In this document: positions 1 to 64,000 of the stretch, piece after piece | Layout: each line of letters begins with the position of its first letter | How positions within the stretch are numbered: the first letter of the stretch is position 1 | Source of the DNA: Escherichia coli | Lineage (GTDB): Bacteria; Pseudomonadota; Gammaproteobacteria; Enterobacterales; Enterobacteriaceae | Reading direction: 5' to 3' (one strand) | NCBI RefSeq assembly: GCF_003018235.1 | Contig: NZ_CP027437.1 | DNA: 64,000 nt | The notes under the pieces: generated by a model | What the model was told of the DNA's origin: nothing | The model's input: the letters and a program-made list of their open reading frames with translations, nothing else | Database searches by the model: none | Position numbers and translations under genes: made by a program

Positions 1-43
1 TCCAAATGAACTATATTAAATACCGTGGGATAAGACATAACAA

Positions 44-367
44 ATGAAGTGGGTAGTAATTGACACGGTAATTCAACCTACATGCGGCATATCTTTTTCA
101 GCCATATGGGGTGATATGAAAATGATCATCTGGTATCAATCTACTATATTTCTCCCTCCTGGAAGTATATTTACACCGGTTAAGCCTGGTATTATCCTTA
201 AGGATAAAGAATACCCTATTACTATTTATAACATCACACCATTCAACAAGAATTTATGGAGTTTACTCAAAAGCAGTCAAGAGTGTCCTCCAGGAGAAAG
301 CGAAATAACAAATAAATGTTTGCATAAGAGTTGTATTATAAAAATATGCCCATATGGGCTCAAATAA
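44..367 (+). CDS. hypothetical protein in AT-rich DNA beyond the icd 3' end
   Basis: ORF in strongly AT-rich sequence downstream of icd; no recognisable family; may be spurious. Confidence 0.2.
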
Positions 368-423
368 TGGGTTTTATATAAATATGCTCGATATGCTATT
401 AATAATATCCACATAAATAAAAC

Positions 424-446
424 AACGGGCGTGTTATACGCCCGTT
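424..446 (-). terminator. putative intrinsic terminator of icd
   Basis: GC hairpin aacgggcgtgttatacgcccgtt followed by a T-run on the minus strand just after the icd stop. Confidence 0.5.
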
Positions 447-469
447 TCAATATTTAACACATGTAGAGA

Positions 470-1720
470 TTACATGTTCTTGATGATCGCATCACCAAAC
501 TCGCTGCATTTCAGCAGTTTAGCGCCTTCCATCAGACGTTCGAAGTCATAGGTTACAGTCTTGGCGTTGATTGCGCCTTCCATACCTTTAACAATCAGGT
601 CTGCGGCTTCAGTCCAGCCCATATGGCGCAGCATCATCTCAGCGGAGAGAATAATAGAGCCTGGGTTTACTTTGTCCTGACCGGCATATTTCGGCGCAGT
701 ACCGTGGGTGGCTTCAAACAGGGCGCATTCGTCACCGATGTTTGCGCCTGGGGCGATACCGATACCGCCGACCTGTGCAGCCAGAGCGTCAGAAATGTAG
801 TCACCGTTCAGGTTCATACAGGCGATAACATCATATTCAGCCGGACGCAGCAGGATCTGTTGCAGGAATGCATCAGCAATCACATCTTTAATGACGATCT
901 CTTTGCCGGTATTCGGGTTTTTAACTTTCATCCACGGGCCGCCGTCGATCAGTTCACCGCCAAACTCTTCACGCGCCAGCTGGTAGCCCCAGTCTTTAAA
1001 CGCGCCTTCGGTGAACTTCATGATGTTGCCTTTGTGCACCAGGGTCACAGAGTCACGATCGTTAGCAATTGCGTATTCGATCGCTGCACGAACCAGACGT
1101 TTGGTGCCTTCTTCCGAACACGGCTTAATACCGATACCGCAATGTTCCGGGAAGCGAATTTTCTTCACGCCCATCTCTTCACGCAGGAATTTAATCACTT
1201 TCTCGGCGTCGGCAGAGTCAGCTTTCCATTCGATACCCGCATAAATGTCTTCCGAGTTTTCACGGAAGATAACCATATCGGTCAGTTCAGGGTGTTTAAC
1301 CGGGCTTGGAGTGCCCTGATAGTAACGTACCGGACGCAGGCAGATGTAGAGATCCAGTTCCTGACGCAGGGCAACGTTCAGAGAGCGAATACCGCCACCT
1401 ACTGGAGTGGTCAGCGGGCCTTTAATGGCAACGCGATATTCACGAATCAGATCAAGGGTTTCAGCAGGCAGCCAGACATCCTGACCATAAACCTGTGTGG
1501 ATTTTTCACCGGTGTAAATTTCCATCCAGGAGATTTTACGCTCGCCTTTATAGGCTTTCTCGACTGCAGCGTCGACCACTTTCAGCATGGCTGGGGTTAC
1601 ATCTACACCGATTCCATCACCTTCAATGTAAGGGATAATCGGATTTTCAGGAACGTTGAGTTTGCCGTTTTGCAGGGTGATCTTCTTGCCTTGTGCCGGA
1701 ACAACTACTTTACTTTCCAT
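470..1720 (-). CDS. icd: isocitrate dehydrogenase (NADP)
   Basis: 416 aa translation [43 protein letters not shown] matches E. coli Icd; stop at 470-472 verified. Confidence 0.97.
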
Positions 1721-1891
1721 TCACCTCTCCTTCGAGCGCTACTGGTTTGCTCGTCTGCCACCACGTTGCATATGCGTTTGCGTCCTGCGATACGGATGCT
1801 TTAGAGCAATTTTTTGTTAATGATTTGTAATTGGCTTGTCAATACTACCCTATTGTTTGCCGTCATGAAAGATGCGCGTTATTAGGCTATA

Positions 1892-2039
1892 ATGCGGCAA
1901 TTCATAATCTCTGAAAATACCATGCAAAAAACTTCTTTTAGACCAAAGACAGTATTTTCCCGACATTCAAATAAAGTATTAAATATCAATTATTTACACC
2001 AGATTTTAAGCAATAAAAAAACCACCAGAGATAACTAAC
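1892..2039 (+). pseudogene. displaced original 5' end of rluE fused to insert sequence
   Basis: ATG at 1892 encodes MRQFIISENTMQKTSFR, which I recall as the K-12 RluE N-terminus, then diverges and stops after 49 codons. Confidence 0.4.
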
Positions 2040-2180
2040 AGGGTGCTATTTGGTCAAAATTTGACATTACTCGATTCAGCGACTATCTCACTTTGAGCAC
2101 TATTGGGAAAATTATCAAAAGTCATGGTTGAAGCGACAAGCAACGAGTAAATTATGGCATCCCCCCTTTTTGAGGTTCAC

Positions 2181-2267
2181 ATGAAACGCTTTGCACTGAT
2201 AGCTGTGAAACTCGTTGCCTTTACTGGTTCTGCATCTGCTGCAACCGAAGAAATCAACTTCAAGTAA
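2181..2267 (+). CDS. 28-aa signal-peptide-like ORF
   Basis: MKRFALIAVKLVAFTGSASAATEEINFK preceded by a GAGG ribosome-binding site; within the rluE insert. Confidence 0.2.
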   Translation: MKRFALIAVKLVAFTGSASAATEEINFK

Positions 2268-2300
2268 CAGAAACACTATATAACAATGGAGTGTTGACAA

Positions 2301-2588
2301 ATGGATACTACCGAAGAACGCAATGGAACATATTTCTACAGAGGACACCCGAACCTGTCCAAAATAGAACTACTCAACGTCATATTCCTTGAAGAATTCT
2401 GTAAGGAATTGGGGATTGATTCGGTATCAGGTGCAGCAATCTTATCTGGTCAACCGTGGCTGGGTACAAGAGCGAAGCCGCAAGGGGCAACCCTGGGAAC
2501 AAGTGTTGTCTCAAAGTATGCGCGTATACTGATGAGAGATGCACGCATGCCTTTTGGTATTTGTGGGTGTAAGGATGCAGAAATCTAA
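2301..2588 (+). CDS. hypothetical protein
   Basis: 95 aa ORF in the rluE insert; no family recognised. Confidence 0.3.
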   Translation: MDTTEERNGTYFYRGHPNLSKIELLNVIFLEEFCKELGIDSVSGAAILSGQPWLGTRAKPQGATLGTSVVSKYARILMRDARMPFGICGCKDAEI

Positions 2589-2736
2589 TAAGCTTGCTGC
2601 AATTATCGCTCGTTGGGTCCCGTGGATTGGTTGGGCTTCACTGTCGATGAGTCTTTACAGGGTTTCGACTCGTACCCAGGAAAAATACAATCTGATTGCC
2701 AAACCTCAAGACCGTATTAAGTGGACTTCCTTCTAA
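2539..2736 (+). CDS. small putative membrane protein
   Basis: Hydrophobic stretch LAAIIARWVPWIGWASLSMSLY; likely start is the internal ATG at 2575. Confidence 0.25.
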   Translation: MHACLLVFVGVRMQKSNKLAAIIARWVPWIGWASLSMSLYRVSTRTQEKYNLIAKPQDRIKWTSF

Positions 2737-3071
2737 TGGCGACAACAATCACAGACGAAGTTTTAGCACTGTTCCGTGATGAGATTCCAGGTTATCAGGA
2801 TGACCACGGGAAGGAAATTCCGTTAGAACTGGACTCTGATTTGTTCGACTATCCACGAGATGATTTAGAGGACGCTATACGGAAATACAAAGAGAGGTTT
2901 GGGATTAACCTGGATAATCTGGACTGGTCTTTGTACCTTCCATGGGAGTCTGCACCATTGCTTCAACGATGGTTCAAGCTCAAGCGGGAAGAGGTAGAAA
3001 CAACACGTTTACCGTTAACTGTACGGATGTTTGCAGAATCAGCAGAAGCGGGAAAATGGCTGTATCAGTAG
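2721..3071 (+). CDS. hypothetical acidic protein
   Basis: 116 aa acidic ORF in the rluE insert; no confident family assignment. Confidence 0.4.
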   Translation: MDFLLMATTITDEVLALFRDEIPGYQDDHGKEIPLELDSDLFDYPRDDLEDAIRKYKERFGINLDNLDWSLYLPWESAPLLQRWFKLKREEVETTRLPLTVRMFAESAEAGKWLYQ

Positions 3072-3391
3072 AATAAAAAAGAAGGCTGCGATGCCCCTCT
3101 TATTACTGCTGATGATAGTAGTGGTAAAGCATCATCCTAAACTTGAACAGTGAAGTGCTGTCACCCATCAGTAATACAGAAACACTATTTTTCATACCAG
3201 TATTTATTCAATTCATCAATGTAAAATGTGTTCATTGGGCCATATTTATCACCATGCAGCCACACAACCGCTGCTCACTAACCCAGGTATTGATGAAACC
3301 GCGCTGAAGAGCCTGAACCCTGAACCTCTAACGAGTACCTTAAAAGTCCAATGCAATCCGACACTGTGCTACCCTCTGCGTATAGCTCTAT

Positions 3392-4042
3392 TTGGAATTT
3401 ACCATGAAATACTTTAGCGATTCTAAATCTTCTTTTAGAAAAAAACAGGTTAGTCGACTAAACTCGCAACACTCCACTAAGCGTAAACCTGAAAATCAGC
3501 CCACGCGCGTGATCCTGTTCAATAAACCCTACGATGTTCTTCCGCAGTTCACCGATGAAGCCGGACGCAAAACATTAAAAGAATTCATCCCGGTTCAGGG
3601 CGTTTATGCAGCAGGTCGTCTTGACCGCGATAGCGAAGGGTTACTGGTGCTGACCAATAACGGCGCGTTGCAGGCGCGTTTAACCCAGCCGGGTAAACGC
3701 ACCGGAAAAATCTATTATGTGCAGGTGGAAGGTATTCCCACACAAGACGCACTTGAAGCCTTGCGCAATGGCGTAACCTTAAATGATGGCCCTACCCTGC
3801 CCGCAGGCGTAGAGCTGGTTGACGAACCCGCGTGGTTATGGCCGCGGAATCCACCAATTCGTGAACGCAAAAGTATTCCCACCAGCTGGCTGAAGATCAC
3901 CTTATATGAAGGACGTAATCGCCAGGTGCGCCGCATGACCGCCCATGTTGGTTTCCCCACGCTGCGACTGATTCGCTATGCGATGGGTGATTACTCTTTG
4001 GATAATCTTGCCAACGGCGAATGGCGAGAAGCGACAGATTAA
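3392..4042 (+). CDS. rluE: 23S rRNA pseudouridine synthase E with substituted N-terminus
   Basis: Translation from [23 protein letters not shown] onward matches RluE; track start 3392 is TTG, first ATG is 3404. Confidence 0.85.
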
Positions 4043-4051
4043 GGACGCAAA

Positions 4052-5673
<1,622 letters not shown>

Positions 5674-5708
5674 TTATTATCTTTACTTAAAACAAGGAAG
5701 CAGTGAAC

Positions 5709-6350
5709 GTGGCAAAGAATTACTATGACATCACCCTCGCCCTGGCCGGTATTTGTCAGTCGGCACGCCTGGTGCAACAACTCGCTCACCAGGGGCATTG
5801 TGATGCCGATGCGCTACACGTCTCACTCAACAGTATTATTGATATGAACCCCAGCTCGACGCTGGCGGTTTTTGGCGGCAGCGAAGCCAACCTGCGCGTC
5901 GGGCTGGAAACCTTGCTCGGCGTGCTCAATGCCAGCAGTCGCCAGGGCTTAAACGCTGAGTTAACCCGCTACACACTCAGCCTGATGGTGCTTGAGCGCA
6001 AACTCTCCTCAGCGAAAGGTGCGCTCGACACTCTGGGCAACCGGATCAACGGCCTGCAACGCCAGCTCGAACACTTCGATTTACAGTCCGAAACGCTGAT
6101 GAGCGCGATGGCTGCTATCTATGTTGATGTGATTAGCCCGCTTGGCCCGCGCATTCAGGTAACCGGTTCCCCTGCTGTACTGCAAAGCCCACAAGTGCAG
6201 GCGAAAGTTCGCGCAACCCTGCTGGCAGGCATTCGCGCCGCCGTGCTCTGGCACCAGGTTGGCGGCGGACGTCTGCAACTGATGTTTTCTCGTAATCGCC
6301 TGACCACTCAGGCAAAACAAATTCTTGCTCATTTAACCCCGGAGTTGTGA
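5709..6350 (+). CDS. hflD: lysogenization regulator HflD
   Basis: Translation [21 protein letters not shown] from a GTG start at 5709; 213 aa. Confidence 0.9.
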
Positions 6351-7724
<1,374 letters not shown>

Positions 7725-7815
7725 GCCTCAAAACAGTGCCGGATGGCGATGCTGTCCGGCCTGCTTATTAAGATTATCCACTTTTTCTTTTTTCACTTTA
7801 CCTCCCCTCCCCGCT

Positions 7816-7832
7816 GGTTTATTTAATGTTTA
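7816..7832 (+). promoter_or_regulatory. PhoP box upstream of phoP
   Basis: ggtttatttaatgttta: two GTTTA hexamer repeats spaced by 5 nt, about 60 bp upstream of the phoP start. Confidence 0.6.
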
Positions 7833-7892
7833 CCCCCATAACCACATAATCGCGTTACACTATTTTAATAATTAAGACAGGGAGAAATAAAA

Positions 7893-8564
7893 ATGCGCGT
7901 ACTGGTTGTTGAAGACAATGCGTTGTTACGTCACCACCTTAAAGTTCAGATTCAGGATGCTGGTCATCAGGTCGATGATGCAGAAGATGCCAAAGAAGCC
8001 GATTATTATCTCAATGAACATTTACCGGATATTGCGATTGTCGATCTGGGATTGCCAGACGAGGACGGTCTGTCACTGATTCGCCGCTGGCGTAGCAATG
8101 ATGTTTCACTGCCGATTCTGGTATTAACCGCCCGTGAAAGCTGGCAGGACAAAGTCGAAGTATTAAGTGCCGGTGCTGATGATTACGTGACTAAACCATT
8201 TCATATTGAAGAGGTGATGGCGCGAATGCAGGCATTAATGCGGCGTAATAGCGGTCTGGCTTCACAGGTCATTTCGCTACCCCCGTTTCAGGTTGATCTC
8301 TCCCGCCGTGAATTATCTATTAATGACGAAGTGATCAAACTGACCGCGTTCGAATACACCATCATGGAAACGTTGATACGCAATAATGGCAAAGTGGTCA
8401 GCAAAGATTCGTTAATGCTACAACTCTACCCGGATGCGGAGCTGCGGGAAAGTCATACCATAGATGTACTGATGGGACGTCTGCGCAAAAAAATACAGGC
8501 ACAATATCCGCAAGAAGTGATTACCACCGTTCGCGGCCAGGGCTATCTGTTCGAATTGCGCTGA
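7893..8564 (+). CDS. phoP: response regulator PhoP
   Basis: 223 aa OmpR-family regulator [30 protein letters not shown]. Confidence 0.97.
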
Positions 8565-10024
8565 TGAAAAAATTACTGCGTCTTTTTTTCCCGCTCTCGC
8601 TGCGGGTACGTTTTCTGTTAGCAACGGCAGCAGTAGTATTGGTGCTTTCGCTTGCCTACGGAATGGTTGCGCTGATCGGTTATAGCGTCAGTTTCGATAA
8701 AACCACGTTTCGGCTGTTACGTGGCGAGAGCAATCTGTTCTATACCCTTGCGAAGTGGGAAAACAATAAGTTGCATGTCGAGTTACCCGAAAATATCGAC
8801 AAGCAAAGCCCCACTATGACGCTAATTTATGATGAGAACGGGCAGCTTTTATGGGCGCAACGTGACGTGCCCTGGCTGATGAAGATGATCCAGCCTGACT
8901 GGCTGAAATCGAATGGTTTTCATGAAATTGAAGCGGATGTTAACGATACCAGCCTCTTGCTGAGTGGAGATCATTCGATACAGCAACAGTTGCAGGAAGT
9001 GCGGGAAGATGATGACGACGCGGAGATGACCCACTCGGTGGCGGTAAACGTCTACCCGGCAACATCGCGGATGCCAAAGTTGACCATTGTGGTGGTGGAT
9101 ACCATTCCGGTGGAGCTAAAAAGTTCCTATATGGTCTGGAGCTGGTTTATCTATGTGCTCTCAGCCAATCTGCTGTTAGTGATCCCGCTGCTGTGGGTCG
9201 CCGCCTGGTGGAGTTTACGCCCCATCGAAGCCCTGGCAAAAGAAGTCCGCGAACTGGAAGAACATAACCGCGAATTGCTCAATCCAGCCACAACGCGAGA
9301 ACTGACCAGTCTGGTACGAAACCTGAACCGATTGTTAAAAAGTGAACGCGAACGTTACGACAAATACCGTACGACGCTCACCGACCTGACCCATAGTCTG
9401 AAAACGCCACTGGCGGTGCTGCAAAGTACGCTGCGTTCTCTGCGTAGTGAAAAGATGAGCGTCAGTGATGCTGAACCGGTAATGCTGGAGCAAATCAGCC
9501 GCATTTCACAGCAAATTGGCTACTACCTGCATCGTGCCAGTATGCGCGGCGGGACATTGCTCAGCCGCGAGCTGCATCCGGTCGCCCCACTGCTGGACAA
9601 TCTCACCTCGGCGCTGAACAAAGTGTATCAACGCAAAGGGGTCAATATCTCTCTCGATATTTCGCCAGAGATCAGCTTTGTCGGTGAGCAGAACGATTTT
9701 GTCGAGGTGATGGGCAACGTGCTGGATAATGCCTGTAAATATTGCCTCGAGTTTGTCGAAATATCTGCAAGGCAAACCGACGAGCATCTCTATATTGTGG
9801 TCGAGGATGATGGCCCCGGTATTCCATTAAGCAAGCGAGAGGTCATTTTCGACCGTGGTCAACGGGTTGATACTTTACGCCCTGGGCAAGGTGTAGGGCT
9901 GGCGGTAGCCCGCGAAATCACCGAGCAATATGAGGGTAAAATCGTCGCCGGAGAGAGCATGCTGGGCGGTGCGCGGATGGAGGTGATTTTTGGTCGCCAG
10001 CATTCTGCGCCGAAAGATGAATAA
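8564..10024 (+). CDS. phoQ: sensor histidine kinase PhoQ
   Basis: 486 aa; start overlaps the phoP stop (TGATG); histidine kinase motifs. Confidence 0.97.
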
Positions 10025-10110
10025 ATATGTCCTTTTATCATTAAACACAACCAACCAATTGATTTAATTAAATAAATCTCACTACAGAAAGTGCCAAAAA
10101 TCGCAAATTG

Positions 10111-10131
10111 ACTACACCATTAACTACACCG
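10111..10131. repeat. attL core actacaccattaactacaccg
   Basis: Identical to 21485-21505; flanking ~40 bp show imperfect similarity. Confidence 0.7.
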
Positions 10132-10234
10132 TTCGGTGCACTGTATGAAACAACGTGGAACAAATAGACACAAGAAATATATGGGCGGGTAATTTATCTA
10201 TGTGAAAGCGTGCCGACTAATAGGGCGTTAATGT

Positions 10235-10256
10235 CGATATGGGGATCCCCATATCG
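10235..10256. repeat. perfect 22-bp palindrome cgatatggggatccccatatcg
   Basis: Read directly from the sequence. Confidence 0.6.
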
Positions 10257-10284
10257 GGAACCATACCGGAATTTTTGCCAGGTT

Positions 10285-10411
10285 AAATGTTAACCGCTGC
10301 CCTGTTAACATTTTTACCAAAAAGGTAGTTAACATTTTTTGCACGCAACCATATGAATCATAAAGACAAAATCAACAACAACGCTTCATCAGGCAGTTAA
10401 CATGTTAACTA
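10285..10411. repeat. array of four to five GTTAACAT repeats
   Basis: tgttaac at 10288, 10303, 10328 and doubled at 10396-10411; non-coding. Confidence 0.45.
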
Positions 10412-10925
10412 CTACAAAACGGTAATTTTTTCTCTGCGTGAGAGTGGGCGCGGTGTCCGAATTGTTCGTTGTTCGTGGCTAACCGCTCCCCCCCCTATAC
10501 CGGATTTTTTTCCGGTTAATCTTTAATCAGGCTGGTGGGGGTTACATACCCTTGATCACCGTAATGATGATTCAGGTATGCACCTTTCCCCCCGATGGGG
10601 TAAAAGCATCAACCGTAACGGTAATATCTGCCTTGATGGTCTGCGTGGTCATTATGACCATTCAGCCAATGACCTTAATCAGAATTTTTCGCTAAAAAAT
10701 GATGTTGGCCACGTCGTCCGGAAAGCACAAAATCCCGTCGATTTTTAATTAACGGTTAAACCGCCTTTTTGTCACGGTGTGTCACTGGTTGCCACTCACC
10801 GTCACGATGTCCGCTCGCCTGGCTGTAAATTAAACTACGAAAATTTCGTAGTTGTGAGGGACTACAAGTCCCGCGCAAATTTCCCCCGGTCCCCTCAAAT
10901 TGAGGTTGCCGGAAATATCAACCAG

Positions 10926-11219
10926 TTACCGCCGTAACCGCTCCAGCTTCTTCCAGTGGTACGTAATTTTCTCTTTCTCCCGGTACATCTCAACGCGGCG
11001 ATTGTAGGCCAGCATTTCCAGAACGCGGATCCGTATGTCGCGCATATCTACATCGTTAAGCTGGATACCATCACGGCGCATCACCTCAGCAACCACACGC
11101 GCATAATTTTCAGCGGTCACGCTGTCCGGCTGCGTTGCCTGTTCGTCAGCCTGCTGGCTGATTCCTGCAACGCGGTGGATTAATCGCAGTATTTCGGCTT
11201 CTGTCATTGTGCCCCCCAT
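10926..11219 (-). CDS. hypothetical protein next to cos
   Basis: 97 aa ORF MGGTMTEAEILRLIHRVAGISQQ; no family recognised. Confidence 0.45.
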   Translation of the reverse strand: MGGTMTEAEILRLIHRVAGISQQADEQATQPDSVTAENYARVVAEVMRRDGIQLNDVDMRDIRIRVLEMLAYNRRVEMYREKEKITYHWKKLERLRR

Positions 11220-11243
11220 CGTTCTAATCGTCTGGTGTCGTCG

Positions 11244-11313
11244 GGTCCTTCCTGGAATTATGGCCCGTTACGGGGCGGCGACCTCGCGGTTTTTCACTAT
11301 TTATGAGATTTTT
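11244..11313 (+). other. lambda-type cos site (cos-L), plus orientation
   Basis: cgggtccttcc (cosQ-like) then ttacggggcggcgacctcgcgg; 12-nt cosN gggcggcgacct at 11273-11284, as I recall the lambda cohesive end. Confidence 0.7.
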
Positions 11314-11319
11314 TAGGGG

Positions 11320-11472
11320 GTGGTTGTTGTTTAATTGTTTGTCATATCTATTTGATAACTAAGTAAAAATAGAGAGCAATACAACAACCTGATAGTGTTT
11401 TTTGATGCTACAAATAAAAAAAATGCTAATTGAATCAAATAGTTTTACAAAAATACGTGGTTGTTGTATTGC
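11320..11472 (+). repeat. three GGTTGTTGT repeats, middle one inverted, downstream of cos-L
   Basis: gtggttgttgt 11320-11330, caatacaacaacc 11377-11389, cgtggttgttgtattgc 11456-11472, separated by AT-rich spacers. Confidence 0.5.
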
Positions 11473-11521
11473 GTATTTGATGGCGTAACAGAAAGTGATT
11501 TTGAACTTTGCTGTTCTGTGA

Positions 11522-11731
11522 CTACTGATTGTTCCATGCTGGCGCGGCGAACGCTTCGGCATGACGCCCCCCAGCCAGAAAACCAGCCATTTTATTTCGT
11601 GCTTTGCTCACATCTTCCGGTGAGTAGCCGTAAATCTGTAAACCTTCATTGAATCGATGTTCTGTTTCTTCACTTGAGTACTCGTCGCTCTCCGATGAAA
11701 TCAGCCTGGCAACTTCAGTCTGCGTAGCCAC
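11522..11731 (-). CDS. hypothetical small acidic protein downstream of cos-R
   Basis: 69 aa, GTG start with GAGGTGAGG ribosome-binding site; sits where Nu1 sits relative to lambda cos but is not Nu1-like. Confidence 0.4.
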   Translation of the reverse strand: MATQTEVARLISSESDEYSSEETEHRFNEGLQIYGYSPEDVSKARNKMAGFLAGGRHAEAFAAPAWNNQ

Positions 11732-11761
11732 TCCTCACCTCACAATCACGACAAAACCGGT

Positions 11762-11861
11762 CATGTCCGGTTTACATGTCTATTTTTTGCGCATGTCCGG
11801 TTCATGGAAAGCCTATTTTTATATTTTTCATATAGTTAACTTGCAGAGAAACCGGACATGG
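11762..11861 (-). repeat. three AACCGGACATG repeats, one inverted, downstream of cos-R
   Basis: catgtccggtt at 11762-11772 and 11792-11802, aaccggacatg at 11851-11861 (plus-strand reading). Confidence 0.5.
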
Positions 11862-11932
11862 ATCCCGGAAAATTTTCATAAATAGCGAAAAACCGCGAGG
11901 TCGCCGCCCCGTAACGGGTCCATATGCCGGAA
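11860..11932 (-). other. lambda-type cos site (cos-R), minus orientation
   Basis: Minus strand reads ttacgggtcctttccgg ... cgttacggggcggcgacctcgcggtttttcgctatttatgaaaattttccgg; cosN at 11898-11909. Confidence 0.75.
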
Positions 11933-11941
11933 AGGACCCGT

Positions 11942-11964
11942 AAAAAAGCCGGATTTCTCCGGCC
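11942..11964 (-). terminator. intrinsic terminator after the capsid operon
   Basis: Minus strand gccggagaaatccggc hairpin followed by tttttt. Confidence 0.5.
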
Positions 11965-11969
11965 TTGTC

Positions 11970-12383
11970 TCAGATGGTTTTCAGTATGCGATCGATGTCG
12001 CCGTCATCGCCCGGGTTTCTGCCATCGTATGCCATGCCAGCTGATACGGCTTGCGGGCTGTGCATGTCCATAAAGTTTTCAAAGGCTGCGGTAAGCTCTG
12101 GTGCAACCTTCAGGCGTTCCTGCTCTATGGTCATGCTAAGGATGCTTTTAGCCGTACCAACATCGATACAAGGCACGTTTGCCATTGCACGTAACAGCGG
12201 CTGATAGTCGCCAGATTCATCAAGCGCCATAATCGCATCAGAGCGCGGCTTGTCCTTCTCTTCCAGGCTGTTAAGTTGATATACGGCCTCGTAGGTTGAT
12301 AAACCTCTGTCAGCCATTGCCCGCGCTTCGGCCTTAAATTTACTCGCCAGCGGTAGCGTCATGATGCTTTCATTCGTTGCCAT
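11970..12383 (-). CDS. hypothetical protein, last gene of capsid operon
   Basis: 137 aa acidic ORF directly after the decoration gene; no family recognised. Confidence 0.55.
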   Translation of the reverse strand: MATNESIMTLPLASKFKAEARAMADRGLSTYEAVYQLNSLEEKDKPRSDAIMALDESGDYQPLLRAMANVPCIDVGTAKSILSMTIEQERLKVAPELTAAFENFMDMHSPQAVSAGMAYDGRNPGDDGDIDRILKTI

Positions 12384-12395
12384 CGTTACCCCTGC

Positions 12396-12731
12396 TTATC
12401 GCGCCAGCGGCTGAACGGATACGCCAGAACCCGCAAAGGCGGCGCATTTTTTCGCGTCGGTGTCGACGCTCTCAGGCCAGTTTACAGCGGCGATATTGAA
12501 TATCCCCGCCTTGTAGCACTGTGCTGATTTCTGCTTTGACGTGTCCACGGGGTACGACGTCAGGTAAACAGCCTTGCCCGATTCCTGACCATCCCACGGT
12601 TTAAACTCGCCATTGTCCGCCAGCATCAGCGGGGTAAATTCCTGAATAACGCCAGCATCAGCGGCAAAATGTACCAGCGTCGTGGCGACCTGCTGACTGC
12701 CTGCAAATAACTCAATGTATGGAGTGTCCAT
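12396..12731 (-). CDS. head decoration protein, lambda gpD-like
   Basis: 111 aa; TPLMLADNGEFKPWDG ... KAGIF ... WPE ... AKKCAAFAGSGVSV resembles gpD as I recall it. Confidence 0.7.
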   Translation of the reverse strand: MDTPYIELFAGSQQVATTLVHFAADAGVIQEFTPLMLADNGEFKPWDGQESGKAVYLTSYPVDTSKQKSAQCYKAGIFNIAAVNWPESVDTDAKKCAAFAGSGVSVQPLAR

Positions 12732-12742
12732 AGAATTCCCCG

Positions 12743-20228: not shown

Positions 20229-21479
20229 TTATTTTCTTCTGGCTGCTGGTAGTGCGGTTACGTTTTCTTGTGTTCCCGCCAGTATCCCTAACCGCTCCGT
20301 CCACATATCCAGCGCATTGCGTTTAGCATCCAGATAACGGGAATGATTATAAACTCGCTGCATTCCTGGCATCTGGTGGCCTGTAAGCTGCTCCACGACG
20401 TGAGGATCCACGCCTAAATCGTTCAGCATCGTTGTAAAGGTGCGCCGGATGTCATGTAGTGACCAGTGAGGGTGATTTAGCCTCCTGTGCGCTAATCTGC
20501 CGTACTGCGACACGCTTGTTTCCTGTTTCACTTCCCCCAGCAATAAGCCCGTGTTCCTGTTCTGCTCCACCAGCTGCGTGACGAACGGCAGTATTGCTTC
20601 CGGTATGGGCCGGAATATTGCCACCTTCGTTTTGCTGTGTTCTTTCGGCACGGTCCAGAGCATTTCGGTAAAATCCCACTCTCTGATCTCCGATAACCTC
20701 AGTTCTACCGTCCGGCATCCGAACACAATCAGGAGGCGGATTAACGCGATGTAGTAAGGGGAAAATATTTTTTTGTCCAGTGCCTGCAATAATTCGCCCA
20801 GTTCTTTGGTGCTTAAGACACGCTCGCTTATATCCGGTTTTTTCCCAACGTCCGCCACACTCATATCATCAAGAACGTTGCTGATTGCATAGCGCCGCCT
20901 CCTGCAGAACTTAAGCGCCTGTTTGCACGTCTGTAGCAAGAATCCGGCAGTAACAGGCGTTCGCTTTGCCACCTGGTCAAAACAGGCCAGCCAGTGCCGT
21001 AGCTCGCATTTATCCAGCGGCATAGCACCAATGTGCTGTATTACGTGATTATTAAGGCGCTTTTTCAGGGCGGCATAATCCACGCGATTTTCCTTTGCGT
21101 ACGACTCAAGCCAGTAGGTGAGCGCATCGCCAACCGTTACCGGCTTTAACGCTTCCTGTACGGTGTAATTCATTTCATGACGTGGATTTTTCCCCTCTGC
21201 CAGCCATGCGCGACACTGGGCGGCTTTTTCCCTGGCTGATTTCAGGCTCAGATCAGGATAATTTCCCAGCTTAATGCGTTCCGGTGGTGCCCCCCTTCCC
21301 GTTCCGGCCCTGTAAGTGAAATACCAGGTTAAAAGGCCACTGGTTGAATGCCTGACGCTCAGGTTTCCACCGTCATTAAGAAAGGCTGTTTTTTGGGCGG
21401 GTGTGCCGTTGATTTTCCTCAGCTGTGTATCGCTCAGTTTGTTAAGTGCTCTGCTCATAATTTTGATTCCGGTCATCAC
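20229..21479 (-). CDS. int: tyrosine site-specific integrase, P4-type
   Basis: 416 aa; C-terminal LHDIRRTFTTML ... GHQMPGMQRVYNHSRY catalytic region; start 6 bp from attR. Confidence 0.9.
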   Translation of the reverse strand: MMTGIKIMSRALNKLSDTQLRKINGTPAQKTAFLNDGGNLSVRHSTSGLLTWYFTYRAGTGRGAPPERIKLGNYPDLSLKSAREKAAQCRAWLAEGKNPRHEMNYTVQEALKPVTVGDALTYWLESYAKENRVDYAALKKRLNNHVIQHIGAMPLDKCELRHWLACFDQVAKRTPVTAGFLLQTCKQALKFCRRRRYAISNVLDDMSVADVGKKPDISERVLSTKELGELLQALDKKIFSPYYIALIRLLIVFGCRTVELRLSEIREWDFTEMLWTVPKEHSKTKVAIFRPIPEAILPFVTQLVEQNRNTGLLLGEVKQETSVSQYGRLAHRRLNHPHWSLHDIRRTFTTMLNDLGVDPHVVEQLTGHQMPGMQRVYNHSRYLDAKRNALDMWTERLGILAGTQENVTALPAARRK

Positions 21480-21484
21480 AATTA

Positions 21485-21505
21485 ACTACACCATTAACTA
21501 CACCG
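21485..21505. repeat. attR core actacaccattaactacaccg
   Basis: Identical to 10111-10131. Confidence 0.7.
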
Positions 21506-21706
21506 ATCGTTGCACAAAGGGCTACAACGTGAAACAAGCTGGAACAAGGAAAATCACAAACCTGTTTATAATCAAAAACATAATGAACAATCTGAAACAT
21601 TATGAAACGGCAAAAAACACTAATTGATAAAATATGTCCATACTTCACGCATTACGTTAAGCATCCGTTATAATCGGTTGCAGATACCAGCCTGTGGATG
21701 CTTAAC

Positions 21707-22828
21707 ATGGAATACCAACTCACTCTTAACTGGCCCGATTTTCTTGAACGTCACTGGCAGAAACGTCCGGTGGTGTTAAAACGCGGCTTTAATAATTTTA
21801 TTGACCCGATCTCTCCAGACGAGTTGGCGGGTCTGGCGATGGAAAGCGAAGTCGACAGTCGACTGGTCAGTCATCAGGATGGCAAATGGCAGGTCAGCCA
21901 CGGTCCATTCGAAAGCTACGATCATCTCGGTGAAACTAACTGGTCATTGTTAGTGCAAGCAGTGAACCACTGGCATGAACCGACCGCCGCGCTAATGCGA
22001 CCGTTCCGTGAACTACCGGACTGGCGTATTGATGATCTGATGATCTCTTTTTCTGTACCGGGCGGCGGCGTCGGCCCGCATCTCGATCAGTACGACGTGT
22101 TTATCATTCAGGGTACCGGTCGTCGTCGCTGGCGAGTGGGCGAAAAGCTACAAATGAAACAGCACTGCCCGCACCCGGATCTGTTACAGGTCGATCCGTT
22201 CGAAGCCATCATCGATGAAGAGCTGGAGCCTGGCGATATTCTTTATATTCCGCCAGGATTCCCGCATGAAGGCTACGCGCTGGAAAATGCGATGAACTAT
22301 TCCGTGGGTTTTCGCGCGCCAAATACGCGGGAACTGATTAGCGGATTTGCCGATTATGTGCTGCAACGTGAACTGGGCGGCAACTACTACAGCGATCCGG
22401 ATGTTCCACCTCGCGCTCATCCTGCGGACGTTCTGCCGCAAGAGATGGATAAACTGCGTGAGATGATGCTCGAATTGATCAACCAGCCGGAACACTTTAA
22501 GCAATGGTTTGGGGAGTTTATATCCCAGTCACGCCATGAACTGGATATCGCGCCGCCAGAGCCGCCTTATCAGCCGGATGAAATCTACGATGCGCTGAAA
22601 CAAGGTGAAGTGCTGGTGCGTCTGGGTGGTCTGCGCGTATTGCGCATTGGCGACGACGTGTATGCCAATGGTGAGAAGATCGATTCCCCACACCGTCCGG
22701 CACTGGATGCGCTCGCCAGCAACATTGCGCTGACCGCGGAGAATTTTGGTGATGCGCTGGAAGATCCGTCATTTCTCGCGATGCTTGCGGCACTAGTCAA
22801 TAGCGGGTATTGGTTCTTCGAAGGGTAA
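21707..22828 (+). CDS. roxA: ribosomal protein-arginine oxygenase (JmjC/cupin)
   Basis: MEYQLTLNWPDFLERHWQKRPVVLKRGF from ATG 21707. Confidence 0.9.
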   Translation: MEYQLTLNWPDFLERHWQKRPVVLKRGFNNFIDPISPDELAGLAMESEVDSRLVSHQDGKWQVSHGPFESYDHLGETNWSLLVQAVNHWHEPTAALMRPFRELPDWRIDDLMISFSVPGGGVGPHLDQYDVFIIQGTGRRRWRVGEKLQMKQHCPHPDLLQVDPFEAIIDEELEPGDILYIPPGFPHEGYALENAMNYSVGFRAPNTRELISGFADYVLQRELGGNYYSDPDVPPRAHPADVLPQEMDKLREMMLELINQPEHFKQWFGEFISQSRHELDIAPPEPPYQPDEIYDALKQGEVLVRLGGLRVLRIGDDVYANGEKIDSPHRPALDALASNIALTAENFGDALEDPSFLAMLAALVNSGYWFFEG

Positions 22829-22840
22829 GTTTGAAGTTAA

Positions 22841-22869
22841 GCCGGATGCGGCATCACATGCCGCATCCC
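22841..22869. terminator. bidirectional terminator between roxA and pepT
   Basis: Palindrome gccggatgcggcatcacatgccgcatccc between convergent genes. Confidence 0.4.
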
Positions 22870-22876
22870 TTTTCGC

Positions 22877-24103
22877 TTACTTCCGTTGCGCCGTCAACTC
22901 GGCAATACGGACGATCACCTGCACCGCTTTTTCCATACCTTCCAGAGTCACAAACTCATGCTTACCATGATAGTTGTAACCGCCAGTGAACAGGTTCGGG
23001 CACGGTAATCCCATAAACGACAACTGCGCGCCGTCGGTACCGCCGCGGATCGGTTTCAGTTCCGGTTCAATATCGCAGTCACGCATCGCCTGCTGGGCGA
23101 TATCGAGAATATGCGGATGCTCAACCACTTTCTCGCGCATATTGTAGTAACTGTCTTCAATCACCAGTTCAATGTAGCAATCAGGGTGTAACCCTTTGCC
23201 CACTTTTTTGGCGATCTCCATCATTTTGCGTTTACGCGCTTCAAACTGCTTACGATCAAAATCACGAATGATGTAGTGCATATCGGCCCGTTCAACGGTG
23301 CCTTTCATGCTCGCCAGGTGATAGAAACCTTCATAGCCTTCTGTCATTTCCGGGCTTTCATCCGCCGGAACTTCCGCATGAATACGTGCCGCCAGCGACA
23401 GCGCATTTACCATCACTCCTTTCGCTGTGCCCGGGTGAACATTGTTACCGACAATTTTGATATTGACCGACGCGGCGTTGAAGTTTTCAAACTCCAGTTC
23501 GCCTACGCCACCACCATCAACGGTGTAAGCCCAGCGGGCATCGAAGGCGTCAACATCAAAATGTTTCGCCCCTTTGCCCACTTCTTCATCCGGGGTAAAG
23601 GCGACGCGAATATCACCATGCGGAATGTTTTTCTGTTGCAATACCGCCAGCGCGGTCATGATTTCTGCAATACCGGCTTTGTCATCGGCACCTAACAAGG
23701 TTTTACCATCGGTGGTAATCAGCGTCTGACCCAGTAGCTGATGCAGCACCGGGAACATAACCGGTGATAAAACTTCATCGCCGATACCCAGCGCAATATC
23801 GCCACCGCGATAGTTTTCAACAATTTGCGGATTCACATTTTTGCCGCTGCAATCCGGTGAGGTATCCACATGAGAAATAAAGCCAATCGCCGGGATATCG
23901 CCAGGGACGTTAGCCGGTAACGTCGCCATCAAAGTGCCCTTCTCACTTAAGGTCACATTGATAAGCCCCATCTCTTCGAGCTGCTCTTTCAGCAGATGCA
24001 ATAACTTCCATTGGCCTTCCGTGCTGGGAACCTGTCTCACCCCTGCCTTTGATTGGGTATCCAGAGACACGTAGTTCAAAAATCGCTCAAGTAGTTTATC
24101 CAT
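22877..24103 (-). CDS. pepT: peptidase T
   Basis: [21 protein letters not shown] from ATG 24103. Confidence 0.95.
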
Positions 24104-24352
24104 GTAGTCACCCTCACTTTTTGTGACAACATTATTAAGAAGCAAGAAAAGACAAATATTGCGTCAGGTCACTTTTACCCCTGCAAGCGGGAATATTTAT
24201 CAGCATTACCTTAATGAATATAAAGCTAAGCCAGTAATTCACAACAAAGATTGGCGATTCAAGCGGTTTGCCGTAGAATTACCGCCCTCATTAAGAGTCA
24301 CCAAGGTGGTTAACCACAAACCCCGCATCGGTAAGCCATCCGTTGCGTTTAC

Positions 24353-25489
24353 ATGGGACAGAGTAAAAAATTGAATAAACAACCGAGTTCGCTTTCACCG
24401 CTGGTGCAATTGGCGGGAATTCGCAAATGCTTTGATGGTAAAGAGGTCATTCCCCAGCTGGATCTGACTATCAACAATGGCGAGTTCCTCACGCTGCTTG
24501 GCCCTTCTGGCTGCGGTAAAACAACCGTTCTTCGCCTGATTGCAGGTCTGGAAACTGTTGATTCCGGACGCATCATGCTGGATAACGAGGACATCACCCA
24601 AGTTCCGGCGGAAAACCGCTATGTGAACACTGTTTTCCAAAGCTACGCACTTTTCCCCCACATGACCGTGTTCGAAAATGTGGCCTTTGGGTTACGCATG
24701 CAAAAAACCCCCGCTGCTGAAATTACGCCCCGCGTGATGGAAGCCCTGCGGATGGTGCAGCTGGAAACCTTCGCTCAACGCAAACCGCATCAGCTCTCTG
24801 GTGGTCAACAGCAACGCGTCGCCATTGCCCGCGCGGTGGTTAACAAGCCTCGTCTGTTGTTGCTGGATGAGTCGCTCTCAGCGCTGGATTACAAACTGCG
24901 CAAGCAAATGCAGAACGAGCTGAAAGCGTTACAGCGTAAGCTTGGCATTACATTCGTCTTCGTGACTCACGACCAGGAAGAAGCACTCACCATGTCGGAC
25001 AGGATTGTGGTGATGCGCGATGGTCGCATTGAGCAAGACGGCACGCCGCGTGAAATCTATGAAGAGCCGAAAAACCTGTTTGTTGCTGGGTTTATTGGCG
25101 AAATCAATATGTTTAACGCCACTGTCATCGAACGTCTCGACGAGCAGCGCGTACGCGCCAACGTTGAAGGCCGCGAATGTAATATCTACGTTAACTTCGC
25201 CGTTGAACCGGGGCAAAAACTGCATGTTCTGCTGCGCCCGGAAGACTTACGTGTTGAAGAGATTAACGACGACAACCACGCTGAAGGGCTGATTGGTTAC
25301 GTTCGCGAGCGTAACTACAAAGGCATGACGCTGGAGTCGGTTGTTGAACTGGAAAATGGCAAGATGGTGATGGTCAGCGAATTCTTCAATGAAGACGATC
25401 CTGACTTTGACCACTCTCTCGACCAAAAAATGGCCATTAATTGGGTAGAAAGCTGGGAGGTCGTACTGGCTGATGAAGAACACAAGTAA
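24353..25489 (+). CDS. potA: spermidine/putrescine ABC transporter ATPase
   Basis: 378 aa ABC ATPase with Walker [10 protein letters not shown] and LSGGQQQR signature. Confidence 0.95.
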
Positions 25490-26330
25490 GTTCCAGAATG
25501 TAGTGATTGTCACTATTGTCGGTTGGCTTGTGTTGTTTGTCTTTCTGCCCAACCTGATGATCATTGGCACCAGCTTTTTGACCCGCGACGACGCCAGTTT
25601 CGTCAAAATGGTCTTTACGCTGGATAACTACACGCGTCTGCTCGATCCGCTCTATTTTGAAGTGCTATTGCACTCGCTGAATATGGCGCTGATCGCCACC
25701 CTCGCCTGCCTGGTGCTGGGCTATCCTTTTGCCTGGTTTCTGGCGAAGCTGCCACACAAGGTGCGTCCGCTGCTGCTGTTTCTGCTGATTGTTCCGTTCT
25801 GGACCAACTCATTGATTCGTATCTACGGGCTGAAAATTTTCCTCAGCACCAAAGGCTATCTCAACGAGTTTTTGCTCTGGCTGGGCGTTATCGATACACC
25901 AATTCGCATCATGTTCACACCCAGTGCGGTGATTATCGGTCTGGTTTACATTCTGCTGCCGTTTATGGTGATGCCGCTGTACTCGAGTATCGAAAAACTG
26001 GATAAGCCGTTGCTGGAGGCGGCGCGCGATCTCGGTGCCAGCAAGTTGCAGACCTTTATCCGCATCATTATCCCACTGACGATGCCGGGAATTATTGCCG
26101 GATGTCTGCTGGTGATGCTGCCAGCGATGGGCCTGTTCTATGTGTCCGACCTGATGGGCGGTGCGAAAAACCTGCTGATCGGTAACGTCATCAAGGTACA
26201 GTTCCTCAATATTCGTGACTGGCCGTTTGGTGCAGCCACCAGCATTACGCTGACTATCGTAATGGGCCTGATGTTGCTGGTTTACTGGCGCGCTTCTCGT
26301 CTGCTGAACAAAAAGGTGGAACTCGAATGA
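25473..26330 (+). CDS. potB: spermidine/putrescine ABC transporter permease
   Basis: Polytopic permease downstream of potA; true start may be internal. Confidence 0.9.
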
Positions 26331-27121
26331 TCGGTCGACTGCTTCGCGGCGGTTTTATGACCGCTATCTACGCGTACCTGTATATCCCAATCATTATTTT
26401 GATTGTGAACTCCTTTAACAGCTCGCGCTTTGGCATCAACTGGCAGGGTTTTACCACCAAATGGTATAGCCTGCTGATGAACAACGACAGCCTGTTACAG
26501 GCAGCGCAGCATTCACTAACAATGGCGGTGTTTTCGGCGACGTTTGCTACGCTTATCGGTTCACTGACGGCAGTTGCGCTGTACCGTTATCGCTTTCGTG
26601 GTAAGCCGTTCGTTAGCGGAATGCTGTTTGTGGTGATGATGTCACCAGATATCGTGATGGCGATTTCGCTGCTGGTGCTGTTTATGCTGCTGGGTATTCA
26701 GCTTGGCTTCTGGTCGCTGCTGTTCTCGCATATCACCTTCTGCCTGCCATTTGTGGTGGTGACAGTGTATTCGCGCCTGAAAGGTTTTGACGTGCGAATG
26801 CTGGAAGCGGCGAAAGATCTCGGTGCCAGCGAATTTACCATTCTGCGAAAAATCATTCTGCCACTGGCAATGCCAGCGGTAGCGGCGGGCTGGGTGTTAA
26901 GCTTTACCCTGTCGATGGACGATGTAGTAGTTTCTTCGTTCGTCACCGGACCAAGCTATGAAATTCTGCCGTTAAAAATTTATTCGATGGTCAAAGTCGG
27001 CGTATCGCCGGAAGTTAACGCGCTGGCAACCATATTACTGGTGCTGTCGCTGGTGATGGTAATTGCCAGCCAGCTTATTGCTCGTGATAAAACGAAAGGT
27101 AACACAGGGGACGTTAAATGA
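26327..27121 (+). CDS. potC: spermidine/putrescine ABC transporter permease
   Basis: 264 aa permease; operon position. Confidence 0.9.
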   Translation: MIGRLLRGGFMTAIYAYLYIPIIILIVNSFNSSRFGINWQGFTTKWYSLLMNNDSLLQAAQHSLTMAVFSATFATLIGSLTAVALYRYRFRGKPFVSGMLFVVMMSPDIVMAISLLVLFMLLGIQLGFWSLLFSHITFCLPFVVVTVYSRLKGFDVRMLEAAKDLGASEFTILRKIILPLAMPAVAAGWVLSFTLSMDDVVVSSFVTGPSYEILPLKIYSMVKVGVSPEVNALATILLVLSLVMVIASQLIARDKTKGNTGDVK

Positions 27122-28164
27122 AAAAATGGTCACGCCACCTGCTCGCGGCGGGTGCTCTGGCACTGGGCATGAGCGCCGCTCACGCCGATGACAACAACAC
27201 GCTGTATTTTTACAACTGGACCGAGTACGTGCCACCAGGACTGCTTGAACAGTTCACCAAAGAAACCGGTATTAAGGTTATCTATTCGACTTACGAGTCG
27301 AACGAAACCATGTATGCCAAGCTGAAAACGTACAAAGACGGTGCCTATGACCTGGTGGTTCCTTCAACCTATTACGTCGATAAAATGCGTAAAGAAGGGA
27401 TGATCCAGAAGATTAACAAGTCGAAGTTAAGCAATTTCAGCAACCTCGATCCAGACATGCTCAATAAGCCGTTTGACCCGAATAACGACTACTCCATTCC
27501 GTATATCTGGGGTGCGACGGCGATTGGTGTTAATGGTGATGCGGTGGATCCCAAATCCGTTACCAGCTGGGCCGATCTGTGGAAGCCTGAGTACAAAGGC
27601 AGCCTGCTGCTGACCGACGATGCCCGTGAAGTGTTCCAGATGGCGCTGCGTAAGCTGGGCTACTCCGGTAACACCACCGATCCGAAAGAGATTGAAGCTG
27701 CATACAACGAGCTGAAAAAACTGATGCCAAACGTCGCGGCGTTTAACTCCGATAACCCGGCGAACCCGTATATGGAAGGCGAAGTTAACCTCGGCATGAT
27801 CTGGAACGGTTCTGCTTTCGTTGCACGCCAGGCGGGTACGCCAATTGATGTGGTGTGGCCGAAAGAAGGCGGCATTTTCTGGATGGACAGCCTGGCGATC
27901 CCGGCAAATGCCAAAAACAAAGAAGGCGCACTGAAATTGATCAACTTCCTGCTGCGCCCGGATGTGGCAAAACAGGTTGCTGAAACTATCGGTTATCCAA
28001 CGCCAAACCTTGCGGCGCGTAAGCTGTTAAGTCCGGAAGTGGCGAACGATAAAACGCTCTACCCGGATGCTGAAACCATTAAAAATGGTGAATGGCAGAA
28101 TGACGTTGGCGCAGCCAGCAGCATTTATGAAGAGTATTATCAGAAGCTGAAAGCAGGACGTTAA
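27118..28164 (+). CDS. potD: spermidine/putrescine periplasmic binding protein
   Basis: 348 aa with signal peptide; matches PotD. Confidence 0.95.
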   Translation: MKKWSRHLLAAGALALGMSAAHADDNNTLYFYNWTEYVPPGLLEQFTKETGIKVIYSTYESNETMYAKLKTYKDGAYDLVVPSTYYVDKMRKEGMIQKINKSKLSNFSNLDPDMLNKPFDPNNDYSIPYIWGATAIGVNGDAVDPKSVTSWADLWKPEYKGSLLLTDDAREVFQMALRKLGYSGNTTDPKEIEAAYNELKKLMPNVAAFNSDNPANPYMEGEVNLGMIWNGSAFVARQAGTPIDVVWPKEGGIFWMDSLAIPANAKNKEGALKLINFLLRPDVAKQVAETIGYPTPNLAARKLLSPEVANDKTLYPDAETIKNGEWQNDVGAASSIYEEYYQKLKAGR

Positions 28165-28179
28165 TTCAGCAAGCGGGCG

Positions 28180-28683
28180 GTGGTATTACCGCCCGTTTTT
28201 TATTTAGCAAGGATGTGGCTAATGAGTCAGGACAGTAAAGTTTTCTTTCGTATATTCCTCGGTATCGGTCTGGTACTGATCCTCATTTCTGTTGTTATCT
28301 TTTATAACCAGTTCACCTATAGCAAAGACGCGATTCATACTGAAGGCGTCATTGTTGATACCGTCTGGCACTCCAGTCATTCTCATCGCACGGGTAAAAA
28401 TGGTTCGTGGTATCCCGTCGTTGCCTTTCGACCGACGCCTGATTACACGCTAATTTTCAATTCGAGTATCGGCAGCGATTTTTATGAAGACAGCGAAGGC
28501 GATAAAGTTAATGTTTATTATTCTCCAGGGCATCCTGAAAAGGCTGAGATAAATAACCCGTGGGTTAATTTTTTTAAATGGGGGTTTATCGGCATTATGG
28601 GCGTTATTTTTATCGCCGTCGGTTTATTAATCAGTATGCCCTCCTCTAAAAAGTCACGCAGGAAACGGAAGTCCCGTCCATGA
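28180..28683 (+). CDS. ymfA: inner membrane protein
   Basis: Membrane protein after potD; symbol by K-12 synteny; start probably downstream of 28180. Confidence 0.6.
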
Positions 28684-29465
28684 AAAAAATCATAATACTG
28701 CTCAGTTTACTGATACTGCTGCCTCTGACAGCAACCAGTAAGCCCTTAATCCCAATAATGAAGACACTTTTTACGGATGTTACAGGTACTGTACCGGATG
28801 CTGAGGAGATTGCGCGGAAAGCGGAGCTTTTTCGTCAACAAACCGGGATTGCGCCGTTTATCGTGGTTGTACCTGACGTTAATGAAGCAAGCTTCAGGCA
28901 AAATGGCAAAGCGATGCTGGCGCATGCGTCATCTTCATTGAGTGATGTAAAAGGCAGCGTCCTGTTACTTTTTACCACCCGCGAGCCACGGTTAATTATG
29001 ATAACCAACGGCCAGGTTGAAAGCGGTCTGGACGATAAACATCTCGGCCTTCTGGTAGAAAATCACACTCAGGCTTATTTACATGCGGACCTCTGGTATC
29101 AGGGAATCAATAATGCATTGGCTGTTTTACAAGCACAGATATTAAAACAACCGACGCCGCCACTGACATATTATCCGCATCCCGGACAACAGCAGGAGAA
29201 TGATCCTCCCGGCAGTACCACGATATTAGGTCTTTTTGCCTGGGCAGTTGCATTCATCGTCTTTACTGCATTTTTTTACTACACGACGCGCCTTAATTAT
29301 GCATTAAAGTTTGCAGTGGCGATGACTATTGCCAATATGGGTTATCAGGCTTTATGTTTGTACATCGATAATAGCTTTGCGATTACCAGAATATCGCCGC
29401 TCTGGGCAGGGCTGATTGGTGTCTGTACGTTTATTGCCGCGTTGTTATTGACGCGTAAACGGTAA
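28680..29465 (+). CDS. ycfZ: inner membrane protein
   Basis: 261 aa membrane protein; symbol by synteny. Confidence 0.6.
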
Positions 29466-29489
29466 AAGAGGCAGTAAAGTGTGCGTCTA

Positions 29490-29600
29490 TTATGCCGGAG
29501 GCGGCGTAAACGCCTTATCCGGCCCACAAACCCGCAAATTCAATTAATTGCGTCCCCTTGTAGGCCTGATAAGCGTAGCACATCAGGCAATTCTTCCCGC
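29490..29600. repeat. REP palindromic units
   Basis: gcctgataagcg...cgcatcaggc-type palindromes between ycfZ and cobB. Confidence 0.5.
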
Positions 29601-29601
29601 T

Positions 29602-30423
29602 TTATAAGCCCTTCAGCAACTTTTCAACAAACTCTGGCACCACCTGGCTTGCCGGGCCGTAATATTTCTCGGCAAATTCATTACCGACCTGGCTTGGTTC
29701 AAGATTCAGCTCCACGGTGTGCGCGCCATGCAGTTTCGCTTCGTGAACAAACCCAGCTGCCGGATAAACATGCCCGGAAGTACCAATGGCAATGAAAATA
29801 TCGGCCATCGACAACGCCATATAAATTTCATCCATGCCGAGTGGCATTTCGCCAAACCAAACGACGTGCGGGCGCAAGGGTGCCGGGAACTGGCAACAAT
29901 GGCATTTATCTTCTGGCGTAACGTCTCCGGTCCAGTCGAGAACCTGACCACTTTGCGAACAGCGAACTTTCAGCAGTTCCCCATGCATATGAATGACATT
30001 GGTATTACCTGCGCGTTCATGCAGGTTGTCGATATTCTGCGTCACCAGCAAAAAGCGATCGCCGAGGGCGTCTTGCAGTTTAGCCAGCGCAAGATGCGCG
30101 GCGTTAGGCTGAATTTCTGGCTGCTGCAGCTGTCGGCGACGGGCGTTATAAAACGCTTGCACCAGTTCAGGATCGCGATCGAAACCTTCCGGCGTTGCCA
30201 CATCTTCAACCCGATGTTCTTCCCACAGGCCATCTGCGGCGCGAAAGGTACGAATACCTGATTCCGCAGAAATCCCTGCCCCTGTCAGTACGAGTACTCT
30301 TGGTTTTTCCATTGCTTCCGGCACCACTTTATCTCTGAAAAAAATACGCTGACGCAAACGCTCGCGCAGACGGCGTTTATTTTTACGAAAACGACTTAAC
30401 CGATGACCCCGACGCGACAGCAT
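29602..30423 (-). CDS. cobB: NAD-dependent protein deacylase (sirtuin)
   Basis: 273 aa; [19 protein letters not shown] sirtuin motif. Confidence 0.9.
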
Positions 30424-30438
30424 AGCAACCTCTGTTGT

Positions 30439-31350
30439 TTAATCGGTTAAATGTAGGAAGGCCGCACCACGCATTCCTCCCGCATCACCGTGGCGCGCGC
30501 GTTCAATGCGCGGAACACGAGCTACAGGTAAGAGATGACGAGGCAGCCTGTCCGCCAGTTGCGTTGTGATTGCCGGGAAATTCGATAAGCCACCACCAAT
30601 GACGACCAAGTCAGGGTCAACAATGGTCAGGATATTTCCCAGACAAACCGCTAATAAATCCAGATAACGCTCAACGTGCGCCCTTGCCTGCTCATCACCT
30701 TGATCATAAAGCGCAATAATTTCGGGAGCCTGCAACGGTTGATGATAATAGTGTTGATACAGCCACGCAAAACCGCGACCAGACAGATAATTTTCAATGC
30801 AGCCATGCTGACCACAGCCGCAGCGGCGTAACGGGAAATCCAGCCCCATCATGGTTAACGCATCAACCGGCAGACGCATATGACCAAACTCGCCGGTAAT
30901 ATAGCTTTTACCGGTAATTGGTTTACCGTTGAAAATCAGCCCGCCGCCAACGCCGGTGCCGAGAATCAACCCCATCACCAGTGGATATTGAGTAAATTCA
31001 TCATCCCAGGCTTCTGAAAGGGCAAAACAGTTGGCATCGTTATCAAGGCGGACATCGCGATCAAGACGTGCGCTCAGGTCGGCACGCAGCGGTTTACCGC
31101 TGGCAGCGGGGACATTGGCGGCATACAGCGTACCATCTTCTGTTTCCGGCATTCCCGGAATACCGATGCCGACAGAACCTTTACAGCCAAAACGCTTATC
31201 GGCTTCAGCCACCAGCTCGCACACTGCATCTAAAAATGCGTCATAGCTGTCACGCGGTGTCGGCACCCGCTTTTCCCACTGCAACTGCCGACCGCTATCA
31301 AACACGCCAAGCGCAATTTTCGTTCCACCAATATCAAACCCGTAATACAT
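30439..31350 (-). CDS. nagK: N-acetyl-D-glucosamine kinase
   Basis: [21 protein letters not shown]-family start at ATG 31350. Confidence 0.9.
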
Positions 31351-31378
31351 TGCCGCTCCTTGTTTTAATGTACTGCCT

Positions 31379-34636
<3,258 letters not shown>

Positions 34637-34777
34637 CTAAAGGGCCTCATTTTCTCATCGGCCTTGTAGCCTGATCTTTATCTGAAAAATAACCAAATAC
34701 AGACAGATACGCATTACACCACGCGACTGGCCCCTCAGGATCAACAGCATGTTAAATAAAAAGAGCGTGTTGTCCTG

Positions 34778-35851
34778 ATGAAACAAAAAGAGCTATGGAT
34801 TAACCAGATCAAAGGGTTATGTATTTGTCTGGTGGTGATTTATCACTCGGTTATTACCTTTTATCCGCATCTGACCACTTTCCAGCATCAGTTATCGGAA
34901 GTCCTGAGCAAATGCTGGATCTATTTCAATCTTTACCTTGCACCCTTTCGTATGCCGGTTTTTTTCTTTATATCCGGCTATTTGATTCGCCGCTATATCG
35001 ACAGCGTACCGTGGGGAAATTGTCTCGATAAACGGATCTGGAACATCTTCTGGGTGCTGGCGCTTTGGGGCGTGGTGCAGTGGCTGGCGTTAAGTGCGCT
35101 GAACCAGTGGCTGGCACCTGAGCGCGATTTAAGCAATGCCTCCAATGCCGCTTATGCCGATTCCACCGGTGAGTTCCTGCACGGGATGATCACCGCCAGC
35201 ACCAGCTTGTGGTATCTGTATGCGTTAATTGTCTATTTCGTGGTATGTAAAATTTTTAGCCGTCTGGCGCTGCCACTATTCGCCTTGTTTGTACTGATGA
35301 GTGTGGCGGTTAATTTCGTTCCCACGCCGTGGTGGGGAATGAACAGTGTGATCCGCAATTTGCCTTATTACAGCCTTGGCGCATGGTTTGGCGCAACATT
35401 AATGACCTGTGTTAAAGAGGTGCCGTTGCGCCGCCATCTGCTGATGGCTTCTTTGCTGACCGTTCTGGCGGTCGCTGCCTGGTTGTTTACTATCTCGCTG
35501 CTGTTGTCGCTGGTATCGATTGTGGTGATCATGAAACTGTTTTATCAGTACGAGCAGCGTTTCGGTATGCGTTCCTCCAGCCTGCTGAATGTTATTGGTT
35601 CTAACACTATTGCCATCTACACCACCCATCGCATTCTGGTTGAAATATTCAGCTTAACTCTGCTTGCGCAAATGAACGCAGCACGCTGGTCGCCGCAAGT
35701 CGAACTGACACTCCTGCTGGTTTACCCCTTTGTTAGTTTGTTCATCTGTACTGTTGCGGGCTTGCTGGTAAGAAAACTTTCACAGCGCGCATTCAGCGAT
35801 CTGTTGTTCTCCCCGCCTTCACTGCCCGCTGCCGTCAGTTACTCCCGCTAA
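34778..35851 (+). CDS. ycfT: inner membrane acyltransferase-family protein
   Basis: 357 aa polytopic membrane protein; synteny. Confidence 0.8.
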   Translation: MKQKELWINQIKGLCICLVVIYHSVITFYPHLTTFQHQLSEVLSKCWIYFNLYLAPFRMPVFFFISGYLIRRYIDSVPWGNCLDKRIWNIFWVLALWGVVQWLALSALNQWLAPERDLSNASNAAYADSTGEFLHGMITASTSLWYLYALIVYFVVCKIFSRLALPLFALFVLMSVAVNFVPTPWWGMNSVIRNLPYYSLGAWFGATLMTCVKEVPLRRHLLMASLLTVLAVAAWLFTISLLLSLVSIVVIMKLFYQYEQRFGMRSSSLLNVIGSNTIAIYTTHRILVEIFSLTLLAQMNAARWSPQVELTLLLVYPFVSLFICTVAGLLVRKLSQRAFSDLLFSPPSLPAAVSYSR

Positions 35852-35978
35852 GCCATCGCCCCAGCCGGGGCGATTCAATTTGCTAAACCATGTCGATTAC
35901 GGATAATGAACAGCATTGCTTATCAGAGATATGCCCCCATATGTTGAGGCATATCCTAACGAGAATCTGACAACCGTT

Positions 35979-38900
35979 ATGCCTGAACAATATCGTTATA
36001 CGCTGCCCGTCAAAGCGGGTGAGCAGCGTCTGCTGGGCGAGTTAACCGGCGCTGCCTGCGCGACGCTGGTAGCGGAAATTGCCGAACGTCACGCCGGTCC
36101 GGTGGTACTTATTGCACCAGATATGCAAAATGCCCTGCGTTTGCATGATGAAATCAGCCAGTTTACCGACCAGATGGTGATGAATCTGGCGGACTGGGAA
36201 ACTCTTCCCTACGACAGTTTTTCGCCTCATCAGGACATTATCTCCTCGCGCCTTTCCACCCTTTACCAGCTACCGACGATGCAGCGTGGCGTACTGATTG
36301 TTCCGGTGAATACGCTTATGCAGCGCGTTTGCCCGCACAGTTTTCTCCACGGTCATGCGCTGGTGATGAAAAAAGGTCAGCGCCTGTCACGAGATGCATT
36401 GCGAACCCAACTGGACAGCGCCGGTTATCGCCACGTTGACCAGGTTATGGAGCACGGCGAATACGCCACGCGCGGCGCGTTGCTGGATCTCTTCCCGATG
36501 GGGAGTGAGCTGCCTTATCGTCTTGATTTCTTTGATGATGAAATCGACAGCCTGCGGGTGTTTGACGTCGATAGCCAGCGCACGCTGGAGGAAGTAGAAG
36601 AGATCAATCTGCTGCCCGCGCACGAATTTCCGACCGATAAAGCGGCAATTGAACTGTTCCGCAGCCAGTGGCGTGATACCTTCGAAGTGAAGCGCGACCC
36701 GGAACATATTTATCAGCAAGTGAGTAAAGGCACATTACCTGCCGGGATCGAGTACTGGCAGCCATTGTTCTTCAGCGAACCACTGCCGCCGCTGTTCAGT
36801 TATTTCCCTGCCAATACCTTGCTGGTGAATACTGGCGATCTGGAAAACAGTGCCGAACGTTTCCAGGCTGACACGCTGGCGCGTTTTGAGAATCGCGGCG
36901 TCGATCCGATGCGTCCACTGTTGCCACCACAATCGCTCTGGCTGCGGGTAGACGAGCTCTTTTCAGAGCTGAAAAACTGGCCGCGTGTGCAGCTAAAAAC
37001 TGAACATTTACCGACAAAAGCCGCGAATGCCAATTTAGGTTTCCAGAAACTGCCAGACCTGGCCGTTCAGGCACAACAAAAAGCGCCGCTGGATGCGCTA
37101 CGTAAGTTCCTCGAGACTTTCGACGGTCCGGTGGTGTTCTCGGTAGAAAGTGAAGGTCGCCGTGAAGCGCTGGGTGAACTGCTCGCACGAATTAAAATTG
37201 CTCCGCAACGCATTATGCGTCTTGATGAAGCCAGCGACCGTGGGCGTTATCTGATGATTGGCGCTGCCGAACATGGTTTTGTCGATAAGGTGCGTAACCT
37301 GGCGCTGATTTGCGAAAGCGATCTGCTCGGTGAACGTGTTGCCCGCCGTCGTCAGGATTCTCGCCGCACCATCAACCCCGATACACTGATCCGCAACCTC
37401 GCGGAGCTGCATATTGGCCAGCCGGTGGTCCATCTGGAGCACGGCGTCGGTCGCTATGCCGGAATGACCACGCTGGAAGCGGGCGGCATTACTGGCGAGT
37501 ATTTGATGCTCACCTATGCCAACGACGCCAAACTGTATGTTCCGGTGTCGTCACTGCATCTGATTAGCCGTTACGCCGGTGGCGCGGAAGAAAACGCCCC
37601 GCTGCATAAACTTGGCGGCGATGCGTGGTCACGCGCGCGGCAGAAAGCGGCGGAAAAAGTGCGTGATGTGGCGGCAGAATTGCTGGATATCTACGCGCAA
37701 CGCGCCGCCAAAGAGGGCTACGCGTTTAAACACGATCGTGAGCAGTATCAGTTGTTCTGCGACAGCTTCCCGTTTGAAACCACGCCGGATCAGGCGCAGG
37801 CCATTAATGCGGTGCTTAGCGACATGTGTCAGCCGCTGGCAATGGATCGTCTGGTGTGTGGCGATGTTGGCTTTGGGAAAACTGAAGTCGCGATGCGCGC
37901 CGCTTTCCTGGCAGTAGATAACCACAAGCAGGTGGCGGTGCTGGTGCCTACCACCCTTCTCGCGCAGCAGCATTACGACAACTTCCGCGACCGTTTCGCC
38001 AACTGGCCAGTACGCATCGAAATGATCTCCCGTTTCCGCAGTGCCAAAGAACAGACGCAAATCCTTGCGGAAGTGGCGGAAGGGAAAATCGATATTCTGA
38101 TCGGTACGCACAAACTGCTGCAAAATGACGTCAAGTTTAAAGATTTAGGCCTGCTGATTGTCGATGAAGAACACCGCTTCGGGGTACGTCATAAAGAGCG
38201 CATTAAAGCGATGCGTGCGAACGTGGATATTCTGACGCTTACCGCTACGCCGATCCCACGTACGCTGAATATGGCGATGAGCGGAATGCGCGATCTGTCG
38301 ATTATTGCCACGCCGCCCGCCCGTCGTCTGGCGGTCAAAACGTTTGTCCGCGAGTATGACAGTCTGGTGGTCCGGGAGGCGATCCTGCGTGAAATTTTGC
38401 GCGGAGGACAGGTTTATTATCTCTACAATGATGTGGAAAACATTCAGAAAGCCGCCGAACGGCTGGCAGAACTGGTGCCAGAAGCGCGGATCGCCATCGG
38501 TCACGGGCAGATGCGCGAGCGCGAACTGGAGCGGGTGATGAATGATTTCCATCATCAACGTTTCAACGTGCTGGTTTGTACAACCATTATCGAAACCGGG
38601 ATCGACATCCCGACAGCCAACACCATTATTATTGAACGCGCGGATCACTTCGGTCTGGCGCAGCTGCACCAGTTGCGCGGTCGCGTCGGGCGTTCGCATC
38701 ATCAGGCATATGCATGGTTGCTGACACCGCATCCAAAAGCGATGACTACCGATGCACAAAAACGTCTTGAAGCGATTGCCTCGCTGGAAGATCTCGGGGC
38801 AGGTTTTGCGCTGGCAACGCACGATCTGGAGATTCGCGGCGCGGGTGAATTGCTTGGCGAAGAACAAAGCGGCTCAATGGAAACTATCGGTTTCTCGCTG

Positions 38901-39425
38901 TATATGGAGTTGCTGGAAAACGCCGTCGATGCGCTGAAAGCCGGACGCGAGCCGTCGCTGGAAGATCTCACCAGTCAACAAACAGAAGTCGAGCTGCGGA
39001 TGCCGTCGCTGTTGCCGGATGATTTCATTCCTGACGTGAATACGCGTTTGTCGTTCTATAAACGTATTGCCAGCGCCAAAACGGAAAACGAACTGGAAGA
39101 GATCAAAGTTGAGCTTATCGATCGCTTCGGCCTGCTGCCGGATCCGGCGCGTACCCTGCTGGATATTGCCCGTCTGCGCCAGCAAGCGCAGAAACTGGGG
39201 ATCAGGAAGCTGGAAGGTAATGAGAAAGGCGGCGTGATCGAATTTGCCGAGAAGAATCACGTTAATCCGGCCTGGTTGATTGGTTTGCTGCAAAAACAGC
39301 CGCAGCATTACCGCCTTGATGGTCCGACGCGCCTGAAGTTTATTCAGGATTTGAGCGAGCGAAAAACGCGTATCGAATGGGTACGCCAGTTTATGCGTGA
39401 ACTGGAAGAGAACGCGATCGCTTAA
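35979..39425 (+). CDS. mfd: transcription-repair coupling factor
   Basis: MPEQYRYTLPVKAGEQRLLGE from ATG 35979; 1148 aa with helicase motifs. Confidence 0.97.
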   Translation: MPEQYRYTLPVKAGEQRLLGELTGAACATLVAEIAERHAGPVVLIAPDMQNALRLHDEISQFTDQMVMNLADWETLPYDSFSPHQDIISSRLSTLYQLPTMQRGVLIVPVNTLMQRVCPHSFLHGHALVMKKGQRLSRDALRTQLDSAGYRHVDQVMEHGEYATRGALLDLFPMGSELPYRLDFFDDEIDSLRVFDVDSQRTLEEVEEINLLPAHEFPTDKAAIELFRSQWRDTFEVKRDPEHIYQQVSKGTLPAGIEYWQPLFFSEPLPPLFSYFPANTLLVNTGDLENSAERFQADTLARFENRGVDPMRPLLPPQSLWLRVDELFSELKNWPRVQLKTEHLPTKAANANLGFQKLPDLAVQAQQKAPLDALRKFLETFDGPVVFSVESEGRREALGELLARIKIAPQRIMRLDEASDRGRYLMIGAAEHGFVDKVRNLALICESDLLGERVARRRQDSRRTINPDTLIRNLAELHIGQPVVHLEHGVGRYAGMTTLEAGGITGEYLMLTYANDAKLYVPVSSLHLISRYAGGAEENAPLHKLGGDAWSRARQKAAEKVRDVAAELLDIYAQRAAKEGYAFKHDREQYQLFCDSFPFETTPDQAQAINAVLSDMCQPLAMDRLVCGDVGFGKTEVAMRAAFLAVDNHKQVAVLVPTTLLAQQHYDNFRDRFANWPVRIEMISRFRSAKEQTQILAEVAEGKIDILIGTHKLLQNDVKFKDLGLLIVDEEHRFGVRHKERIKAMRANVDILTLTATPIPRTLNMAMSGMRDLSIIATPPARRLAVKTFVREYDSLVVREAILREILRGGQVYYLYNDVENIQKAAERLAELVPEARIAIGHGQMRERELERVMNDFHHQRFNVLVCTTIIETGIDIPTANTIIIERADHFGLAQLHQLRGRVGRSHHQAYAWLLTPHPKAMTTDAQKRLEAIASLEDLGAGFALATHDLEIRGAGELLGEEQSGSMETIGFSLYMELLENAVDALKAGREPSLEDLTSQQTEVELRMPSLLPDDFIPDVNTRLSFYKRIASAKTENELEEIKVELIDRFGLLPDPARTLLDIARLRQQAQKLGIRKLEGNEKGGVIEFAEKNHVNPAWLIGLLQKQPQHYRLDGPTRLKFIQDLSERKTRIEWVRQFMRELEENAIA

Positions 39426-39565
39426 TAGTAAATCGGGGGCGTTTCTGCGCCCCCATCTGCAACATTTACAAATTCTTTGCACTTCCCTGCACTATCCGAC
39501 ACTGTCACCATCCATAATTCAGGCTTATCTGTTTATTACAATAACCTTATATTTATTATGGATTT

Positions 39566-40531
39566 TTGGTGATGATCAAAACGCGTTTTTCTCGCTGGCT
39601 AACGTTTTTTACGCTCGCCGCTGCCGTGGTGCTGGCGCTGCCGGCAAAAGCCAACACCTGGCCGCTGCCGCCAGCGGGCAGTCGTCTGGTTGGCGAAAAT
39701 AAATTTCATGTGGTGGAAAATGACGGTGGTTCTCTGGAAGCCATCGCCAAAAAATATAACGTCGGCTTTCTCGCTCTGTTACAGGCTAACCCCGGTGTTG
39801 ATCCTTACGTACCGCGCGCGGGTAGCGTGTTAACGATCCCGTTGCAAACCCTACTTCCAGACGCGCCGCGCGAAGGCATTGTGATCAACATTGCGGAGCT
39901 GCGTCTCTATTACTACCCGCCGGGTAAAAATTCGGTAACCGTGTATCCCATCGGCATTGGTCAGTTGGGTGGTGACACGCTGACACCGACAATGGTGACC
40001 ACCGTTTCAGACAAACGTGCAAACCCAACCTGGACGCCAACGGCAAACATCCGCGCCCGTTATAAAGCACAGGGAATTGAGTTGCCTGCGGTAGTTCCGG
40101 CTGGACCGGATAACCCAATGGGCCATCATGCGATTCGTCTGGCGGCCTATGGCGGTGTTTATTTGCTTCACGGTACGAACGCCGATTTCGGCATTGGCAT
40201 GCGGGTAAGTTCTGGCTGTATTCGTCTGCGTGATGACGATATCAAAACACTCTTTAGCCAGGTCACCCCTGGTACCAAAGTGAATATCATCAACACCCCG
40301 ATTAAAGTCTCTGCCGAACCAAACGGTGCGCGTCTGGTTGAAGTACATCAGCCGCTGTCAGAGAAGATTGATGACGATCCGCAGCTGCTGCCAATTACGC
40401 TGAATAACGCAATGCAATCATTTAAAGATGCAGCACAAACTGACGCTGAAGTGATGCAACATGTGATGGATGTCCGTTCCGGGATGCCGGTGGATGTCCG
40501 CCGTCATCAAGTGAGCCCACAAACTCTGTAA
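39566..40531 (+). CDS. ldtC: L,D-transpeptidase
   Basis: Signal peptide plus YkuD catalytic motif HGTNADFGIGMRVSSGCIRL. Confidence 0.9.
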   Translation: MVMIKTRFSRWLTFFTLAAAVVLALPAKANTWPLPPAGSRLVGENKFHVVENDGGSLEAIAKKYNVGFLALLQANPGVDPYVPRAGSVLTIPLQTLLPDAPREGIVINIAELRLYYYPPGKNSVTVYPIGIGQLGGDTLTPTMVTTVSDKRANPTWTPTANIRARYKAQGIELPAVVPAGPDNPMGHHAIRLAAYGGVYLLHGTNADFGIGMRVSSGCIRLRDDDIKTLFSQVTPGTKVNIINTPIKVSAEPNGARLVEVHQPLSEKIDDDPQLLPITLNNAMQSFKDAAQTDAEVMQHVMDVRSGMPVDVRRHQVSPQTL

Positions 40532-40612
40532 ATCCTGGATAAAAAAATCCCCGCGACACGGCATGTCGCGGGGAAAAAATCAGCAGTAGCAGGCATTAAT
40601 GAGGGTTAATGC

Positions 40613-40870
40613 TTATTTATAAATTACTGCTGTTCCATGGAGGGTATTCGGACCGGTTACAGAAGTAATACGGAAAGATTTTGCGCCCATCTCATCCGCT
40701 TTTTGCGCCAGCTGCTCTTCCAGCGATCCCAGATTTGTCCCCGCGTTAGCACTGATTGTACCGACTTTTTGTTGGCCTTCTGGCGTTGACTGAACTTCGA
40801 CAGCCGCAAAGCTGGCAAATGACATGGAGCTTAAAATCGCCGCAGCGATGAGGGTTTTTACGTTTTTCAT
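40613..40870 (-). CDS. bhsA: multiple stress resistance protein
   Basis: 85 aa secreted YcfR/BhsA-family protein. Confidence 0.9.
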   Translation of the reverse strand: MKNVKTLIAAAILSSMSFASFAAVEVQSTPEGQQKVGTISANAGTNLGSLEEQLAQKADEMGAKSFRITSVTGPNTLHGTAVIYK

Positions 40871-41110
40871 AATAGTGGCCTTATGCAGATGAATGACGTC
40901 GCAAGCAATTACTTAACGATCGATAACTAAATGATAAATGTGATCTGGATCACATACAAGATATTTTTTATAACAATCATTAATTAATTTAAAAATCTTT
41001 AAATTTCAGTTAAATAGAAAGAAATTATTTTTATGGTTTGTGGACTGGTGAACGGAGGTGATTATTTTTATAATAACCTTTCATTCACAGTCACCAGGTA
41101 CAACGGCATC

Positions 41111-41743
41111 ATGGCAACTGACTCAACACAATGTGTAAAAAAAAGCCGTGGCCGCCCAAAAGTGTTCGACAGGGATGCCGCGCTTGATAAGGCCATGAAA
41201 TTGTTCTGGCAGCACGGTTATGAAGCGACTTCTCTTGCGGACCTCGTCGAAGCGACCGGAGCCAAAGCGCCCACGCTATACGCGGAATTTACCAACAAAG
41301 AGGGGTTATTCCGCGCCGTACTCGACCGCTATATCGATCGTTTTGCCGCTAAGCATGAAGCACAGCTGTTTTGTGAAGAGAAAAGCGTGGAGACTGCGCT
41401 GGCTGACTATTTTGCTGCCGTCGCCAACTGCTTTACCAGCAAAGACACCCCGGCTGGCTGCTTTATGATCAACAACTGCACCACCCTCTCCCCGGATTCC
41501 GGAGATATCGGCAATACGCTGAAATCACGCCATGCGATGCAAGAGCGCACTTTGCAGCAGTTTTTATGTCAACGACAAGCGCGCGGGGAAATCCCGACCC
41601 ACTGTGACGTGACGCATCTGGCAGAATTCCTTAATTGTATTATTCAGGGGATGTCGATCAGCGCACGCGAAGGTGCATCGCTGGAAAAACTGATGCAGAT
41701 TGCCCGAACGACTTTGCGTTTATGGCCCGAACTGGTGAAATAA
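41111..41743 (+). CDS. comR: TetR-family repressor
   Basis: MATDSTQCVKKSRGRPKVFDRDAALDKAMKLFWQHGYEATSL from ATG 41111. Confidence 0.85.
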   Translation: MATDSTQCVKKSRGRPKVFDRDAALDKAMKLFWQHGYEATSLADLVEATGAKAPTLYAEFTNKEGLFRAVLDRYIDRFAAKHEAQLFCEEKSVETALADYFAAVANCFTSKDTPAGCFMINNCTTLSPDSGDIGNTLKSRHAMQERTLQQFLCQRQARGEIPTHCDVTHLAEFLNCIIQGMSISAREGASLEKLMQIARTTLRLWPELVK

Positions 41744-41804
41744 GTCGCAAAAAAAGCCCCTCAGCCTGAGCGAATGAGGGGCTAAATTGCAGAGTACAGC
41801 CTTG

Positions 41805-42344
41805 TTATACTTTGTTATTCAAAATCAGTTGCCCGTTGCTATCTAGCGGGATCTGCGTACCCGGATCGCGGTCCATGCGGATTTTGCCCTGCTGATCGCC
41901 AATCTTATAGGTCACATCATAACCGAGCATTTTTTCTGACTTGTCATACACCGTTTTACAACGCTGTTGCGTAGTCGTGTAAGTATCGCTTTCCTGGAGA
42001 GAGCCCTGGATCTGGTTACCGGCATAGCCACCTCCCAGCGCCCCCACAACAGTGGCGACATCTTTACCGCGACCACCGCCAAACTGATGCCCTATCACGC
42101 CGCCAGCAACAGCGCCGAGCACCGACCCGGTAATGCGATTTTCATCCTGCACCGGTCGACGATGGGTCACTGTGACGTTGCGACACTCCTGACGCGGTGT
42201 TTTAACCGTTTCCTTGATTGGGGTTGCAGAAACAACCTGAGCGTATTGCGGGCCACGTTCAAACACGTTCAGACTGGCCACTGCCGCTACGCCCAACGCA
42301 GCTGCGACACCAATCCCGATACCCGCCAACATTGATTTATTCAC
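41805..42344 (-). CDS. ycfJ: YcfJ family protein
   Basis: GTG start at 42344 with AAGGAGG site; glycine-zipper-rich protein. Confidence 0.8.
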   Translation of the reverse strand: MNKSMLAGIGIGVAAALGVAAVASLNVFERGPQYAQVVSATPIKETVKTPRQECRNVTVTHRRPVQDENRITGSVLGAVAGGVIGHQFGGGRGKDVATVVGALGGGYAGNQIQGSLQESDTYTTTQQRCKTVYDKSEKMLGYDVTYKIGDQQGKIRMDRDPGTQIPLDSNGQLILNNKV

Positions 42345-42439
42345 GGGAACACCTCCTTCTTTGCTGTTATGCCAATCATGCAAGCGAAGGAGAAAAGCAG
42401 CTATCAGACAGAAGATGAAAAGCGCGGGAATGGCTGGAA

Positions 42440-42570
<131 letters not shown>

Positions 42571-43875
42571 TTAATGCAACTTCAAACGTGGACGGATAAC
42601 GCGGTTAATACTCCCCACCAGCATCATTAATCCGGTTTTAAAGTAACCATGCAGCGCAATCTGGTGCATTCGGTATAGCGAGATGTATACAAAGCGCGCA
42701 ATTCGTCCTTCAATCATCATTGAGCCGCGCGTCAGGTTACCCATCAGGCTACCGACGGTGGAGAAGTTCGACAGCGATACCAGAGAACCGTGATCTTTAT
42801 ACTGATAATTTTTCAGCGGCTTACCGTTCATCTGCGCCAGAATGTTGTTCATTGCGCAGGTTGCCATCTGGTGTGCGGCCTGCGCACGCGGCGGAACAAA
42901 GCCCCCTTCCGGACGCGGGCATGACGCGCAGTCGCCAATAGCGTATATGTCTGGATCGCGAGTGGTTTGCAGCGTCGGTTCCACCACCAGCTGGTTGATA
43001 CGGTTGGTTTCAAGACCACCGATATCTTTCAGGAAGTCTGGTGCTTTGATCCCGGCTGCCCACACCATCAGATCAGCCTCAATATATTCACCATCTTTAG
43101 TATGCAGGCCGCCTTCATCAGCACTGGTGACCATGGTTTGCGTCAGCACGCGAACGCCAAGTTTCGTTAACTCATTATGGGCCGCAGCAGAGATACGTGG
43201 CGGTAATGCAGGCAAAATACGTTCGCCCGCTTCTACCAGCGTTACGTTCAGGGCTTCGTTGGTCAGACCTTTATAACCGTAGCTGTGCAGTTGCTTGACC
43301 GCGTTGTGCAATTCAGCGGAGAGTTCTACACCCGTCGCGCCGCCGCCGACTATCGCAATGTTCACTTTGCCATTCGCGCCCAGGTTGGCGGAGTATTTCA
43401 GGAACAGATTCAGCATCTCCTGGTGGAAGCGACGCGCCTGGTGCGGGTTATCGAGGAAAATGCAGTTCTCTTTGACACCTGGCGTATTGAAATCGTTGGA
43501 GGTGCTACCCAGCGCCATTACCAGGGTGTCATAGGCGATTTTACGTTCCGGAACCAGCAATTCACCTTTTTCGTCGCGCAGTTCTGCAATAGTGATTGTT
43601 TTCGCTTCACGATCAATATCAATGACGGAACCCAGCTGGAACTGGAAACCATGATTACGCGCATGGGCCAGATAGCTCAACGCATCAACGCCTTCATCAA
43701 GCGAGCCAGTCGCCACTTCGTGCAGCAGCGGTTTCCACAGGTGGCTGTGGTTACGATCGACCAGCGTGATTTTGGCTTTTTTCTTGCGTCCCAGCTTATG
43801 CCCCAGCTGTGTTGCCATTTCCAGCCCACCAGCACCGCCGCCGACAATCACAATTTTTTTCAATGGCGTAGTCAA
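42571..43875 (-). CDS. ndh: type II NADH dehydrogenase
   Basis: [20 protein letters not shown] from a TTG start at 43875 (434 aa). Confidence 0.9.
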
Positions 43876-44205
43876 CGTGACCCCCTTAAATTTATTAACC
43901 AATTGTTAATTAATGGTTATTAACATAGCTCTTAATTAACAACAGGTTACAGCAATGAAAATGTTCTTCGCTATTGAGAATAACATGAATGGTGCATTGG
44001 TCATACCAAAATTGATGTTAATCAAGTTTTGTTGCTGAAAAGATAGGCGACTTTACCGGGCGAGATCAAAAAACAGAGTTTGTTGTTTATTATTTGAGCT
44101 AATTTATGAGAGTGGTATAGCGTGAGGGGTGTATGGAGGACGTTTGGTAGGCCTGATAAAATGCGCATCAGGTACCGGCAAGGTTACCTGATGCGACGAG
44201 GGCAT

Positions 44206-44748
44206 TTACCCGAGGGTTTTGAACGCTTTAATGCGCTGCAAATGCGGGGAGATATTCTTGAATTTGTGCGTCTGCTCTTCGTCCCAGACAATCTCGTAAT
44301 AATGATGCAGCTCTTCAGATGTCCGCTGGCTGTTAAGCGCTTCATCATTACGCGACAAAATCACCAGGCAACGATCGCGATTCTTCTCACGGAAGTTGGT
44401 CACACACTTAGTGGCAATATCGGCATACTCTTCCGGGCGATCAATCTTGCCTTCCATGTTCTCATAAGGGAACAAATTAGGGTTGAAGATCACCTGGCGG
44501 ATATCGCAAAGAAAACCAATCCGTTCCGCCCAGTATCCGCCCAGACCAACGCCGCAAATCAGCGGACGCTCGTCGACGTTCAGTTGCAACATTTTGTCCA
44601 CTTCTTTGAGCAGATGCTGCATATCATGTTTCGGATGCCGCGTACTGTAGCTTATCAAGCGTACATCCGGGTCAATAAACTGCAATTGTAAGACTTTCTC
44701 GTGGTTACCCGGACTGTTAGAGTCAAAACCGTGTAAATAGATAATCAT
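44206..44748 (-). CDS. ycfP: UPF0227 esterase-like protein
   Basis: [19 protein letters not shown] from ATG 44748. Confidence 0.85.
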
Positions 44749-44770
44749 CGCTTCCTCACATAAGCCAGGG

Positions 44771-46611
<1,841 letters not shown>

Positions 46612-46631
<20 letters not shown>

Positions 46632-47253
46632 CTTTACCTGACCAGATAATTTCGCCCGTCTGCACCAGCATCAGCTGCATTTGTAGGGTCGGAGCGTTAA
46701 CGTTGCCAGAGGCGCTGGAGTACAGCACGTAATGAGCGCCGACATTGCGGGCAATGCCTATGGCTTTACTACGGGTGCCTAAACTGTCCTGCGGCGACAA
46801 ACCTAACTGTTGCTTTGCCATCGACAGCTGCTGGGCGGAAACCAGGGTAAATTTACCGTTATTAGCCAGCGCATTTCGCAGCGTTTCGGTCGCTTCTGCG
46901 GCATTCAGCGAACCGTTAGTACGGTTGTTAACGCTGTCAACCAGCAGGACGCTACCCGCAGTCACGCCGTCAGCCCCAAGCATCTTACTGACCATCGGCT
47001 GCATTGCGCCATTCCAGTCATAATGGCGAATATGCGGCGCAGGCGGTGCAGTTTGATCTTCGTGCTCAATTGGGCCTGGCTGGTGCGGTATCGTCGGCAC
47101 CGATGGCACTGTGGGGACAGGCTGTTGCGGCTCGGCTGGTTGTTCCGGCGCTGGTTTCACTTCTTCTACCGGAGCAGGTTCACGTTGCCCCACACACCCG
47201 GCGAGAAACATCGCCAGCGCGGTAATCAAGGCGTAGCGACTCATTTTGGTCAT
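46612..47253 (-). CDS. lpoB: penicillin-binding protein activator lipoprotein
   Basis: [20 protein letters not shown] lipoprotein signal. Confidence 0.9.
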
Positions 47254-47266
47254 CAAGATTCACCCC

Positions 47267-47644
47267 TTACAAATATAGATAAAGTCTGACTTTGTGCGCC
47301 CCCAGAAAATTGGCGCTGCCGTACAGCGTTACCGCCGAATGTGCGGGAATGGTAACGCTGCGTGGCCTTTCCAGAGGATGCATCTCCAGCCCTCTGGCGT
47401 CATACCAGTAAAAACGATAATGAACGGTAACGGGTTCTTGCCTTTCGTTATAAAGCGTTGAGGATGCTGAAGGTTGAATATCAGACGTCGAAAGGACGGG
47501 CTTTTCTGCACTGATGCCCGCAGCCAATAAAGATGACTCCATCACCAGCGACTGCTCATCATTCACCGGAATTTCCGGATGTGAACGACAGCCCACCAGC
47601 ACTAACAACGCCAGAGACACCAGCCCAAAGCATCCTTTTCTCAT
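47267..47644 (-). CDS. ycfL: lipoprotein
   Basis: 125 aa lipoprotein; synteny. Confidence 0.8.
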   Translation of the reverse strand: MRKGCFGLVSLALLVLVGCRSHPEIPVNDEQSLVMESSLLAAGISAEKPVLSTSDIQPSASSTLYNERQEPVTVHYRFYWYDARGLEMHPLERPRSVTIPAHSAVTLYGSANFLGAHKVRLYLYL

Positions 47645-47646
47645 CG

Positions 47647-48006
47647 TTACAGACCTTTATGCGCCAGCATTGGTCCCAGCGGACGGCCACCCAACAAGTG
47701 CATATGGATGTGGTAAACCTCTTGTCCGCCATGGCGGTTGGTGTTCATGATCAGACGATAGCCATCTTCGGCAATACCTTCTTGCTCAGCAATTTTTGCC
47801 GCTACGGTGATCATGCGTCCCAGCGCCTGCTCATGCTCAGCTGACACGTCGTTCACAGTCGGAATGAGGATATTCGGAATGATCAGAATATGCGTTGGCG
47901 CTTGCGGCGAAATATCGCGAAACGCCGTTACCAGATCATCCTGGTAGACGATATCGGAGGGGATCTCACGACGAATAATTTTGCTGAATATAGTTTCTTC
48001 TGCCAC
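47647..48006 (-). CDS. hinT: purine nucleoside phosphoramidase (HIT family)
   Basis: HIT motif HIHMHLLGG; GTG start at 48006. Confidence 0.9.
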
Positions 48007-48339
48007 GACATTTTCCTTTTTCAAATAGCCATGCGTTGCGCCATGCTACGCCGCGCCACACTGCGAGTATAGAGTATGGTCGAGTTAAACCTGCTCTTTC
48101 AACCTTAACTCACGATTTCTTAAGCAAAAAATCGTTTTGCTGCCGTATATATCGCCATTATTCCCATTTCTGCCTGCGAATGCGCTGAAAAGACATTCTC
48201 TGTTTGGTTTACACGTCAAATATGAATGCGTATATTTCTCATTTGCATTTACATGCAAAATTATTCGCACACTAAATATAACCGCTCATCACCCTCCTCC
48301 GGCATGAGCCTGACGACAACATAAACCAAGAGATTTCAG

Positions 48340-64000: not shown

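Follow-up and report, generated by a model that had tools for sequence, protein, structure and literature searches.

The iraM-icd junction of an Escherichia coli chromosome: an anti-adaptor gene, a predicted terminator and an unoccupied phage attachment site

IraM, PmrD and the known neighbors of icd

The regulation and the target of the small E. coli protein IraM have been described before. Expression of iraM is induced by Mg2+ starvation (PMC4428439) and activated by PhoP (PMC11825808); among the references of PMC4428439, the title of Battesti et al. 2012 points to control by H-NS as well. Based on this literature, low Mg2+ or acid would induce iraM via PhoP/PhoQ, and, by analogy, the IraM protein of the strain described here would bind the adaptor RssB, such that RpoS would no longer be delivered to ClpXP and would be stabilized. 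The crystal structure of the IraM-RssB complex revealed a PmrD-like fold (PMC10844676), and the resemblance to PmrD, the connector between PhoPQ and PmrAB, is close, i.e., the two share an unusual fold with an r.m.s.d. of about 1 Å (PMC10844676). Both are small proteins linked to PhoP, and each binds a response regulator at its receiver domain, but the target of IraM is RssB and that of PmrD is PmrA, and the outcome is blocked proteolytic delivery in the first case and a protected phosphoryl group in the second. At the level of sequence, the similarity between them is below what a local Pfam scan detects (IraM gave no match even at E <= 10), and the assignment of IraM to PmrD (PF11183) was taken from precomputed tables and the published structure.

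Other described members of the family are genes on prophages and islands. IraL of uropathogenic E. coli CFT073 is 58.9% identical to IraM in amino acid sequence and also targets RssB, but it is expressed from a different, constitutive-type promoter (PMC4045071). IraL and other prophage- or island-borne genes of the family, such as RssC in Salmonella, are of the same size as IraM, but they reside inside lambdoid prophages or islands, whereas the copy that is the subject of this report is chromosomal and beside icd, with no phage genes around it. The nearest precedent for the latter arrangement is K-12, in which iraM (ycgW, b1160) encodes 107 aa, has as its neighbors ymgK and the icd 3' end (icdC), and is separated from icdC by a 102-bp spacer with a terminator.

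The DNA analyzed here, referred to as the window, is a 64-kb stretch of an E. coli chromosome that begins just upstream of such a gene. Its first 43 bp (1–43, plus strand) are the end of the iraM leader, cut by the window edge and collinear with the DNA 5' of annotated iraM in K-12 and in two relative genomes (L001 and L003). The iraM promoter and PhoP-responsive region are beyond that edge, with only these 43 bp before the start codon inside it. There follows a complete coding sequence at 44–367 on the plus strand, encoding 107 aa at 34.9% GC, which the sequence-only reading had taken for an orphan ORF. That description does not hold: the ORF matched the NCBIfam profile NF007393, "anti-adapter protein IraM", with 169.9 bits (cutoff 121), and the match covered residues 1–107 against profile positions 1–110 of 114. 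Its product is 92% identical to K-12 IraM (8 substitutions in 106 aligned residues) and matched the solved IraM chain 8TWD_A over residues 1–78 (E = 6.9e-46), and the annotation beneath every top genome match was iraM, adjoining icd. The ORF is thus full-length iraM (ycgW), the orthologue of the K-12 gene in its genomic position as well as its sequence, and its product would be expected to have the PmrD-like beta-barrel fold. An antisense ORF of 57 aa at 277–450 was discarded, as it overlaps both iraM and the terminator and had no supporting evidence.

On the far side of the junction, an intact icd (470–1720, minus strand) encodes the 416-aa NADP-dependent isocitrate dehydrogenase. Between the two convergent genes is a 102-bp spacer (368–469) equal in length to that between icdC and iraM in K-12, and within it a terminator scan and RNA folding identified a hairpin at 424–446 on the minus strand. 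The hairpin has a 9-bp stem with six GC pairs and a 5-nt loop; on the icd-sense strand its tail is GUUUUAUUUA, and its fold there (-23.3 kcal/mol, z = -4.6) was not equaled in stability by any of 200 shuffled sequences. It is a predicted intrinsic (Rho-independent) terminator of icd and plausibly a bidirectional one that would end iraM transcripts also, because the same hairpin folds on the iraM-sense strand (-24.8 kcal/mol, z = -4.1). Rfam returned sub-threshold matches only (tpke11, at 22.3 bits against a threshold of 43, over the terminator hairpin), which were dismissed, and a promoter scan found promoter-like sites to be no more numerous than in shuffled sequence.

The attachment site at the icd 3' end

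The icd 3' end had been named in the sequence-only reading as a known hot spot of prophage integration, and the databases amply bore this out. Across 5,430 records, the last 165 nt of icd were found 7,348 times, an insertion separates iraM from the icd body in approximately 880 of the genomes that have iraM, and 28 phage records match positions 417–633 at 93–96% identity. The annotation of phage 21 includes int, arm sites, a terminator and an icd-like pseudogene. The segment duplicated by e14, phage 21 and many lambdoid phages corresponds to 417–634 in the window (minus strand) and comprises the final 165 nt of icd together with the stop codon and terminator, as delimited by the phage matches and the e14/icdC boundaries of K-12. 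The homology ends at 633/634, which matches the e14/icdC junctions of K-12, and it is at this boundary that we infer the crossover to occur.

Given such heavy use of the site, together with the strong AT-richness of 1–470 and the existence of phage-borne relatives of its gene, it was natural to consider that this stretch might be the right-hand edge of a present-day prophage or island at the icd 3' end, extending leftward off the window. This was the suspicion raised by the sequence-only reading, and the comparisons make it highly improbable. A sensitive blastn search of 470–700 against the 64-kb window found only the query itself, so there is no second copy of the icd 3' end there, and no tyrosine integrase or excisionase was found in 1–470; the sole integrase nearby (20229–21479) is part of another island, located between phoQ and roxA. 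When a phage integrates at icd, its own 165 nt are left on icd and icdC and iraM are moved to the far end, as in K-12, where the 15-kb e14 parts iraM and icdC from the icd body. In the window, in contrast, iraM and icd are contiguous and icd is joined to a host-type flank. The window aligns with the icdC-to-iraM (attR) side of K-12 and diverges from e14 just past the stop-codon and terminator homology: over 417–469 it is identical to L001 (100%), 98% identical to the icdC side of K-12, 90.6% to phage 21 and 68% to e14, and no high-identity match to phage sequence was found to the left of 417. With a single contiguous copy and alignment to the icdC-to-iraM side of K-12, therefore, the e14/phage-21 attachment site in the window is, as read from these comparisons, unoccupied.

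The best complete-genome match to the window in this region is at most 98.5% identical, and the left context was therefore read from relatives. In L001, L003, K-12 and three metagenome contigs, the genes to the left of iraM are ymgK, ymgL, ycgX, bluR and bluF, and ycgZ-ymgA-ariR-ymgC are likewise to the left of iraM in the closest genomes. The metagenome contigs, which contain a 34-mer specific to the window, are 95.9–97.6% identical to it and have the same left context. The search proposed earlier for an integrase and an icd 3' duplication beyond the edge was thus run on these relatives, over 12–15 kb, and neither turned up; instead, the five genes from ymgK to bluF were found beyond iraM, and no integrase or phage gene is to the left in any of these relatives. 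Blastn, tblastn and a shuffled-control alignment also found no icd-like relic in the 12–15 kb left of iraM in L001, L003 and K-12, and an ancient icdC relic there was rejected as a candidate, the only similarity being a repeat of the terminator, with none to icd coding sequence.

The undivided arrangement is also widespread. A query from iraM to the icd body (window 200–1000) was contiguous in 3,029 of 5,426 genomes, and one comprising 1–470 was contiguous in 3,899, although the latter ends at the icd stop codon and hence is matched by the icdC side of K-12 too. We consider it very probable that 1–470 is the normal, prophage-free junction of icd with its convergent neighbor iraM. The placement of iraM "on the e14 prophage" in PMC4045071 fits neither K-12, in which iraM is outside e14, nor the window.

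An empty site is not necessarily one that was never visited. The last 165 nt of icd in the window (470–634, minus strand) are 97.0% identical to the copy of phage 21, compared to 91.5–94.5% for chromosomal alleles, and a 4-nt cluster, TCGCTGCA, is common only to this segment and phage 21. Identity of at least 99% to the segment was found in only 23 of the 5,430 records. While the attB of e14 and phage 21 is empty in the window, this phage-21-like allele suggests a past phage-mediated replacement, and the end of icd is probably the recombination scar of an earlier lysogeny.

The repeat-flanked ymgK-iraM unit and its origin

The strong AT-richness noted past the icd 3' end is real. GC content is 0.337 over 1–469 (0.349 in the iraM ORF and 0.314 in the spacer), against 0.504 in icd and 0.505 in the window as a whole; the proportion of 469-bp windows that are equally AT-rich is only 0.025%, and the stretch is the GC minimum of the 64 kb. 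In L001 a low-GC block continues for approximately 9 kb left of icd (0.31–0.47, compared to 0.50–0.55 on the right), and the AT-richness belongs to iraM together with this block on its left. It is probably a mark of the history of iraM. Alternatively, a small regulatory gene and its intergenic DNA might simply be composed in this way, with no bearing on foreign origin. High AT content is common in E. coli among spacers and stress genes under H-NS control, and the ycgZ-ymgA-ariR, bluF and bluR block is low in GC as well yet conserved in other Enterobacterales. However, it is the iraM coding sequence itself that forms the extreme of the window, and iraM, besides having paralogues on prophages, is variably present and confined to Escherichia and Shigella, facts that make the ordinary-composition explanation very unlikely.

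That variability proved to have a simple form. The iraM gene is present in 3,937 of 5,426 complete E. coli genomes (73%) and absent from 1,489 (27%), and a clean junction of ymgL, a single repeat and icd is contiguous in 1,037 genomes, including that of E2348/69. Where iraM is present, two imperfect direct repeats of 50–80 bp, A and B, bracket an 861-bp ymgK-iraM unit. Copy B is in the window at 387–464 (plus strand, core 417–464), where it was delimited by alignment with copy A of the relatives; copy A, between ymgL and ymgK, is seen in relatives only, approximately 395–445 bp left of window base 1, and includes among its carriers the three metagenome contigs that have the iraM allele of the window. 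Over 51 bp, the cores are 88% identical (E = 2e-11), a local alignment of the repeats scored z = 17 relative to shuffled sequence, and the repeat is confined to the icd locus, with a median of two places per genome. The repeats are the icd terminator module, ending at the icd stop codon; they contain no icd coding sequence and therefore do not constitute a classical attL/attR pair of the known icd phages. The ymgK-iraM segment, then, is a repeat-flanked segment whose presence or absence distinguishes strains.

The relatives of iraM add a second line of evidence on its history. Named family members are all from Escherichia, at 50–72% identity in precomputed tables, and the confinement of the family to Escherichia and Shigella agrees with PMC4045071. 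Lambdoid prophages carry relatives at 56–69% amino acid identity between their Q antiterminator gene and esterase or lysis genes, often adjoining stx2AB, and all the other family members we examined are cargo genes of lambdoid prophages. The similarity of iraM to phage DNA is restricted to the coding sequence (query 41–367), and there is therefore no phage flank left to prove descent. Within ycgX-ymgL-ymgK-iraM, the only phage matches are this coding sequence and ycgX, which is approximately 72% identical to the DUF1398 gene of lambda. The order and strand of ycgX-ymgL-ymgK-iraM agree with the geometry of lambdoid prophages and phage 21. That these four genes descend as a collinear block from a lambdoid late region is speculative, as the intervening DNA has no phage matches, and we do not claim it.

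Two histories could account for the alternative alleles. In the first, the ancestral arrangement was ycgX-ymgL-terminator-icd, as in E2348/69 and SC477, and it gained a lambdoid segment with an IraM-type gene. An incoming segment with its own icd terminator module would have recombined at that module in a Campbell-type event and then decayed, leaving ymgK-iraM between two diverged copies of the repeat. Several observations are as this history would have them: the empty-site allele is common, the two direct repeats are in register and differ by 12%, a divergence to be expected of an incoming copy already unlike the resident one, and phage copies of the terminator module are 90–96% identical to that of the host, icd-integrating phages being known carriers of it. 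The low GC content of iraM and the prophage location of the other family members are in keeping with it too. The single-repeat allele, moreover, has five to six private differences in approximately 30 bp and therefore is not the product of a recent deletion. Less easily accommodated are the absence of any phage sequence beyond coding-sequence homology and the extent of the repeat, which reaches left of the boundary of phage-21 homology (387 compared to 417) and does so without icd coding sequence. The bluF-bluR/ycgZ-ymgA-ariR module of Citrobacter and Pseudocitrobacter is located elsewhere and not beside icd. On balance, we give insertion about an even chance of being correct.

In the second history, the two-repeat ymgK-iraM arrangement is ancestral to E. 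coli, and strains without iraM lost the unit by homologous recombination between the repeats. Direct repeats with a 50-bp core on either side of an 861-bp unit are a classic setting for deletion, iraM is in the majority of genomes, and the SC477 single copy is mosaic, combining an A-type left flank with a hairpin loop and right junction of the B type, just the product expected. An ancestral empty site predicts the same mosaic, however, and the private differences already mentioned argue against a recent event; deletion also leaves the existence of the repeats and of the phage-borne relatives unexplained. It is nonetheless a serious contender, with a probability we would place a little short of even.

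The fuller proposal, that chromosomal iraM is domesticated lambdoid-prophage cargo that entered by recombination at the icd terminator module, with the two terminator copies as its sole footprint, is one we put forward tentatively, as a possible account rather than a favored one. In this sense the sequence-only description of the AT-rich DNA as foreign-looking was partly right: the behavior of the unit as a presence/absence cassette, its repeats and its relatives in lambdoid prophages agree with it, but there is no prophage edge, and what runs off the window is a 0.86-kb gene cassette, probably descended from a phage, rather than a prophage.

Strain differences in RpoS control and a possible link to Stx2 phages

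The function of iraM, its variability among strains and the island-borne IraL were already published, and only small evolutionary details are new here. The junction comprises the known gene iraM, a predicted terminator and an unoccupied phage site, and no new mobile element. The published location of iraM on e14 is wrong, since iraM is not part of e14 and strains free of e14, this one among them, have it. The loss or gain of a single 861-bp unit, which roughly one in four E. coli genomes lacks, provides a simple structural basis for differences among strains in RpoS control. If the reading of iraM as domesticated cargo is true, the IraM-like genes antisense beside stx2AB would be working RssB anti-adaptors, and Stx2 phages could raise the RpoS levels of their hosts. 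The presence of an uncharacterized IraM-like gene beside the toxin genes in some Stx2 phages suggests that there may be a link between toxin phages and the general stress response.

iraM beside an empty attachment site

Encoded on the minus strand as a 416-aa ORF (470..1720, by ORF call and genome matches), icd has as its 3' flank window positions 1-469. The sequence-only reading had called this flank AT-rich, and so it proved: its GC content is 33.7%, versus 50.4% for icd and 50.5% for the entire window, and it is the AT-richest part of the 64 kb, with 0.025% of all 469-bp windows equally AT-rich. Two more stretches with GC below 0.40 lie at 40561-41312 and 43841-44322. Within the flank is a complete 107-aa ORF (44..367, plus strand), convergent with icd, which had been regarded as an orphan, a view that its matches overturn, as they identify it as the known gene iraM. 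The ORF scored 169.9 bits against the NCBIfam profile NF007393, "anti-adapter protein IraM" (cutoff 121), its product was 92% identical to K-12 IraM and matched the crystallised IraM chain 8TWD_A with E = 6.9e-46, and in all top genome matches the annotation under it was iraM adjoining icd.

The functional steps known for iraM come from the literature on K-12-type IraM; of the upstream region of the window allele, only 43 bp are inside the window. IraM is induced by Mg2+ starvation (PMC4428439), via PhoP (PMC11825808), and control of iraM by H-NS is stated in the title of Battesti et al. 2012 (cited in PMC4428439). The protein folds like PmrD, and by binding RssB it spares RpoS from ClpXP (PMC10844676). 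The stop codons of iraM and icd are 102 bp apart, and a terminator scan located between them a 9-bp GC-rich hairpin (424-446) followed, in the icd sense, by GUUUUAUUUA. Its predicted folding energies are -23.3 kcal/mol (z = -4.6) in the icd sense and -24.8 kcal/mol (z = -4.1) in the iraM sense, identifying it as the predicted icd terminator, which plausibly works in both directions.

It had also been proposed that the flank might be the edge of an integrated element, to be checked by a leftward look for an integrase and an icd 3' duplication. The context left of the window was taken from relatives rather than from the source genome, and all relatives examined agree. In L001 and L003, the closest complete E. 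coli genomes, ymgK, ymgL, ycgX, bluR, bluF, ycgZ-ymgA-ariR-ymgC and pdeG lie to the left of iraM, and neither an integrase nor an icd fragment was found there; the same gene order was present in three metagenome contigs having a window-specific 34-mer of iraM. In K-12, e14 (1,196,209-1,211,412) separates the body of icd from the pseudogene icdC, beyond which comes iraM. Base-level alignment showed that the window runs on as the icdC-to-iraM side of K-12, having nothing in common with the left end of e14 past the terminator homology, and no second copy of the icd 3' end was found within the 64-kb window. Together, the alignment, the single icd 3' copy and the phage-free left context in the relatives indicate that the icd attachment site is empty here, and refute the prophage-edge model. 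What survives of the "foreign-looking" description holds at the scale of a 0.86-kb ymgK-iraM cassette.

Positions 1-470 were contiguous in 3,899 genomes, which is no count of empty sites, since the match region ends with the icd stop codon and is found in full in K-12 too. A query spanning the crossover (200-1000) was contiguous in 3,029 of 5,426 genomes, versus 3,912 with full-length iraM, implying an insertion at this point in about 880 iraM-carrying genomes. None of the same 5,426 complete E. coli genomes exceeded 98.0-98.5% identity to window 1-1000. The core genes of the window share about 98% identity with those of its best relatives, its icd-iraM region is about 2% diverged from every complete E. 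coli genome, and the source lineage is unrepresented in the set.

The phage-21-like end of icd and other variable DNA

The status of the icd 3' end as an integration hot spot was confirmed, its 165-nt segment having 7,348 occurrences across 5,430 records. Window 417-633 has a counterpart of 93-96% identity in 28 phage records, including phage 21 and many lambdoid phages, and in phage 21 this copy is annotated as a terminator and an "ICDH-like" pseudogene, adjoining the arm sites and int. The homology boundary (633/634) is at the same position as the e14/icdC junctions of K-12. The last 165 nt of icd (470-634) are 97.0% identical to the phage 21 copy, while the chromosomal alleles (L001, L003, SC477 and K-12 icdC) reach only 91.5-94.5%. 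The adjoining flank (417-469) shows the opposite trend: identity is 100% with L001 and 90.6% with phage 21. Upstream of the boundary, icd has the usual 97-98% identity to E. coli genomes. A 4-nt cluster, TCGCTGCA, was common only to the window and phage 21 among the sequences compared, and the icd allele is rare (matched at 99% or more in only 23 of 5,430 records). On the simplest reading, 470-634 is probably the scar of a past phage-21-like lysogeny, in which homologous recombination in the duplicated stretch would have removed the prophage and joined a phage-type icd end onto the host flank.

Other variable DNA was observed in the window. On the promoter side of icd, the spacer to rluE (1721-3391) is 1,671 bp, versus 172 bp in L001 and K-12. 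It contains an STM2901-family gene in two pieces, with profile positions 1-80 matched by the ORF at 2301-2588 and positions 91-140 by the ORF at 2539-2736, so that the gene is probably frameshifted; an intact DUF1493 gene (2736-3071) is also present. Found at full length in only 374 of 5,426 genomes, this insert is truly strain-variable. Between phoQ (8564-10024) and roxA (21698-22828) is an 11.6-kb island (10033-21629), absent from L001 and in parts 85-93% identical to an island of L003. All on the minus strand, it encodes a tyrosine integrase (20229-21479), an Ash-family protein (18099-19613), an AAA_25/RepA-like helicase (15916-17325), a lambda-E-type major capsid protein (12743-13798) and a head decoration protein (12396-12731), and looks like a capsid-encoding phage satellite.

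Terminator repeats around ymgK and iraM

The DNA to the left of iraM was searched for remnants of icd, which brought up a further terminator module, a direct repeat of the first, lying between ymgL and ymgK. The repeat core is 88% identical across 51 bp (E = 2e-11), and the repeat extends to about 80 bp when gaps are allowed (z = 17 versus shuffles). It is devoid of icd coding sequence (z about 0 versus shuffles) and is confined to the iraM-icd locus. The right-hand copy (copy B) is at 387-464, and copy A, placed from relatives, would sit approximately 395-445 bp left of window base 1; together they enclose an 861-bp unit with ymgK and iraM.

iraM was found in 3,937 of 5,426 genomes. Strain SC477 lacks both ymgK and iraM and has the order ycgX-ymgL-single repeat-icd; the ymgL-single repeat-icd junction is uninterrupted in 1,037 genomes, E2348/69 among them. 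The single repeat is a mosaic: its left flank is of the A type, its hairpin loop is of the B type, and on the right it passes into icd. It also carries 5-6 private differences within about 30 bp, which argue against its origin by recent deletion from a modern allele with iraM. The bluF-bluR module of Citrobacter and Pseudocitrobacter is at another place, not beside icd. A third route of iraM loss among strains was seen in E. coli NCCP 13717 (L017 3126-3951), in which an IS1 insertion truncated iraM and removed all between pdeG and iraM.

IraM relatives in lambdoid prophages

Wherever the context of another IraM-family member was examined, the gene belonged to a lambdoid prophage, in which it occupies the interval from the Q antiterminator to the esterase/lysis genes and runs opposite to the late operon. 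Several of these genes directly adjoin stx2AB. In Stx2 prophages (L004 6001-6324, L005 6001-6321 and L012-L014), the family gene has 66-69% aa identity to the window IraM; in many phages it is antisense between stx2B and a NanS-p-type esterase gene, in some records it was left unannotated, and no paper on its function was found. Variants of 56-64% occupy the same Q-to-lysis slot in E. albertii and E. coli prophages without stx (L006-L011), one of them adjoining an LpxR-family gene. One of these prophages (L009) also has a DUF1398 gene, the family of ycgX, the chromosomal neighbor of iraM. ycgX is approximately 72% identical to the DUF1398 gene of lambda itself. ycgX and iraM agree in order and strand with their counterparts in a lambdoid prophage, and their layout fits a phage-21-type insertion geometry. 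That the whole ycgX-iraM block is a decayed prophage stays speculative and is not claimed, because no phage homology was found in the DNA between the two genes.

iraM, the terminator and the attachment site are all known, the site being empty here, but the literature searched yielded no account of the terminator repeats that flank the unit, of the clean empty junction or of the position of family members beside stx2. The placing of iraM "on the e14 prophage" in PMC4045071 is contradicted by the e14-free window and by the annotation of K-12 (NC_000913), in which e14 ends at 1,211,412 and iraM (1,211,680-1,212,003) is beyond icdC (region 1,211,413-1,212,003). The same study (Hryckowian et al. 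2014, PMC4045071) reported that strains have iraM, iraL, both or neither, that the IraL of CFT073, 58.9% identical to IraM, is on a genomic island, and that the IraM/IraL family is limited to Escherichia and Shigella, Salmonella having RssC; the variable presence of iraM and the mobility of its relatives were thus already known.

What the first reader, a model, noticed from the sequence alone, without database searches (positions are those of the whole stretch)
1892..3439. Small insertion in the 5' end of rluE with a replacement N-terminus
An ORF at 1892 encodes MRQFIISENTMQKTSFR, which I recall as the K-12 RluE N-terminus, then diverges. About 1.5 kb downstream the full rluE body resumes with a different N-terminus. 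An 11-bp direct repeat cttcttttaga marks both junctions, and the right junction carries a diverged copy of the original start region. This is the signature of an integrative element that targets a gene end and restores it, yet no recombinase is inside. It could be a remnant or a cassette mobilised in trans.
Basis: partly seen in the sequence, partly recalled or inferred. Interest (0 to 1): 0.55.

Follow-up and report, generated by a model that had tools for sequence, protein, structure and literature searches.

The report
Foreign gene islet inside rluE start
About 7% of E. coli strains carry an old, immobile 1.5-kb piece of foreign DNA in the start of the rluE gene; it brings a probable secretion-system toxin/antidote gene pair and a substitute gene start, and is a strain-specific islet rather than an active mobile element.

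Summary
K-12-type rluE (promoter plus 17 codons) runs unchanged to base 1942. Foreign, low-GC DNA follows, and rluE resumes at 3404 with a new N-terminus. The 11-bp repeat CTTCTTTTAGA sits at both junctions (1932-1942, 3429-3439) and nowhere else in the 64 kb.

About 93% of 5,426 complete E. coli genomes, plus Klebsiella and Citrobacter, have the uninterrupted arrangement. 373 E. coli genomes and Escherichia sp. E1V33 carry the insert, always at this site with identical junctions.

The foreign DNA runs past the repeat to about 3480, so 39 bp of native rluE were replaced, not just split.

The cargo is STM2901/DUF8209 plus DUF1493. In about 30 of 50 other Enterobacterales loci this pair lies directly after a type VI secretion Hcp gene, so it is probably an Hcp-carried toxin with its immunity protein. 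Here hcp is absent. In this window a private 14-bp deletion kills the toxin gene.

I found no recombinase, inverted repeats, attP junction, second insertion site or donor. Two genomes carry deletion scars between the repeats.

Verdict: an ancient, non-autonomous islet, spread vertically and by homologous recombination. How it was first acquired is unresolved. Interest is modest.

The parts
1865..1893 (+). Native rluE sigma-70 promoter-like site (ATGAAA, 17 nt spacer, TATAAT). The -10 hexamer overlaps the ATG annotated in K-12.
   Evidence: 10 of 12 matches. The region is nearly identical in Klebsiella and Citrobacter.
1892..2038 (+). Stranded native rluE 5' end: 17 codons, identical to K-12 through 1942, with the Met11 ATG at 1922. 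It is fused to insert sequence and gives a 48-aa ORF.
1932..1942 (+). Left copy of the 11-bp junction repeat CTTCTTTTAGA.
1943..2300 (.). Left non-coding arm of the insert (GC 37%). It contains a hypervariable stretch at 1959-2003 and a small signal-peptide-like ORF at 2154-2267. It has no homologue outside this Escherichia locus.
2267..2279 (+). Left copy of the 13-bp exact repeat ACAGAAACACTAT, which brackets the two genes.
2301..2736 (+). STM2901-family (DUF8209, PF26636) gene. In this window it is a pseudogene, frameshifted by a 14-bp deletion between 2562 and 2563 (ORFs 2301-2588 and 2539-2736). The intact orthologue is 149 aa, pI 10.
   Evidence: (NF045926, 156 bits against a cut-off of 110 for the intact orthologue).
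2736..3071 (+). DUF1493 gene, intact (111 aa, pI 4.5). Its start overlaps the stop of the upstream gene (TAATG). Predicted fold is ACP-like.
   Evidence: (PF07377, E = 1e-29).
3072..3403 (.). Right non-coding arm of the insert (GC 42%). It has a hairpin at 3082-3097 and no homologue elsewhere.
3176..3188 (+). Right copy of the 13-bp repeat ACAGAAACACTAT.
3404..3480 (+). Heterologous rluE 5' end supplied by the insert: a new ATG, 5 extra codons, the repeat, and a 39-bp 'patch' at 3442-3480 that is 67% identical to K-12.
3429..3439 (+). Right copy of the 11-bp junction repeat.
3404..4042 (+). Functional-looking chimeric rluE (212 aa). From 3481 on it is about 99% identical to K-12.

Best explanation
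This is a fixed, non-autonomous genomic islet. In an ancestral Escherichia a foreign DNA segment (window 1943 to about 3480, GC 42%) replaced 39 bp just inside the rluE coding region.

The segment carries:
- an hcp-less copy of the Enterobacterales hcp-STM2901(DUF8209)-DUF1493 module. This is most likely a small basic toxin delivered by the type VI secretion system as Hcp cargo, with its acidic immunity protein;
- two non-coding arms of unknown origin;
- a heterologous rluE 5' end that restarts rluE in frame.

The cassette points the same way as rluE and lies just downstream of the intact native rluE promoter. No consensus promoter was found inside the insert. The pair and rluE' are therefore probably transcribed from that promoter (inferred).

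Since acquisition the islet has been inherited vertically and moved between Escherichia lineages by ordinary homologous recombination of its flanks. The strongly diverged patch acts as a homology cliff, which fixes the right boundary at about 3481 in every carrier.

The 11-bp repeats are the (micro)homology at the junction and occasionally cause deletion of the islet.

In this window the toxin gene is dead (a private 14-bp deletion) while the immunity gene is intact.

The original acquisition was probably homology-anchored in the conserved rluE body or leader, from an unknown enterobacterial donor. That step is inferred, not shown.
For: Derived state:
- 93% of E. coli genomes, plus Klebsiella and Citrobacter, have the uninterrupted site with K-12-like tails.

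One site and old:
- Junctions are identical in 373 E. coli genomes, E1V33 and 8 metagenome contigs.
- Carrier haplotypes differ by up to about 2-3% within the insert.

Spread by homologous recombination:
- E1V33 is about 2% diverged inside the insert and 6-10% diverged in the flanks, switching at 3481-3484. K-12 switches at the same point.
- TR01 (O157:H7) carries a tract of at least 3 kb of a carrier haplotype.

Cargo identity:
- NF045926 and PF07377 matches.
- An Hcp gene (TIGR03344) lies immediately upstream in about 30 of 50 loci, and DUF1493 immediately downstream.
- The pair is 16.8 kDa, pI 10 and 13.2 kDa, pI 4.5, with overlapping stop and start.
- The gene is full length at 99% identity or more in 372 of 374 carriers.

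No mobility machinery:
-.

Expression:
- The only + strand promoter-like site is the native one, and no + strand terminator was found.

Foreign composition:
-.
Against: - No donor sequence for the arms or for the B-type rluE 5' end was found anywhere. The acquisition route is therefore conjecture.
- An 11-bp junction repeat that lies exactly at the homologous position of both rluE 5' copies is also what a site-specific or short-homology Campbell-type integration would leave.
- A second, 13-bp repeat brackets the two genes (p about 0.02 by chance). This hints at a repeat-generating insertion process that this explanation does not account for.
- The toxin/immunity role rests only on gene neighbourhood and charge. 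There was no structural match for STM2901 (model pLDDT 66). DUF1493 resembles ACP only weakly.
- The hairpin at 3082-3097 might stop read-through into rluE'.
Confidence: 0.6

Rival explanations
1. It is a non-autonomous site-specific cassette (CIME-like). The 1.5-kb unit is bounded by attL and attR that share the core CTTCTTTTAGA, which lies in the ultra-conserved rluE leader. A recombinase encoded elsewhere integrates and excises it, and the unit carries its own rluE start to repair the target.
For: - Exact 11-bp repeats lie at both junctions.
- The gene is restarted in frame by insert sequence.
- The core lies in a stretch conserved across genera, which would make a good att site.
- Two independent empty 'scar' alleles exist. 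Their AA/CC difference directly after the core could come from a heteroduplex overlap region.
- The bare hcp-STM2901-DUF1493 module moves between genera with sharp boundaries.
Against: - Only one site and one junction pair are seen across all data.
- No attP junction was found.
- The foreign sequence continues 40 bp beyond the core. Conservative exchange at the core cannot produce that in a K-12-type target.
- Modules in other genera have unrelated flanks and no enriched flanking repeats.
- Carrier diversity indicates a single old event.
Confidence: 0.15
2. It is the stump of a larger integrative element (a prophage, satellite, ICE or T6SS island). That element once integrated into the rluE 5' end using an attP that mimics rluE, and later lost its integrase and most of its cargo by internal deletion.
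For: - Replacement of a gene end by an element-borne diverged copy is the hallmark of such elements. The neighbouring icd 3' end is used this way, with integrases next to icd in several strains.
- The B-type 5' copy is more diverged from K-12 (69% identity) than the Citrobacter copy is (76%), as expected for an old element-borne mimic.
- The arms have no chromosomal homologue.
- The nested 13-bp repeat suggests more than one event.
Against: - No larger version exists at this site in 5,426 E. coli genomes.
- The arm sequences have no match in phage or viral collections.
- The displaced native fragment lacks the 39 bp that should have been kept if crossover was at the inner end of the homology.
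Confidence: 0.15
3. The arrangement is ancestral in Escherichia, and K-12-like strains lost the islet.
For: Repeat-mediated loss does occur.
Against: - Loss leaves the B-type patch, as in HS-02 and TR01. K-12-type strains, Klebsiella and Citrobacter instead have the A-type tail and an uninterrupted gene.
- The insert has a foreign GC content.
Confidence: 0.02

Closest known systems
Orphan Hcp-effector-immunity islets of Enterobacterales T6SS. A characterised example is the variable genomic context of Ssp6-Sip6-like pairs, some of which lie next to 'orphan' Hcp genes (PMC6889166).
   Same: - A small (<20 kDa) protein followed by a small partner gene, placed immediately after a stand-alone hcp.
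- The modules are scattered among unrelated housekeeping genes in many genera.
- hcp-less copies exist.
   Different: - No experimental evidence exists for this family; the searched library holds no paper mentioning DUF8209 and nothing functional on DUF1493 or STM2901.
- The partner is a soluble, acidic, ACP-fold protein, not a two-helix membrane protein like Sip6.
- Sequence relatedness to Ssp6 was not tested.
- The copy here lacks hcp and, in this window, has a dead toxin gene.
Prophage e14 / phage 21 integration into the icd 3' end, where the phage supplies a substitute gene end (own knowledge: Hill et al. 1989; Campbell 1992).
   Same: - A gene end is displaced and replaced by a diverged, insert-borne copy, so the gene stays functional.
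- The displaced fragment remains at the other junction.
- It happens at the neighbouring gene.
   Different: - Here the 5' end, with promoter context, is affected.
- There is no integrase or excisionase.
- The insert is only 1.5 kb.
- The displaced fragment is shorter than the replaced region.
- No free or alternative form is known.
CIMEs, cis-mobilisable elements bounded by att sites but lacking recombination genes (own knowledge: Pavlovic et al. 2004).
   Same: It has no recombinase and is bounded by direct repeats inside a target gene.
   Different: No cognate ICE or integrase is known for this site, and there is no evidence of mobilisation.
Homology-facilitated illegitimate recombination (own knowledge: de Vries and Wackernagel 2002).
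   Same: One junction grades into homologous sequence (the rluE body). The other is an abrupt join at a short identity (11 bp).
   Different: The donor is unknown. The 11-bp identity is at the long end of reported microhomologies, and it lies at the homologous position of the duplicated gene start.

Membership tests
Site-specific integrative element (prophage / ICE / IME) | Encodes its own integrase or recombinase | tested here: not met
   The only ORFs are STM2901, DUF1493 and small unsupported ones. No recombinase family was hit.
Site-specific integrative element (prophage / ICE / IME) | Identical att core at both junctions | tested here: met
   An 11-bp exact repeat lies at 1932-1942 and 3429-3439 and is unique in the window.
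Site-specific integrative element (prophage / ICE / IME) | An attP or circular form exists, or there are independent integrations at the same attB in unrelated hosts | tested here: not met
   The joined-ends 25-mer is absent from viral contigs. All carriers share one event-like haplotype family. Plasmid hits are mislabelled chromosome pieces.
Site-specific integrative element (prophage / ICE / IME) | Sequence beyond the core on the chromosome side is native | tested here: not met
   Thirteen of the 39 bases right of the core are foreign.
CIME / cassette mobilised in trans | Precise excision that regenerates an empty site | tested here: inconclusive
   Two empty 'scar' alleles exist, HS-02 and TR01. 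Their crossover points differ, and each sits in an imported carrier-type haplotype. Repeat-mediated deletion explains them equally well.
IS / MITE / transposon | Terminal inverted repeats and a target-site duplication | tested here: not met
   No inverted repeats lie at the ends. The 11-bp repeat is part of a longer homologous gene-start copy.
STM2901 family (NF045926 / PF26636 DUF8209) | Profile match above the curated cut-off | tested here: met
   The intact orthologue scores 156 bits against a cut-off of 110. The window copy is the same gene apart from a 14-bp deletion.
DUF1493 (PF07377) | Pfam match over the full length | tested here: met
   E = 1.3e-29, residues 4-110.
T6SS Hcp-linked effector-immunity pair | Genetic linkage to hcp or other T6SS genes | tested here: met
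   Met at family level: Hcp lies immediately upstream in about 30 of 50 loci, confirmed as TssD in one. Not met in the window itself: there is no hcp and no hcp remnant.
T6SS Hcp-linked effector-immunity pair | T6SS-dependent secretion and toxicity, neutralised by the partner protein | not testable with these tools
   Indirect evidence only: size below 20 kDa, a basic/acidic pair, and coupled genes.
Acyl carrier protein | Conserved phosphopantetheine-attachment serine (DSL motif) | tested here: not met
   The fold resembles ACP (Foldseek probability up to 0.95, TM about 0.5-0.68). However, the Ser in 'DSDL' is not conserved across 21 homologues.

The most novel reading that the evidence does not exclude
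The hcp-STM2901-DUF1493 modules, including this hcp-less copy in rluE, could be a class of recombinase-less mobile cassettes. They would insert by short-identity (11-13 bp) recombination catalysed in trans, here using a core in the ultra-conserved rluE leader and bringing a replacement gene start.

Three observations would be footprints of that process:
- the nested 13-bp repeat around the two genes;
- the two scar alleles;
- the 95%-identical bare module shared by different genera.
Probability: 0.12. Interest if true: 0.7.

Novelty: new member of a known kind. Interest (0 to 1): 0.33.

Why it matters
- It documents a clean natural case in which a horizontally acquired cassette sits inside a housekeeping gene's 5' end without killing the gene. 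A foreign start replaces the native one, and the cassette probably uses the host promoter.
- It flags an uncharacterised family that is widespread in Enterobacterales and strongly linked to Hcp (DUF8209/STM2901 plus DUF1493). This is a candidate T6SS toxin-immunity pair that could be tested directly.
- It gives a simple presence/absence and scar marker for tracking recombination around icd in E. coli.
- It does not reveal a new mobility mechanism on present evidence.

Tried and rejected
- **Pre-insertion allele.** I built the empty site (K-12 left side + core + window right side). It exists in only 2 of 5,426 genomes. Both sit in carrier-type haplotypes, and TR01 keeps the insert's first two bases, 'CC'. 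They are therefore deletion products, not ancestors. The same 31-mer is absent from the metagenome collection.
- **Donor search.** Searching the N-terminal peptide found only E. coli fragments. The insert arms gave nothing against 60+ fetched loci by blastn or tblastx. Two viral-contig scans were empty. The metagenome scan found only the same E. coli locus.
- **hcp remnant in the insert.** None found.
- **Homology of the left arm to the native rluE tail.** Not significant.
- **Flanking direct repeats as a general feature of these modules.** Not enriched.
- **Defence-system and RNA-family searches.** PADLOC and Rfam gave nothing.
- **Structure of STM2901.** The model has low confidence and no meaningful PDB match.
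- **'Effector decays, immunity kept'.** I first thought the toxin gene was repeatedly inactivated. This is rejected as a general pattern: 372 of 374 carriers keep a full-length gene at 99% identity or more. Only the window (14-bp deletion) and IAI39 and M25631H (IS3 insertions) are disrupted.
- **E1V33 as the original host of the patch.** Unlikely. Its flanks differ from E. coli by about 6%, whereas the patch differs by 33%.
Full report
**Setting.** The window starts iraM (44-367), then icd on the minus strand (470-1720), then rluE, nudJ, mnmA and hflD on the plus strand. This is the E. coli icd neighbourhood in reverse orientation. No prophage sits at the icd 3' end.

**Observation.** A K-12-derived genome and the window are base-for-base identical from the icd start through the rluE promoter and the first 17 annotated rluE codons, up to base 1942. 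From 1943 they are unrelated. rluE resumes at ATG 3404 as a 212-aa protein that matches the RluE equivalog over its whole body. CTTCTTTTAGA occurs at 1932-1942 and 3429-3439 and nowhere else in 64 kb. An 11-mer repeat somewhere in 1.6 kb is not unusual by itself (26% of shuffles). Its significance is that it coincides with the two junctions.

**Distribution and polarity.**
- Of 5,426 complete E. coli genomes, 373 contain the whole insert. The remainder show a 404-bp empty site.
- Carriers include IAI39, CE10 and ST648 strains. These are phylogroup F by my own knowledge.
- Klebsiella pneumoniae and Citrobacter freundii have an uninterrupted icd-rluE arrangement. Their leader is almost identical (GGCTATAATGCGGCAATT...CTGAAAATACCATGCAAAAAACTTCTTTTAGAAA) and their tails are K-12-like.
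- The insert is therefore derived, not ancestral.
- The only other organism with it is Escherichia sp. E1V33, a separate species whose flanks are about 5.5% from every E. coli. Its junctions are identical.
- All eight metagenome contigs containing an insert-specific 34-mer are the same locus.

**True extent of the foreign DNA.**
- Right of the second repeat, the window differs from K-12 at 13 of 39 positions (3442-3480). After that, divergence falls to about 1%.
- E1V33 shares this 'patch' with one difference, and switches to its own diverged sequence at 3484.
- The heterologous segment is thus 1943 to about 3480 in both species. It replaced 39 bp of native coding sequence.
- The patch is 69% identical to K-12. 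That is less than the Citrobacter tail (76%) and about the same as the Klebsiella tail (67%). It therefore comes from a distant source or evolved freely.
- Left of the repeat, the new start GAATTTACCATGAAA resembles the native GAAAATACCATGCAA around Met11, followed by a 15-nt in-frame insertion (weak on its own).
- The common right boundary is best explained as a homology cliff. Recombination between carrier and non-carrier alleles cannot resolve inside a stretch that is 33% diverged.

**Cargo.**
- PGAP annotates two genes in carriers: an STM2901-family protein (149 aa) and a DUF1493 protein (111 aa), with overlapping stop and start.
- I confirmed NF045926 (156 bits against a cut-off of 110), PF26636 and PF07377.
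- In the window the first gene has a 14-bp deletion between 2562 and 2563, which splits it into two ORFs.
- This lesion is private to the window. 372 of 374 carrier genomes have a full-length gene at 99% identity or more, and two are hit by IS3.

**What the pair is.**
- A scan of one genome per species found 50 loci in Enterobacter, Klebsiella, Citrobacter, Erwinia, Pantoea, Hafnia, Rouxiella and others.
- In about 30 of them a 160-aa Hcp gene lies 10-17 bp upstream, and DUF1493 lies immediately downstream. One of these Hcp genes was checked as T6SS tube protein TssD.
- The closest non-Escherichia relatives (88-92% protein identity) also have the Hcp gene.
- The three-gene module sits among unrelated genes (fimbrial, cytochrome bd, MFS transporters), and between genera the homology stops sharply at the module ends. 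One pair is 95% identical over 1.36 kb with unrelated flanks.
- The first protein is 16.8 kDa with pI 10. The second is 13.2 kDa with pI 4.5.
- The DUF1493 model is confident (pLDDT 84) and weakly resembles acyl carrier proteins, but the carrier serine is not conserved.
- The STM2901 model is poor and matches nothing.
- The searched library holds no paper mentioning DUF8209 and nothing functional on DUF1493 or STM2901.
- By analogy with small Hcp-cargo effectors and with the genomic behaviour described for Ssp6-like pairs (PMC6889166), I infer a T6SS toxin-immunity pair. This is inference from neighbourhood, with confidence about 0.6.

**How the locus probably works now.** The native promoter-like site (1865-1893) is intact and is the only plus-strand promoter-like match. 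No plus-strand terminator was predicted; there is only a hairpin at 3082-3097. The cassette has the same orientation as rluE. In other genera the pair is driven from hcp, which is missing here. I therefore infer that the rluE promoter transcribes a short stranded ORF, the two cassette genes, rluE' and nudJ.

**Mobility.**
- There is no recombinase, no inverted repeats, no defence-system or RNA-family hit, no attP-type junction in viral contigs, and no second site.
- The arms (1943-2300 and 3082-3403) match nothing outside this locus.
- Two genomes have an empty site that retains the patch.
- TR01, an O157:H7 strain, differs from a typical O157:H7 across at least 3 kb. Over that tract it equals the PapRG/GDSC carrier haplotype, minus the insert. 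It keeps 'CC', the first two insert bases, after the repeat.
- HS-02 has a CE10/window-like haplotype with a clean deletion.
- These are deletion products with different crossover points. They are more easily explained by recombination between the short imperfect repeats (20 nt at 85% identity) than by a fixed site-specific exchange, although the latter is not excluded.
- Carrier haplotypes differ by up to 2-3%, so the event is old.

**Origin.** This is unresolved. The abrupt left join at an 11-bp identity and the right join that grades into conserved rluE sequence fit a homology-anchored acquisition from another enterobacterium. They also fit the stump of an element that once carried an rluE-mimicking attP. 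No donor was found with any available search.

**Verdict.** This is a real, derived, lineage-restricted islet: an hcp-less putative T6SS toxin-immunity cassette that replaced the start of rluE and supplied a new one. It is not an active integrative element on present evidence. It is a new member of a known kind, of modest interest. The most interesting loose ends are the uncharacterised Hcp-linked family and the way bare modules move between genomes.

Noticed in passing
window 2267-2279 and 3176-3188: A 13-bp exact direct repeat, ACAGAAACACTAT, brackets the two cassette genes. It has only two copies in 64 kb, and only 2% of shuffles of the region give a repeat this long. It may mark a nested, earlier insertion of the gene pair into the 'outer' arms.
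   Followed up: partly
window 1959-2003: There are nine variable sites in 45 bp among eight carrier haplotypes, in a mosaic pattern. The rest of the insert shows about 0.3% diversity among E. coli carriers. The stretch lies inside the stranded rluE-5' fusion ORF. A gene-conversion patch or a mutational hotspot are possible causes; neither was established.
   Followed up: partly
window 1888-1924; L077, L078: The -10 hexamer TATAAT overlaps the rluE start codon annotated in K-12. The leader is nearly invariant in Klebsiella and Citrobacter. PGAP starts Citrobacter RluE at MQKTSFR, and the foreign start aligns to that Met. The annotated K-12 start (MRQFIISENT) is probably 10 codons too long.
   Followed up: partly
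L031 7432-8796 vs L033/L034 (K. michiganensis): A 1.36-kb hcp-STM2901-DUF1493 module is 95% identical between an unclassified Enterobacterales bacterium and Klebsiella michiganensis, with unrelated flanks. This indicates recent inter-genus transfer of the bare three-gene module without any recombinase gene. About 75-100 bp upstream of hcp is conserved.
   Followed up: partly
window 2004-2025 vs L032-L034, L037 about 7400-7435: The segment TTTAAGCAATAAAAAAACCAC in the left arm matches the left boundary region of hcp modules in other genera (p about 0.00-0.04). Nearby motifs (CAGAGATAACT, TTATTTAC..ACC) are also shared, but in a different order. This may be a scrambled remnant of the module's upstream region.
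   Followed up: partly
L004 (E. coli O157:H7 TR01) and L003 (HS-02), icd-rluE-nudJ: Both strains carry imported tracts of carrier-type haplotype around icd-rluE in non-carrier backgrounds, with the islet deleted. In TR01 the tract is at least 3 kb; its NudJ protein accession is also the one found in carriers PapRG-06-5 and GDSC2227PM.
   Followed up: yes
L069 (IAI39) 3233-4446; L070 4322-5499; Ecol_881; M25631H: IS3 and IS1 elements have inserted into or beside the islet in several carriers: within STM2901 in IAI39 and M25631H, and between DUF1493 and rluE' in Z0117EC0005.
   Followed up: partly
plasmid collection records CP088590.1, CP125156.1, CP054248.1 and others: Many PLSDB 'plasmids' that contain rluE and icd are evidently chromosome pieces or whole chromosomes labelled as plasmids (for example a 5.37-Mb Klebsiella record). 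CP088590.1 encodes an RluE' identical to the window's.
   Followed up: no

Follow-up and report, generated by a model that had tools for sequence, protein, structure and literature searches.

Several described systems pair a secreted bacterial toxin with an adjacent immunity protein. Among the Hcp-dependent cargo pairs, Tse1-Tse4 of P. aeruginosa are matched by Tsi1-4, and Hcp serves as both receptor and chaperone. In Rhs proteins, which are accompanied by RhsI, toxin domains sit at the C-terminus, after the core, and arrays of divergent paralogous cassettes are typical of inter-bacterial toxins. The Hcp-ET proteins of the Enterobacteriaceae are fusions of Hcp with a toxin, and the concept of such a 'specialised' Hcp is cited in PMC8262886. 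Ssp6/Sip6 of Serratia comprises an ion-selective pore-forming T6SS effector and its immunity protein (PMC6889166). The locus examined here lies in a 64,000-nucleotide stretch of the Escherichia coli chromosome, referred to throughout as the window, and is considered alongside these systems and orphan immunity genes and islands. We put at roughly 0.7 the probability that it is a disarmed, orphan polymorphic toxin-immunity cassette that was horizontally acquired into the 5' end of rluE and is probably of an Hcp/T6SS-delivered kind.

The upstream gene of the locus (2301-2736) is a 149-aa member of the STM2901 family (NCBIfam NF045926; Pfam DUF8209, PF26636) that has been split by a frameshift, and the downstream gene (2736..3071, plus strand) is an intact DUF1493 gene encoding a putative immunity protein. 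A first-pass annotation of the same DNA had listed a hydrophobic peptide of about 53 aa followed by a 116-aa acidic protein, neither of which it considered assignable to a family; profile searches contradict this, giving STM2901 family/DUF8209 for the first and DUF1493 for the second. The 5' part of the toxin pseudogene (2301..2588, plus strand) is a 95-aa ORF in which native codons 1-87 are followed by 8 out-of-frame codons and a stop. It matched positions 1-80 of NF045926 (E=2.4e-26, 92.4 bits) and over residues 1-87 shows 100% identity to the intact allele WP_000381622.1, which RefSeq names 'STM2901 family protein' and for whose homologues PF26636 is on record. The 3' part, in the original frame (2563..2736, plus strand; codons 93-149 and the stop), matched positions 91-140 of the same 140-position model (E=8.7e-15, 55.0 bits) and is 100% identical by tblastn to residues 93-149 of WP_000381622.1. 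This part includes a 65-aa ORF (2539-2736), a 53-aa ORF (2575-2736) and the amphipathic helix KLAAIIARWVPWIGWASLSMSLY. At the junction between the two parts (2562..2563, plus strand) 14 bp (CTGTTCATACACCA) have been lost, removing codons 88-92 and shifting the frame. Deletion aside, the window is identical over 480 aligned bases to the intact allele of E. coli FDAARGOS_497. Both fragments score below the whole-protein cut-off of NF045926 (110 bits), the sole cause being that the gene is split. Pfam searches with the fragments and the intact toxin returned only matches below threshold, to the KELAA motif (15.6-17.4 bits against 23.4) and to DUF423 (14.5 bits against 25). Being sub-threshold, both identities were dismissed as noise, and a literature search on 'KELAA' gave nothing relevant.

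Because its ORF of about 149 aa is interrupted, the copy in the window is a pseudogene. Of the 374 complete E. coli genomes that bear the surrounding islet, not one shows the deletion. That the deletion allele is nevertheless genuine follows from 26 public contigs on which the exact 95-aa frameshift product is recorded, and from an independent assembly (run SRR3033418) that matches window positions 801-4088 without a difference. The toxin gene in the window is predicted to be dead and the strain unable to make the toxin.

The acidic protein downstream, by comparison, proved to be the product of a real gene, as had been annotated. DUF1493 (Pfam PF07377) was matched with E=1.1e-29 and 103.6 bits, against a cut-off of 21, over residues 4-110, corresponding to model positions 3-107 of 108, and the predicted protein has a pI of 4.5, with 24 D+E against 14 K+R. 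The 116-aa ORF (2721-3071) uses a GTG start, and the start of the RefSeq orthologue (WP_000246191.1) equals the ATG at 2736, which gives 111 aa. This start and the toxin stop overlap in the sequence TAATG, and no obvious Shine-Dalgarno sequence precedes the ATG. On the frameshifted toxin ORF, ribosomes would stop 148 nt upstream of the DUF1493 start, and translation of DUF1493 may fall because coupling to the upstream ORF is lost by the frameshift. The strain may still make the immunity protein and hence retain protection from toxin-carrying relatives.

To place the pair in its family, neighbourhoods were sampled with one genome per species, which returned 49 loci, all from Enterobacterales. 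A DUF1493 ORF lies directly downstream of the STM2901-family gene in 48/48 loci not cut by a contig end, and usually overlaps its stop. In 26 of the 47 assessable loci, full-length hcp (Pfam T6SS_HCP) precedes the toxin gene in the same orientation, at a distance of no more than 60 bp; the remainder had an hcp fragment upstream (3), hcp elsewhere in the locus (8) or none (10). Where the pair is linked to hcp, in genera including Citrobacter, Enterobacter, Klebsiella, Raoultella and Erwinia, the toxin ORF begins roughly 10-20 bp past the hcp end. Carriers of the hcp-linked cassette include Citrobacter braakii ATCC 51113, Klebsiella michiganensis DSM 25444 and Enterobacter soli, and toxins with 85-88% identity are encoded at loci L009-L011, in Enterobacter and Enterobacteriaceae strains. 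The family loci thus resemble Hcp-dependent T6SS cargo pairs in having a small effector (16.8 kDa) encoded beside hcp and followed by an immunity gene, but differ in that the putative immunity protein is a cytoplasmic ACP-fold protein and that the E. coli copy has no adjacent hcp. No relation of the toxin to the named Tse or Ssp effectors was found in sequence or fold. Furthermore, a conserved hcp followed by interchangeable toxin-immunity cassettes in genomic islets recalls Hcp-ET, although the toxin here is a separate ORF and Pfam detected an Hcp N-terminus in none of the 10 fusion proteins tested.

An exhaustive profile search with the toxin domain yielded 404 representatives, the best 150 of which were examined for length and position. 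Among these best 150 of 404, the domain ends 8 residues or fewer from the C-terminus in all 34 proteins longer than 200 aa, and it directly follows the Rhs-associated core TIGR03696 in 6 of the 10 long homologues tested. Long homologues carry the domain at the extreme C-terminus, in these 6 cases after an Rhs core, whereas the window copy is free-standing. The similarity to Rhs toxins with RhsI extends to the polymorphic pair and to the occurrence of orphan or degraded copies. It ends with the form of the domain in Enterobacterales, a free-standing 149-aa protein starting MDTTEExNGTYFY, and with the Rhs fusions examined, neither of which (2/2) has a detectable DUF1493 downstream. A DUF1493 gene does lie downstream of a 432-aa metagenome fusion that joins a lipoprotein-like leader to the domain.

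The cassettes are polymorphic. Two Citrobacter loci (L003 and L035) encode Hcp proteins that are 100% identical, followed by toxins of 54% and DUF1493 proteins of 32% identity, so the adjacent immunity gene, present in 48/48 loci, diverges together with the effector. Several genomes contain two or three divergent cassettes, or arrays, with L038, L039 and Raoultella and Erwinia loci among the cases. Decay is one-sided: a broken or truncated toxin accompanies an intact DUF1493 in L042, L048, L049, L053, L055, the second cassette of L021 and the first cassette of L038, and the reverse, an intact toxin with a broken DUF1493, was never seen among the loci scanned. Read from sequence comparison, the pairing, the hcp link, the Rhs-tip position, the polymorphism and the toxin-only decay are hallmarks of a polymorphic toxin and its cognate immunity protein. 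An orphan toxin-immunity pair had been suggested in the first-pass annotation, and that part of the suggestion gains from the comparative evidence (Rhs tip, hcp, 48/48 pairing and divergence), while the membrane toxin of about 53 aa attached to it does not survive. Loss of the toxin with retention of the immunity gene is the usual fate of such cassettes, observed here in a circulating E. coli lineage. As in orphan immunity genes and islands, immunity alone is intact in the window, and toxin-broken cassettes recur in other species; unlike those islands, the locus is a single cassette and not an array, and the immunity start overlaps the stop of the frameshifted toxin ORF.

A classical intracellular toxin-antitoxin module, of the addiction or stress type, that would keep the islet or plasmids stable instead of acting as a secreted effector was weighed against the same observations and is considered improbable. 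The tight adjacency to hcp (26/47, with fragments in 3 more), the occurrence of the domain as the C-terminal tip of Rhs proteins and the divergent paralogous cassette arrays within single genomes argue against such a module, even though two small overlapping genes with a basic and an acidic product would suit it and hcp is missing from 10/47 loci and from the E. coli islet. The pair is present on 153 plasmid records, with plasmids of Serratia, Pantoea and Rahnella among the hosts, and also beside mobile-island genes, as stabilisation would predict. However, the DUF1493 protein has an ACP-like fold and not that of a DNA-binding antitoxin, and the PADLOC library, which covers defence and is rich in toxin-antitoxin systems, matched neither protein.

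The fold of DUF1493 bears on a further explanation. The structure model predicts an acyl-carrier-protein-like, four-helix carrier fold, in which helix II starts at RDDLEDA (residues 40-46). This fold, together with a toxin that has no recognisable catalytic motif, would be compatible with a pair that is not a toxin system at all, in which the two proteins would instead be accessories or chaperones associated with Hcp, or would form a small biosynthetic pair dependent on a carrier protein. In contrast to AcpP and peptidyl carrier proteins, the DUF1493 family does not conserve a serine where helix II begins (the DSL-type phosphopantetheine site), its members having D, E, T or A in that column, and it has an extra C-terminal helix with the near-invariant motif ESAKAGKWLYD. 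Since the phosphopantetheine serine is not conserved, DUF1493 is not a carrier protein. The position after the Rhs core is the usual seat of a toxin domain, and polymorphism behind an identical Hcp combined with toxin-only decay would be unexpected for housekeeping accessories; the non-toxin explanation is accordingly left with a small chance.

The properties of the intact toxin were examined for indications of how it might act. The protein has 149 aa and a mass of 16.8 kDa, a size compatible with the Hcp lumen (PMC8262886), and it is basic, with a pI of 10.0 that complements the pI of 4.5 of DUF1493. Family-wide invariants are G38, G50, T67, S68, S71, R109, P112 and G115, falling in part into the motifs GTSxxS and GRxxPxxG, and none of Asp, Glu, His, Cys or Lys is invariant in the family. 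The C-terminal third is modelled as a long amphipathic helix, in a structure model that is poor overall (pLDDT 56). A profile search of the PDB gave no sequence match even at E<=10, and no fold match was obtained for the pLDDT-56 model.

If the cassette is, as preferred here, of the Hcp/T6SS-delivered kind, the intact basic protein would be an antibacterial cargo effector that is held in the lumen of the Hcp ring until the T6SS injects it into neighbours. DUF1493, an acidic protein of the cytoplasm with an ACP fold, would bind the effector directly and neutralise it in the cytoplasm of the producer. Because the immunity protein is predicted to be cytoplasmic, the toxin would act either within the cytoplasm or at the inner membrane, from its cytoplasmic side. 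With no invariants of a catalytic type, and with Gly/Thr/Ser/Arg/Pro motifs flanking the amphipathic helix, a non-catalytic action is suggested, such as membrane perturbation or target binding from the cytoplasmic side. This is the weakest step, and the mode of action is a guess because the model is poor and no fold was matched. Immunity proteins known to protect against pore-forming toxins are located in the membrane or the periplasm, so a soluble cytoplasmic immunity protein fits the membrane-pore idea poorly. Going by its description, Ssp6/Sip6 also combines a small enterobacterial effector that has no enzymatic motif with an adjacent immunity gene, and would be a possible analogy if the membrane is what the helix acts on. 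The two systems are connected by no family model, and the immunity protein here is soluble, acidic and cytoplasmic, which speaks against a pore on the periplasmic side.

The setting of the cassette was established by comparison with K-12. In the window, icd (470-1720, minus strand) is followed on the plus strand by rluE, nudJ, mnmA, hflD, purB and a phoP-like response-regulator ORF, and the gap between icd and rluE, 171 bp in K-12, measures about 1.7 kb. According to blastn, the window equals K-12 at 100% from icd to 1942, including the first 21 nt of rluE, and then breaks off; these 21 nt (1922..1942, plus strand; ATGCAAAAAACTTCTTTTAGA) are a displaced relic of the original rluE start. Past 1942 there is about 1.5 kb of DNA unrelated to K-12, and homology returns at 3425 in a second, divergent 5' end of rluE, where the first 50-nt window agrees with K-12 at 39/50 positions and the next at 45/50, and identity from there on is about 98-100%. 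The insert is an islet of about 1.5 kb (1943..3424) in the rluE 5' end. Its GC content is 35-47%, that of the flanks 50-55%, and a 15-nt direct repeat, AAA[A/T]CTTCTTTTAGA, lies at either end (1928-1942 and 3425-3439). Within it, an exact 13-nt direct repeat, ACAGAAACACTAT, brackets the two-gene cassette (left copy 2267..2279, right copy 3176..3188, both plus strand), and homology of the islet to other species is limited to about 2300-3077, inside these repeats.

The islet also carries the replacement start of rluE (ATG 3404). The gene, placed at 3404..4042 (plus strand) by the RefSeq annotation of the orthologous locus, diverges from K-12 just past the islet, to about 3510, and its first ~35 codons come from the insert (20 protein letters not shown here), replacing MQKTSFRNHQVKRFS... 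of K-12. Islet carriage was recorded for 374 of 5,426 complete E. coli genomes (7%), and in 371 of the 374 the cassette is contiguous, with no IS interruption and mostly at 100% identity. Judged by its low GC and its presence in 7% of E. coli, the islet cassette is of foreign origin and horizontally acquired. The term 'rluE insert' used in the first-pass annotation was accurate, given the break from K-12, the direct repeat, the low GC and the patchy presence. The promoter and terminator scans, neither of which exceeded shuffled expectation, gave no plus-strand terminator and, from the relic rluE start to 2301, no plus-strand promoter. Within 1700-3500, no Rfam RNA family was matched.

Linkage to a T6SS, as judged by hcp, vgrG or PAAR, is seen in the family as the upstream hcp described above (26/47), as against the window and the E. 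coli islet, which have no hcp. No hcp or hcp remnant was detected by tblastn (E<=1e-3) in the window or in the left arm of the islet (1943-2300), and DNA homology between the window and hcp-bearing loci is absent outside 2300-3077. Complete E. coli genomes hold no close homologue of the cassette-linked hcp, the matches being partial, at about 70% nucleotide identity, and none reaching a query coverage of at least 80%. As the islet has no hcp, and E. coli no close hcp of the cassette-linked type, the cassette may be an orphan in this species even where it is intact, retained for protection or used via another Hcp.

The 65-aa ORF (2539-2736) contains an internal ATG at 2575, which yields the 53-aa form. 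That an ORF encoding such a peptide is present had been noted correctly in the first-pass annotation, but it is not an independent gene and its product is only moderately hydrophobic, with a GRAVY of -0.32 and a top 19-residue Kyte-Doolittle window of 1.24; the customary threshold for a membrane span in such windows is 1.6. Since one 14-bp deletion splits the 149-aa gene, the peptide is a frameshift remnant. As read from the letters, AAGG directly abuts ATG 2575, so no Shine-Dalgarno is at a usable spacing, and the 65-aa product has no record as a called protein in public records. Small membrane toxins of type I (Hok, TisB, Ibs, Ldr-like) are conserved, free-standing ORFs shorter than 60 aa that have a hydrophobic segment of transmembrane grade and an accompanying antisense RNA; here the ORF stems from a lineage-specific frameshift, hydropathy peaks at 1.24 and no Rfam match was obtained. 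The earlier proposal of a free-standing, type I-like small membrane toxin of about 53 aa with the acidic protein as its immunity factor is hardly credible, for although the ORF exists, holds an amphipathic, hydrophobic helix and adjoins an acidic gene, it represents the tail, out of its context, of the 149-aa gene found contiguous in 371/374 E. coli genomes with the islet, falls short of transmembrane-grade hydropathy, has no ribosome-binding site of its own, lies in a region with no Rfam family and gives a 65-aa product unrecorded as a called protein.

In the literature searched, no functional study of STM2901, DUF8209, DUF1493 or PF07377 was found. In the texts searched, which include a 2026 survey of Salmonella T6SS effectors and an Hcp-cargo paper, STM2901 appears only as an SPI-1-adjacent locus, and no report of a carrier-protein fold among T6SS immunity proteins was found. 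A reading of DUF8209 and DUF1493 as the toxin and immunity protein of one family, linked to Hcp and Rhs and with an ACP fold in the immunity protein, appears to be absent from the searched literature. The locus itself is fairly ordinary, a decayed accessory cassette of which RefSeq names both families in other strains. Its wider relevance is that two families of unknown function, DUF8209/STM2901 and DUF1493, can be interpreted together as polymorphic toxin and immunity protein, providing T6SS research with a testable new effector family and a carrier-fold immunity protein.

A more speculative extension, to which only a low probability is attached, is that the DUF8209/STM2901 proteins would be widespread T6SS- and Rhs-delivered toxins that act in the target cell by binding or sequestering ACP, or a surface of lipid synthesis on which ACP docks, with DUF1493 serving as a decoy ACP that has no phosphopantetheine serine. 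Fold and charge are the two grounds for this decoy reading.

The insertion point of the islet lies within the coding start of rluE (window 1922-1942 and 3404-3510). A 21-nt relic of the K-12-type rluE start persists on the icd side of the insert (1922-1942), and at the other end the gene has a divergent replacement start of approximately 35 codons (3404-3510) derived from the insert. The replacement of the rluE start by the insert is similar to the way in which icd has its 3' end rebuilt by the prophage e14. No integrase is left in the rluE insert. The arrangement suggests that the islet is a decayed integrative element with rluE as its target. An iraM-like anti-adaptor ORF of 107 aa (44-367, plus strand) lies directly past the 3' end of icd, and therefore, according to RefSeq annotation of the orthologous E. 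coli locus (L001), e14 itself is absent between icd and iraM in this strain.

Within the islet, an exact 13-nt direct repeat, ACAGAAACACTAT, flanks the two-gene cassette on both sides (2267-2279 and 3176-3188), with an estimated chance expectation of about 0.02 such pairs per 1.8 kb. Homology to other species stops just inside these repeats. Since the repeats bracket the cassette and mark the approximate limit of homology, the islet may be nested, with the cassette placed into older foreign DNA.

Divergence along the islet was uneven when window positions 1950-2266 were compared with 2301-3424. The left arm (1950-2266) showed just 95-97% identity to all 374 islet-bearing complete E. coli genomes, whereas the right arm was much closer (at least 99% identity in 352 of the 374), as was the cassette, apart from its 14-bp deletion, in alignment to L001. 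Several left-arm variants were common to the window and Escherichia sp. E1V33 (L008). Judged from these alignments, the islet in this lineage is a mosaic haplotype. The left arm also contains a 28-codon ORF, MKRFALIAVKLVAFTGSASAATEEINFK (2181-2267, plus strand), with a well-spaced GAGG in front of it. Its product resembles a signal peptide in which ASA|A forms the cleavage site and is followed by just 8 residues. The Escherichia sp. E1V33 copy of this ORF carries a frameshift, so the ORF is probably the remnant of a gene and not a functional peptide.

Among cassettes otherwise 30-55% identical (L003 and L035, the identical-Hcp pair, and L054; alignments A4 and A6), two ends were near-invariant: MDTTEExNGTYxY, at the N-terminus of the toxin, and ESAKAGKWLYD, at the C-terminus of the immunity protein. 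These motifs could have a function in Hcp loading and in binding of the toxin; alternatively, they could serve as recombination "handles", the variable middle being swapped behind a constant hcp.

In Enterobacter asburiae (L045, 1-4500), the cassette adjoins genes of mobile-island type (DUF932, RadC, DUF4942, HNH, and SymE-like), and an orphan hcp is located downstream of the immunity gene, not upstream of the toxin. Two Mangrovibacter loci (L038 and L039, 3.2-11 kb) carry several hcp, toxin, and immunity units in arrays that include frameshifted toxins, immunity fragments of half length, and one hcp followed by an immunity gene alone, and look like an effector-immunity graveyard or an immunity island.

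Follow-up and report, generated by a model that had tools for sequence, protein, structure and literature searches.

P4 carries the cos site of its helper P2. SaPIbov5 and other cos SaPIs carry helper-type cos sites (PMC6092414), and the HE-PICI 11capE has a 258-bp cos region in common with its helper (PMC10111431). E. coli PICIs are known to encode redirecting phage packaging proteins, i.e. RppA, RppB and RppC (Fillol-Salom et al. 2019, PMC6739421; PDB 6HLK and 6HN7), whose winged helix-turn-helix (wHTH; RppC residues 1-64) mimics the DNA-binding domain of TerS and contacts the island cosB (PMC6739421). Substitution L51D of RppA abolished TerS binding in two-hybrid assays, R21A/T22A in the recognition helix abolished island packaging with interference being retained, and F121R abolishes Rpp dimerisation (PMC6739421). 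Two cos sites have been published for the prototype EcCICFT073, of which cos1 is required and cos2 is dispensable for lambda and phage 80 (PMC6092414; PMC6739421), the proposed Rpp-binding site of the island cos1 being R3-PICI (nt 48-65, AGGTGACACCACCACCAC; PMC9026076). The original EcCICFT073 papers reported that no phage cosB was found in the island.

The window, i.e. the whole 64-kb stretch of DNA analysed here, encodes PhoP and PhoQ at 7893-10024 and RoxA at 21698-22828, between which an island of ~11.5 kb is located that reads on the minus strand. This island is a PICI of the EcCICFT073 type, inserted like the prototype between phoQ and roxA; it encodes an integrase, an AlpA-type regulator, a replication module, an SSB and lambda-E-type capsid and decoration proteins, and bears two cos sites. 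In gene order, its principal features are:

20229-21479, minus strand: integrase, first in the island gene order, followed by regulators and small ORFs
15916-17325, minus strand: RepA-like helicase
14693-15103, minus strand: SSB, followed by a 68-aa ORF
12743-13798, minus strand: lambda-E-type major capsid protein
12396-12731, minus strand: decoration protein, followed by a 137-aa ORF and then the cos region
11942-11963, minus strand: GC hairpin with T-run, 3' of the 137-aa c1501 homolog and just upstream of cos1, also present in CFT073

The order at the same site in CFT073 is capsid (c1499), decoration (c1500), c1501, cos1, rppA (c1503), cos2 and c1505, and the arm from capsid to cos exhibits 90-98% identity between the window and EcCICFT073. 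The replication modules differ, EcCICFT073 having a D5-type primase where the window island has the RepA-like helicase. The left half of the window island is mosaic relative to CFT073 (18099-19613 and 15916-17325, both minus strand): parts of the 18099-19613 region did not align with either CFT073 or strain 2017C-4173W12, and the C-terminal 230 aa of a mechanically called 504-aa ORF of this half match phage repressor families. The 137-aa c1501 homolog (11970-12383, minus strand), which the NCBI pipeline labels 'phage head-tail connector protein' in some genomes, matched only phrog_1999 (unknown function) and, weakly and at its C-terminal end (residues 45-119), the head maturation protease profiles of phrog_53; a scaffold-like fragment is a better fit than the connector label. 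The hairpin was read directly from the sequence, the scan giving no flag there.

The lambda 12-nt cohesive-end sequence GGGCGGCGACCT with its flanks is present in exactly two copies in the 64 kb, compared with 0.02 expected, and these copies form the cores of a 77-nt inverted repeat, as a result of which cos1 and cos2 converge on a 69-aa ORF and an A/T-rich spacer. Two small ORFs beside these sites had been proposed, in a sequence-only reading of the window, as packaging-specificity or redirection factors; both are present on the minus strand, at 11522-11731 (69 aa) and 10926-11219 (97 aa). The features of cos1, cos2 and the 69-aa ORF are as follows:

11893-11909, minus strand, and 11273-11289, plus strand: the two cohesive-end copies with flanks
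11898-11909, minus strand: cosN cohesive end GGGCGGCGACCT of cos1, upstream of an rpp remnant
11273-11284, plus strand: cosN cohesive end of cos2, convergent with cos1
11732-11880, minus strand: phage-derived segment, comprising a PhiR12-type cosB and the nu1 ribosome-binding site, in place of the island-type cosB and rpp codons 1-76
11704-11712, minus strand: 9-bp microhomology TTGCCAGGC at the right-hand junction, in frame and common to nu1 codons 7-9 and rppA codons 77-79 (FAR)
11522-11731, minus strand: 69-aa chimeric ORF, consisting of nine codons of a phage nu1 (terS) start, RppA ~78-128 and a 12-residue frameshifted tail
11558-11710, minus strand: segment homologous to RppA 78-128 (ORF residues 8-57, 92% aa identity), which belongs to the C-terminal dimerisation region of Rpp
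11556-11557, minus strand: 1-nt deletion relative to rppA, CCGTAAGCG to CCGAAGCG

The 69-aa ORF occupies the locus of rppA directly downstream of cos1, as in CFT073 and 2017C-4173W12, and over its residues 8-57 it exhibits 92% identity to RppA 78-128. A sequence search of the PDB yielded a single match, RppC (6HLK/6HN7; E=2.9e-7), which is confined to RppC residues 83-126. When RppA was compared by tblastn with the whole 64-kb window, residues 78-128 were recovered in frame (92%) and residues 120-144 in another frame, with nothing for RppA 1-77 and no TerS gene; the 1-nt deletion at 11556/11557 accounts for the change of frame, and the former RppA 120-144 tail is still readable at 11588-11511. 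With 69 aa, the ORF is half as long as the Rpp proteins (139-153 aa), the gene at the same position specifying 146 aa in the related island of 2017C-4173W12 and 144 aa (RppA) in CFT073. Members of the Rpp family, from E. coli, Klebsiella, Phytobacter and Salmonella, were shown to comprise 139-148 aa (153 aa for RppC) and to share the conserved end MAGF..GW.HAV.VRR, of which AVxVRR was lost through the frameshift in all chimeric alleles, the conserved W125 being additionally replaced by G in the window copy.

Relative to a complete Rpp, the chimeric product therefore differs in lacking residues 1-77, in its nine-codon terS N-terminus, in its 12 frameshifted C-terminal residues and in the absence of a cognate cosB. 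The PDB match, tblastn, alignments and AlphaFold2 model concur that the N-terminal wHTH is absent; the sequence-only reading was correct in seeing no winged-helix fold here, as the ORF has not retained that half of its parent. Within the C-terminal alpha4-alpha6 dimerisation region, only the 78-128 stretch is present, and F121 is the sole published functional element of Rpp to survive. NCBIfam, PHROGs and PADLOC searches with the ORF returned no match, and its AlphaFold2 model (pLDDT 65) was all-helical, with no wing and no fold match by Foldseek; since even RppC was missed in that comparison, the Rpp assignment rests on sequence. A word-index homology search recovered only five clusters and missed full-length RppA. 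The exact 69-aa protein is recorded at NCBI as WP_249926948.1, and an exact look-up of the window's own variant on contigs gave no record. The start codon of the ORF is a GTG preceded, at a distance of 5 nt, by a strong Shine-Dalgarno sequence (GAGGTGAGGAG), and a promoter scan identified no convincing promoter for it. It resembles nothing known in a working mode and is an rppA scar fused to a terS start. Other rpp genes have decayed independently, namely P0165 and P0004 (E. coli, 5.14-Mb contig; 53-58 aa, P0165 having 58 aa) and P0181 (88 aa), with frameshifted ends, so the loss of Rpp is not unique to the chimeric allele.

Nucleotide comparison of the window with the CFT073 and 2017C-4173W12 islands revealed 93% identity up to 11712 and again from 11863, the intervening 150 nt standing for 283 nt elsewhere, which are made up of rpp codons 1-76 and the island-type cosB. 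Over the stretch that begins at cosN and ends with codon nine, the window matches phage PhiR12_1 (87% over 243 nt, extending into the annotated 'terminase subunit Nu1') and its relatives. Identity to the phage is complete over a run that opens with the Shine-Dalgarno sequence and closes with GTG GCT ACG CAG ACT GAA GTT GCC AGG C, such that PhiR12 Nu1 and the 69-aa ORF both begin with VATQTEVAR. Identity switches from phage to rppA exactly at TTGCCAGGC, and the left crossover is no more than ~45 nt to the right of the nick, in a stretch over which the phage and island cos sites hardly differ. PhiR12-like phages (PV340549.1) and related prophages, including those of O157:H7, thus have in common with the window the cosN-proximal sequence, R3-I1-R2-R1, the Shine-Dalgarno sequence, GTG and codons 1-9. 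The window differs in having only these nine terS codons, with no DNA-binding or TerL-binding domain; nothing in the ORF resembles the remainder of Nu1, be it that of PhiR12 or that of lambda. A 17-nt duplicated stretch of PhiR12 is also absent from the window.

These junctions are consistent with an ancestor that had, downstream of cos1, a cosB specific to the island and a complete rppA (~144 aa). Recombination with a PhiR12/O157-type lambdoid phage would have replaced ~170 bp, with the left crossover in the common cosN-proximal sequence and the right crossover where nu1 codons 7-9 and rppA codons 77-79 have their 9-bp microhomology. Such a single event would have placed the phage R3-I1-R2-R1 cosB at cos1 and deleted the Rpp winged-helix domain, leaving an in-frame Nu1(1-9)::RppA(80-128) fusion; the 1-nt deletion near its end may have occurred later or earlier. 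Two other origins were considered and rejected. A CFT073-type cos2 is not the donor of the chimeric cos1, as that copy ends at R1 and has neither the nu1 ribosome-binding site nor the codons; an assembly artefact is contradicted by the presence of the allele in ~25 independent assemblies, including complete genomes.

The right side of cos1 contains three copies of a putative TerS-binding repeat:

11850-11860, minus strand: R3-like TerS-binding repeat (putative), CATGTCCGGTT, nt 50-60 from the nick, the position of lambda R3
11792-11802, plus strand: R2-like repeat CATGTCCGGTT, inverted relative to R3, with the A/T-rich spacer between them
11762-11772, plus strand: R1-like repeat CATGTCCGGTT

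Including matches with one mismatch, CATGTCCGGTT is present six times in the window, compared with 1.3 expected, and the repeat array that had been noticed at this cos site is real. The cosB of cos1 copies the lambda layout, i.e. R3, an A/T-rich spacer and two copies in the opposite orientation. The island-type R3-PICI motif was not found in the island, the sole weak match in the window being a chance match with three mismatches in the pot genes; cos1 bears a PhiR12-type phage cosB instead of the island-specific cosB, different from that of every helper, that is paired with Rpp.

That one or both small proteins are full Rpp-like redirectors, retargeting a helper TerS to the island cos sites, fits their genomic position and the partial Rpp homology of the 69-aa ORF. 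Nevertheless, the DNA-binding, TerS-mimicking domain is absent, as is the island-type cosB, and a cos1 with a complete phage cosB does not need redirection, which makes this reading very improbable. With regard to the 69-aa ORF, the earlier proposal had identified the right kind of system, as the ORF is derived from rpp, but because the winged-helix domain and the island-type cosB are gone, it is no redirector of the type described.

Most likely, the island now presents the helper's own cosB directly. By analogy with the lambda cosB, it would then be recognised by a PhiR12-type TerS, with cos mimicry taking the place of Rpp-mediated redirection of a lambda/80-type TerS. PhiR12 TerS and lambda Nu1 are similar only in their C-terminal 92 residues (46%), the DNA-binding end being without detectable similarity, which is indicative of a different packaging specificity. 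PhiR12 phages are isolated phages, and the PhiR12-type cosB-terS module is present, at >=80% coverage, in 1148 of the 5426 complete E. coli genomes; the PhiR12-type cosB alone was found in 820 genomes, many O157:H7 strains among them. In such an island, a complete Rpp would bring no benefit or would even be self-defeating, since diverting TerS from a phage-type cosB would work against the island bearing that same cosB; for this reason, the 69-aa ORF most likely is no packaging factor but a by-product undergoing decay. We infer that a single step in which cosB was exchanged and Rpp inactivated would be functionally coherent.

The distribution of the chimeric allele was examined together with its surroundings, which revealed a discrete unit:

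11230-11915, no strand: cos1-to-cos2 cassette, cosQ side to cosQ side, invariant across ten loci except for one SNP (11569)

The sole variable position across the ten loci corresponds to W55G of the 69-aa ORF and is specific to the window, and the flanks of the cassette fall into two haplotypes that are ~90% identical to each other. Only two of the 5426 complete genomes contain the chimeric allele; a larger protein collection contained three 69-aa variants on ~25 contigs or assemblies, the ORF being intact in all three. The islands carrying it are located at three sites, i.e. tRNA-Pro/yejM-yejO, a second site in the same genome (CP169399.1) and phoQ/roxA, and have different replication modules. 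The genome CP169399.1 (strain MFDS1022581) harbours two different islands (L010 and L011, with the gene at 9001-9210 of each) that contain an identical chimeric cos1-rpp' cassette. Being invariant in islands at three chromosomal sites, the cassette spreads between island lineages, with the conserved cos sequences as its exchange points, and this movement argues that the chimeric cos is packaging-competent. The spread is uninformative with respect to the 69-aa ORF, the divergence of which is too low for selection to be measured.

A functional minimal Rpp, which through its remaining dimerisation helices would either bind the helper TerS and interfere with phage packaging or form heterodimers with the full-length Rpp of rival islands and poison it as a dominant-negative 'anti-Rpp', would account for an ORF that is open in all three variants and in each of the ~25 assemblies, with strong phage translation signals, that retains F121 and that is part of a cassette spreading among islands; moreover, the alpha6 region of RppC contributes to a four-helix bundle with TerS alpha3. 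This explanation is nonetheless unlikely. RppA L51D, which abolishes TerS binding in the two-hybrid assay, lies in the domain that is missing here; the frameshift removes AVxVRR, and the window allele loses the conserved Trp as well; the AlphaFold2 model of the 69-aa protein is of low confidence and matches no fold; the cos site alone explains the spread of the cassette; and clearly decayed rpp fragments (P0165, P0181) are found elsewhere. The preferred reading of the ORF thus remains that of an rpp scar.

The inward flank of cos2 in the window is unlike that of CFT073 cos2 and has R-like repeats of its own:

11322-11330, plus strand; 11381-11389, minus strand; 11459-11472, plus strand: GGTTGTTGT R-like repeats of cos2

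Counted from the nick, the first of these occupies nt 50-58, and the first two are spaced ~59 nt apart, as are R3 and R2 of cos1; the repeats resemble the reverse complement of the proposed R3-PICI (CACCACCACCAC). No match to the inward flank (11300-11530) was found in the phage collection, and this flank may represent a third type of cosB. In CFT073 (NC_004431.1; 18160-18310 of its locus L004, minus strand), cos2 was shown to bear a near-exact copy of the PhiR12-type cosB, comprising R3, spacer, R2 and R1 without the nu1 start (compare 11732-11909 of the window), which suggests that the CFT073 cos2 directly serves a second helper family.

The segment from cos1 to cos2 could be viewed as an exchangeable helper-specificity cassette in which cosB swaps at either cos site would shift or broaden the helper range, CFT073 combining an Rpp-type cos1 with a PhiR12-type cos2, and the window a PhiR12-type cos1 with a third, GGTTGTTGT-type cos2. 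In this reading, the Nu1::Rpp fusion would be kept as a working mini-protein (for example dominant-negative against rival Rpp proteins, or a residual TerS binder); we regard it as unlikely.

The second small ORF is located on the far side of cos2, where the island is closest to phoQ:

10926-11207, minus strand: 93-aa ORF (97 aa when read from an upstream ATG at 11219), c1505 ortholog, 89% identity

Every homolog, even one of 42% identity, starts at the second ATG, and the gene is therefore 10926-11207 and encodes 93 aa; its position beyond the cos site and its membership of a real family hold, while the 97-aa start proposed earlier does not. The protein is 89% identical to EcCICFT073 c1505 (C_RS07030, WP_000133413.1; phrog_1561), with homology over its full length, conservation of the position beyond cos2 and no substantial difference from the prototype. 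The family comprises 935 clusters at 90% identity, and the 97-aa ORF matched phrog_1561 (unknown function; E=3e-54). Pfam, NCBIfam, PADLOC and PDB sequence searches (best E=0.21 in the PDB) returned nothing for the 97-aa ORF, and tblastn against 50,697 phage records gave no match. The 93-aa ORF was also compared exhaustively with 1.84 billion representatives, which yielded only 37 matches, nearly all of them close relatives or fragments. Its AlphaFold2 model (pLDDT 72) consists of three helices, with no Foldseek match below E=1, and the predicted three-helix protein bears a basic KKxERLRR tail. The structural and remote-homology comparisons of the two small proteins thus gave the RppC match by sequence for the 69-aa ORF and no fold match for either; the 93-aa family is narrow, with a fold known for none of its members.

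Functional data are available for the CFT073 ortholog. Published primers, when mapped on CFT073, showed that pJP2220 (pBAD18-c1505) spans the 93-aa ortholog in the sense orientation and that c1504-07::cat removes L004 18104-19002, i.e. cos2 and c1505. Only c1503 reduced lambda plaques, pBAD18-c1505 causing no inhibition of lambda, and the c1504-07::cat island served as the transferable wild type, being transferred by both lambda and phage 80 (PMC6739421). As the clone is inert and the deletion island is transferred, c1505 is neither sufficient for interference nor necessary for lambda/80 transfer; this evidence concerns the protein from CFT073, of 89% identity, and lambda and phage 80 as the only helpers. 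The idea that the 97-aa protein acts as a packaging or redirection factor is not supported by these data. It would rather be a conserved, small helical product of a terminal island gene, dispensable in the prototype for packaging and lambda interference.

A role as a packaging-specificity or accessory factor at cos2 for another helper family would agree with the invariable position of the gene directly beyond cos2 in EcCICFT073-type islands, with the basic C-terminal tail and with the 42%-identical homolog of another island type, which follows an array of five AAAAAGTGTCAA copies. We consider it improbable, as CFT073 c1505 does not inhibit lambda and an island from which it was deleted along with cos2 is still transferred efficiently, no similarity to TerS, Rpp, HTH or any other family was found, and homologs are absent from the 50,697 phage records.

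Two further observations concern the DNA around this gene. Its last ~40 nt, which include a hairpin (CGGTTACGGCGGTAACTG) across the stop codon, are near-identical at the nucleotide level even in the 42%-identical protein homolog (10923-10945 of the window; 6225-6262 of locus L015), a hint that the 3' end of the gene may coincide in part with a conserved element of DNA or RNA. In L015, an island of a different, cos-less type (encoding ProQ-like, PerC and several unknown proteins), the homolog is preceded by the five AAAAAGTGTCAA copies, in both orientations (5760-5990), an array that may be a packaging or replication site.

As a whole, the explanation comprising a cosB swap, an rpp scar, mimicry of the helper cos and a 93-aa gene that is the conserved but dispensable c1505 is, in our judgement, probably correct. 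The strategy that it implies would be the same as that of P4, SaPIbov5 and 11capE, in which a satellite is packaged by presenting the recognition site of the helper terminase. The window island differs from these in that the helper cosB appears to have been gained secondarily, in a lineage that used Rpp, leaving an rpp scar, and in that it has kept a further cos site, convergent with the first and differing on its cosB side. We infer that the cosB swap is the feature that matters at this locus, grouping the island with satellites that bear the cos of their helper and pointing to helper switching, and the two small proteins can be taken off the list of candidate packaging factors.

The locus represents a natural experiment on the Rpp model, as the Rpp DNA-binding domain and the island cosB would have been lost together, and a helper cosB gained, in one event. 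It lends support to the proposal that the Rpp winged helix is paired with the part of cosB immediately to the right of cosN. Roughly one-fifth of complete E. coli genomes contain PhiR12/O157-type prophages, to which the locus points as an unrecognised pool of helpers, and it suggests that Gram-negative PICIs can toggle between redirecting the terminase and mimicking the helper's site.

Follow-up and report, generated by a model that had tools for sequence, protein, structure and literature searches.

Two convergent lambda-type cos sites with different cosB modules in an EcCICFT073-family chromosomal island of Escherichia coli

The window analyzed here is a 64-kb stretch of Escherichia coli DNA that contains a phage-inducible chromosomal island (PICI) of the EcCICFT073 family (Table 1). 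The island is bounded by a 21-bp direct repeat, ACTACACCATTAACTACACCG (10111-10131 and 21485-21505), and a locus comparison determined that its gene order and insertion site are identical to those of EcCICFT073 in CFT073. Gram-negative cos PICIs of the EcCICFT073 type are recognized as elements of ~10-15 kb that have att repeats, an integrase, AlpA, and a primase/helicase module and that are devoid of terminase, lysis, and tail genes. The window island has the size, att repeats, integrase, AlpA, and replication module of an EcCICFT073-type cos PICI and carries no terminase genes. An SSB gene was also detected beside the integrase and AlpA genes, and helicase/primase and DUF4222 are annotated in sister islands of the same family. 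Alignment with CFT073 and classification of the cos types showed that rpp, at the end of the island, has a cos site on either side, as in EcCICFT073. The 97-aa ORF on one side of the pair is kept at the same place in CFT073, GB089, and 2014C-3338; the 137-aa capsid-module protein on the other side also matches the C-terminus of the head maturation protease weakly, and its gene is labelled as a head-tail connector in some records. No terS, terL, helper prophage, or cosN-like site beyond the two described below was found in the 64-kb window. A helper prophage inside the window was rejected as there is no terS, terL, or third cosN and the left edge is iraM, whereas CFT073 has a prophage integrase at icd.

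Table 1. Coordinates of the island, the paired cos sites, and neighbouring features in the window.
Feature	Coordinates	Strand	Details
Whole island, EcCICFT073-family PICI	10111-21505	-	~11.39 kb, between phoQ and roxA
Conserved 97-aa ORF flanking cosQ of cos-L	10926-11219	-	phrog_1561, E=3e-54
cos-L core (family's cos2 position)	11243-11306	+	cosQ GGGTCCT 11243-11249; cosN cohesive end 11273-11284; I2-like CTATTTATGA 11297-11306
cosB of cos-L (type C)	11320-11475	+	R3 GGTTGTTGT 11322-11330; R2 inverted 11381-11389; R1 11459-11467
IHF-like cores in cos-L cosB			TTGATAA 11353-11359; ATCAAAT 11435-11441
69-aa chimeric ORF	11522-11731	-	terS codons 1-9 (MATQTEVAR) fused at TTGCCAGGC to rpp C-terminal part, then frameshifted tail
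PhiR12-type phage-derived segment	11705-11876	-	late I2 region, whole cosB, ribosome-binding site, terS codons 1-9
cosB of cos-R (type B)	11750-11862	-	R3 CATGTCCGGTT 11850-11860; R2 inverted 11792-11802; R1 11762-11772
cos-R core (family's cos1 position)	11876-11939	-	cosN cohesive end 11898-11909; cosQ 11933-11939
Last capsid-module gene, 137 aa	11970-12383	-	phrog_1999, E=2e-62; ends just upstream of cos-R
AlpA gene	19666-19854		within island; PF05930, 5.6e-18
Integrase gene	20229-21479		within island

The two sites, cos-L and cos-R, are inverted with respect to each other (cosN nt 1 at 11273 on the plus strand and at 11909 on the minus strand), and each has cosQ, cosN, I2, and its own three-repeat cosB. 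They form the arms of a 77-nt inverted repeat (11242-11318 and 11864-11940) that is 84% complementary. The 12-nt cohesive end GGGCGGCGACCT is exact at both sites, and the cosQ motif lies exactly 30 nt 5' of it in both arms (-30 to -24), which is the lambda spacing. The cosQ-cosN spacer of cos-L (GGAATTATGGCCCGTTACG) is identical to that of EcCICFT073 cos2, and the spacer of cos-R (CCGGCATATGGACCCGTTACG) is identical to that of EcCICFT073 cos1. Over nt 1-48 from the nick cos-R agrees with lambda at 45/48 positions and cos-L at 39/48. BLAST matched cos-R to lambda-type phages (88.8% over 80 nt, E=2e-20) and cos-L to phage 21 (94.3% over 52 nt, E=1e-12). A sequence-only reading had recognized two convergent lambda-type cos sites and a likeness of cos-R to the lambda left end; the observation is confirmed. 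A terminator flagged at cosN by a promoter/terminator scan is an artefact, since a GC-rich dyad followed by a T run occurs there.

The cosB regions follow the lambda layout as well. The repeats lie at nt 50-60, 108-118, and 138-155 from the nick in cos-R and at nt 50-58, 109-117, and 187-195 in cos-L, and these places match those of lambda R3 (53-64), R2 (109-120), and R1 (154-165). The IHF site is only near consensus, but its TTGAT core is conserved. With the cohesive end, the cosQ spacing, and a tripartite cosB, both sites have the sequence features of a lambda-type cos. Staggered nicking by terminase and a role in packaging have been demonstrated for the homologous EcCICFT073 sites (PMC6092414). 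The repeats themselves are different at the two sites (AACCGGACATG at cos-R, GGTTGTTGT at cos-L), one of each three being inverted. The cos-L repeat occurs three times in the whole window (0.51 expected), always within 11322-11467 with the middle copy inverted. The cos-R repeat has three exact copies and one copy with one mismatch, all within 11755-11860, where R1 (11762-11772) overlaps an inverted copy at 11755-11765; its total in the window is six matches against 1.22 expected, a number reached by none of 100 shuffles. The lambda R core recognized by Nu1 (CGTTTCC) is absent from both cosB regions, and the gapped cosB identity to lambda is ~55% for both sites, which is the level between unrelated cosB types in the same table. 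The sites are therefore lambda-type by architecture and not lambda by specificity, and the earlier description of three repeats per site, distinct from each other and from those of lambda, was correct.

The cosB of cos-R (type B) has close relatives in PhiR12-type phages. Over 206 nt cos-R shares 93% identity with the cos of PhiR12_1, _2, _4, and _5, in which cos is located between Rz and terS, and its cosB is 94% identical to the PhiR12_1 cosB and 82% identical to the cosB of EcCICFT073 cos2. The crossovers that delimit the PhiR12-type segment fall between cos nt 24 and 34 on the left and at TTGCCAGGC on the right. A literature search on the PhiR12 phages found no paper. Phages of this lambdoid type are very common as E. 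coli prophages. The type B cosB is present in 820 of 5426 complete E. coli genomes, and the type B cosB-terS module, at a query coverage of at least 80%, in 1140 of the 5426. Strain S1-CAM-02-A carries an rpp-less B+C island of this family together with a prophage, and the cosB of that prophage shows 92% identity to the B-type cosB of the island.

The right crossover lies within the ORF between the two cos sites. The rpp part of this 69-aa chimera corresponds to RppA residues ~78-128 and is 92% identical there (tblastn with RppA), and the junction TTGCCAGGC is a 9-bp microhomology common to terS and rpp. A PHROG search of the ORF matched no family. The full-length Rpp of a sister island matches RppC (PDB 6hlk, 2.4e-31). 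Proteins of the Rpp class are taken to have 139-154 aa and, at the N-terminus, a DNA-binding domain of the winged-HTH type; the chimera lacks this domain, and the window island has no protein of the class. The Rpp-recognized cos1-type cosB, with GGTGACACCACCACC at the R3 position, is also absent, as cos-R has CCATGTCCGGTT and cos-L has GGTTGTTGT there. Judging from these alignments, ~170 bp of PhiR12-type DNA took the place of two parts at the cos1 position, the Rpp-dependent cosB and the half of rpp that encodes the DNA-binding domain. Rpp redirection, the mechanism by which EcCICFT073 is defined, would be unavailable to the window island. The possibility that the window has a simple inversion of the EcCICFT073 arrangement was rejected because the 3' half of rpp has not changed direction and because a phage terS start, which EcCICFT073 cos2 does not have, is attached to the type B module. 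The sequence-only reading had missed the origin of this ORF, in which the start of a phage terS is joined to a truncated rpp, and the identity of the pair with the published cos1/cos2.

The cosB of cos-L (type C) points to a different group of phages. Its repeat core equals N15 nt 50-58, the core of N15 R3, a match that the sequence-only reading overlooked and that emerged from the alignment it had proposed. The R3 of N15 (bp 48-59, GAGGTTGTTGTT) has been defined by experiment as a site for TerS, and Monarch-type prophages have the same R sequence in a tripartite cosB with an IHF site (PMC4669245). The N15/Monarch class is recognized by an R3 core, GGTTGTTGTT, at bp ~48-59, a tripartite cosB with an IHF site in the Monarch subgroup, and, in the phages that carry such a cosB, a cognate TerS with the N15 recognition helix (PMC4669245). 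The nt 50-58 core, the inverted R2, and R1 were all found in cos-L, Monarch being known here from its published description. A type C cosB together with the lambda cosN lies 179 nt upstream of terS in ~40 IMG/VR phage contigs. The TerS of these contigs is 93% identical to the TerS of the UTAK-3 prophage, and the TerL encoded next is 97% identical to PhiR12 TerL. Residues 1-45 of the type C phage TerS are ~87% identical to N15 gp1 and the recognition helix is identical, whereas PhiR12 TerS can be aligned with N15 gp1 only from residue 59. UTAK-3 was considered as the type C exemplar and set aside in favour of the IMG/VR loci with lambda cosN, since its cosN is different and its TerL is frameshifted. 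An INPHARED search for the type C cosB in sequenced phages matched cosQ/cosN only, and when the type C TerS was used in tblastn, the only phages that shared its DNA-binding domain were those of the distant N15 group.

The cosB of cos-L is 80% identical to one phage copy (in locus L011), that is, 20% different, and R2 and R1 are invariant over 32 distinct phage and island copies of type C, against a background of 0.70 in neighbouring columns. TerL is near-identical between the type B and type C phage groups, as is the C-terminal half of TerS, and cosN is the same; what sets the two groups apart is the DNA-binding domain of TerS together with cosB. Both cosB modules of the island are copies of real phage cosB regions that come from two different phage groups. 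The suggestion that the pair could serve terminases of two small-subunit specificities is thus supported comparatively, by the 94% identity of the cos-R cosB to the PhiR12 type and by the N15/Monarch repeat of cos-L with its ~40 phage contigs.

The feature is the cos1/cos2 pair of an EcCICFT073-family PICI, a kind of satellite for which lambdoid helper phages provide packaging by the cos mechanism. We consider it probable that the pair allows Rpp-independent packaging through two helper specificities. The lambda-type cosQ-cosN-I2 of each site would be the substrate of the helper TerL and the distinct cosB would be the docking site of the helper TerS, so that an active helper of either type could dock its own TerS on the matching cosB. 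The helper terminase would nick that cosN and package away from cosQ. The other cos would be met in the wrong polarity and would not cause termination, which would occur instead at a later copy of the same cos ~four island units on; with an island of 11.39 kb, four units make 45.6 kb, a length suited to a lambda-sized head. The facing orientation would keep both sites stable. Packaging termination is independent of cosB (PMC4669245), and a pair in direct orientation would therefore be expected to collapse, with packaging starting at one site and stopping at the other. Against the two-specificity reading weigh the 20% difference between the cosB of cos-L and the phage copy, the absence of a helper prophage, terS, and terL from the window, and the EcCICFT073 data on cos2 given below.

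The paired cos sites themselves are not new. In EcCICFT073 both cos1 and cos2 were shown to function, and they combine cosQ/cosN of the lambda kind with cosB regions that diverge (Fillol-Salom 2018, 2019; PMC6092414, PMC6739421); the authors left open the reason for two sites (PMC6092414, PMC6739421). A review by Murialdo and Feiss (2022) covers cos1 only and never mentions cos2, and none of the later papers in the library searched explains the second cos. The inducing prophage of CFT073 has a phage-21-type cosB and TerS and not type B, which leaves EcCICFT073 cos2 unexplained by the known resident helper. Published tests of cos2 used lambda and phi80 only, and cos2 was dispensable with both (PMC6092414). 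Deletion of cos2 significantly increased lambda-mediated transfer and slightly increased phi80-mediated transfer, so cos2 is costly with those helpers (PMC6092414), and helper packaging is a known target of PICI interference (PMC6739421). The gain in transfer and this interference are what one would expect if one site were a decoy that titrates or misdirects the helper terminase, or that damages concatemers through a second cut, and so lowers helper yield without a role in packaging of the island. We regard this as unlikely, as the cloned cos2 alone confers transfer and only deletion of both sites abolishes it (PMC6092414). Both cosB regions of the window are also full tripartite phage copies with invariant R sites, beyond what a sink would need, and rpp-less islands retain both sites.

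Each of the 25 island loci examined has a convergent cos pair, with cosB types that combine as A+B, A+C, or B+C, although the arrangement is not independent evidence for each island since the loci were found through homology or the type C motif and form one family. Ten of the B+C islands have no rpp at all. This mosaic of cosB combinations, the terS(1-9)::rpp fusion at the microhomology, a clear recombination scar, and the acquisition of a type B cosB at least twice (given the 94% and 82% identities above) would also suit a second cos and cosB that hitch-hiked during exchange with helpers at the conserved cosN and is now a non-functional relic. A relic is slightly less likely still than a decoy in our judgement: in every island examined each site retains its full set of three R repeats together with an intact cosQ at -30, cosN, and I2, the spacers drift but R2 and R1 do not vary, and the pair persists after complete loss of rpp. 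Type C phage and island contigs from one isolate were sought in IMG/VR, and all genome identifiers differed.

The 512-bp interior between the two cos sites is exactly inverted in four of the ten rpp-less B+C islands while the flanks are fixed. If both cosN were cut, the two ends of the excised fragment would carry the same overhang, which makes re-annealing in either direction conceivable. The pair could accordingly be viewed as mainly an invertible cassette whose flip regulates rpp or neighbouring genes or swaps the cosB that faces each flank. This is very improbable in our estimate: the flipped segment of the rpp-less islands contains no intact gene, both orientations keep two complete cos sites so that the inversion looks neutral, and inversion is an expected by-product of any 77-bp inverted repeat. 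Moreover, the window variant is found in one orientation only (three of three copies).

Packaging through two helper specificities remains the preferred reading of the window island, and a broader proposal, which we put forward with evenly balanced confidence, extends it to the family. The second cos of EcCICFT073-type PICIs would be a direct copy of the cos of another helper group (PhiR12- or N15/Monarch-type), and a sub-lineage that includes the window island would have dropped Rpp altogether and would spread in the manner of a natural cosmid with two specificities, its packaging polarity depending on the helper at hand; the segment between the cos sites would flip harmlessly, possibly by terminase cutting both cosN. 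If this is correct, these islands widen their helper range in two ways, by Rpp redirection of lambda-, phi80-, and 21-type TerS and by cos mimicry of other lambdoid groups, and some islands, the window island included, depend on cos mimicry alone. The proposal would bear on predicting which prophages can mobilize PICI-borne virulence or defence genes, on the design of delivery vehicles built from PICIs, in which the cosB chosen would determine the helper, and on the exchange of packaging-specificity modules between phages and satellites at the conserved cosN.

Among known systems, lambda has the same cosQ at -30, the identical 12-nt cohesive end, a conserved I2 region, three R-like repeats with the middle one inverted at similar distances, and a small gene start ~180-190 nt from the nick. 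The window pair differs from it in having unrelated R sequences, no terminase genes downstream, and two facing copies. In the comparison with N15 and Monarch (Feiss et al., PLoS One 2015), the GGTTGTTGT core of cos-L at nt 50-58 corresponds to N15 R3, and the tripartite layout with an IHF-like site is that of Monarch-type prophages, whereas N15 has a single R3 and a cosN that differs from that of lambda at two positions; cos-L has the lambda cosN and belongs to a satellite without terS. The cosB of N15 is not packaged by lambda- or 21-specific terminases, with yields of ~1e-4 (PMC4669245). PhiR12-type phages and O157-type prophages (PV340549-PV340554) have cosQ, cosN, cosB, the ribosome-binding site, and terS codons 1-9 in common with cos-R, but downstream of its cosB the phage encodes a complete TerS of 169 aa and then TerL, whereas in the window the frame runs into the 3' half of rpp. 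The helper-embedded PICI 11capE (Mageeney et al. 2023), likewise a satellite, and its helper have a full stretch of the cos region in common (258 bp at 90%); compared by description, 11capE has one helper-like cos region and no stated pair. SaPIbov4, also compared by description, has two putative cos sites (PMC6092414) but is staphylococcal and needs an HNH endonuclease for packaging. EcCICFT073 belongs to the same family, has the same phoQ-adjacent site, and carries its pair between the capsid module and a terminal 93-97-aa ORF, with convergent orientation, identical cosQ-cosN spacers, and lambda-type cosQ/cosN combined with non-lambda cosB. In EcCICFT073 the cosB of cos1 depends on Rpp and a full RppA (144 aa) is encoded, while the cosB of cos2 is of type B, whereas the window island has a freshly phage-derived type B cosB with a terS start at the cos1 position, a type C cosB at the cos2 position, and only the 69-aa chimera.

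A 77-nt inverted repeat that is 84% complementary lies within 11242-11940 of the window, and each of its arms contains a lambda-type cos core made up of cosQ, the cosN cohesive end, and an I2-like stretch. The distance from GGGTCCT (cosQ) to GGGCGGCGACCT (cohesive end) is exactly 30 nt in both arms, and the I2-like CTATTTATGA follows the cohesive end in both the left site, cos-L, and the right site, cos-R. As the two sites are on opposite strands they point toward one another. Over nt 1-48, cos-L matches lambda at 39/48 positions and cos-R at 45/48, and BLAST comparisons with lambda and phage 21 gave E values of 1e-12 to 2e-20. No further cosN-like site was found within the 64-kb window. Three short repeats are located 3' of each nick, with the middle copy inverted in both sites; the R3, R2, and R1 repeats of lambda are at nt 53-64, 109-120, and 154-165 for comparison. 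A scan of the whole window found all exact copies of either repeat confined to their own cosB. The lambda-like spacing and the exclusive repeats confirm the sequence-only reading, which had described two facing lambda-type cos sites with a common cosQ-cosN and a distinct set of three repeats, one inverted, at each site. It had also proposed an alignment to lambda-type cos regions, in which the lambda and phage 21 matches are significant and the repeat core of cos-L is that of N15 (nt 50-58).

Features of the island and its two cos sites (window coordinates unless counted from the nick)
Feature	Position	Strand	Details
cos-L	cosN nt 1 at 11273	+	
cos-L repeats	nt 50-58, 109-117 (inverted), 187-195 from nick		GGTTGTTGT
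cos-R	cosN nt 1 at 11909	-	
cos-R repeats	nt 50-60, 108-118, 138-155 from nick		CATGTCCGGTT / AACCGGACATG
Island	between 21-bp direct repeats 10111-10131 and 21485-21505		11.39 kb
97-aa ORF	10926-11219	-	phrog_1561; conserved; adjoins cosQ side of cos-L
Capsid-like module	11970-14004	-	68-aa ORF, 351-aa major capsid protein, 111-aa decoration protein, 137-aa protein
Mechanical 504-aa ORF	18099-19613	-	Icd-like domain at C-terminal end only (residues 455-498)

The surrounding DNA is E. coli chromosome (iraM, icd, purB, phoP, phoQ ... roxA), and the homologous island at the same chromosomal site in strain CFT073 is EcCICFT073, a phage-satellite island (PICI) with a published pair of sites, cos1 and cos2. 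The window island encodes a tyrosine integrase, AlpA (PF05930, 5.6e-18), an Icd-like domain, SSB, and a small capsid module with a major capsid protein, a decoration protein, and a 137-aa protein that weakly matches the C-terminus of a head maturation protease (phrog_53); the helicase/primase annotation comes from sister islands. No terminase, lysis, or tail genes were found in the island and no helper prophage within the window. The island has its own capsid-like module, although EcCICFT073 packaging was reported to occur in phage-sized capsids. The 97-aa ORF is found at the same flank in all family islands examined, and in sister islands the region of the 504-aa ORF is annotated as individual small genes, Icd-like and ash-family. 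At 11941-11968 (minus strand), directly past the stop of the 137-aa gene and just 5' of the cos-R cosQ, the hairpin GCCGGA-GAAA-TCCGGC precedes a TTTTTT run. It is kept in CFT073, GB089, and 2014C-3338 in the locus alignment A1 and looks like an intrinsic terminator; it is absent from the consensus-scan listing.

The ORF between the two cos sites encodes 69 aa rather than the usual 144-146 aa of Rpp, the island packaging-redirection protein (RppA in CFT073). It consists of MATQTEVAR, RppA residues about 78-128, and a tail altered by a 1-nt deletion. The winged-HTH DNA-binding domain, which Fillol-Salom et al. (PMC6739421) and Murialdo and Feiss place at residues 1-64, is missing, and the window island has lost the DNA-binding domain of Rpp. 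The chimera retains the segment containing F121, targeted as a dimerisation residue in the 2019 Rpp study, according to which both interaction surfaces are required (PMC6739421). The variant is rare, being found elsewhere only in GB089 and MFDS1022581 among 5426 complete genomes and in one IMG/VR contig (L036).

The entire cos-R is 93% identical over 206 nt to PhiR12_1, _2, _4, and _5, where the equivalent site is flanked by Rz and by terS, the gene for the terminase small subunit. The PhiR12 terS start, GTG GCT ACG CAG ACT GAA GTT GCC AGG, is exactly codons 1-9 of the window ORF, and the junction in the ORF is at TTGCCAGGC, common to phage and rpp sequences. At the other crossover, cos-R has the island cos1 flavour to about nt 24 and that of the phage from about nt 34. 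The two crossovers indicate that about 170 bp (11705-11876) of PhiR12-type cos-terS DNA replaced the island cosB along with the 5' half of rpp. The cosB of cos-R, which is PhiR12-like (type B), is 94% identical to PhiR12 and only 82% identical to EcCICFT073 cos2, indicating that the type B module entered islands at least twice. Type B cosB is present in 820 of the 5426 complete E. coli genomes, and the cosB-terS module is matched at >=80% query coverage in 1140 of them.

The cosB of cos-L is N15/Monarch-like (type C). Type C cosB was not found in the sequenced phages of the INPHARED set, but motif GGTTGTTGTTTAATTGTTTG occurs in 65 IMG/VR contigs, about 40 of them phage loci and the remainder islands. 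These phage loci have a lambda-type cosN 50 nt 5' of the motif and a terS start 179 nt past it; the TerS is 93% identical to that of the UTAK-3 prophage and the TerL 97% identical to PhiR12 TerL. In residues 1-45, type C TerS is about 87% identical to N15 gp1 and has the same recognition helix, whereas PhiR12 TerS aligns to N15 gp1 from residue 59 onward only; the two TerS proteins have a near-identical C-terminal half and divergent sequence in the first 50 or so residues. Feiss and co-workers defined N15 R3 as bp 48-59 (GAGGTTGTTGTT), and DNA with cosB-N15 is not packaged by lambda- or 21-specific terminases (PMC4669245). The architecture of cos-L is that described for Monarch-type prophages, in which the N15 R sequence is part of a cosB that is tripartite and includes an IHF site (PMC4669245). 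Among 32 distinct phage and island copies of type C, R2 and R1 are invariant, compared with a mean of 0.70 for the remaining columns starting at nt 70, and two IHF-like cores are also conserved; the test covers R2 and R1, as the search pattern had selected on R3. Judged by sequence, both cos cores are complete and are joined to cosB modules copied from real phages, and the two modules differ in predicted TerS specificity.

A convergent cos pair with cosB inward is present in 25/25 island loci examined. CFT073 combines B with the Rpp-dependent type A and has rpp, ten loci are A+C with rpp, the window, GB089, and L036 are B+C with an rpp fragment, and ten loci plus S1-CAM-02-A are B+C without rpp. 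These loci are one homologous family collected by similarity and therefore do not count independently toward selection on the arrangement. The evident recombination scars hint at a pure relic of recombination, but all sub-sites are intact in every island. In S1-CAM-02-A the island is accompanied by a prophage; the cosB of this prophage matches the type B copy of the island at 92% identity, and its cos-terS does not differ from that of PhiR12. Variant GGGCGTCGACCT of the cohesive end is found in both sites of L007 (3476 +, 4012 -) and of L019 (9534 +, 10305 -) as well as in two phage contigs, L052 and L053; this suggests that the two arms evolve in concert, exchanging sequence with each other, or that islands and phages have repeatedly traded this region. 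Two IMG/VR islands with rpp, L024 and L042, have type C cosB behind a non-lambda cosN, GGGGGTAGCCATACGC, that resembles the UTAK-3-type prophage cosN (GGGGGTCGGTGGACGC); islands seem to track helper cosN families besides cosB.

The 512-bp interior of the rpp-less B+C islands is found in either orientation. L009, L016, L066, and L069 match the reverse complement of the L013 interior at 98%, and their cosQ-side flanks are as in L013. The inversion of this inter-cosN segment, which corresponds to window 11285-11897, is exact relative to L013, L033, L040, L044, L055, and L007, and the islands are otherwise collinear. In the islands showing inversion the flipped segment has no intact gene, which makes it unlikely that the inversion serves as a regulatory switch.

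The island size suits four units per lambda-sized head. A PhiR12-type helper would dock on cos-R and package toward decreasing coordinates, and an N15/Monarch-type helper would dock on cos-L and package toward increasing coordinates. The opposite site would be met cosB first and cosQ last, so termination would not occur there and packaging would stop at a later copy of whichever cos initiated. Since cosB is not needed for termination (PMC4669245), a direct-orientation pair would permit a start at one site and a stop at the other, with loss or duplication of the 0.6-kb interval in the resulting islands, which the facing arrangement would escape. Inversion would be tolerated because each flip remakes two complete sites. 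Cutting of both cosN would release a fragment with identical overhangs at both ends that could re-anneal either way round; the observed inversions may have arisen in this way or by homologous recombination between the arms.

EcCICFT073 has cosQ and cosN like those of lambda and phi80 with an unrelated cosB (PMC6092414, PMC6739421), and the gene between its sites, c1503, encodes RppA. Cloned singly, cos1 and cos2 each give transfer by lambda and phi80, and transfer of the island is decreased without cos1, increased without cos2, and abolished without both (PMC6092414). The rise in lambda-mediated transfer after cos2 deletion is consistent with one of the sites acting as a decoy or in interference, but this reading fits less well with cosB copies that are fully tripartite, with R sites that do not vary, and with the keeping of both sites in rpp-less islands. 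The cosB of cos1 is bound by a heterocomplex of RppA and helper TerS (PMC6739421). The inducing prophage of CFT073 itself is 21-type, and this helper therefore leaves type B at cos2 unexplained. In CFT073 (L003), cos1 at 7558 has the same orientation as the cos of the adjacent icd prophage at 44744. The 37.2 kb that separate them include phoPQ, purB, and icd and are near the lower size limit of a lambda-type head, and cos-to-cos packaging of the stretch may be possible.

By position, the published sequences and alignment A1 equate cos-R with cos1 and cos-L with cos2. The cosQ-cosN spacers of each corresponding pair are identical and the CFT073 pair is also convergent, so the core of the finding is a rediscovery. 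The sites differ in cosB. EcCICFT073 cos1 is type A, with GGTGACACCACCACC at the R3 position, and leads into the rppA 5' end, whereas the window has type B with CATGTCCGG repeats at this position, a type that EcCICFT073 has at cos2 instead. At the cos2 position the window has type C, common to 2014C-3338 and many other islands. The assignment of cosB types to PhiR12-type and N15/Monarch-type phages offers a testable answer to a question, modest in scope, that is still open. The paired-cos phenomenon is published, and what is new here is an Rpp-less variant with two phage-derived cosB modules.
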